In this document: piece by piece, positions 1 through 40,000 of the stretch
Position numbering within the stretch: the stretch's first letter is position 1
How the letters are laid out: each line of letters begins with the position of its first letter
Assembly: GCF_021172065.1 (NCBI RefSeq)
Contig: NZ_CP087880.1
Span: forward strand, 639,111-679,110
Length of the DNA stretch: 40,000 nucleotides
Origin: Pseudocitrobacter corydidari
GTDB lineage: Bacteria > Pseudomonadota > Gammaproteobacteria > Enterobacterales > Enterobacteriaceae
Reading direction: 5' to 3'
The notes under the pieces: generated by a model
The model's database searches: none
What the model saw: only the letters and a program-made list of their open reading frames with translations
Told to the model about the DNA's origin: nothing
Translations under genes and position numbers: made by a program

Positions 1-1218
1 ACCAAATTCATCGACCACAAACGCGAAGTGGGTGCGCGCGCTACGGAACTGTTCCAGTGCGGAGAGCAGGGGTAGCGTTTCCGGGAACACCAGCGGCTGG
101 CGGATGAGCGCACGCAGATCCAGCGGCTCATTGCGTAGCGACTGTTGCAGCAGGTCAATTACGTGTACCACGCCTAACAGCTCTTCTTCATCATCGCCGC
201 CGGTGATAACCAGACGCGTGTGCTGGTTTTTCTCCAGCAGCGCGCGGATTTCGCTTTCCGGGGCGCTGAGGTCGATATGCTCGATATCGTGGCGCGAGGT
301 CATGATACTGCTGACGGTACGCTGGTTGAGGTTGAGCACGCGCTCAATCATCATCCTTTCCTGCGGTTCGAAGATAGGATCGTCACGATGGTCGGCAATC
401 ATCGATGCGCTATCGGCATCCAGCTCGGCGTCCTCTTTTCGTCCGCTCAGCAGACGCATCACCGTTTCGGTCGTACGCTGACGCATCGTCAGGTTCGCCG
501 TCAGGAAGCGACGGCGGTTGAAGATGGCCAGCTGGTTCAGGGCTTCAATCATTACCGAGAAGCCGATCGCCGCGTACAGATAACCTTTCGGAATGGCGAA
601 GCCAAAACCTTCTGCGACCAGGCTGAAACCAATCATCAGCAGGAAGCTGAGACAGAGAATAACGATAGTCGGGTGGCTGTTCACGAAGCGGGTGAGGGCT
701 TTACTGGCGAGCAGCATCAGGCTGATGGCAATAATCACTGCTGCCATCATGACCGCCAGATGGTCCACCATCCCGACCGCCGTAATGACCGAGTCGAGCG
801 AGAAGACCGCGTCCAGCACCACAATTTGTGCGACGACGCCCCAGAAACGCGCGCCGCGCCGCTGGGTGGGATTATCGCTGTCTTTACCTTCCAGCCGTTC
901 GTTAAGTTCGACGGTGGCCTTAAAGAGAAGGAAGAGGCCGCCGAACAGCATAATGAGGTCACGCGCGCTGAAGCTTAAATCGCGGAACACAAAAAGCGGT
1001 TTGGTGAGGGTAACCAGCCAGGAAATCGAGGCCAGCAGCACCAGACGCATCAGCATTGCCAGAATCAGGCCGGTGACGCGTGCGCGGTCGCGCTGCGCCG
1101 GAGGCAGTTTTTCTGCCAGGATGGCGATAAACACCAGGTTATCAATCCCGAGAACGAGCTCGATGACGACAAGCGTGATAAGACCCGCCCAGATTGAGGG
1201 ATCGGCAATCCATTCCAT
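1..1218 (-). CDS. yegH: Inner-membrane TerC-family/CBS-domain protein YegH. N-terminal ~406 codons only; the 3' end lies beyond the window start.
   Basis: Reverse-strand translation from ATG (1218-1216) reads [46 protein letters not shown]... The same frame at the window edge reads ...[24 protein letters not shown]. Both match my recollection of E. coli YegH. It is absent from the ORF track because it is open to the window edge. It is divergent from wza, as in E. coli. Confidence 0.9.
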
Positions 1219-1466
1219 ACGTTGTTTAATACCTTAAGTCATATGACATTTGTCACACTTCGATCATGGATAAAGCCGGGGCAAATTGCAATGTTTCCCT
1301 GAGATTTGTCCGACTAAAATTGCGTAACCGGAAGTAATAAAACCTTATTGTTACTCCAGTTTATTATAGCAATGACCAATATCTGTTGAAAATAGTGTTA
1401 CGGCAGTGCGGGTAATTGCTTTATGTCAATATAAATAAAATCCTAAAAAATCGTTTTTGTGGCGCT

Positions 1467-1480
1467 TAATATTATTCTTA
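1467..1480 (-). promoter_or_regulatory. Candidate RcsAB box upstream of the colanic acid operon
   Basis: The reverse strand reads TAAGAATAATATTA. This is 11/14 to the RcsAB box consensus TaAGaatatTCctA as I recall it, though the conserved TC is not matched. It lies ~200 bp upstream of the JUMPStart. A second weak candidate is at 1608-1621 (reverse AAAGATTATTCCTG). The transcription start site is unknown, so the position cannot be validated. Confidence 0.3.
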
Positions 1481-1665
1481 AAAACTATTTTTAAGCCGTC
1501 GTTACCTTGCCTGCTGTTTGCATTGCTGTAACAATTCTTCCGGCATTGAATGATAAAGGGCATGGGAACGTATCCGCTAGATATTTATTAGCCGAAAAGT
1601 TTTATGCCAGGAATAATCTTTATTCATTGCCGAAAATGTAGACTTATTTCTAACATTCTGAATTT

Positions 1666-1704
1666 TAGGTGATTTGGTAGCTTAAAGCCAAGGGCGGTAG
1701 CGTG
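1666..1704 (+). promoter_or_regulatory. JUMPStart element with ops (RfaH recruitment site) in the wza leader
   Basis: The sequence is ...ggtgatttGGTAGCTtaAAGCCAaGGGCGGTAGCGTG. The 3' 12-mer GGCGGTAGCGTG (1693-1704) is the canonical ops sequence. It lies ~190 bp upstream of the wza ATG, as expected for a long polysaccharide operon. Confidence 0.85.
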
Positions 1705-1891
1705 CCTGAAGGCGAGATAATCAGCCTCGATTATTCTGTCAATAGCCTGCGGATGAATACGATCTTTTTTAGGATATATGCCATTTATATTCACGCACGA
1801 TTAAATGCATTCTGAATGCTCAGGTAATTGAGATGTTCGGGTTTATTTAATTCGCACAGGATAATTTCTCTGCCAAAGTGATAAATAATCA

Positions 1892-3025
1892 ATGATGAAA
1901 TCCAAACTAAAATTGATGCCATTATTGGTGTCGGTAACCTTTATGAGTGGTTGCACCGTCTTTCCTGGCAGCAATATGTCTACCTACGGAAAAGATGTCA
2001 TTAAGCAGCAAGATGCTGATTTTGATATCGACAAGATGGTGAATGTTTATCCGCTGACCCCGCGACTGATTGAACAATTGCGCCCGCGACCGAATGTCGC
2101 GCAACCGAACACATCGTTGGATCAGGAGTTAAGCAATTACCAGTATCGCGTGGGGCCGGGCGACGTACTGAACGTCACCGTCTGGGATCACCCGGAACTC
2201 ACCACCCCGGCAGGTCAATACCGCAGCTCCAGCGACACCGGGAACTGGGTACAGCCTGATGGCACCATTTTTTATCCTTACATCGGCAAAGTCGATGTGA
2301 AAGGCAAAACCCTCTCTGAAATCCGTCAAGTTGTCAGCCAGCGTCTGGCCGCTTACATCACCGACCCGCAGGTCGATGTGAACGTCGCCGCCTTCCGCTC
2401 GCAAAAAGCGTATGTGTCAGGACAGGTCAACAAGTCGGGCCAGCAGGCGATTACTAACGTGCCGCTGACCGTTCTGGATGCCATCAACGCCGCAGGCGGC
2501 CTGACCGATATGGCCGACTGGCGCAACGTGGTGCTGACGCATAACGGGCGCGAAGAGCGCATCTCGATTCAGGCGCTGATGCAAAACGGCGACCTGAAGC
2601 AGAACCGACTGCTCTATCCGGGCGACATTCTGTTCGTACCGCGTAACGACGACCTGAAAGTGTTCGTGATGGGTGAAGTGAAGAAACAGAGCACCCTCAA
2701 AATGGACTTCAGCGGCATGACGCTGACCGAAGCGCTGGGCCAGGCGGAAGGGTTGGATCTCACCTCCTCGAACGCCAGCGGCATCTTCGTGATCCGTCCG
2801 ACCAAAGAGGGCAACAACGGCAAGATGGCGAATGTTTATCAGCTCGATATGTCCGATGCGACCTCGCTGGTGATGGCGACCAACTTCGTGCTGCAACCGT
2901 ATGACGTCGTGTACGTGACGACCGCGCCGGTAACGCGCTGGAACCGTCTCATCAACCAACTGTTGCCGACCATCAGTGGCGTTCGCTACATGACGGACAC
3001 GGCAAAAGACATTCACACCTGGTAA
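1892..3025 (+). CDS. wza: Outer-membrane polysaccharide export lipoprotein Wza (OPX family)
   Basis: 377 aa. Has a lipoprotein signal with lipobox ([10 protein letters not shown]). Near-colinear with E. coli Wza as recalled ([14 protein letters not shown]...[13 protein letters not shown]). First gene of the cps operon. Confidence 0.97.
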
Positions 3026-3031
3026 GCGGCC

Positions 3032-3475
3032 ATGTTTAATAAAATTTTGGTGGTATGTGTGGGGAACATTTGCCGTTCCCCAACGGGGGAGCGTCTGCTG
3101 AAAAGCCATTTGCCTTCACTCACCATTGCGTCCGCAGGTTTGGGCGCGCTGGTGGGGAAGGGGGCAGATGCCAGCGCGGTGAGCGTGGCAGCAGACCATA
3201 AACTCTCTCTGGATGGGCATTGCGCCCGCCAAATTTCCGGCGCGATGTGCCGGGAGTATGACCTGATTCTGGCAATGGAACGCCGCCACATCTCGAAACT
3301 GCATGACATCGCGCCGGAAATGCGCGGCAAGGTGATGCTGTTTGGGCACTGGGATGATGAACGCGACATTCCCGATCCCTATCGCAAAAGCCGCGAAGCC
3401 TTTGAAGCGGTGTATCAGTTACTCGACCGGTCTGCTCAACAGTGGGCGCAGGCACTGAAAGCTCAGCAGGGATAA
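3032..3475 (+). CDS. wzb: Low-molecular-weight protein-tyrosine phosphatase Wzb
   Basis: 147 aa. Carries the CX5R(S) active-site loop CVGNICRSP at the N-terminus and a DP motif (IPDPY). Position between wza and wzc. Confidence 0.97.
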   Translation: MFNKILVVCVGNICRSPTGERLLKSHLPSLTIASAGLGALVGKGADASAVSVAADHKLSLDGHCARQISGAMCREYDLILAMERRHISKLHDIAPEMRGKVMLFGHWDDERDIPDPYRKSREAFEAVYQLLDRSAQQWAQALKAQQG

Positions 3476-3477
3476 CA

Positions 3478-5640
3478 ATGACAGAAAAAGTAAAACAGAT
3501 AGCCCCGCAGGCCACGGGCAGTGATGAAATTGATATTGGTCGTCTGGTGGGCACGGTCATCGAAGCGAAATGGTGGGTGCTCGGTATTACCGGTGTGTTT
3601 ACGCTGGTGGGCATCATCTATACCCTTTTTGCAACGCCGATTTACAGTGCTGATGCGCTGGTGCGCATTGAACAAAATCAGGGCAGCGCGCTGGTGCAGG
3701 ATATCAGCAGCGCTCTGAGCAATAAGCCGCCGGCATCTGATGCGGAGATCAGAATGATCACCTCGCGTCTGGTGCTGGGCAAAACCGTTGACGACCTTGA
3801 CCTCGATATTTCGGTTGAGAAAAACACCTTCCCGCTGATTGGCGCAGGGTGGGATCGCCTGATGGGGCGCAAAAACGAAACGGTCAAAGTCACCACCTTT
3901 AATCGCCCGCAGTCGATGGCGGAAAGCACCTTTACGCTGGAAGTGCTGAGCCCGACGCGCTATCAGCTGAGCAATGACGACGGTTTCAGTGCTCAGGGCG
4001 AAGTAGGCAAACCGCTGGAGAAAGGCGGCGTGTCGCTCCTGGTGACGGCGATCGCCGCCCATGAAGGCGCATCGTTTACCCTGACGCGATTCTCCACCCT
4101 CGGCATGATTAACTCGCTGCAAAACAGCCTGAGCGTCACGGAAGATGGTAAAGATTCCGGCGTGCTGACCCTGAGTATTACCGGGGAAGATAAAGAGCAG
4201 ATCCGCAAGATCCTCGACAGCATTGCGCGTAACTATCTTGAACAGAACGTGGCGCGAAAATCTGAAGAGGCGGCGAAAAGCCTCGCCTTCCTCGACAAAC
4301 AGCTGCCGGTGGTGCGCCACAATCTCGACGTTGCGGAAAACAACCTCAACGCCTATCGCCAGCAGAAAGACTCCGTTGACCTGCCGCTGGAAGCGAAATC
4401 CGTGCTCGATTCAATGGTTAACATTGACGCGCAGCTTAATGAACTGACCTTCAAAGAAGCGGAAATCTCCAAACTCTACACGCGTATTCACCCGGCTTAC
4501 CGCACGCTGCTGGAAAAACGTCGGGCGCTGGAAGAAGAGAAAGCGCGCCTGTCAAAACGGGTGACCGCGATGCCGAAAACGCAGCAGGAAATTGTGCGTT
4601 TAACGCGTGATGTGGAATCCGGCCAGCAGGTGTACATGCAACTGCTGAATAAACAGCAGGAGCTGAAAATCACCGAGGCCAGCACCGTGGGCGATGTGCG
4701 CATCGTCGACCCGGCGATCGCTCAGCCGGGCGTGGTGAAGCCGAAGAAAGCGCTGATTATTCTTGGCAGTCTGATCCTTGGCCTGATGCTCTCTATCGTT
4801 GGCGTACTGCTGCGCTCGCTGTTTAACCGTGGTATCGAAAGCCCGCAGGTGCTGGAAGAGCACGGCATTAATGTTTACGCCAGCATTCCGCTGTCCGAGT
4901 GGCAGAAAGCGCGTGACAGCGTGAAAACGGTGAAAGGCGTGAAGCGCTATAAACAGAGCCAGCTGCTGGCAGTCGGTAACCCGACCGATCTGGCGATTGA
5001 GGCGGTGCGCAGCCTGCGTACCAGCCTGCACTTCGCCATGATGCAGGCGGGCAACAAGGTGCTGATGATGACCGGTGTTAGCCCGTCAATCGGTAAAACC
5101 TTTGTCTGCGCCAACCTCGCGGCGGTGATAAGCCAGACCGGCAAGCGCGTGCTGATGATCGACTGTGATATGCGTAAAGGCTATACCCACGAACTGCTGG
5201 GGACCAGCAACGATAACGGTCTGTCGGACGTGCTGGTGGGGAAAGCGGATATTGCGTCCTGCGCGAAACGCACCTCGATTAACAACTTTGACCTGGTACC
5301 GCGCGGTCAGGTACCGCCGAATCCGTCGGAGCTGCTGATGAGCGAGCGATTCAGCGAACTGATGAGCTGGGCCAGCGCCCATTATGACCTGATCCTTATC
5401 GATACGCCGCCAATCCTGGCCGTCACCGATGCGGCGATTGTGGGTCGTCATGCCGGTACCACCCTGATGGTGGCGCGCTACGCGGTGAACACCCTGAAAG
5501 AAGTGGAAACCAGCCTCAGCCGCTTCGAGCAAAACGGCATCGAAGTGAAAGGGGTGATCCTGAACTCCATCTTCCGTCGCGCGACGGGCTATCAGGATTA
5601 CGGCTACTACGAATACGAATATAAATCTGATTCTAAATAA
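3478..5640 (+). CDS. wzc: Tyrosine autokinase / polysaccharide co-polymerase Wzc
   Basis: The ORF track starts at 3442. The in-frame ATG at 3478 (MTEKVKQIAPQ...) matches the E. coli Wzc N-terminus and gives 720 aa. Has a Walker A (GVSPSIGKT) and a C-terminal tyrosine cluster (YQDYGYYEYEYKSDSK). Confidence 0.96.
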   Translation: MTEKVKQIAPQATGSDEIDIGRLVGTVIEAKWWVLGITGVFTLVGIIYTLFATPIYSADALVRIEQNQGSALVQDISSALSNKPPASDAEIRMITSRLVLGKTVDDLDLDISVEKNTFPLIGAGWDRLMGRKNETVKVTTFNRPQSMAESTFTLEVLSPTRYQLSNDDGFSAQGEVGKPLEKGGVSLLVTAIAAHEGASFTLTRFSTLGMINSLQNSLSVTEDGKDSGVLTLSITGEDKEQIRKILDSIARNYLEQNVARKSEEAAKSLAFLDKQLPVVRHNLDVAENNLNAYRQQKDSVDLPLEAKSVLDSMVNIDAQLNELTFKEAEISKLYTRIHPAYRTLLEKRRALEEEKARLSKRVTAMPKTQQEIVRLTRDVESGQQVYMQLLNKQQELKITEASTVGDVRIVDPAIAQPGVVKPKKALIILGSLILGLMLSIVGVLLRSLFNRGIESPQVLEEHGINVYASIPLSEWQKARDSVKTVKGVKRYKQSQLLAVGNPTDLAIEAVRSLRTSLHFAMMQAGNKVLMMTGVSPSIGKTFVCANLAAVISQTGKRVLMIDCDMRKGYTHELLGTSNDNGLSDVLVGKADIASCAKRTSINNFDLVPRGQVPPNPSELLMSERFSELMSWASAHYDLILIDTPPILAVTDAAIVGRHAGTTLMVARYAVNTLKEVETSLSRFEQNGIEVKGVILNSIFRRATGYQDYGYYEYEYKSDSK

Positions 5641-5650
5641 CGTGCAGCGT

Positions 5651-5727
5651 GCCGGGTGGCGCTGCGCTTACCCGGCCTACGATTCGACCCGTAGGCCGGA
5701 TAAGACGCGAATGCGTCGCCATCCGGC
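5651..5727. repeat. BIME: two inverted REP units in the wzc-wcaA gap
   Basis: GCCGGGTggcgctgcgcttACCCGGCctac, then gtaggCCGGATaagacgcgaatgcgtcgccATCCGGC. These are classic enterobacterial REP stem-loops in opposite orientation. Confidence 0.85.
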
Positions 5728-5763
5728 ATGTCAGCCATGACTTTGCTTCTCCGGGGGATCCTC

Positions 5764-6606
5764 ATGACCACAGAAAATCCATTGATCTCTATCTATATGC
5801 CGACCTGGAATCGCCAGCAGTTGGCAATCCGCGCCATCAAATCGGTGCTGCGCCAGGATTACCCGAACTGGGAGATGATCATCGTCGATGATTGCTCCGA
5901 ATCGTACGAACAGCTTCAGCAGTTTGTCACCGACCTGAACGACCCCCGTGTGTGCTACATCCATAACGACGTGAATTCCGGCGCGTGCGCGGTGCGTAAC
6001 CAGGCCATTATGCAGTCGAAAGGCCAGTTTATTACCGGTATTGATGATGACGATGAATGGACGCCAAACCGTTTGTCGCTGTTTCTCGAACAAAAACACC
6101 AACTGGTGACTCACGCGTTTCTGTATGCCAACGACTATCTTTGCCAGGGCGAAGTCTACTCGCAGCCGGCGAGCCTGCCGCTGTATCCGAAATCGCCGTT
6201 TTCCCGCAAGTTGTTCTATAAACGCAACATTGTCGGCAACCAGGTGTTCAGCTCGGCGTGGCGTTTCAAAGAGTGCCTGTTCGATACGCAACTGAAAGCG
6301 GCGCAGGATTACGACATCTTCCTGCGCATGGTGGTGGCCTACGGCGAGCCGTGGAAAATCGAAGAAGCGACGCAGATCCTGCACATCAACCACGGCGAGA
6401 TGCAAATCACCAATTCGCCGAAAAAGTTTTCCGGCTACTTCCATTTTTACCGCAAGCACAAAGATAAATTTGACCGGGCGAGCAAGAAATACCAGCTCTT
6501 CACCCTGTATCAGATCCGCAATAAACGCATGAACTGGCGCACGTTGTTGACTCTGTTTTCGGTGCGCAACGGCAAACGCCTCGCTGACGGGCTGCGGGGG
6601 AAATAA
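5764..6606 (+). CDS. wcaA: Colanic acid glycosyltransferase WcaA (GT2)
   Basis: The in-frame ATG at 5764 gives MTTENPLISIYMPTWNRQQLAIRAIKSVLRQDYPNWEMIIVDD..., matching the E. coli WcaA N-terminus. The upstream extension from 5728 runs into the REP element and is rejected. Confidence 0.95.
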   Translation: MTTENPLISIYMPTWNRQQLAIRAIKSVLRQDYPNWEMIIVDDCSESYEQLQQFVTDLNDPRVCYIHNDVNSGACAVRNQAIMQSKGQFITGIDDDDEWTPNRLSLFLEQKHQLVTHAFLYANDYLCQGEVYSQPASLPLYPKSPFSRKLFYKRNIVGNQVFSSAWRFKECLFDTQLKAAQDYDIFLRMVVAYGEPWKIEEATQILHINHGEMQITNSPKKFSGYFHFYRKHKDKFDRASKKYQLFTLYQIRNKRMNWRTLLTLFSVRNGKRLADGLRGK

Positions 6607-6608
6607 TC

Positions 6609-7097
6609 ATGCTGGAAGATTTACGTGCGAACAGCTGGAGCCTGCGCCCGTGCTGCATGGTAATGGCGTATCGCATCGCCCATTTTTGCTCCGTGTGGCG
6701 CAAGAAAAATGTGCTCAACAATCTGTGGGCTGCGCCGATGCTGCTGCTCTACCGCTTCGTGACCGAGTGTCTGTTTGGCTACGAAATTCAGGCCGCCGCG
6801 ACGATTGGCCGACGCTTCACCATTCACCACGGTTATGCCGTGGTCATCAATAAGAACGTGGTGGCGGGCGATGATTTTACCATTCGCCACGGCGTCACCA
6901 TTGGTAACCGTGGGCCAAACAGCCTGGCGTGTCCGGTGATTGGCAACGGCGTTGAACTCGGCGCCAACGTGGTGATTATCGGCGATATCACCATCGGTAA
7001 TCAGGTCACCATCGGCGCAGGCAGCGTCGTGCTGGATAACATCCCCGACCATGCGCTGGTGGTGGGTGAGAAAGCGCGGGTGAAGGTACTGAAATGA
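6609..7097 (+). CDS. wcaB: Colanic acid O-acetyltransferase WcaB (left-handed beta-helix / hexapeptide repeat)
   Basis: 162 aa. Hexapeptide repeats are visible (IGNGVELGANVVIIGDITIGNQVTIGAGSVV). Conserved position. ATGA overlap with wcaC. Confidence 0.95.
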   Translation: MLEDLRANSWSLRPCCMVMAYRIAHFCSVWRKKNVLNNLWAAPMLLLYRFVTECLFGYEIQAAATIGRRFTIHHGYAVVINKNVVAGDDFTIRHGVTIGNRGPNSLACPVIGNGVELGANVVIIGDITIGNQVTIGAGSVVLDNIPDHALVVGEKARVKVLK

Positions 7098-8311
7098 ATA
7101 TTATGCAATTTAACGTTCGCCTGGCGGAAGGCGGCGCGGCAGGCGTGGCGCTGGATCTTCATCAGCGCGCGCTGGCCCAGGGTATGAACTCGCAGTTTAT
7201 CTACGGTTATGGCAAAGGCGGCAAAAAAAGCGAAAGCCATGACCGCTACCCGAATGTGATTAAACATACGGCGCGAGCCACCTCGATAGCCAATCTGGCG
7301 CTATTTCGTCTGTTTAACCGCGATCTGTTCGGTAATCTGAACGGGCTGTATCGCACGGTGACGCGCACGACCGGCCCGGTGGTGTTGCATTTTCATGTGC
7401 TGCACAGCTACTGGCTCAATCTGGCAGAGGTGGTGAAATTCTGCCAGCGGGTGAAAGCGCATAAACCCGACGTGACGTTCGTCTGGACGCTGCACGATCA
7501 CTGGAGCGTCACCGGTCGCTGCGCGTTTCTCGACGGCTGTGAAGGCTGGAAGAGCAACTGCGCGCAGTGCCCGACCCTCAGTAACTACCCGCCGGTGAAG
7601 GTGGATCGCGCCCATCAGCAGGTCGATGAAAAACGCGCGCTGTTTCGCCAGATGCTGGCGCTGGGCTGCAACTTTATTTCCCCGAGCCATCACGTGGCCG
7701 ACGCGTTTAATAGCCTGTACGGCGCGGGTCGCTGTCTGGTGATTAATAACGGCATTGATGTGGCGACAGAAACCATTCTGGCCGATCTTCAGCCCAAAGC
7801 GGCAAACGCGCAGCGTCCGAAAATTGCCGTGGTGGCGCATGATCTGCGTTACGACGGGAAAACTAATCAGCAACTGGTGCAGGCGCTGATTGCCCTCGGT
7901 GATAACGTGGAAGTACATACCTTCGGTAAATTCTCACCCTTCAGCGCGGATAACGTGGTGAATCACGGTTTCCTGACCGATAAACGTCAGTTGATGAGCA
8001 AACTCAACGGCATGGATGCGCTGCTGTTCAGCTCACGCGTCGATAACTACCCGCTTATTCTGTGCGAGGCGTTGTCGATTGGCGTGCCGGTCATTGCGAC
8101 GCACAGCGATGCCGCGCAGGAAGTGTTGAATAAATCGGGTGGGCACACGGTTGATGACAGCGACGTGCTGCGTCTCGCGCAGTTACCGAAAGCGGAGATT
8201 GCACAGGCGATTTTCGGCACCACGCTTGCGCAGTTCAGCGCCCGTAGCCGCCAGGCCTACAGTGGTCAACAGATGCTGGAGGAGTATGTCTCGTTCTATC
8301 AGAATCTGTAG
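7094..8311 (+). CDS. wcaC: Colanic acid glycosyltransferase WcaC (GT4-like)
   Basis: 405 aa. Conserved order between wcaB and wcaD. N-terminus MNI.QFNVRLAEGGAAGVALDLHQRA as in E. coli WcaC. Confidence 0.95.
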   Translation: MNIMQFNVRLAEGGAAGVALDLHQRALAQGMNSQFIYGYGKGGKKSESHDRYPNVIKHTARATSIANLALFRLFNRDLFGNLNGLYRTVTRTTGPVVLHFHVLHSYWLNLAEVVKFCQRVKAHKPDVTFVWTLHDHWSVTGRCAFLDGCEGWKSNCAQCPTLSNYPPVKVDRAHQQVDEKRALFRQMLALGCNFISPSHHVADAFNSLYGAGRCLVINNGIDVATETILADLQPKAANAQRPKIAVVAHDLRYDGKTNQQLVQALIALGDNVEVHTFGKFSPFSADNVVNHGFLTDKRQLMSKLNGMDALLFSSRVDNYPLILCEALSIGVPVIATHSDAAQEVLNKSGGHTVDDSDVLRLAQLPKAEIAQAIFGTTLAQFSARSRQAYSGQQMLEEYVSFYQNL

Positions 8312-9509
8312 CTATCTGCTGCTACCGCTAATCTACCTGCTGGTTAACGTTAAAATTGCCCAGCTCGGCGAGAGTTTCCCGATAACCATCGTTACTTTTT
8401 TGCCGCTGCTGCTTTTACTCTACGTTGACCTGATTAACCTGAAAAAGTTGATGATTGCGCTCGGCGCGGGGGCAGGGCTGACGCTGTTTAACTATCTGTT
8501 CGGCCAGTCTTACGATGCCAGCAAGTACGTTACCTCGACGATGCTGTTTGTCTACATCGTGATTATTGTCGGCATGGTGTGGAGTATTCGCTTCAAGGTG
8601 ATTTCGCCGCATAACCACCGCAAAATTTTGCGTGGTTTTTATATGGTGATAGGCGTCATCGTCATGCTGGCGGCCGTCGAGATGCTGCAAATTATTGTCT
8701 CCGGTGGCAGTAGCCTGATGGAGACGATTTCGAAATATCTTATATACAGTAACAGCTATGTTCTGAATTTTATCAAGTTCGGCGGTAAGCGTACCACCGC
8801 ACTTTATTTCGAACCGGCATTCTTCGCTCTGGCGTTAATCTCAATTTGGCTCTGTATCAAACAGTTCGGTATCAAAACCCCTAAGGCAGATGCTATGATT
8901 CTGGCAGGGATAATTCTTTCAGGATCATTTTCCGGGGTAATGACGTTTATCCTGTTTTATTTGCTGGAGTGGGCTTTCCAGTATCTGAACAAAGATGCCA
9001 TTAAGAAAAAACTGCCGTTGGCGATTATCTCACTGGCCGTATTTTTAGTGGGTTTAGTGTTTGCCTTTCCATATATATCTGAGCGCCTGGGTGATTTGGG
9101 GACGGAAGGTTCGTCATCCTATTACCGTATTATTGGCCCGCTGGTGATGGTCGGTTACTCGCTGACCAATATTGATGGCATTGTGCGTTTCGGTTCTCTT
9201 TACGAATATGTGGCATCATTCGGAATCTTTAACGGTGCGGATGTCGGAAAAACAATAGACAATGGTTTGTATCTGCTCATTATTTATTTTTCGTGGTTCG
9301 CAGTGATATTGACGGCATGGTACATGATTAATGTCGGAAAGATGACAATTAACGCTTTTGGGAATAATCGCAATTTCCGAGTGCAGTTGTTTCTTTTTAC
9401 GCCAATATCGCTGTTTTTTACCGGTTCAATATTTAGCCCGGAATATGCATTTTTAATTGTCTGTCCATTTATTTTGCGTAAAGCACTCAATATGGCAGAC
9501 AGCGGATAA
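8286..9509 (+). CDS. wcaD: Colanic acid polymerase WcaD (Wzy-type)
   Basis: The in-frame ATG at 8286 gives [34 protein letters not shown]..., matching the E. coli WcaD N-terminus (407 aa, polytopic). The ORF-track extension to 8139 is just the overlapping tail of wcaC read in another frame. Confidence 0.94.
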
Positions 9510-9522
9510 GGTGGAAAAAACA

Positions 9523-10269
9523 ATGCTGCTGAGTGTCATTACCGTCGCGTTTCGTAACCATGACGGCATCGTCAAAACCTGGCGCTCACTGGCGCATCTG
9601 GCAAACGATCCGAGCATCCAGTTTGAGTGGATTGTGGTCGACGGCGGGTCGGCTGACGGCACGGCGGAGTTTCTGGAAAAACGTAACAGACAGTACAACT
9701 TACGTTATGTCAGCGAGCCGGATAACGGCCTGTACGATGCGATGAATAAAGGCATCACGATGGCGAAAGGCAAGTTTGCGCTGTTCCTGAACTCCGGCGA
9801 TGTGTTTCATCAGGATGTCTCACAATTTGTGCGCCAGCTGCGTAATAAAAAAGATGATGCGATGTATCTGGGTGATGCGATGCTCGATTTTGGTGATGGC
9901 ACGCAGTTAACCCGTCGGGCGAAAAGTGGCTGGTATATTTACCACAGCCTGCCCGCCAGTCATCAGGCTATCTTCTTCCCCACCGTGGGGTTGAAACAAA
10001 ATCCATATGATATGCAATATCGCGTTTCATCTGATTATGCGCTGGCCGCCAAAATGTATAAAGCAGGCTATGCCTTTAAACGCATTAAAGGGCTGGTGTC
10101 TGAATTTTCGATGGGCGGCGTGTCAACCACTAATAATTTACAGTTGTGTCAGGATGCAAAAAATGTTCAGCGTGAAATATTACGTATGCCAAAACTTCTG
10201 ACGGAATTGTCTTATTTATTACGTCTGCGCACTACCGGAAAAACGAAAGCCTTATATAACAAATCCTGA
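9523..10269 (+). CDS. wcaE: Colanic acid glycosyltransferase WcaE (GT2)
   Basis: ATG at 9523, preceded by AAGGTGG, gives [12 protein letters not shown]... (248 aa), matching E. coli WcaE in length and N-terminus. Confidence 0.95.
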
Positions 10270-10284
10270 ATATAAGGAAAAAGT

Positions 10285-10833
10285 ATGCAAGATTTATCGG
10301 GATTCTCCGTGCCGAAGAATTTTCGTGGGGCGGGGGGTATTAAAGTGCAATTATGGTGGGCGGTGCAATCTACGTTGTTTGCCTGGTCGCCGCAAATACT
10401 CTATCGCTGGCGCGCATTTTTGTTACGCCTGTTTGGCGCAAAAATAGGAAAAAACGTAGTCATCCGACCCTCGGTAAAAATTACCTATCCGTGGAAACTA
10501 ACCCTCGGTGATTATGCCTGGGTAGGCGATGACGCCGTGTTATATACGCTGGGCGATATTACCATCGGCGCAAATTCGGTGGTGTCACAAAAGTGTTATT
10601 TGTGTACCGGAAGCCATGACTTCCAGAGTCAACATTTTGATATTACCGCCGCACCGATTGTGATTGGCGAGAAATGCTGGCTGGCGACGGATGTGTTTGT
10701 CGCCCCCGGCATTGAAATTGGCGACGGCACCATCGTTGGTGCGCGAAGCAGCGTTTTTAAATCGCTTCCGGCAAACGTGATTTGCCGTGGCAACCCCGCA
10801 GTGGTGATACGCGAACGCGTTGAAACTGATTAA
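10285..10833 (+). CDS. wcaF: Colanic acid O-acetyltransferase WcaF (hexapeptide repeat)
   Basis: 182 aa. Hexapeptide repeats present (LGDITIGANSVV..., IEIGDGTIVGARSSV). Conserved position before gmd. Confidence 0.95.
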   Translation: MQDLSGFSVPKNFRGAGGIKVQLWWAVQSTLFAWSPQILYRWRAFLLRLFGAKIGKNVVIRPSVKITYPWKLTLGDYAWVGDDAVLYTLGDITIGANSVVSQKCYLCTGSHDFQSQHFDITAAPIVIGEKCWLATDVFVAPGIEIGDGTIVGARSSVFKSLPANVICRGNPAVVIRERVETD

Positions 10834-10860
10834 TTTCTGATAAGTACAGAGGATAAAAAC

Positions 10861-11982
10861 ATGTCAAAAGTCGCTCTCATCACCGGCGTAACCGGTCAGG
10901 ATGGTTCTTACCTGGCAGAGCTTCTGCTGGAAAAAGGCTACGAAGTGCATGGCATTAAGCGCCGCGCTTCCTCTTTTAACACGGAACGCGTTGACCATAT
11001 CTACCAGGATCCGCACACCAGCAACCCGAAATTCCACCTGCATTACGGCGACCTGACCGACAGCTCCAACCTGACCCGTATCCTGCAGGAAGTGCAGCCG
11101 GACGAAGTTTATAACCTTGGCGCGATGAGCCACGTGGCCGTTTCGTTTGAATCCCCGGAATACACCGCCGACGTGGATGCCATGGGCACTCTGCGCCTGC
11201 TGGAAGCCATTCGCTTCCTCGGCCTTGAAAAGAAAACCCGTTTCTATCAGGCCTCTACTTCTGAACTGTACGGTCTGGTGCAGGAAATTCCGCAGAAAGA
11301 GACCACGCCGTTCTATCCGCGCTCTCCGTATGCCGTCGCCAAACTCTATGCCTACTGGATCACCGTCAACTACCGTGAATCCTACGGCATGTATGCCTGT
11401 AACGGCATTCTGTTCAACCATGAATCCCCGCGCCGTGGCGAAACCTTCGTAACCCGCAAAATCACCCGCGCGATTGCCAATATCGCTCAGGGCCTGGAGT
11501 CCTGCCTGTACCTCGGCAACATGGATTCCCTGCGTGACTGGGGCCATGCAAAGGATTACGTGAAAATGCAGTGGATGATGCTGCAACAGGACAAACCGGA
11601 AGATTTCGTGATCGCCACCGGCGTGCAGTACTCCGTGCGTCAGTTCGTCGAAATGGCCGCAGCGCAACTGGGTATCAAACTGCGCTTTGAAGGCACCGGC
11701 GTGGAAGAGAAGGGCATTGTGGTTTCTGTCACCGGCCATGATGCGCCAGGCGTTAAACCGGGCGATATCATCATTGCCGTTGACCCGCGCTATTTCCGTC
11801 CTGCGGAAGTGGAAACCCTGCTGGGCGACCCGACCAAAGCGCATGAAGTACTGGGCTGGAAACCGGAAACCACCTTGCAGGAAATGGTTTCAGAAATGGT
11901 TGCCAAAGACCTCGAAGCGGCGAAGAAACACTCTCTGCTGAAATCCCACGGCTACGATGTTGCGATCGCGCTGGAGTCCTGA
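10861..11982 (+). CDS. gmd: GDP-mannose 4,6-dehydratase
   Basis: 373 aa. Rossmann motif [17 protein letters not shown]. Highly conserved SDR-family Gmd sequence. Confidence 0.98.
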
Positions 11983-11984
11983 GA

Positions 11985-12950
11985 ATGACCAGACAACGTA
12001 TTTTTGTGGCGGGCCACCGGGGAATGGTCGGTTCGGCCATTGTCCGCCAGCTTGAGCAGCGAGAAAACGTGGATCTGATTCTGCGTACTCGCGATGAGCT
12101 CAACCTGCTCGACAGCCAGGCAGTGAATGAATTCTTTGCCACCGAACAGATCGACCAGGTCTATCTGGCGGCGGCAAAAGTGGGCGGTATTGTGGCAAAC
12201 AATACCTATCCCGCCGATTTCATCTACGAAAACATGATGATTGAAAGCAACATTATTCACGCCGCACATGTGCATAACGTGAATAAGCTGCTGTTCCTTG
12301 GCTCCTCCTGCATCTACCCGAAGCTGGCGAAACAGCCAATGAGCGAAAGCGAGCTGTTACAGGGCACGCTTGAAGAGACCAACGAGCCGTACGCCATTGC
12401 CAAAATTGCCGGGATCAAGCTGTGCGAATCCTATAACCGCCAGTACGGTCGCGACTATCGCTCGGTGATGCCAACCAACCTGTACGGGCCGAACGATAAC
12501 TTCCATCCGAGCAATTCGCACGTCATTCCCGCGCTGCTGCGCCGCTTCCATGAAGCCGCCCAGCAGAATGCATCTGATGTGGTGGTGTGGGGCAGCGGCA
12601 CGCCGATGCGCGAGTTCCTCCACGTGGACGACATGGCGGCTGCCAGCATCCACGTGATGGAGCTGGACCGCGACGTCTGGCAGGAGAACACCCAGCCGAT
12701 GCTGTCGCATATCAACGTTGGCACCGGTATCGACTGCACCATTCGCGAACTGGCGCAGACGCTGGCGAAAGTGGTGGGCTTCAAGGGGCGCGTGGTTTTC
12801 GATGCGTCGAAACCGGACGGCACGCCGCGCAAACTGCTCGACGTCTCCCGCCTGCATCAACTGGGCTGGTATCACGAAATCACCCTGGAAGCAGGGCTTG
12901 CCAGTACTTACCAGTGGTTTCTGCAAAACCAGCAGCGTTTTCGGGGGTAA
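11985..12950 (+). CDS. fcl: GDP-L-fucose synthase (GDP-4-keto-6-deoxymannose epimerase/reductase)
   Basis: 321 aa. N-terminal [10 protein letters not shown] nucleotide-binding motif. Follows gmd directly, as in all cps clusters. Confidence 0.98.
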
Positions 12951-12953
12951 CCG

Positions 12954-13433
12954 ATGTTTCTGAGCACGCAGGATTTTGCCACCGTAGTGCGTTCGACGCC
13001 GCTTATCTCAATCGATCTGATTGTGGAGAACGCACAGGGTGAATATCTGCTTGGCAAACGCACCAACCGCCCGGCGCAGGGGTTCTGGTTTGTTCCTGGC
13101 GGTCGCGTGCAGAAAGATGAAACGCTCGCCGATGCCTTCGCCCGCTTAACGCAGGCGGAGCTGGGCCTGAGCCTGCCGATATCGGCAGGCCAGTTCTACG
13201 GCGTCTGGCAGCACTTTTATGACGACAACTTCTCCGAAGCGGATTTCTCGACCCACTACATTGTGCTGGGCTTCCGCCTGCGCGTTGAAGCAAGCGACCT
13301 GACGCTTCCGGATGAGCAACACAACGATTACCGCTGGCTGATGCCGTCGGCGCTGCTGGCTGCGGACAATGTGCATGCCAACAGCCGCGCCTACTTCCTC
13401 GAGGAGAAGCGGGCCGAGGTACCAGGGTTATGA
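12954..13433 (+). CDS. gmm: GDP-mannose mannosyl hydrolase (Nudix)
   Basis: 159 aa. Nudix-like box [23 protein letters not shown]. Position between fcl and wcaI. ATGA overlap with wcaI. Confidence 0.96.
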
Positions 13434-14653
13434 GGATATTGGTCTATGGCATCAATTATTCGCCGGAACTGACCGGTATCGGCAAATACACCGGCGAAAT
13501 GGTCGAGTGGATGGCAAGCCAGGGGCATGAAGTCCGGGTGATCACCGCGCCGCCGTACTACCCGCAGTGGCAGGTGGGCGAGCACTACTCCGCCTGGCGC
13601 TATCGCCGGGAAGAGGGCGCGGCCACCGTCTGGCGCTGCCCGCTGTATGTGCCCAAACAGCCCTCCACGCTGAAGCGTTTAATCCATTTAGGCAGTTTTG
13701 CCGTCAGCAGCTTTTTCCCGCTGCTGGCCCAGCGTCGCTGGAAGCCGGATCGCATCATCGGCGTGGTGCCCACGCTCTTTTGCACGCCGGGTATGCGTCT
13801 GCTGGCAAAACTCTCTGGCGCGCGCACCTTACTGCATATTCAGGATTACGAAGTCGATGCGATGCTTGGCCTGGGTATGGCAGGTAAGGGTAAACCGGGC
13901 AAAGTGGCGAAGCTCGCCAGCGCCTTTGAGCGCAGCGGCCTGCATAACGTGGATAACGTCTCGACTATCTCGCGCTCAATGATGAACAAAGCCTGCGAGA
14001 AGGGCGTGCCGGAAGAGAAGGTGATTTTCTTCCCGAACTGGTCGGAAGTGGAACGCTTCCGCGAAGTCAACAGCACCCACGTCGCGGTGTTACGCGAGCA
14101 GCTTGGCCTGCCAGCCGACCGAAAACTGATTCTTTACTCCGGCAATATCGGAGAGAAGCAGGGGCTGGAAAGTGTGATTGAAGCCGCTGCCCTGCTGCGT
14201 GACAAACCGTGGCTGTTTGTGATTGTCGGCCAGGGCGGTGGAAAAGCGCGGCTGGAAAAACAGGCGCAGGAACGTGGGCTGGATAACGTCCGCTTCTTCC
14301 CGCTGCAATCTTACGACGCACTGCCTGCGCTGCTCTCGATGGCCGACTGCCATCTGGTGATTCAAAAACGCGGCGCGGCGGATGCGGTACTGCCGTCCAA
14401 ATTGACCAATATTCTGGCGGTGGGCGGTAATGCGGTGATTACCGCAGAAGCCGAAACCGAGCTGGGGCAGTTGTGCCTCAATGAACCGGGGATCGCCGTT
14501 TGCGTCGAGCCGGAATCGGTTCCGGCGTTAATGGAAGGTATTGAACAGGCATTACTGATGCCGAAACGCAACGCGCAGGCGCTGGCCTACGCGGAACGCA
14601 CGCTCGAAAAAGAGAACGTGCTGAGCCAATTTATTGCTGATATTCGGGGTTAA
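13430..14653 (+). CDS. wcaI: Colanic acid glycosyltransferase WcaI (GT4)
   Basis: 407 aa. N-terminus [24 protein letters not shown] typical of WcaI. Conserved order. Confidence 0.95.
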
Positions 14654-14656
14654 ACG

Positions 14657-16093
14657 ATGAGTCAATCAACACTTTTTCCGGTAGTGATGGCCGGTGGCTC
14701 CGGCAGCCGTTTGTGGCCGCTGTCCCGAGTGCTTTATCCCAAACAGTTCCTGTGCCTGAAAGGCGAACTGACCATGTTGCAGGCGACGATTAACCGCCTG
14801 CACGGCGTGGAGTGTGAAAGCCCGGTGGTTATCTGCAATGAGCAGCACCGCTTTATCGTGGCCGAACAGCTGCGCCAGATGAATAAGCTGACCGAAAATA
14901 TCATTCTCGAACCTGTCGGACGCAATACCGCCCCGGCGATTGCTCTGGCGGCGTTGGCGGCGGTACGTCGTGATACCGGCTGCGACCCGCTGATGCTGGT
15001 GCTGGCAGCCGACCACGTGATTCAGAATGAAGAGGCGTTCCGTGAAGCGGTGCGCAATGCGACGCCGTACGCAGAAAGCGGAAAGCTGGTCACGTTTGGT
15101 ATCGTGCCCGATATGCCGGAAACCGGCTACGGCTACATTCGCCGGGGTGATGTCAGCCCTGGCGAAAAAGACGCGGTGGCCTTTGATGTCGCCCAGTTTG
15201 TCGAAAAACCGAATCTTGATACCGCCCAGGCGTATGTCTCCAGCGGCGAATACTACTGGAACAGCGGCATGTTCCTGTTCCGCGCCGGGCGCTTCCTTGA
15301 AGAGCTGAAAAAATATCGCCCGGATATTCTTGAGGCCTGCGAAAAAGCGATGAACGTCACCGATCCGGATCTCGATTTTATCCGTGTTGATGAAGCGGCG
15401 TTTGTTGCCTGCCCGGAAGAGTCTGTCGACTATGCGGTGATGGAACAAACCGCCGATGCGGTGGTGGTGCCGATGGACGCGGGCTGGAGCGACGTAGGTT
15501 CCTGGTCCTCGCTGTGGGAAATCAGCAACCACACGCCGGAAGGCAACGTGCATCACGGTGACGTGATCAGCCACAAAACCGAAAACAGCTATGTGTACGC
15601 CGAATCCGGCCTGGTGACGACCGTTGGTGTAAAGGATTTGGTGGTGGTTCAAACCAAAGACGCGGTTCTGATCGCCGATCGCAGCGCGGTGCAGGACGTC
15701 AAAAAAGTCGTCGAGCAGATTAAAGCCGATGGTCGCCATGAGCATCATATTCACCGCGAAGTGTATCGCCCGTGGGGGAAATATGACTCTATTGATTCCG
15801 GCGATCGCTATCAGGTGAAGCGGATCACCGTGAAACCGGGCGAGGGGCTTTCGCTGCAAATGCATCACCACCGGGCAGAACACTGGATTGTGGTGGCGGG
15901 CACCGCCAAAGTCACCATCAACGATGACGTCAAGCTGCTGGGTGAAAATGAATCTATCTATATCCCGCTCGGCGCGACGCATAGCCTCGAAAATCCCGGC
16001 AAGATCCCGCTCGATTTAATTGAGGTCCGTTCCGGTTCGTATCTGGAAGAGGATGATGTGGTGCGCTTCGCGGACCGCTACGGGCGCGTATAG
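14657..16093 (+). CDS. manC: Mannose-1-phosphate guanylyltransferase / mannose-6-phosphate isomerase (CpsB)
   Basis: 478 aa. N-terminal nucleotidyltransferase motif [16 protein letters not shown] and a C-terminal cupin domain (...[14 protein letters not shown]...). Confidence 0.98.
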
Positions 16094-16105
16094 CGCGTTT
16101 TGTTA

Positions 16106-16131
16106 GCCGGATAAGCGCAGTACCATCCGGC
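16106..16131. repeat. Single REP unit in the manC-manB gap
   Basis: GCCGGATaagcgcagtaccATCCGGC: a perfect 7-bp inverted stem typical of REP. Confidence 0.75.
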
Positions 16132-16200
16132 AATTCACGACACTGAAAATAATGACCCTCACCGGTCAGGGCCAACTGTTGCCTGAAGAAAGGTAAAAAC

Positions 16201-17571
16201 ATGAAAACGTTAACCTGTTTTAAAGCCTATGACATTCGCGGCAAATTAGGCGAAGAGCTGAATGAAGATATTGCGTGGCGTATTGGCCGCGCCTATGGCG
16301 AGTTTCTGAAACCAAAAACCATTGTGCTGGGCGGCGATGTGCGTCTGACCAGCGAAGCGCTGAAGCTGGCGCTGGCGCGCGGCCTGCGCGATGCGGGCGT
16401 CGATGTGCTTGATATTGGCCTTTCCGGCACCGAAGAGATCTACTTTGCCACGTTCCATCTTGGCATCGACGGCGGCATTGAAGTCACCGCCAGTCATAAT
16501 CCGATGGATTACAACGGCATGAAACTGGTGCGCGAAGGCGCGCGCCCAATCAGCGGTGATACCGGGCTGCGCGATGTGCAGCGCCTGGCGGAAGCCAACG
16601 ACTTCCCGCCGGTGGATGAAAGTCAGCGCGGCAGCTATCAGAAAATTGATCTGCGCGATGCGTACATCGATCACCTGTTGCAATACATCAACGTCAAAAA
16701 TCTGACGCCGCTCAAGCTGGTGGTGAACTCCGGCAACGGCGCGGCGGGCCCGGTGATAGATGCGCTGGAAGCCCGGTTTAAAGCACTGAACGTGCCGGTG
16801 ACGCTGATTAAAGTGCACAACACCCCTGACGGTAATTTCCCCAACGGTATTCCTAACCCGCTGTTACCCGAGTGCCGCGATGACACCCGCAATGCGGTGA
16901 TCGAACACGGCGCGGATATGGGCATCGCCTTTGACGGCGATTTCGACCGCTGCTTCCTGTTTGATGAGACCGGGCAGTTTATCGAAGGCTATTACATTGT
17001 TGGCCTGCTGGCGGAAGCGTTTCTTGAGAAAAATCCGGGGGCGAAAATCATTCATGACCCGCGTCTGTCCTGGAACACGGTAGATGTGGTGACGGCGGCG
17101 GGCGGCACGCCGGTGATGTCGAAAACCGGGCACGCCTTTATCAAAGAACGCATGCGTAAAGACGACGCCATCTACGGCGGCGAAATGAGCGCCCATCACT
17201 ACTTCCGTGATTTTGCTTACTGCGATAGCGGGATGATCCCGTGGCTGCTGGTAAGCGAACTGCTGTGCCTGAAAGGAAAAACGCTGGGTGAACTGGTGCG
17301 TGACCGCATGGCGGCTTTCCCGGCGAGCGGCGAGATCAACAGTAAACTGGCAGAGCCTGCCACGGCAATTGCCCGCGTGGAGCAGCATTTTGCTAATGAG
17401 GCGCTGGAAATCGACCGCACCGACGGCATTAGCCTTGCGTTTGCCGACTGGCGCTTCAATCTGCGTTCCTCGAACACCGAACCGGTGGTGCGTCTGAACG
17501 TGGAATCGCGCGGCGACACCCCGCTGATGCAGGCGCGAACGCAGGATATTCTGGCGCTGCTTAAGCAGTAG
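16201..17571 (+). CDS. manB: Phosphomannomutase (CpsG)
   Basis: 456 aa. Phosphoserine active-site loop TASHNP, metal loop FDGDFDRC, and [15 protein letters not shown]-terminus. Confidence 0.98.
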
Positions 17572-17618
17572 ACCCCTCACTCCGGCCTTCTCCCAACGTG
17601 CGCGCTGGGGAAATGTCA

Positions 17619-17704
17619 GATGGCGCTTCGCTTATCAGACCTACAGGCATGTGCAATAGGTTGAAATTATTGCTGATTGTAGGTCGGGTAAGCGAAGCGC
17701 CACC
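17619..17704. repeat. BIME: inverted REP pair in the manB-wcaJ gap
   Basis: The left arm GATGGCGCTTCGCTTATCAGACCTACA pairs with the right arm TGTAGGTCGGGTAAGCGAAGCGCCACC. By hand alignment 24/27 positions are complementary. The arms are separated by ~42 nt. Confidence 0.85.
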
Positions 17705-17780
17705 CGACGGGATGCAGGCACAATCGTTTGTCAACGCTCTCCCTGAGGGAGTGCGGGGGAAAGGTTAAAAAGGAACAACG

Positions 17781-19175
17781 ATGACGACTCTAAAAAAGCG
17801 CGAGCGAGCCAAAACGAATGCATCGTTAATTTCAATGGTGCAGCGTTTTTCAGATATCACCATTATGCTCGGCGGGCTGTGGGTAGTGTGCAAAGCCGCG
17901 GCGCTGCCGTTTTTATATCTCCATCTGCTGATGGCGCTGGTGACGCTGGTGGTGTTCCAGATGATCGGCGGGATCACTGATTTCTACCGTTCATGGCGCG
18001 GCGTGCGCATTACCACCGAACTGCTCTTGCTGTTACAGAACTGGACCCTGAGCCTGGTGTTCAGCGCAGGGCTGCTGGCATTCGATGATGATTTCAGCAC
18101 CAATATCAGCGTCTGGCTGAGCTGGTATTTACTGACAACCTGCGGCATGTTGGCCAGCCGGGCGTTTATTCGCTATGGCGCGGGCGTGTTGCGCAATCAC
18201 GGCTATAACAAACGCTACGTCGCGGTGGCGGGCGATCTCCCGCAGGGGCAGGCGCTGCTGGAGAGCTTCCGCAACCAACCGTGGCTCGGTTATGAAGTGG
18301 TGGGCACCTATCATGACGCTAAACCCGGCGGCGTCAGCGCCGACTGGGCGGGCAATATTCAGCAACTGCTGGACGACGCGCGCGCGGGCAAAATTCACAA
18401 CGTCTATATCGCCATGTCGATGCAGGAAGAAAGCCTGATCAAAAAACTGATGCGCGAGCTGGCGGATACCACCTGCTCGGTGCTGATCATCCCCGATGTG
18501 TTCACCTTTAACATTCTTCATTCGCGCATTGAAGAGGTCAACGGCGTACCGGTGGTGCCGCTGTACGACACGCCGCTCTCCGGCGTGAACCGCATCATCA
18601 AACGGCTGGAAGATATTGTGCTGGCCAGCATGATCCTGCTGCTGATTTCGCCTGCGCTATGCTGCATTGCCCTGGCGGTGAAACTCACCTCCGCCGGGCC
18701 GGTCATTTTCCGCCAGACTCGCTACGGCATGGACGGCAAGCCTATCAAAGTGTGGAAATTTCGCTCCATGAAGGTGATGGAAAACGACGCGGTGGTCACT
18801 CAGGCGACACAGAACGACCCGCGCGTGACGCCGGTTGGAAACTTCCTGCGTCGTACCTCGCTCGATGAACTGCCGCAGTTTATCAATGTGCTCACCGGTG
18901 GCATGTCGATCGTCGGCCCGCGCCCTCATGCGGTGGCGCATAACGAACAGTATCGCCAGTTGATTGAAGGCTACATGTTGCGCCACAAAGTGAAGCCTGG
19001 CATTACCGGCTGGGCACAGATCAACGGCTGGCGCGGCGAAACGGACACGCTGGAAAAGATGGAAAAACGCGTCGAGTTCGACCTGGAATACATTCGCGAA
19101 TGGAGCCTGTGGTTCGATATCAAAATTGTTTTCCTGACGGTGTTTAAAGGCTTCGTCAGTAAAACGGCGTATTGA
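17781..19175 (+). CDS. wcaJ: Undecaprenyl-phosphate glucose-1-phosphate transferase WcaJ (initiating enzyme for colanic acid)
   Basis: 464 aa. N-terminal TM segments and a C-terminal bacterial sugar-transferase domain (...[21 protein letters not shown]...). Confidence 0.97.
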
Positions 19176-19184
19176 GGAACAGGT

Positions 19185-20663
19185 ATGAGCCTGAGAGAAA
19201 AAACCATCAGCGGCGCGAAGTGGTCGGCCATGGCGACCGTTATCATCATCGGCCTGGGGCTGGTGCAGATGACGGTGCTGGCGCGCATCATCGATAACCA
19301 CCAGTTCGGTCTGCTGACCGTTTCACTGGTGATTATCGCGCTGGCCGATACGCTGTCTGATTTCGGTATTGCAAACTCGATTATTCAGCGCAAAGAGATA
19401 AGCCATCTCGAACTGACCACCCTGTACTGGCTAAACGTCGGGCTGGGTGTGGTGGTGTGCGTGACGGTGTTTGCCCTGAGCGGGGCGATTGCCAGCGTGT
19501 TGCATAACCCGGATTTACAGCCGCTGATTCAGACCTTATCGCTGGCGTTTATTGTTACCCCCCATGGGCAGCAGTTCCGCGCGCTGATGCAAAAAGAGCT
19601 GGAGTTCAACAAGATTGGCCTGATTGAAACCAGTTCGGTGCTGGCGGGTTTCACCTTCACCGTGGTGTCGGCGCATTTCTGGCCGCTGGCGATGACTGCG
19701 ATCCTCGGTTATCTGGTCAACAGCGCGGTGCGTACGCTGCTGTTTGGCTACTTTGGCCGCAAAATTTATCGCCCTGGGCTGCATTTCTCGCTGGCGAGCG
19801 TGTCGTCTAACCTGCGTTTCGGCGCATGGCTGACGGCGGATAGTGTCATCAACTACGTGAATACTAACCTCTCAACGCTGGTGCTGGCGCGTATTCTGGG
19901 GGCGAGCGTCGCGGGCGGCTACAACCTGGCCTATAACGTGGCGGTGGTACCGCCGATGAAGCTGAACCCGATTATTACCCGCGTGCTGTTCCCGGCGTTC
20001 GCCAAAATCCAGGACGACACGGCCAAACTGCGCGTCAACTTCTACAAGCTGCTTTCCGTGGTTGGCATTATCAACTTCCCGGCGCTGCTTGGGCTAATGG
20101 TGGTGAGCAACAACTTTGTGCCGCTGGTTTTCGGTGAGAAGTGGGCGAGCATCATTCCGGTGCTGCAACTGCTGTGCGTGGTGGGGCTACTGCGTTCGGT
20201 GGGGAATCCGATTGGTTCGTTGCTGATGGCGAAAGCGCGCGTCGATATCAGCTTTAAATTCAACGTCTTTAAAACCTGCCTGTTTATCCCGGCGATTATT
20301 GTCGGCGGCCAGTTGGGCGGCGCGATTGGCGTCACGCTGGGCTTCCTGCTGGTGCAAATTATCAACACCATTCTGAGCTATTTCGTGCTGATCAAACCCA
20401 TTCTGGGCTCCAGCTACCGTGAATACATTCTCAGCCTGTGGCTGCCGTTTTATCTCTCCTTGCCCACGCTCGCGGTGAGTTACGGCCTGGGCTGGGCGCT
20501 GAACGGTCAGCTATCGCTGGCGCTGCTGCTGGCGGTGCAGATTGCCGCAGGCGTACTGGCCTTTGGGGGGATGATTGTGCTCTCCCGCCACCCGCTGGTG
20601 GTGGAGATGAAGCGCCAGCTGTGCCGTAACGAGAAGATGAAAACACTGCTTCGCGCAGGCTAA
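19185..20663 (+). CDS. wzxC: Colanic acid repeat-unit flippase WzxC (MOP superfamily)
   Basis: 492 aa, polytopic. N-terminus MSLREKTISGAKWSAMATVIIIGLGLVQMTVLARIIDNHQFGLL is almost identical to E. coli WzxC as recalled. Confidence 0.97.
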   Translation: MSLREKTISGAKWSAMATVIIIGLGLVQMTVLARIIDNHQFGLLTVSLVIIALADTLSDFGIANSIIQRKEISHLELTTLYWLNVGLGVVVCVTVFALSGAIASVLHNPDLQPLIQTLSLAFIVTPHGQQFRALMQKELEFNKIGLIETSSVLAGFTFTVVSAHFWPLAMTAILGYLVNSAVRTLLFGYFGRKIYRPGLHFSLASVSSNLRFGAWLTADSVINYVNTNLSTLVLARILGASVAGGYNLAYNVAVVPPMKLNPIITRVLFPAFAKIQDDTAKLRVNFYKLLSVVGIINFPALLGLMVVSNNFVPLVFGEKWASIIPVLQLLCVVGLLRSVGNPIGSLLMAKARVDISFKFNVFKTCLFIPAIIVGGQLGGAIGVTLGFLLVQIINTILSYFVLIKPILGSSYREYILSLWLPFYLSLPTLAVSYGLGWALNGQLSLALLLAVQIAAGVLAFGGMIVLSRHPLVVEMKRQLCRNEKMKTLLRAG

Positions 20664-20678
20664 TTTTTTGAGGTCATT

Positions 20679-21959
20679 ATGAAATTATTGATTCTTGGCA
20701 ACCACACCTGCGGCAACCGTGGCGACAGCGCCATTCTGCGCGGGCTTTTAGATGCCATCAACACGCTGTCGCCTGAGGCTGAAGTGGATGTGATGAGCCG
20801 TTATCCGGTGAGTTCTTCCTGGTTGTTAAATCGCCCGGTGATGGGCGACCCGCTCTATTTGCAGATGAAAGCGCACAACAATGCGCCGGGCATGGTCGGG
20901 CGAGTGAAGAAAGTGCTGCGCCGACGCTATCAGCACCAGGTGCTGCTCTCGCGCGTCACCGACAGCGGCAAGCTGCGTAATATCTCCATTGCCCAGGGCT
21001 TTACCGATTTTGTGCGCCTGCTGTCAGGCTACGATGCGATTATCCAGGTCGGCGGATCGTTCTTCGTTGACCTGTATGGCGTGACGCAGTTTGAGCACGC
21101 GCTGTGTACCTTTATGGCGAAAAAACCGATTTATATGGTCGGGCACAGCGTGGGGCCATTCCAGGCACCGGCGTTCAATCAAATGGCGAACTATGTGTTC
21201 GGTCATTGCGACGCCTTGTTCTTGCGCGAATCGGTGAGCCTCGACCTGATGAAGCGTAGCGACATCGACACGTCCAAAGTGGAGAAGGGCGTTGATACCG
21301 CCTGGCTGGTGGATCACCACGATGATACCTTTGACGCGAGCTACGCCGTTCAACACTGGCTGAACGTGGCGCAGCAGCAGAAAACCGTCGCGATAACGCT
21401 GCGTGAACTGGCGCCGTTCGATAAGCGGCTCGGCACCACACAGGAAGCCTACGAAAAAGCATTTGCGGGCGTAGTCAACCGTATTATCGCCAGCGGCTGG
21501 CAGGTGATGGCGCTCTCTACCTGTACGGGTATCGACAGCTACAACAAAGACGATCGCATGGTGGCCCTTAACCTGCGTAAACATATTCAGGACCCGTCGC
21601 GCTATCACGTGGTCATGGATGAGCTTAACGATCTGGAAATGGGCAAACTGCTGGGCGCCTGTGACCTGACGGTCGGTACGCGTTTGCACTCGGCGATTAT
21701 CTCCATGAACTTTGGTACGCCTGCCATCGCCATTAACTACGAGCACAAATCAGCGGGCATTATGCAGCAGCTGGGTATGCCGGAGATGGCGGTGGATATT
21801 CGCCATCTGTTGAACGGCGACCTGGAAGCGATGGCCGCAGACACATTAGGCCAACTTTCCACCCTGGTGCCGCGCCTGAACGAAGCGGTGGCGCGGGAGC
21901 GCGCGGCGGGGCTGTCGATGGTGGAATCGGTCTTAACGCGAATCGGGGAGGGGAAATGA
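20679..21959 (+). CDS. wcaK: Colanic acid pyruvyl transferase WcaK
   Basis: 426 aa. N-terminus MKLLILGNHTCGNRGDSAILRGLLDAIN typical of polysaccharide pyruvyl transferases / WcaK. ATGA overlap with wcaL. Confidence 0.95.
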   Translation: MKLLILGNHTCGNRGDSAILRGLLDAINTLSPEAEVDVMSRYPVSSSWLLNRPVMGDPLYLQMKAHNNAPGMVGRVKKVLRRRYQHQVLLSRVTDSGKLRNISIAQGFTDFVRLLSGYDAIIQVGGSFFVDLYGVTQFEHALCTFMAKKPIYMVGHSVGPFQAPAFNQMANYVFGHCDALFLRESVSLDLMKRSDIDTSKVEKGVDTAWLVDHHDDTFDASYAVQHWLNVAQQQKTVAITLRELAPFDKRLGTTQEAYEKAFAGVVNRIIASGWQVMALSTCTGIDSYNKDDRMVALNLRKHIQDPSRYHVVMDELNDLEMGKLLGACDLTVGTRLHSAIISMNFGTPAIAINYEHKSAGIMQQLGMPEMAVDIRHLLNGDLEAMAADTLGQLSTLVPRLNEAVARERAAGLSMVESVLTRIGEGK

Positions 21960-23182
21960 AGGTTGGTTTCTTCTTACTGAAATTCCCGTTGTCGTCTGAA
22001 ACGTTTGTGCTCAACCAGATTGTGGCCTTTATCGAAATGGGCCATGAGGTAGAAATAATCGCCCTGCAAAAGGGGGATATGACCAATACCCATGCGGCGT
22101 ACACCCAATATGACCTGGCGGCGAAAACCCGCTGGTTACAGGATGAACCGGTGAGCACGGGTGCGAAGTTTCGTCATCGCGCAGTCAGCACGTTGCGCGG
22201 GTTACATCGCCCGGCAACGTGGCAGGCGCTCAATATTAAGCGCTACGGCCACGAAGCGCGCAACCTGATCCTTTCGGCCATTTGCGGCAATAACGCCCAA
22301 CCCTTTAGCGCCGATGTGTTTATCGCCCACTTCGGCCCCGCGGGTGTCACGGCGGCGAAACTGCGCGAACTGGGCGTGATCCGCGGCAAAATCGCTACCG
22401 TTTTTCACGGTATTGATATCTCCAGCCGCGATGTGCTGAGCCACTACACGCCGGAATATCAGCAACTGTTTCGACGGGGCGATTTAATGTTACCCATCAG
22501 TGATTTGTGGGCAAAACGGCTACAGGGCATGGGCTGCCCGAGCGCCAAAATCGCCGTCTCGCGAATGGGCGTCAACATGGAGCGCTTCGCCTTGCGTCCA
22601 ACCAAAGCGCCGGGCGAGACGCTGCAAATTATCTCTGTGGCCCGCCTGACGGAGAAAAAAGGTCTGCACGTGGCGATTGAAGCCTGCCGCCAGTTGAAAG
22701 AGCGCGGCGTGGCGTTTCATTACCGCATCCTCGGCATTGGCCCGTGGGAACGTCGCCTGCGCACGCTGATCGAACAGTATCAACTGGAAGGCTACGTGGA
22801 GATGCCGGGTTTCAAGCCCAGCCATGAGGTAAAAGCGATGCTCGACGACGCGGATGTGTTCCTGCTGCCGTCAATTACCGGCGCGGATGGCGATATGGAA
22901 GGCATTCCTGTGGCGCTGATGGAAGCGATGGCGGTGGGCATCCCGGTGCTCTCGACCGAGCACAGCGGTATTCCGGAACTGATAGACGCCAACGCCTCCG
23001 GCTGGCTGGTGGCGGAGAACGACGCCCCGGCACTGGCAGGGAAACTCAGCGAACTGCGCCATCTTGATGAACAGACGCTAGGCCCGGTGCTCCAACGCGC
23101 CCGCGAAAAAGTCGAAACCGATTTCAATCAGCAGGTGATTAACCGCCAACTGGCGAGCCTGTTGCAAACCCTTTGCTATTGA
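21956..23182 (+). CDS. wcaL: Colanic acid glycosyltransferase WcaL (GT4)
   Basis: 408 aa. GT4 EX7E-type C-terminal region (EGIPVALMEAMAVGIPVLSTEHSGIPELI). Conserved position. Confidence 0.95.
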   Translation: MKVGFFLLKFPLSSETFVLNQIVAFIEMGHEVEIIALQKGDMTNTHAAYTQYDLAAKTRWLQDEPVSTGAKFRHRAVSTLRGLHRPATWQALNIKRYGHEARNLILSAICGNNAQPFSADVFIAHFGPAGVTAAKLRELGVIRGKIATVFHGIDISSRDVLSHYTPEYQQLFRRGDLMLPISDLWAKRLQGMGCPSAKIAVSRMGVNMERFALRPTKAPGETLQIISVARLTEKKGLHVAIEACRQLKERGVAFHYRILGIGPWERRLRTLIEQYQLEGYVEMPGFKPSHEVKAMLDDADVFLLPSITGADGDMEGIPVALMEAMAVGIPVLSTEHSGIPELIDANASGWLVAENDAPALAGKLSELRHLDEQTLGPVLQRAREKVETDFNQQVINRQLASLLQTLCY

Positions 23183-23188
23183 GGTTGC

Positions 23189-24580
23189 ATGGATAAAAAA
23201 CTCTCCCGACGTCGCTTCCTGTCGGCAGGCGCTGCGCTTGCCGCAGTACCTCTGCTCCACAGCCCCACTGCACGCGCGCTGGGGCGTAATGATGCAGTCG
23301 ATATCCGCAACTATCTGGTCGGCAATGACTGGATCAGGGCATTTCGTCAGGCGTTTGACGACGCCGACATTATCGACGTCCCCAAAGGCGTGATTTGTGA
23401 CAATATCAACACCGGCATCATCATGCCGCCGGGTAAAACGCTGCAGGTTAACGGCACCCTGAAAGGCAATGGTCGTGGGCGTTTTGCGCTGCAGGATGGC
23501 TGTAAAGTGGTGGGGGAGGGGAGCCTCAATAATATTACCCTCGACGTGCGAGGTTCTGACTGCACCATCGAAGGGCTGGCGATGAGCGGCTTTGGCCCGG
23601 TGGCGCAAATTTACATCGGGGGCAAAGAAAAAAGGACGATGCGCAATCTCACCATATCGCGGATTAATGTCAGCCAGGCCAACTACGGTATTTTACGTCA
23701 GGGATTCCATAATCAACTCGATGGCGTAAAAATCACCCACAGCAAATTTAGCCATCTTCAGGGCGATGCCATTGAATGGAACGTCGCGATTAACGACAAG
23801 AATATTCTCATCTCCGATCATGTGATTGACCATATCGATTGCACCAATGGCAAGACCAACTGGGGCATCGGTATTGGGCTCGCAGGCAGCACCTACGATA
23901 ACGACTATCCGGAGCACCAGGCGGTAAAAAACTTTGTCGTCGCCAACATCACCGGCAGCCACTGCCGACAACTGGTTCACGTCGAAAACGGTAAACACTT
24001 TATTATCCGTAATATTAAGGCACGAAATATCACCCCGGAATTCAGTAAGAAAGCCGGAATTGATAACGCAACGGTAGCAATATATGGATGTGATAATTTC
24101 GTTATCGATGGTGTGGATATGGTTAATAGCGCGGGTATGCTAATTGGCTATGGTGTAATCAAAGGGAAATATCTGTCGATACCGCAGAACTTCAGGGTAA
24201 ATAATGTGCGGATGGATAACCGCCAATTAACGCTAAAGCTGCGGGGGATACAGATCTCCTCGGGGAATGCGCCCTCGTTTGTTGCGCTGACCAACCTCGA
24301 TTTGAACCACGCATCGCTGGAGATTCACAACAAACCACAGCACATCTTTATGCGTAATATCAAGGTGATACAACCCACTTCGCGCGGGCCGGCGCTACAG
24401 CTCCACTTCGACTTACGCAAGGATGTTCGCGGGAAGTTTATGGCCAAACAGGAGACGCTGCTCTCAATGTCAAATATTCATGCGGTCAATGAAAACGGCC
24501 AGCGATCGGTGGATATTGACCGTATTGATCAGCACGTTGTCAATGTTGATGCGCTGAATTTCACCCTGCCTGGACGCTGA
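23189..24580 (+). CDS. wcaM: Colanic acid biosynthesis protein WcaM (Tat-exported, beta-helix-like)
   Basis: 463 aa. Twin-arginine signal ([19 protein letters not shown]...ARA). Colinear with E. coli WcaM as recalled. Last gene of the cps cluster. Confidence 0.95.
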
Positions 24581-24691
24581 ATTTTTAGCCGAACCCACCT
24601 CTTCAGACGCATTCTCGGATTGTATCCAGAGATTTAGCGGTATTTACCCGATACTATGAGAAAACATAGTGGATCAAACATGTTTAATAGC

Positions 24692-24697
24692 TATAAT
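24692..24697 (+). promoter_or_regulatory. Possible sigma70 -10 hexamer for galF
   Basis: A perfect TATAAT lies 30 nt upstream of the galF ATG. Only a weak -35 is present (GTGGAT/TGGATC at 16-17 nt spacing). SD AGGTGG is at 24713-24718. Sequence match only. Confidence 0.3.
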
Positions 24698-24726
24698 TCA
24701 TCAACCGTATATAGGTGGACACGATA

Positions 24727-25620
24727 ATGGTTAATTTGAAAGCAGTCATTCCGGTAGCCGGGCTGGGCATGCATATGCTCCCTGCCACCAAGGCCATTCC
24801 TAAAGAGATGCTACCGATCGTTGACAAGCCGATGATCCAATACATCGTCGACGAAATTGTTGCTGCAGGGATCAAAGAAATCGTCCTGGTCACCCACGCC
24901 TCCAAAAATGCCGTGGAAAACCACTTCGACACCTCCTACGAACTGGAAGCCCTGCTGGAGCAACGCGTTAAGCGTCAGCTGCTGGCGGAAGTTCAGTCCA
25001 TTTGCCCACCGGGCGTTACCATCATGAACGTGCGTCAGGCACAGCCGCTGGGCCTGGGCCACTCAATTCTTTGCGCGCGTCCGATCGTTGGCGATAACCC
25101 GTTTGTGGTAGTTCTGCCCGATATCATTCTCGATGGCGCATCCGCCGACCCACTGCGTTATAACCTTGCTGCGATGGTGGCACGTTTCAACGAAACGGGC
25201 CGCAGCCAGGTGCTGGCGAAACGTATGCCGGGCGATCTTTCTGAATACTCGGTTATTCAGACCAAAGAGCCGCTGACCGTAGAAGGTAAGGTGAGCCGTA
25301 TCGTTGAGTTCATCGAAAAACCGGACCAACCGCAAACGCTGGATTCCGACCTGATGGCAGTAGGGCGCTATGTGCTTTCCGCTGACATCTGGGCCGAGCT
25401 GGAAAAAACTGCCCCAGGTGCCTGGGGACGTATTCAGCTGACGGATGCTATTGCCGAGCTGGCGAAGAAACAGTCCGTTGACGCGATGCTGATGAGCGGC
25501 GACAGCTACGACTGCGGAAAGAAAATGGGTTACATGCAGGCGTTTGTCCAGTACGGGCTGCGCAACCTGAAAGAAGGGGCCAAGTTCCGTAAAGGGATTG
25601 AGAAACTGCTGTCAGAATAA
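24727..25620 (+). CDS. galF: UTP-glucose-1-phosphate uridylyltransferase-like subunit GalF
   Basis: ATG at 24727 gives [43 protein letters not shown]... (297 aa). The GLGMHM variant of the GalU GLGTRM loop is diagnostic of GalF. The ORF-track GTG at 24715 is rejected. Confidence 0.97.
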
Positions 25621-25658
25621 GACACTACGCCACAACACGGAAAGTTGGTGATGTAACA

Positions 25659-25720
25659 GAACGGCAGATGATTGTGGTTGAGGAACATCTCATTTCACAA
25701 CAGCTGCCGTTTTTGCTTTT
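25659..25720 (+). terminator. Probable rho-independent terminator after galF
   Basis: AACGGCAG..TTGTG (loop) CACAA..CTGCCGTT forms an interrupted stem, followed by TTTTTGCTTTT. Confidence 0.55.
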
Positions 25721-25893
25721 AAAAACAATAACTAAAATTGGTGATTGCGCGGCGTTTTTTGACAAAAATTGCCGGATTTCTCCTTGTCTTACACAGGGAT
25801 TGCGCCCAAAATAGTGAGCTGAATTGGTGGGTGAGATTCATCGCAAATGTGAAGGTTTGCGGTAGGCTGGCCTGCGACATAATGAATTTTGTG

Positions 25894-25932
25894 CAGTGCA
25901 CTGGTAGCTGTTGAGCCAGGGGCGGTAGCATA
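25894..25932 (+). promoter_or_regulatory. JUMPStart element with an ops-like site upstream of the O-antigen cluster
   Basis: CAGTGCACTGGTAGCTGTTGAGCCAGGGGCGGTAGCATA closely matches the 39-bp JUMPStart consensus (CAGTGCTCTGGTAGCTGTTAAGCCAGGGGCGGTAGCGTG, as recalled). The ops core GGCGGTAG is at 25921-25928. It lies 18 nt upstream of the first O-antigen gene. Confidence 0.85.
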
Positions 25933-25949
25933 CCTTTAGTGAGATAACT

Positions 25950-26345
25950 ATGAAGAGAATTATTACTTTCGGTACATTTGACGTCTTTCATGTTGGTCAT
26001 GTTAATATTCTGGAAAGAGCTGCTGAATATGGCAATCATTTGATTGTAGGTGTGAGTTCCGATAATTTGAATTATGCTAAAAAGGGGAGGTTTCCCGTCT
26101 ACAGTCAACAAGAAAGATGTCGAATTATAAGCGCCTTAAAATTTGTTGATGAAGTGTTTTTGGAAGAGTCTCTTGAGCTTAAAAAAAATTACATTTTAGA
26201 GTTTCGTGCTGATGTACTTATTATGGGGGATGACTGGAAAGGACGTTTTGATTGGGTGAAGGACGTCTGCGAAGTTATTTATTTACCAAGAACACCTTCA
26301 ATATCAACTACTGAGATTATTGAAGTGGTAAAACAGTTAAAATAA
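25950..26345 (+). CDS. Glycerol-3-phosphate cytidylyltransferase (TagD/TarD-like; makes CDP-glycerol)
   Basis: 131 aa. HxGH motif in GTFDVFHVGH and the RTxxISTT motif (RTPSISTTEI). Colinear with B. subtilis TagD as recalled (...VFVMGDDWEGKFDFLKD.CEVVYLPRT.GISTT). AT-rich. Confidence 0.9.
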   Translation: MKRIITFGTFDVFHVGHVNILERAAEYGNHLIVGVSSDNLNYAKKGRFPVYSQQERCRIISALKFVDEVFLEESLELKKNYILEFRADVLIMGDDWKGRFDWVKDVCEVIYLPRTPSISTTEIIEVVKQLK

Positions 26346-26420
26346 ATATTGATAATTAACATGATTTTAGATTGAAAAAATGGCAGTCTTTTAGCTTGGG
26401 TTTTTTCTTGAAGGTTAAAT

Positions 26421-27506
26421 ATGAATCATATTTTAAGATTTGCTATTTCACTATTTTCTCTACCAATTGTCTTCATTCTTAGACCATTTATAACTAAAAA
26501 TAAGTATCTTTTCTACTCTCCTCTTGGGCTCAAAGGGAATATCAAATATTTATATGATTATTACAAGGAAAAAGGTGAGTGTTGCGAGTTTATCGATATA
26601 AGTCAGATTACATTGAAACAGCAAATTAAGCTTGTTTTTAATTTTGCAAAAACACGAGCTGTTTTTTTGACCCATGGTTTAGGAAGATTACCCTTAGCAT
26701 GTTTTCTGGTACCAAGAGTCCAATTGTGGCATGGTTTCCCACTCAAAAATATTCTCCTAAATAGCCCTTATGATTTAAATAAATTTAGTTTTATTGGTTT
26801 CAATAAAGTTTATAAGCTGCTTTATAGGTTAAGGATTTATTTTAGCTACACATATTTGGTTACATCTGACTCACTAATGGGAAGGCGATTAGCTAATAGC
26901 TTCAGATATAATGATAATAAAGTTTTGTTTTTTGGTGTGCCCTCACAGGAAGTTGCGGAATCAAAAATCAAAAAGAATAAAGATAATCTTCTAAAAATCC
27001 TATATCTCCCAACTTGGCGAGATGGTTCGGATGATATTAAAGATATATTGTTAAAAATGAAAACTGCTTTTGAAAATAAGTTTTCAACAGATAATGAAAT
27101 TAATTTAATTATTAAGTTGCATCCATATGAATTGAAACGAATTGACGTCAAAAAGTTAGAAAGCACTAATGTCAAATTTATTAATTCAGATGTTTGTGAC
27201 ATGGTGGATTTTTATTCTGAGTTTGATTGTTTAATTACGGATTATTCCAGTGCTTGTTTTGAGTTTGCACCCGTTTCTAAAAGTGTAATTTTCTATACTC
27301 CTGATATAGATAGATACATGAATAACCGGGGGTTTGATGAACATATGAATATGATGATAAGAAAATTAGGTATTCGTGATGTTGATGATTTACTAGCCGC
27401 TCTATTACAATTAAAAAACAATGATAAATTTTTCGCGTTAGATTATACCACGTATGTTGGAAGTAGTAAGGGGTGTATGGAATCCATTTATGCAAAATTT
27501 AAATAA
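26421..27506 (+). CDS. CDP-glycerol glycerophosphotransferase (TagB/TagF family)
   Basis: 361 aa. Family-typical blocks are present: VQLWHGFPLKNI, ILYLPTWRDG, IKLHPYE, LITDYSSACFEF. SD GAAGG lies upstream. Confidence 0.85.
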   Translation: MNHILRFAISLFSLPIVFILRPFITKNKYLFYSPLGLKGNIKYLYDYYKEKGECCEFIDISQITLKQQIKLVFNFAKTRAVFLTHGLGRLPLACFLVPRVQLWHGFPLKNILLNSPYDLNKFSFIGFNKVYKLLYRLRIYFSYTYLVTSDSLMGRRLANSFRYNDNKVLFFGVPSQEVAESKIKKNKDNLLKILYLPTWRDGSDDIKDILLKMKTAFENKFSTDNEINLIIKLHPYELKRIDVKKLESTNVKFINSDVCDMVDFYSEFDCLITDYSSACFEFAPVSKSVIFYTPDIDRYMNNRGFDEHMNMMIRKLGIRDVDDLLAALLQLKNNDKFFALDYTTYVGSSKGCMESIYAKFK

Positions 27507-28272
27507 TTCATTAGTTTCAATTATTATGCCTATATATAATGGTGAGGCCTATATTCATGATTCTATATCATCAGTTAAAAAACAAAGTTATGATAATTGG
27601 GAGTTAATAATTATTGATGATCATTCAAATGACGCAAGTTTACAAATAGCGCAAAAATATGCAGAGCAAGATGAAAGGGTCAAAGTATTTCAAACAGAGA
27701 TGCTTTGTAGTGGAGCTGCAAAAGCAAGAAATTTGGGAGTTCAATATTGTACTGGTCGATATATAGCATTTCTAGATTGTGATGACTATTGGTCTGCTAA
27801 TAAAATTCAGTTGCAAATAGCATTGATGAAAGAACATAATGCTAATTTTTGTTATGGGTCTTATGCTATATTTTCTGGTCATGTAAACAACCTCATTGGC
27901 GAATTTCGGCCACAATCACTAATAAGTTACAGCAAATTGCTTAGGGGATGTGATATTGGTTGCTTGACCGTAATGTATGATTCATATGCCTTGGGGAAAC
28001 ATTTTTTTCCTATGGTTGATAAAGAAGATTATGCTCTTTGGTTAAAAATACTTAAGTCTGAGCATGCCAGAGTAGTGCTCTGTGAAAGTATTATTGCTTT
28101 TTATCGAGTGTCTTCAGAATCACTCTCGTCTAATAAATGGAGGGAGTTAGTACGGCAATATAATGTTTATCGCAGGGTTGAAGGTATTGGAGTGCTCAAG
28201 TCTCTATTTTATTTATCCTGTTATGCGTGCTATGGATTGAAAAAACATTACATAAATTATAGAGGTAAATAA
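27490..28272 (+). CDS. Glycosyltransferase family 2
   Basis: From ATG 27490: MQNLNNSLVSIIMPIYNGEAYIHDSISSVKKQSYDNWELIIIDDHSND...FLDCDDYW (GT-A fold, DXD). The ORF-track start at 27454 lies deeper inside the preceding gene. With 27490 the overlap is 17 nt. Confidence 0.88.
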   Translation: MQNLNNSLVSIIMPIYNGEAYIHDSISSVKKQSYDNWELIIIDDHSNDASLQIAQKYAEQDERVKVFQTEMLCSGAAKARNLGVQYCTGRYIAFLDCDDYWSANKIQLQIALMKEHNANFCYGSYAIFSGHVNNLIGEFRPQSLISYSKLLRGCDIGCLTVMYDSYALGKHFFPMVDKEDYALWLKILKSEHARVVLCESIIAFYRVSSESLSSNKWRELVRQYNVYRRVEGIGVLKSLFYLSCYACYGLKKHYINYRGK

Positions 28273-28273
28273 A

Positions 28274-29578
28274 TTGATAATGCGTGATGATAAATTCATC
28301 CATAGAACTTTTTTTATAGTTTTTTTCTTTTCTATATTTTGTTCTTTTAATTTTTTGCCATTTATTAGTGCCGAAGTGCAGCCTGTAATTGGTGTGTTCA
28401 TTATAGCATACGGTACTGTTCAAATACTTTTAAATTTAAAGTTATCAAGCACATCCTTTAGTATAGTAATATTCCTGTTTTTTCTGGCGCCTTCATTTGT
28501 TATAGGGGTTTTAACAAAAGCTTCAAACGGGATTACAATATTTTTCTATTTGATTGGTCCGGCTGTTTTTTGTTACTTTTATAAATATTTTGGATTTTTA
28601 CAAAAAAAACATTTAGTTATAATATTGACTGTTTTTTTTATTGTTTCAATTATTCAGGCTATTTCTCCTGATGCTATTAATGGTATTATTAATCCTATAT
28701 TTGAAAAAATAATTAAACGAGGGCGTCTGGGTTTTTATGGCGGTGGGCGAGGTGTAGGTGTTCTATATTCTGAACCAGCGCATGCTGCAAAGTACATATT
28801 TTTATTATCAGTACTGCTGATAACGATGATTATTTCCCCTAAGTTATTTCATGATATAAATACTCATTACAATAAAAAGAATATATTTCTAGTTTTCATG
28901 CTTGTTGTATGTATTTTTTTAAATAAAAGCGCATCGCTTTATGCTACTTATTTAATACTTTTGTTTTTTTATTTGTTTTTTTATTTTCTGAGTGCAAATG
29001 TCAATCGGTTGTTATCATTTTTTATTATTGCGCCAATGTTATTATTTGCAGTTTATGTTTTTATTTTGTTTGGGGGATATAATTTCCTACCTGAACGTTT
29101 ATCCGGGATCATGAACTCATTCCTTGAAGTTAGGAAGGATTTTAGTTTAGATGATTTACAATATTTTGGAAGTATCAGAATAATATCTGTTATAGCGGGA
29201 TATGCTGGAGCATTTATCGAGCCTTTAGGGGTCGGTTTAGGCAATGGCGGGGATGAGATATTTCAAATTATGGAGAAAGTGGGTTTTAATACTAATGCTA
29301 TTTCCTTCTTGACGAGCCAGGATGTTGAGTTCCTTAAGCCTAATGCATATGGAGCTCAAATTTCACTTGATGCAGGTATTCTGGGTTTTGTTATAGTAAT
29401 GAGTTTTACTATTTATTTGCTTTCGAAAATTAATACAGCAACTAAAACACATTGTTTTTTTAGTTCGCTATTAGCTTTGTCAATTTTTCAGATATTGTTT
29501 TTCAGTACCACTACTGTTACGGCTCCCTGGATGACCTTGGCTTTAAGCTTATTTGCATTAAAAAGGTTAAAGAGATGA
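28274..29578 (+). CDS. wzy: O-antigen polymerase (Wzy-like / O-antigen ligase-like polytopic membrane protein)
   Basis: 434 aa, very hydrophobic, ~10+ TM segments. C-terminal block GVGLGNGG...(x~35)...PNAYGAQISLDAGILGFVIV resembles the Wzy_C pattern (GxGxG ... HNxxLxxxxExGxxG). TTG at 28274 has SD GAGGT 7 nt upstream. An alternative ATG is at 28280. Confidence 0.75.
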   Translation: MIMRDDKFIHRTFFIVFFFSIFCSFNFLPFISAEVQPVIGVFIIAYGTVQILLNLKLSSTSFSIVIFLFFLAPSFVIGVLTKASNGITIFFYLIGPAVFCYFYKYFGFLQKKHLVIILTVFFIVSIIQAISPDAINGIINPIFEKIIKRGRLGFYGGGRGVGVLYSEPAHAAKYIFLLSVLLITMIISPKLFHDINTHYNKKNIFLVFMLVVCIFLNKSASLYATYLILLFFYLFFYFLSANVNRLLSFFIIAPMLLFAVYVFILFGGYNFLPERLSGIMNSFLEVRKDFSLDDLQYFGSIRIISVIAGYAGAFIEPLGVGLGNGGDEIFQIMEKVGFNTNAISFLTSQDVEFLKPNAYGAQISLDAGILGFVIVMSFTIYLLSKINTATKTHCFFSSLLALSIFQILFFSTTTVTAPWMTLALSLFALKRLKR

Positions 29579-30321
29579 ATTTGATCTTAAATAATTGGTA
29601 CTTATATGTCATTCCCTTTTTATATGGCATGATGCTGCTCATTGAGTTCATATCACAATATAGTCGAGTGGCTGGATATTTTATTGATAAAAATGCAATA
29701 GCCTATTCTTTGCAGAATACTACTTTTACTTTAACACGTTTCTTCTCTGTATTGCTGATGCCTCTGATTGGTCTTATGGTCGATAGTGGTTATACACCTT
29801 CTATCTTCATAGTATGTGTGCTCTTATCTTTCTACTTTGCGGCTATCTTAGGTGGTGGAGTATATTTCTTACGTAAACCAATTTGCAACTTTTATATAAG
29901 ATTCATTATAAACTATGTCAATGGTAGAGGGATCTTTCATTCGTTTTTCAGGTCTATTTCCAATAGTAAAGTGGAAGGAATAAAAGTTGATATTTCAGAT
30001 ATAGATAACTTTAAAGTTGATTATAAATATTTCTTTATTGCATGCTTTGTTTATTCTATTCATGCTATAGGGATCTTCATGACTTTTTATTTTGCTCTAA
30101 TATCGCCTAGTCATAAAATAATGATTACGCAAATGTCTGGTGTTATAAATGCCTTTGCAACTTTATTATTAACTTTTAAAATTGATCCTGCGCTTTCGGT
30201 AGCCATTGAGAGGCGTTATAATTTTATTTCTGCTTTTATGTCAATATTTTATGCTCGAATTTTTGTATTCTCAGTTATTGCGCCGGCTATATTTTTATTA
30301 CTCTATAAGGCAACTGTTTAA
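29575..30321 (+). CDS. Small six-TM membrane protein, candidate Amj/DUF2837-like flippase (function unverified)
   Basis: 248 aa. ATGA overlap with wzy. Hydrophobic segments at roughly residues 7-27, 51-69, 75-99, 152-176, 183-202 and 218-244, with a basic central loop at 100-150. Blocks SRVAG (30-34), PLIGLMVD (63-70) and MSGVINAFATLLLTFKIDP (187-205) resemble, from memory only, conserved blocks of B. subtilis Amj (YdaH). The coding call is solid; the family call is tentative. Confidence 0.8.
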   Translation: MNLILNNWYLYVIPFLYGMMLLIEFISQYSRVAGYFIDKNAIAYSLQNTTFTLTRFFSVLLMPLIGLMVDSGYTPSIFIVCVLLSFYFAAILGGGVYFLRKPICNFYIRFIINYVNGRGIFHSFFRSISNSKVEGIKVDISDIDNFKVDYKYFFIACFVYSIHAIGIFMTFYFALISPSHKIMITQMSGVINAFATLLLTFKIDPALSVAIERRYNFISAFMSIFYARIFVFSVIAPAIFLLLYKATV

Positions 30322-30324
30322 ACA

Positions 30325-31269
30325 ATGACAATGAAATTTTCAGTTATAATCCCTCTTTATAATAAAGAGAAATATATTGCAAGTGCAATATGGTCCATCT
30401 TGGATCAGACATATCAAGATTTTGAAATAATAGTGGTTGATGATGGTTCTACAGATAAAAGCGTTTGTGTTGTTGAAAACATAAATGATACGCGTATAAA
30501 ACTAATAAAACAAAAAAACTGTGGCGTTTCGTGTGCAAGAAATACTGGAATTAATAATGCTGTTGGCGACTATTTACTTTTTCTCGACGGGGATGACATT
30601 TATTTGCCAAATGCGTTAGAGCATTTCTCTTTTTTAATTGAAAAATTTCCTGATAATGGTTATTACTGCTCTAACTATTATAGGGTTCGCGACGGGCATA
30701 AAACACCAGCAATAGATGTATCAAGGATTTTGGGTAAAAAATTCGAATATGGTGTTGTGGATAATTTTTTCTATATAGCCGCATATCATCCTGGATCTTT
30801 TCCATGCCATGCCTCAACTTTCTGTATTGAAAGGAAATCACTATTAATCAGTGAGTTGACTTTTCCGAATGGGGTTACTCATACAGAGGATGTTTATTTC
30901 TGCTCATTATTAGCGATGAAGTTTAGACCGGTATTCTCTCGGGAATGCATACATGAATATAATCTTAACACTGAGGCTAATTCCAGAAATACCAGGCCCA
31001 CAAATGAAAGATTTATCATTGAAGAACTAAGGAAATATGTTGATACTATTCCTTGGTTAAAACATTTCTTAGCTAAGAATATTATTCACTTGCTTTATAA
31101 TTGCCTTGAGTTTGGGGACCAGGTTAATTTTTATAAGCATAAAAAAGAACCTATGTTTTCATATGGCTATATGCTCTCCTCCTATAAAATTCATTTTTTA
31201 GTATTAAAGTTTTTACCTTTTAAACTCCTCCGAAAATTGTACCTTATTAAATTAGGAAGGAAAAATTAA
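30325..31269 (+). CDS. Glycosyltransferase family 2
   Basis: 314 aa. FSVIIPLYNKEKYIASAIWSILDQTYQDFEIIVVDDGSTDKS...LFLDGDDIY (GT-A fold, DXD). Last AT-rich gene before gnd. Confidence 0.88.
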   Translation: MTMKFSVIIPLYNKEKYIASAIWSILDQTYQDFEIIVVDDGSTDKSVCVVENINDTRIKLIKQKNCGVSCARNTGINNAVGDYLLFLDGDDIYLPNALEHFSFLIEKFPDNGYYCSNYYRVRDGHKTPAIDVSRILGKKFEYGVVDNFFYIAAYHPGSFPCHASTFCIERKSLLISELTFPNGVTHTEDVYFCSLLAMKFRPVFSRECIHEYNLNTEANSRNTRPTNERFIIEELRKYVDTIPWLKHFLAKNIIHLLYNCLEFGDQVNFYKHKKEPMFSYGYMLSSYKIHFLVLKFLPFKLLRKLYLIKLGRKN

Positions 31270-31359
31270 AGCTTGTCATCTCCATTTTATTAGTTAATAC
31301 CTTTCGAATATAACGTGCTAAGGTATAAATTGTAGTGAAACCTCATACAGGAGTACATA

Positions 31360-32766
31360 ATGTCCAAGCAACAGATCGGCGTAGTCGGTATGGCAGTGAT
31401 GGGGCGCAACCTGGCGCTCAACATCGAAAGCCGTGGTTATACCGTCTCCATCTTTAACCGCTCCCGTGAAAAAACTGAAGAAGTTGTTGCCGAAAATCCA
31501 GGCAAAAAACTGGTTCCTTATTACACGGTACAGGAATTCGTCGAATCTCTTGAAACCCCTCGTCGTATCCTGTTGATGGTGAAAGCAGGCGCGGGCACCG
31601 ATGCCGCGATTGACTCCCTGAAACCGTATCTCGATAAAGGCGACATCATCATTGATGGTGGTAACACCTTCTTCCAGGACACCATTCGCCGTAACCGTGA
31701 GCTGTCTGCTGAAGGTTTCAACTTCATCGGTACCGGTGTTTCCGGTGGTGAAGAGGGCGCACTGAAAGGCCCATCCATCATGCCTGGTGGTCAGAAAGAA
31801 GCCTATGAGCTGGTGGCCCCAATCCTGACTAAAATTGCTGCGGTTGCTGAAGATGGCGAACCGTGTGTGACCTATATTGGAGCAGATGGCGCGGGTCACT
31901 ACGTGAAAATGGTGCACAACGGTATCGAATACGGTGATATGCAGCTGATCGCAGAAGCGTATTCTCTGCTGAAAGGTGGCCTGAACCTGTCTAATGATGA
32001 GCTGGCAAAAACCTTCACCGAGTGGAATGAAGGCGAACTGAGCAGCTATCTGATCGATATCACCAAAGATATCTTCACCAAAAAAGATGAAGACGGTAAC
32101 TATCTGGTTGATGTGATTCTGGATGAAGCAGCTAACAAAGGTACCGGTAAGTGGACCAGCCAGAGCTCCCTGGATCTCGGTGAGCCGCTGTCCCTGATCA
32201 CCGAGTCCGTATTCGCGCGCTATATCTCCTCTCTGAAAGATCAGCGTGTTGCAGCCTCTAAAGTGCTTTCCGGCCCTAAAGCGGAACTGGCTGGCGACAA
32301 AGCGGCGTTCGTTGAGAAAGTACGCCGTGCGCTGTATCTCGGTAAAATCGTTTCTTACGCGCAGGGTTTCTCTCAGCTGCGTGCCGCGTCTGACGAATAC
32401 AACTGGGATCTAAACTACGGTGAAATCGCGAAGATCTTCCGTGCTGGTTGCATCATTCGTGCGCAGTTCCTGCAGAAGATCACCGATGCCTACGCTGAAA
32501 ATGCCGGTATTGCTAACCTGCTGTTGGCGCCGTACTTCAAAAATATCGCTGATGAGTATCAGCAGGCGCTGCGTGACGTGGTTGCCTACGCTGTGCAGAA
32601 CGGTATTCCGGTGCCGACCTTCGGTGCTGCGGTTGCCTACTATGACAGCTACCGTTCTGCGGTACTGCCGGCTAACCTGATTCAGGCTCAGCGTGACTAT
32701 TTCGGTGCGCACACGTATAAACGTACTGATAAAGAAGGTGTATTCCATACCGAATGGTTGGACTAA
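31360..32766 (+). CDS. gnd: 6-phosphogluconate dehydrogenase, decarboxylating
   Basis: 468 aa. [30 protein letters not shown]... is essentially the E. coli/Salmonella Gnd sequence. SD AGGAG. Confidence 0.99.
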
Positions 32767-32784
32767 TCCTAAATAAATAATGAA

Positions 32785-32809
32785 AGCCCGGCGATGCCGG
32801 GTTTTTTTT
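32785..32809 (+). terminator. Rho-independent terminator of gnd
   Basis: AAAGCCCGGCgatGCCGGG followed by a run of eight T. Confidence 0.85.
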
Positions 32810-32840
32810 GCGCCAAATTCTTATTGCTTTATAGTCTCGT

Positions 32841-32857
32841 CTTAATATTAACTTAAT
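32841..32857 (+). promoter_or_regulatory. PmrA (BasR) box in the ugd promoter region
   Basis: CTTAAT-ATTAA-CTTAAT is a perfect direct repeat with 5-nt spacing. It fits the published PmrA consensus YTTAAK-N5-YTTAAK. It lies 141-157 nt upstream of the ugd ATG. ugd (pmrE) is a known PmrA target in Salmonella. Confidence 0.6.
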
Positions 32858-32997
32858 ATCGATGATTTATGCTCTCTGAAGAAAGTCCGAATTGTTTGTA
32901 ATTCTATTGCAGTGAATGCGCTTACGAGTTAAAAAATTTTAAACGTATTGATGTGATATCACATTATAAATAATTAAGTTTATTCTGAGAGAGTACA

Positions 32998-34164
32998 ATG
33001 AAAGTCACCATCTCTGGTACAGGCTATGTCGGCCTCTCGAACGGCCTGCTGATCGCGCAACACCACGACGTCGTAGCGCTGGACATCATTCCTTCACGTG
33101 TGGATATGCTCAATGAGCGTGTCTCGCCCATTGTTGACAAGGAGATCCAGCAGTATCTGCGCTCAGGGGAGCTGCGTTTTACCGCAACCACTGATAAATA
33201 CCTTGCCTATCAGAATGCTGATTACGTTATTATCGCGACGCCAACGGATTACGACCCTAAAACTAACTATTTCAATACGTCCAGCGTTGAGTCGGTAATT
33301 CAGGATGTTATTGAGATTAATCCGCAGGCCGTCATGATTATTAAATCAACGGTGCCGGTAGGTTTTACGGATTCGGTGAAGAAAAAATATGCCACCGATA
33401 ATATTATTTTCTCGCCAGAATTTCTGCGCGAAGGTAAGGCGCTTTACGATAACCTGCACCCTTCACGGATCGTGATTGGTGAGCGTTCAGAGCGCGCAGA
33501 ACGTTTTGCCCGGATGCTCCAGCAGGGGGCGATTAAGCAAGACATCCCCACGTTGTTTACCGATTCGACGGAAGCTGAAGCAATTAAACTCTTTGCCAAT
33601 ACCTACCTGGCAATGCGCGTAGCTTACTTCAATGAATTAGATAGCTATGCTGAAAGCCTTGGCCTCAACACCCGCCAAATCATTGAAGGTGTCTGCCTGG
33701 ACCCTCGCATCGGCAATCATTACAACAACCCTTCATTTGGTTACGGTGGCTACTGCCTGCCGAAGGATACCAAGCAACTGCTGGCGAACTACCAGTCGGT
33801 GCCTAACAACATCATCTCTGCGATTGTTGACGCTAACCGCACGCGTAAAGACTTTATCGCAGACGCGATTCTGGCGCGTAAACCGAAAGTTGTCGGTATC
33901 TACCGCCTGATTATGAAAAGCGGCTCCGATAACTTCCGTGCCTCCTCCGTACAGGGCATCATGAAACGTCTGAAAGCGAAGGGGATAACGGTGATTGTGT
34001 ATGAACCGGTGATGAAAGAGGATGAATTCTTCAGCTCACGCGTGGTTCATGATCTGGAAGCGTTTAAACAGGAAGCGGATGTTATCGTTTCTAACCGTAT
34101 GGCCGAAGAGTTAACGGACGTAGCAGAGAAAATCTACACGCGCGATCTTTTTGGCAACGATTAA
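32998..34164 (+). CDS. ugd: UDP-glucose 6-dehydrogenase
   Basis: 388 aa. N-terminal [16 protein letters not shown] Rossmann motif and catalytic region [10 protein letters not shown]. Confidence 0.98.
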
Positions 34165-34180
34165 CTCAAATTATTGACAA

Positions 34181-34217
34181 GCTGAATGCCTTACGCGACG
34201 GGCGTTCAGCCTTTTTT
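34181..34217 (+). terminator. Rho-independent terminator of ugd
   Basis: GCTGAATGCC ttacgcgacg GGCGTTCAGC forms a 10-bp stem with one G-U pair, followed by CTTTTTTC. Confidence 0.8.
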
Positions 34218-34330
34218 CTTATTCTTTTCAGGTTTCTCTGTTTTTGGTGAAAATCCTATAGAAATTCAGAATGGTCCAGGTAAACTGATGCCTTCGTGGG
34301 TATTTCTGTTCGGATGTCACTAAGGTTTAT

Positions 34331-35308
34331 ATGATTCAAGATAACAATAATGGGCGCAACGGGTATGAGCGTGAGCCGGAGCAGGTCGACCTTATCGATT
34401 TGTTAATGCAGCTCTGGCGAGGCAAGTTGACCATCATCGTGTGCGTCATCGTCGCTATAGCCATTGCTTTGGCCTATGTTTTTCTAGCGAAAGAGAAATG
34501 GACCTCAACCGCGACTATCACGCGTCCTGATGCCGCGCAGATAGCGACCTACCATAACGCGATAAATACGTTGGATTCATCAATTACCTTATCCGACGTT
34601 CAAAACCAGGTGATTAACCGTTTCAACTCCGCATTTATTGCTTTGACAGAAGCACTGGATAATCAGGAAGAGCCTGAGAAGCTGACTATTGAGCCGTCTG
34701 TTAAAGGACAGCAACTGCCACTTACCGTGACTTACGTAAGTGACACCGCTCAGTCCGCCCAACGCGGTGTAGCCGAATACATCCAAAAAATCGACGAACA
34801 AATCGCCGACGAACTGGAGCTTGACCTTAACGACACCATTAAACTGCGTGTGATGAACATTAAGGACGATCTGGAAAACCAGGAGACCGTTGCTCAGGAA
34901 CAAAAAGACCTGCGTATTAAGCAGATCACCGAATCTCTGAAGTATGCGCAGAAAAGTAACGTCACCAAACCGCAGCTTCAGCAGACGCAGGATGTTACAC
35001 AGGAAACCATGTTCCTGTTGGGGACTGAAGCGCTGGGCGCAATGGTAGCCAACGAAGCCAGCCGTCCGCTGACGTTTGGCGCAGGTTATTATGCGCTGAA
35101 GAAAAATCTGCTCGATATCGAAAAGCTGAAAGTCGATCCGAAAACCATTCACGTCTACCGTTACGTGATGAAGCCGACGCTGCCAATCCGTCGCGACAGC
35201 CCGAAACGTGGCCTGACGCTGGTCCTGGCGGTGCTGCTGGGCGGGATGATTGGTGCCGGTGTTGTGCTGGGCCGCAACGCACTGCGTAACTACAAAGCCA
35301 AAGCGTAA
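34331..35308 (+). CDS. wzzB: O-antigen chain-length determinant (polysaccharide co-polymerase PCP-1)
   Basis: 325 aa. Has N- and C-terminal TM segments. Conserved blocks: EQVDLIDLLMQLWRGK, EEPEKLTIEPSVKGQQLPLTV, YRYVMKPTLPIRRDSPK and LGGMIGAGVVLGRNALRNY. Confidence 0.96.
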   Translation: MIQDNNNGRNGYEREPEQVDLIDLLMQLWRGKLTIIVCVIVAIAIALAYVFLAKEKWTSTATITRPDAAQIATYHNAINTLDSSITLSDVQNQVINRFNSAFIALTEALDNQEEPEKLTIEPSVKGQQLPLTVTYVSDTAQSAQRGVAEYIQKIDEQIADELELDLNDTIKLRVMNIKDDLENQETVAQEQKDLRIKQITESLKYAQKSNVTKPQLQQTQDVTQETMFLLGTEALGAMVANEASRPLTFGAGYYALKKNLLDIEKLKVDPKTIHVYRYVMKPTLPIRRDSPKRGLTLVLAVLLGGMIGAGVVLGRNALRNYKAKA

Positions 35309-35324
35309 CGCTTACGGCAGATAA

Positions 35325-35351
35325 CAAAAAAACCGGGCTCGCCCGGTTTTT
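35325..35351. terminator. Bidirectional rho-independent terminator shared by wzzB and the his operon
   Basis: AAAAAAACCGGGctcgCCCGGTTTTTTT: a GC stem flanked by an A-run and a T-run, between convergent genes. Confidence 0.9.
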
Positions 35352-35368
35352 TTATGCCTGATGAAAAC

Positions 35369-35961
35369 TTACTGGTGGCGTTTGCGCAGGTTCTCAATCA
35401 CGGTCGTCAAATCAAGATCCTGATCCTGCAACAACACCAGCAGGTGATACATCAAATCCGACGCTTCATTGGTCAGCTCAAAGCGGTCTTTCACCGTCGC
35501 CGCCAGTGCGGTTTCTACACCTTCTTCACCCACTTTCTGCGCGATGCGTTTGGTGCCGCTGGCGTACAGGCGTGCGGTGTAGGAGCTTTCCGGGTCAGCG
35601 GTTTTGCGCTCGGCCAGCAGTTGTTCCAGTTGATACAGGAACAACCACTGGTGGCTGGCGTCGCCGAAGCAGCTGGAGGTGCCTTTGTGGCAGGTTGGGC
35701 CAATCGGGTTGACCAGCACCAGCAGCGTGTCGTTGTCGCAGTCGGGCGTGATGCTCACCACATTCAGGAAATGGCCGGAGGTTTCACCTTTGGTCCACAA
35801 ACGTTCTTTGGTGCGGGAGTAAAACGTCACTTTGCCGGACGACTCTGTCTGCGCCAGCGCCTCTTTATTCATGTAGCCCAGCATTAATACTTCGCCGGAA
35901 ACCGCGTGTTGTACGATGGCGGGCATCAGTCCGTCGGTTTTTTCCCAGTCCAGTTGTTCAG

Positions 35962-35968
<7 letters not shown>
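35369..35968 (-). CDS. hisI: Bifunctional phosphoribosyl-AMP cyclohydrolase / phosphoribosyl-ATP pyrophosphatase
   Basis: 199 aa. [34 protein letters not shown]...[11 protein letters not shown] matches HisIE. Confidence 0.98.

Positions 35969-40000
<4,032 letters not shown>

Follow-up and report, generated by a model that had tools for sequence, protein, structure and literature searches.

In the window, i.e., the whole 40,000-nt stretch of Pseudocitrobacter corydidari DNA analyzed here, a six-gene cluster lies between galF and gnd, and its genes, along with the further elements that bear on its interpretation, can be laid out as follows (evidence in brackets):

19185-20663, forward strand: WzxC, the colanic-acid MOP flippase (PF13440, E 2.1e-68; PF01943, E 2e-67)
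25921-25928, forward strand: ops element (GGCGGTAG) of a JUMPstart-type leader, 22 nt 5' of the first operon gene (exact match)
25950-26345, forward strand: TagD-like glycerol-3-phosphate cytidylyltransferase, CDP-glycerol synthesis (PF01467, E 3.9e-24)
26421-27506, forward strand: TagF/TarF-like CDP-glycerol glycerophosphotransferase (PF04464, E 5.4e-30)
27454-28272, forward strand: GT2 glycosyltransferase, TuaG-like (PF00535, E 8.3e-36)
28274-29578 (likely start ATG 28280), forward strand: putative Wzy-type O-unit polymerase, ~11 TM (sub-threshold Wzy_C match, hhalign, iterative HMM)
29575-30321, forward strand: short-form Amj-family (PF10997) membrane protein of 248 aa, proposed O-unit flippase (Pfam match, ATGA overlap with wzy)
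30325-31269, forward strand: second GT2 glycosyltransferase (PF00535, E 7.6e-34)
34331-35308, forward strand: WzzB chain-length regulator, partner of Wzy-dependent polymerisation (PF02706 (Wzz), E 2.8e-17)

The ops element is found after galF and ahead of the first gene of the cluster, its usual site in enterobacterial O-antigen operons; the junctions between the genes that follow are tight or overlapping, no terminator was found inside the six-gene operon, and the G+C content of the cluster is 30-35% as opposed to 51-55% for galF and gnd, all of which point to a single horizontally acquired transcription unit. No further long ORF is present on either strand between 25.6 and 31.3 kb. Some of the flanking assignments can be refined using NCBIfam: the nearest model for the TagD-like product is TIGR01518 (E 7e-38, under its equivalog cut-off), the TagF-like product also weakly matches TarF, TarL and TarB, and the first GT2 enzyme matches NF047683 (E 2.5e-63, short of the cut-off of the model), the true start of the latter gene probably being slightly downstream, because the ORF overlaps the preceding gene by 53 nt. 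The initiating transferase (WecA or WbaP) and the WaaL ligase are normally encoded outside galF-gnd in Enterobacterales, and neither has a gene in the window.

A first-pass annotation of this DNA had described the cluster as Wzy-dependent (with a Wzy-like polymerase inside it and wzzB downstream), lacking both a MOP/Wzx protein and a Wzm/Wzt pair, and this description has held up well. The downstream gene is clearly a Wzz match and its E. coli homologue is annotated wzzB, and none of the six cluster ORFs matched MOP/Polysacc_synt, ABC2_membrane (PF01061) or ABC_tran (PF00005) models in the Pfam search, wzxC of the colanic acid cluster, 9 kb upstream of the Amj-like gene, being the window's sole gene of the MOP type. 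The polymerase itself can be considered to be of the Wzy type with moderate confidence: its Wzy_C match is sub-threshold (E 0.011, residues 206-263), hhalign against the Wzy_C-positive neighbours of other Amj-like genes gives a probability of 87% (E 3.7e-6), and an iterative HMM recruits it while rejecting MOP controls. The best Foldseek matches of its model are to RodA (E 0.16-0.32; with a model pLDDT of 62.8, these are only suggestive), and its homologues were found only alongside the same Amj-like/Wzy module. As for the coordinates previously given for this gene, its end and its coupling to the next gene stand, but the start is more likely to be the ATG at 28280 (432 aa, as in a homologue, P0172) than the TTG at 28274 (434 aa).

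The gene that follows is the Amj-like one. Its coordinates and coupling to wzy are as initially described, the start ATG lying within the ATGA at 29575-29578 and sharing bases with the TGA of the wzy-like ORF, and the 248-aa product, which had been likened to Amj with a PF10997 match predicted, does match this Pfam family (57.6 bits, the gathering score being 27; E 1.6e-15), the match spanning residues 22-210 only, that is, profile positions 7-206 of 253. The same domain is found in all of the close and distant homologues of the protein; the PGAP label for the homologues is already “lipid II flippase family protein”. The blocks SRVAG (residues 30-34), PLIGLMVD (63-70) and MSGVINAFATLLLTFKIDP (187-205) are located where they had been reported, and an alignment of eight subfamily and seven canonical Amj sequences shows R31, G34, R55, P63, S188, G189, N192 and P205 to be invariant. 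The AlphaFold2 model is confident (pLDDT 83.8) and all-helical, with six long helices and two short central ones, in agreement with the hydropathy profile and with the earlier count of about six hydrophobic segments; the central loop, which had been called basic, is indeed so, but only mildly (8 K/R vs. 5 D/E). All of the checkable statements of the first-pass annotation were thus upheld on re-examination, bar these qualifications of the loop and of the wzy start.

Other families that could have accounted for the protein (acyltransferase, GtrA (PF04138), Wzy, MOP and ABC-2) gave no Pfam match, and the MOP models PF01943, PF13440, PF14667, PF03023 and PF01554 in particular had no match to it at E <= 1 (WzxC, serving as the positive control, scored 228-231 bits). 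No NCBIfam model matches either this protein or the Wzy-like one, and Foldseek of the Amj-like model against the PDB returned nothing under E 0.5, i.e., no solved structure with such a fold. The 248-aa ORF belongs to the Amj family (PF10997), in which it is a divergent member of the short form.

The comparison with Amj of Bacillus subtilis (YdaH; PF10997/DUF2837) is instructive in both directions. Canonical Amj is of about the same length (~250 aa) and also has ~6 long helices, and R-x-x-G, (S/T)R, P-L-x-G, SG-x-x-N and (D/E)P are common to both, whereas the identity is only 19-21%, and the window protein has a shorter central loop and lacks the C-terminal insert. The difference is likewise seen in the profile scores (58-91 bits for the short-form subfamily vs. 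284-338 for canonical Amj) and in the genomic context, as canonical amj genes stand alone or in unrelated surroundings, with no adjacent wzy in any of the long-form loci inspected (L017-L024), whereas the short-form genes reside within polysaccharide operons beside wzy. B. subtilis Amj, the gene of which is SigM-regulated, can substitute for MurJ in both E. coli and B. subtilis (PMC4990322). The known activity of this non-MOP flippase consists in taking lipid II (an Und-PP-glycan) from one side of the membrane to the other; what is proposed here amounts chemically to the same, except that an O- or K-repeat unit would take the place of lipid II as the substrate. What Amj does biochemically is still argued, as a 2025 study reported that over-production of UppS relieves the murJ-amj lethality in B. 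subtilis (PMC12096821), and Elhenawy et al. [quoted passage not shown]

The short-form subfamily, as defined by profile score, comprised 14 clusters at 60% identity in two collection scans. A polymerase of the Wzy or EpsG type was adjacent to, or one gene away from, the Amj-like gene in all 12 of the informative scan lineages and in three more lineages that were looked up directly (one of the latter having an EpsG-type polymerase in place of Wzy); the Wzy-like neighbour was co-directional in 12/12 informative clusters, the genes often overlapping, and both orders, amj-wzy and wzy-amj, occur. Carriers include E. coli, Citrobacter, Proteus, Acinetobacter (in K loci) and Achromobacter; the sugar genes are unrelated between lineages, and a Wzx is nearby in almost none of the loci. 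In Acinetobacter radioresistens, the Amj-like gene occupies the usual wzx position of a K locus devoid of Wzx, with the housekeeping MurJ present separately, and Wzx-less loci with an Amj-like gene were also seen in A. chengduensis, A. lwoffii, A. gandensis and Achromobacter. The Proteus cpxA-secB O-antigen locus likewise has the Amj-like/Wzy pair without Wzx; a survey of this genus found a 10-12-TM Wzx in all 60 clusters studied (PMC5560731), and the locus presumably represents a serogroup outside of those 60. An Amj-like protein with an adjacent Wzy-type polymerase is a conserved two-gene cassette in Wzx-less, Wzy-dependent O-antigen/capsule loci.

Some of the loci call for care. In a metagenomic sub-branch (L041, L042, L044 and L046), a convergent operon 6.9 kb off contains a Polysacc_synt gene, the region having only a single Wzy, and Amj-like and Wzx-type flippases can therefore coexist. 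In most of the E. coli carriers, there is a complete O8 wzm/wzt ABC-transporter locus as well, and tagD and tagF are separated by an IS fragment; the Amj-Wzy module of O8-bearing E. coli may thus specify a second (K-type) antigen or be decaying, whereas this cluster is the only one in an OZ039513.1-like E. coli strain (L055). A “Clostridia MAG” locus (L011) was rejected as an independent phylum-level case, as its protein clusters at >=60% identity with that of Acinetobacter lwoffii, which, along with the contig being only 3.2 kb long, makes mis-binning probable. Family members of 550-610 aa, considered as candidate Amj-Wzy fusions, turned out to be tandem Amj-Amj proteins. ORF calling in the high-GC metagenome loci was noisy, and hydropathy filters and Pfam spot checks were relied on there instead.

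Judging by homology and gene context, we consider it reasonably probable (about two chances in three) that the Amj-like protein is a non-MOP flippase of Und-PP-linked repeat units, paired with Wzy in loci lacking Wzx. The argument is that, with a Wzy-like polymerase and Wzz encoded, a flippase is needed, and no other one is encoded in the cluster; it is strengthened by the recurrence of the Wzx-less pairing in distantly related lineages whose sugar genes are unrelated, and by the Citrobacter module most likely making a real, chemically characterised polymer (the O14 polysaccharide, see below), and flipping is the simplest activity to propose, because the homologous Amj replaces MurJ. Flipping as such, the substrate and all of the pathway steps in the window cluster are what we infer from this, and the pathway might run as follows: WecA, encoded elsewhere, would start the O-unit on Und-P; the two GT2 enzymes would lengthen the Und-PP-linked unit, to which TagD and the TagF-like enzyme would attach glycerol phosphate from CDP-glycerol on the cytoplasmic side; the Amj-like protein would carry the completed unit to the periplasmic face in the role of Wzx; and Wzy would polymerise it, with WzzB fixing the chain length and WaaL ligating the chain. 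The Amj-like gene would then share with Wzx (PF01943, PF13440) the position in the pathway, the co-occurrence with Wzy and Wzz, the class of substrate (an Und-PP-linked repeat unit) and, in the Acinetobacter K loci, the position in the locus, whereas the proteins have no sequence or fold relationship and differ in size (12-14 TM and 400-500 aa for Wzx vs. ~6 TM and 248 aa). A precedent for non-MOP flipping of Und-PP-glycans is provided by the ABC flippases Wzk/PglK, which are interchangeable with MurJ (PMC4990322); these are, however, ATP-driven ABC exporters, and neither an ATPase domain nor an ATPase partner is encoded in the window cluster.

Flipping of the O-unit in trans by a MOP protein already resident in the cell (the ECA-pathway WzxE, or WzxC), with the Amj-like protein being merely an accessory to Wzy, seems unlikely, although there is something to be said for it. 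WzxC is encoded in the window, WzxE is presumably present elsewhere in the genome, as would be expected of any member of Enterobacterales, and partial cross-use of Wzx for GlcNAc-initiated units is established knowledge, as is, on the other hand, that Wzx is fairly substrate-specific at native expression levels. The tight, sometimes overlapping pairing specifically with Wzy could mean a structural partnership, a Wzx-type gene does coexist in the L041-type loci, and the accessory might be a stabiliser or regulator of Wzy or else a back-up lipid II flippase compensating for the undecaprenyl phosphate that O-antigen synthesis ties up, the logic of Und-P sequestration having been set out previously (PMC12826051, PMC12096821). 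The same pairing, however, is found in genera lacking both the ECA and the colanic acid pathway (Acinetobacter and Achromobacter), and the Acinetobacter K loci examined are without any Wzx; a lipid II back-up would have no need to be located in a polysaccharide operon in 12/12 scan and three look-up lineages, and the homology to a MurJ-replacing protein favours flipping as such.

That the protein moves some other lipid-linked donor (Und-P-sugar or a glycerol-phosphate carrier) for periplasmic decoration, in the manner of GtrA or ArnE/F, is quite improbable. Its small size and ~6 TM helices would be in line with other small flippases, and GT2 genes lie on both sides of it in the enterobacterial module, but GtrA-like proteins are ~120 aa long with 4 TM, and PF04138 gave no match. 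A GtrB-/ArnC-like role for the flanking GT2 enzymes was rejected, since they have no predicted TM helices and score weakly against ArnC-type models (38.6 bits against a cut-off of 529), and there is no periplasmic GT-C partner except Wzy. In Acinetobacter and Achromobacter, moreover, the neighbours are GT1 and GT4, the constant partner being Wzy and not GT2, and the cluster would in any case be left without a flippase for its repeat unit.

The remaining alternative arises from the Citrobacter counterpart of the module, in which the order of the six genes from galF to gnd is unchanged and which is the sole galF-his cluster there. Its Amj-like protein (P0003, 74% identity to the window protein) is GenBank AWU66644.1 of C. 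werkmanii, and we infer that this copy most likely belongs to serogroup O14, because the O14 polysaccharide, the gene cluster of which is MH325893 (Qian et al. 2018, PMC6240886), is the sole glycerol-phosphate O-antigen among the sequenced C. werkmanii serogroups, fitting the tagD and tagF genes of the shared module. A reading of the protein as the Wzm permease of an ABC-transporter-dependent pathway draws on its deposited GenBank/UniRef name, “ABC transporter permease”, and on O14 being counted among the wzm/wzt serotypes in the same paper, but is effectively refuted by the clear match to Amj and none to ABC2_membrane, by the presence of a Wzy-like polymerase and Wzz, by the lack of a Wzt ATP-binding partner both in the window and in the loci of Citrobacter, Proteus and Acinetobacter, and by the O14 probe of PMC6240886 having targeted a GT gene rather than wzm.

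Textbooks present the Wzy-dependent assembly of O-antigens, capsules and exopolysaccharides as the “Wzx/Wzy pathway”, in which a MOP flippase is obligatory. The first-pass annotation had stated that Amj proteins are not known to have been described as O-antigen flippases, and, indeed, no link between Amj and the Wzy pathway was found in the searchable literature, nor was any paper with the term “DUF2837” found in the literature searched (“Amj” matches in papers on the exopolysaccharides of Halomonas malpeensis and Vreelandella titanicae were to an author name, Amjres). The short-form Amj family, as homology and context suggest, probably performs the flipping step that textbooks assign to Wzx alone, and, if this is true, a second, unrelated flippase family would operate in the Wzy pathway and the textbook rule would have to be changed. 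There would also be consequences for annotation and typing, as loci with an Amj-like gene are now taken to be without processing genes or to be ABC-dependent (e.g., Citrobacter O14), and molecular serotyping depends on wzx as a marker. Among the bacteria with the cassette, E. coli, Citrobacter, Proteus mirabilis and Acinetobacter are tractable hosts, and a six-helix flippase would be a simpler object than Wzx for studying Und-PP-glycan translocation; the tandem Amj-Amj fusions hint that its working unit may be a 12-helix dimer.

The poorly understood Amj family would, moreover, gain a clear physiological setting. It can tentatively be speculated, and with considerable doubt, that short-form Amj together with Wzy/EpsG constitutes a self-contained, co-inherited, MOP-independent export cassette across Proteobacteria and that polysaccharide flipping is, perhaps, the ancestral or major role of Amj, in which case the lipid II flipping seen in Bacillus would be a specialised role, or else a side-activity of a flippase that is promiscuous towards Und-PP-glycans.

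The six-gene block between galF and gnd in the window, which the first-pass annotation had described as a Wzy-dependent O-antigen cluster without Wzx but with an Amj-like protein in the flippase slot, stands as an observation: the coordinates reported for the 248-aa ORF, its ATGA overlap with wzy at 29575-29578 and the three motifs quoted from its product are all exact, and none of the six proteins (0/6) matches the MOP/Polysacc_synt, ABC2_membrane or ABC_tran models, with WzxC of the same window, serving as the positive control for the MOP search, scoring ~230 bits.

Features of the window, in gene order
First: standard colanic-acid cluster, wza to wcaM, including wzxC
19185-20663: wzxC of the colanic-acid cluster, 9 kb upstream
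24715-25620: galF, after the colanic-acid cluster
25921-25928, + strand: ops element GGCGGTAG, 22 nt ahead of the first block gene
Between galF and gnd: six-gene block, G+C 30-35% vs 51-55% in galF and gnd
Block gene 1: TagD-like cytidylyltransferase
Block gene 2: TagF-like CDP-glycerol glycerophosphotransferase
Block gene 3: GT2 glycosyltransferase
Block gene 4: Wzy-like protein, ~11 TM, 432/434 aa
Block gene 5 (29575-30321, + strand): 248-aa Amj-like ORF
Block gene 6: second GT2 glycosyltransferase
3' of the block: gnd, ugd and wzzB, in that order
After wzzB, opposite strand: hisIE

The junctions within the block (+75, -53, +1, -4 and +3 nt, in order) are tight and no terminator-like site was found inside it, which, together with the ops element, makes it look like a single RfaH-type O-antigen operon. 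A second + strand copy of the element lies at 1693-1700, ~190 nt upstream of wza in a low-GC intergenic stretch, and a minus-strand match at 33900, within ugd, is probably due to chance. Two starts are uncertain: the listed ORF of the first GT2 gene shares 53 nt with the TagF-like gene (27454-27506), and the E. coli and Citrobacter annotations place its start further downstream, while the wzy ORF opens at TTG 28274, but ATG 28280 fits the 432-aa homologue.

That the 248-aa protein belongs to the Amj family is close to certain. The predicted match to PF10997 (Amj, “Alternate to MurJ”) was obtained from Pfam with an E-value of 1.6e-15 and 57.6 bits (cut-off 27), no rival family being returned, and no NCBIfam model matches the protein, which is 99% identical to one from Pseudocitrobacter sp. 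73, in agreement with the window being Pseudocitrobacter. Its AlphaFold2 model, built with 19 homologues, is confident and all-helical (pLDDT 83.8, pTM 0.79), with two short helices in the centre besides six long ones, and resembles nothing found in a fold search against the PDB. An alignment with canonical long-form Amj (Thermoanaerobacter, Chitinophaga, several MAGs) shows an identity of only 19-21%, with R31, G34, R55, P63, S188, G189, N192 and P205 invariant. Canonical members score 284-338 bits on PF10997 and the short-form subfamily 58-91, and the protein is therefore a true but divergent family member. Searching 1.84 billion representative proteins with a profile gave 593 clusters at E <= 1e-3, ~55-60 of which exceed ~150 bits on the subfamily profile. 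Among canonical members, five representative proteins of 549-612 aa (P0108, P0132, P0142, P0143, P0170) are tandem Amj-Amj fusions with two complete PF10997 domains (370-460 bits), hinting that the canonical working unit may be a dimer of 12 helices; the canonical amj of Thermoanaerobacter divergently adjoins a 12-TM MFS transporter (PF07690, 194 bits; 8467-9861 in locus L022 and 8465-9862 in L023, both minus strand).

The neighbouring 432/434-aa protein matches Wzy_C in Pfam below threshold only, and every one of its nine detectable homologues derives from this module and carries the name “hypothetical”. Its assignment as a Wzy-type polymerase has three lines of support: an hhalign comparison between its family and the Wzy_C-positive proteins neighbouring other Amj-like genes (probability 87%, E 3.7e-6, C-terminal half); an iterative HMM built from those neighbours, which recruits it and none of WzxC, MurJ, two Wzx-like proteins and WcaD; and Foldseek of its mediocre model (pLDDT 62.8), whose two best matches are RodA, the RodA fold being SEDS and related to Wzy-type polymerases. 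With WzzB encoded downstream, such a neighbour makes the pathway Wzy-dependent.

The whole module (tagD, tagF, GT2, wzy, amj-like, GT2) recurs between galF and gnd in E. coli (Amj-like protein 86% identical to that of the window) and Citrobacter (74%), in the cpxA-secB O-antigen locus of Proteus mirabilis and other Proteus (70%), and in Providencia, and no Wzx or Wzm/Wzt pair was found in the module loci of these four genera. It is present in 4 of 5,426 complete E. coli genomes, and in the assembly collection the exact E. coli protein is found in 441 indexed blocks. In most of the E. coli carriers (loci L001/L008, NZ_CP063341.1 1803133-1837000, and L051-L056) the region from wzzB to hisIE (hisI) also holds a complete wzm/wzt mannan cluster of O8 type; O8/O9 strains are known for such a layout, in which galF-gnd encodes a second antigen that is Wzy-dependent (group-4-like K). 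E. coli L055 (OZ039513.1) carries the module alone, as does the window, and most E. coli copies have tagD and tagF separated by an ISAs1/DDE transposase fragment that is missing from the window. The Proteus locus (L002-L004, L009) comprises a DegT aminotransferase, WbqC, the tagD/tagF module, Wzy and the Amj-like gene without Wzx, contradicting the generalisation that all Proteus O-antigen clusters hold a 10-12-TM Wzx (PMC5560731); its serogroup presumably fell outside that survey.

Citrobacter also offers a link to chemistry, its Amj-like protein (P0003; loci L057-L059) being identical to GenBank AWU66644.1, “ABC transporter permease [Citrobacter werkmanii]”. The source for the glycerol-phosphate O-polysaccharide of O14 is reportedly Katzenellenbogen et al. 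2008. Among the four C. werkmanii O-antigen clusters sequenced by Qian et al. 2018 (PMC6240886), such a polysaccharide is found in O14 only, and O14 is placed there with the “wzm/wzt” serotypes, yet the O14 probe is a glycosyltransferase gene. The Citrobacter module locus holds no ABC transporter genes at all. We infer that the O14-type polymer is the product of this module and that its Amj-like gene was mistaken for wzm, the permease label probably being a mis-annotation that hides a Wzy-dependent cluster. If so, a genuine polymerised O-antigen is produced, the units of which must be flipped by something.

Independent contexts weigh more as evidence, because they have unrelated sugar genes. 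A homologue with 36% identity in Acinetobacter radioresistens occupies the usual wzx slot of a K locus with classical layout (wza-wzb-wzc, sugar-nucleotide genes, amj-like, Wzy_C gene, glycosyltransferases, itrA), the housekeeping MurJ being encoded 8 kb off, outside that locus; the Amj-like/Wzy pairing is also seen in A. chengduensis, A. lwoffii, A. gandensis, four Achromobacter species and many metagenome contigs. The subfamily as defined by profile score (at least 159 bits, vs 70-115 for canonical Amj) comprises 14 lineages at 60% identity. In each of the 12 that are informative, a multi-TM Wzy-like gene is co-directional with the Amj-like gene and no more than 1.4 kb from it, usually with an overlap; both gene orders, amj-wzy and wzy-amj, occur among them. 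Of the 43 adjacent proteins, 42 form one homologous Wzy_C-type family. Three lineages looked up directly fit this pattern: one has a weak Wzy_C protein at a distance of one gene, another a 402-aa membrane protein whose gene overlaps, and the third an adjoining EpsG-family polymerase, all in glycosyltransferase-rich clusters from which a MOP gene is absent. The canonical Amj loci examined had no Wzy-like neighbour or comparable polysaccharide setting. A would-be Firmicute example (L011, JAVVYT010000155.1, a 3.2-kb “Clostridia bacterium” MAG contig) was rejected as probably mis-binned Acinetobacter: its Amj-like protein, next to a Wzy_C protein, clusters at >=60% identity with A. lwoffii.

Replacement of Wzx is, however, not universal, as four loci of an Achromobacter-like sub-branch (L041, L042, L044, L046) have a Polysacc_synt (Wzx-type) gene 6.9 kb from the Amj-like one. 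It lies with a polysaccharide pyruvyl transferase gene on the minus strand (~17.5-18.8 kb), in an operon convergent with WecA-GT4-GT4-Amj-Wzy-WbpM, and the region has a single Wzy-like gene; these may be either a single system that has two flippases or a pair of distinct systems. In the window itself, WzxC, 9 kb upstream, is a further counter-point, and WzxE is presumably encoded elsewhere in the Pseudocitrobacter genome. What Amj itself does biochemically is still debated (PMC12096821).

On balance, we consider it likely, at roughly 65%, that the Amj-like protein acts as the flippase in place of Wzx. WecA would start the O-unit, the two GT2 enzymes would lengthen it, and the TagD- and TagF-like enzymes would attach glycerol phosphate on the cytoplasmic side, after which the Amj-like protein would move the Und-PP-linked unit across the membrane for Wzy to polymerise, WzzB to set the chain length and WaaL to ligate. 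The polar or charged residues conserved within the helices of the subfamily (R31, R55, D70, N192, R228) might suit the binding of a pyrophosphate-sugar head group. The homology is already in public annotation (PGAP name “lipid II flippase family protein”), Elhenawy et al. 2016 (PMC4990322) explicitly treat the question of a dedicated versus a promiscuous AmJ as open, and our literature search found no paper tying Amj or DUF2837 to Wzy, O-antigen or capsule loci; the new element would be the use of a known flippase family instead of Wzx.
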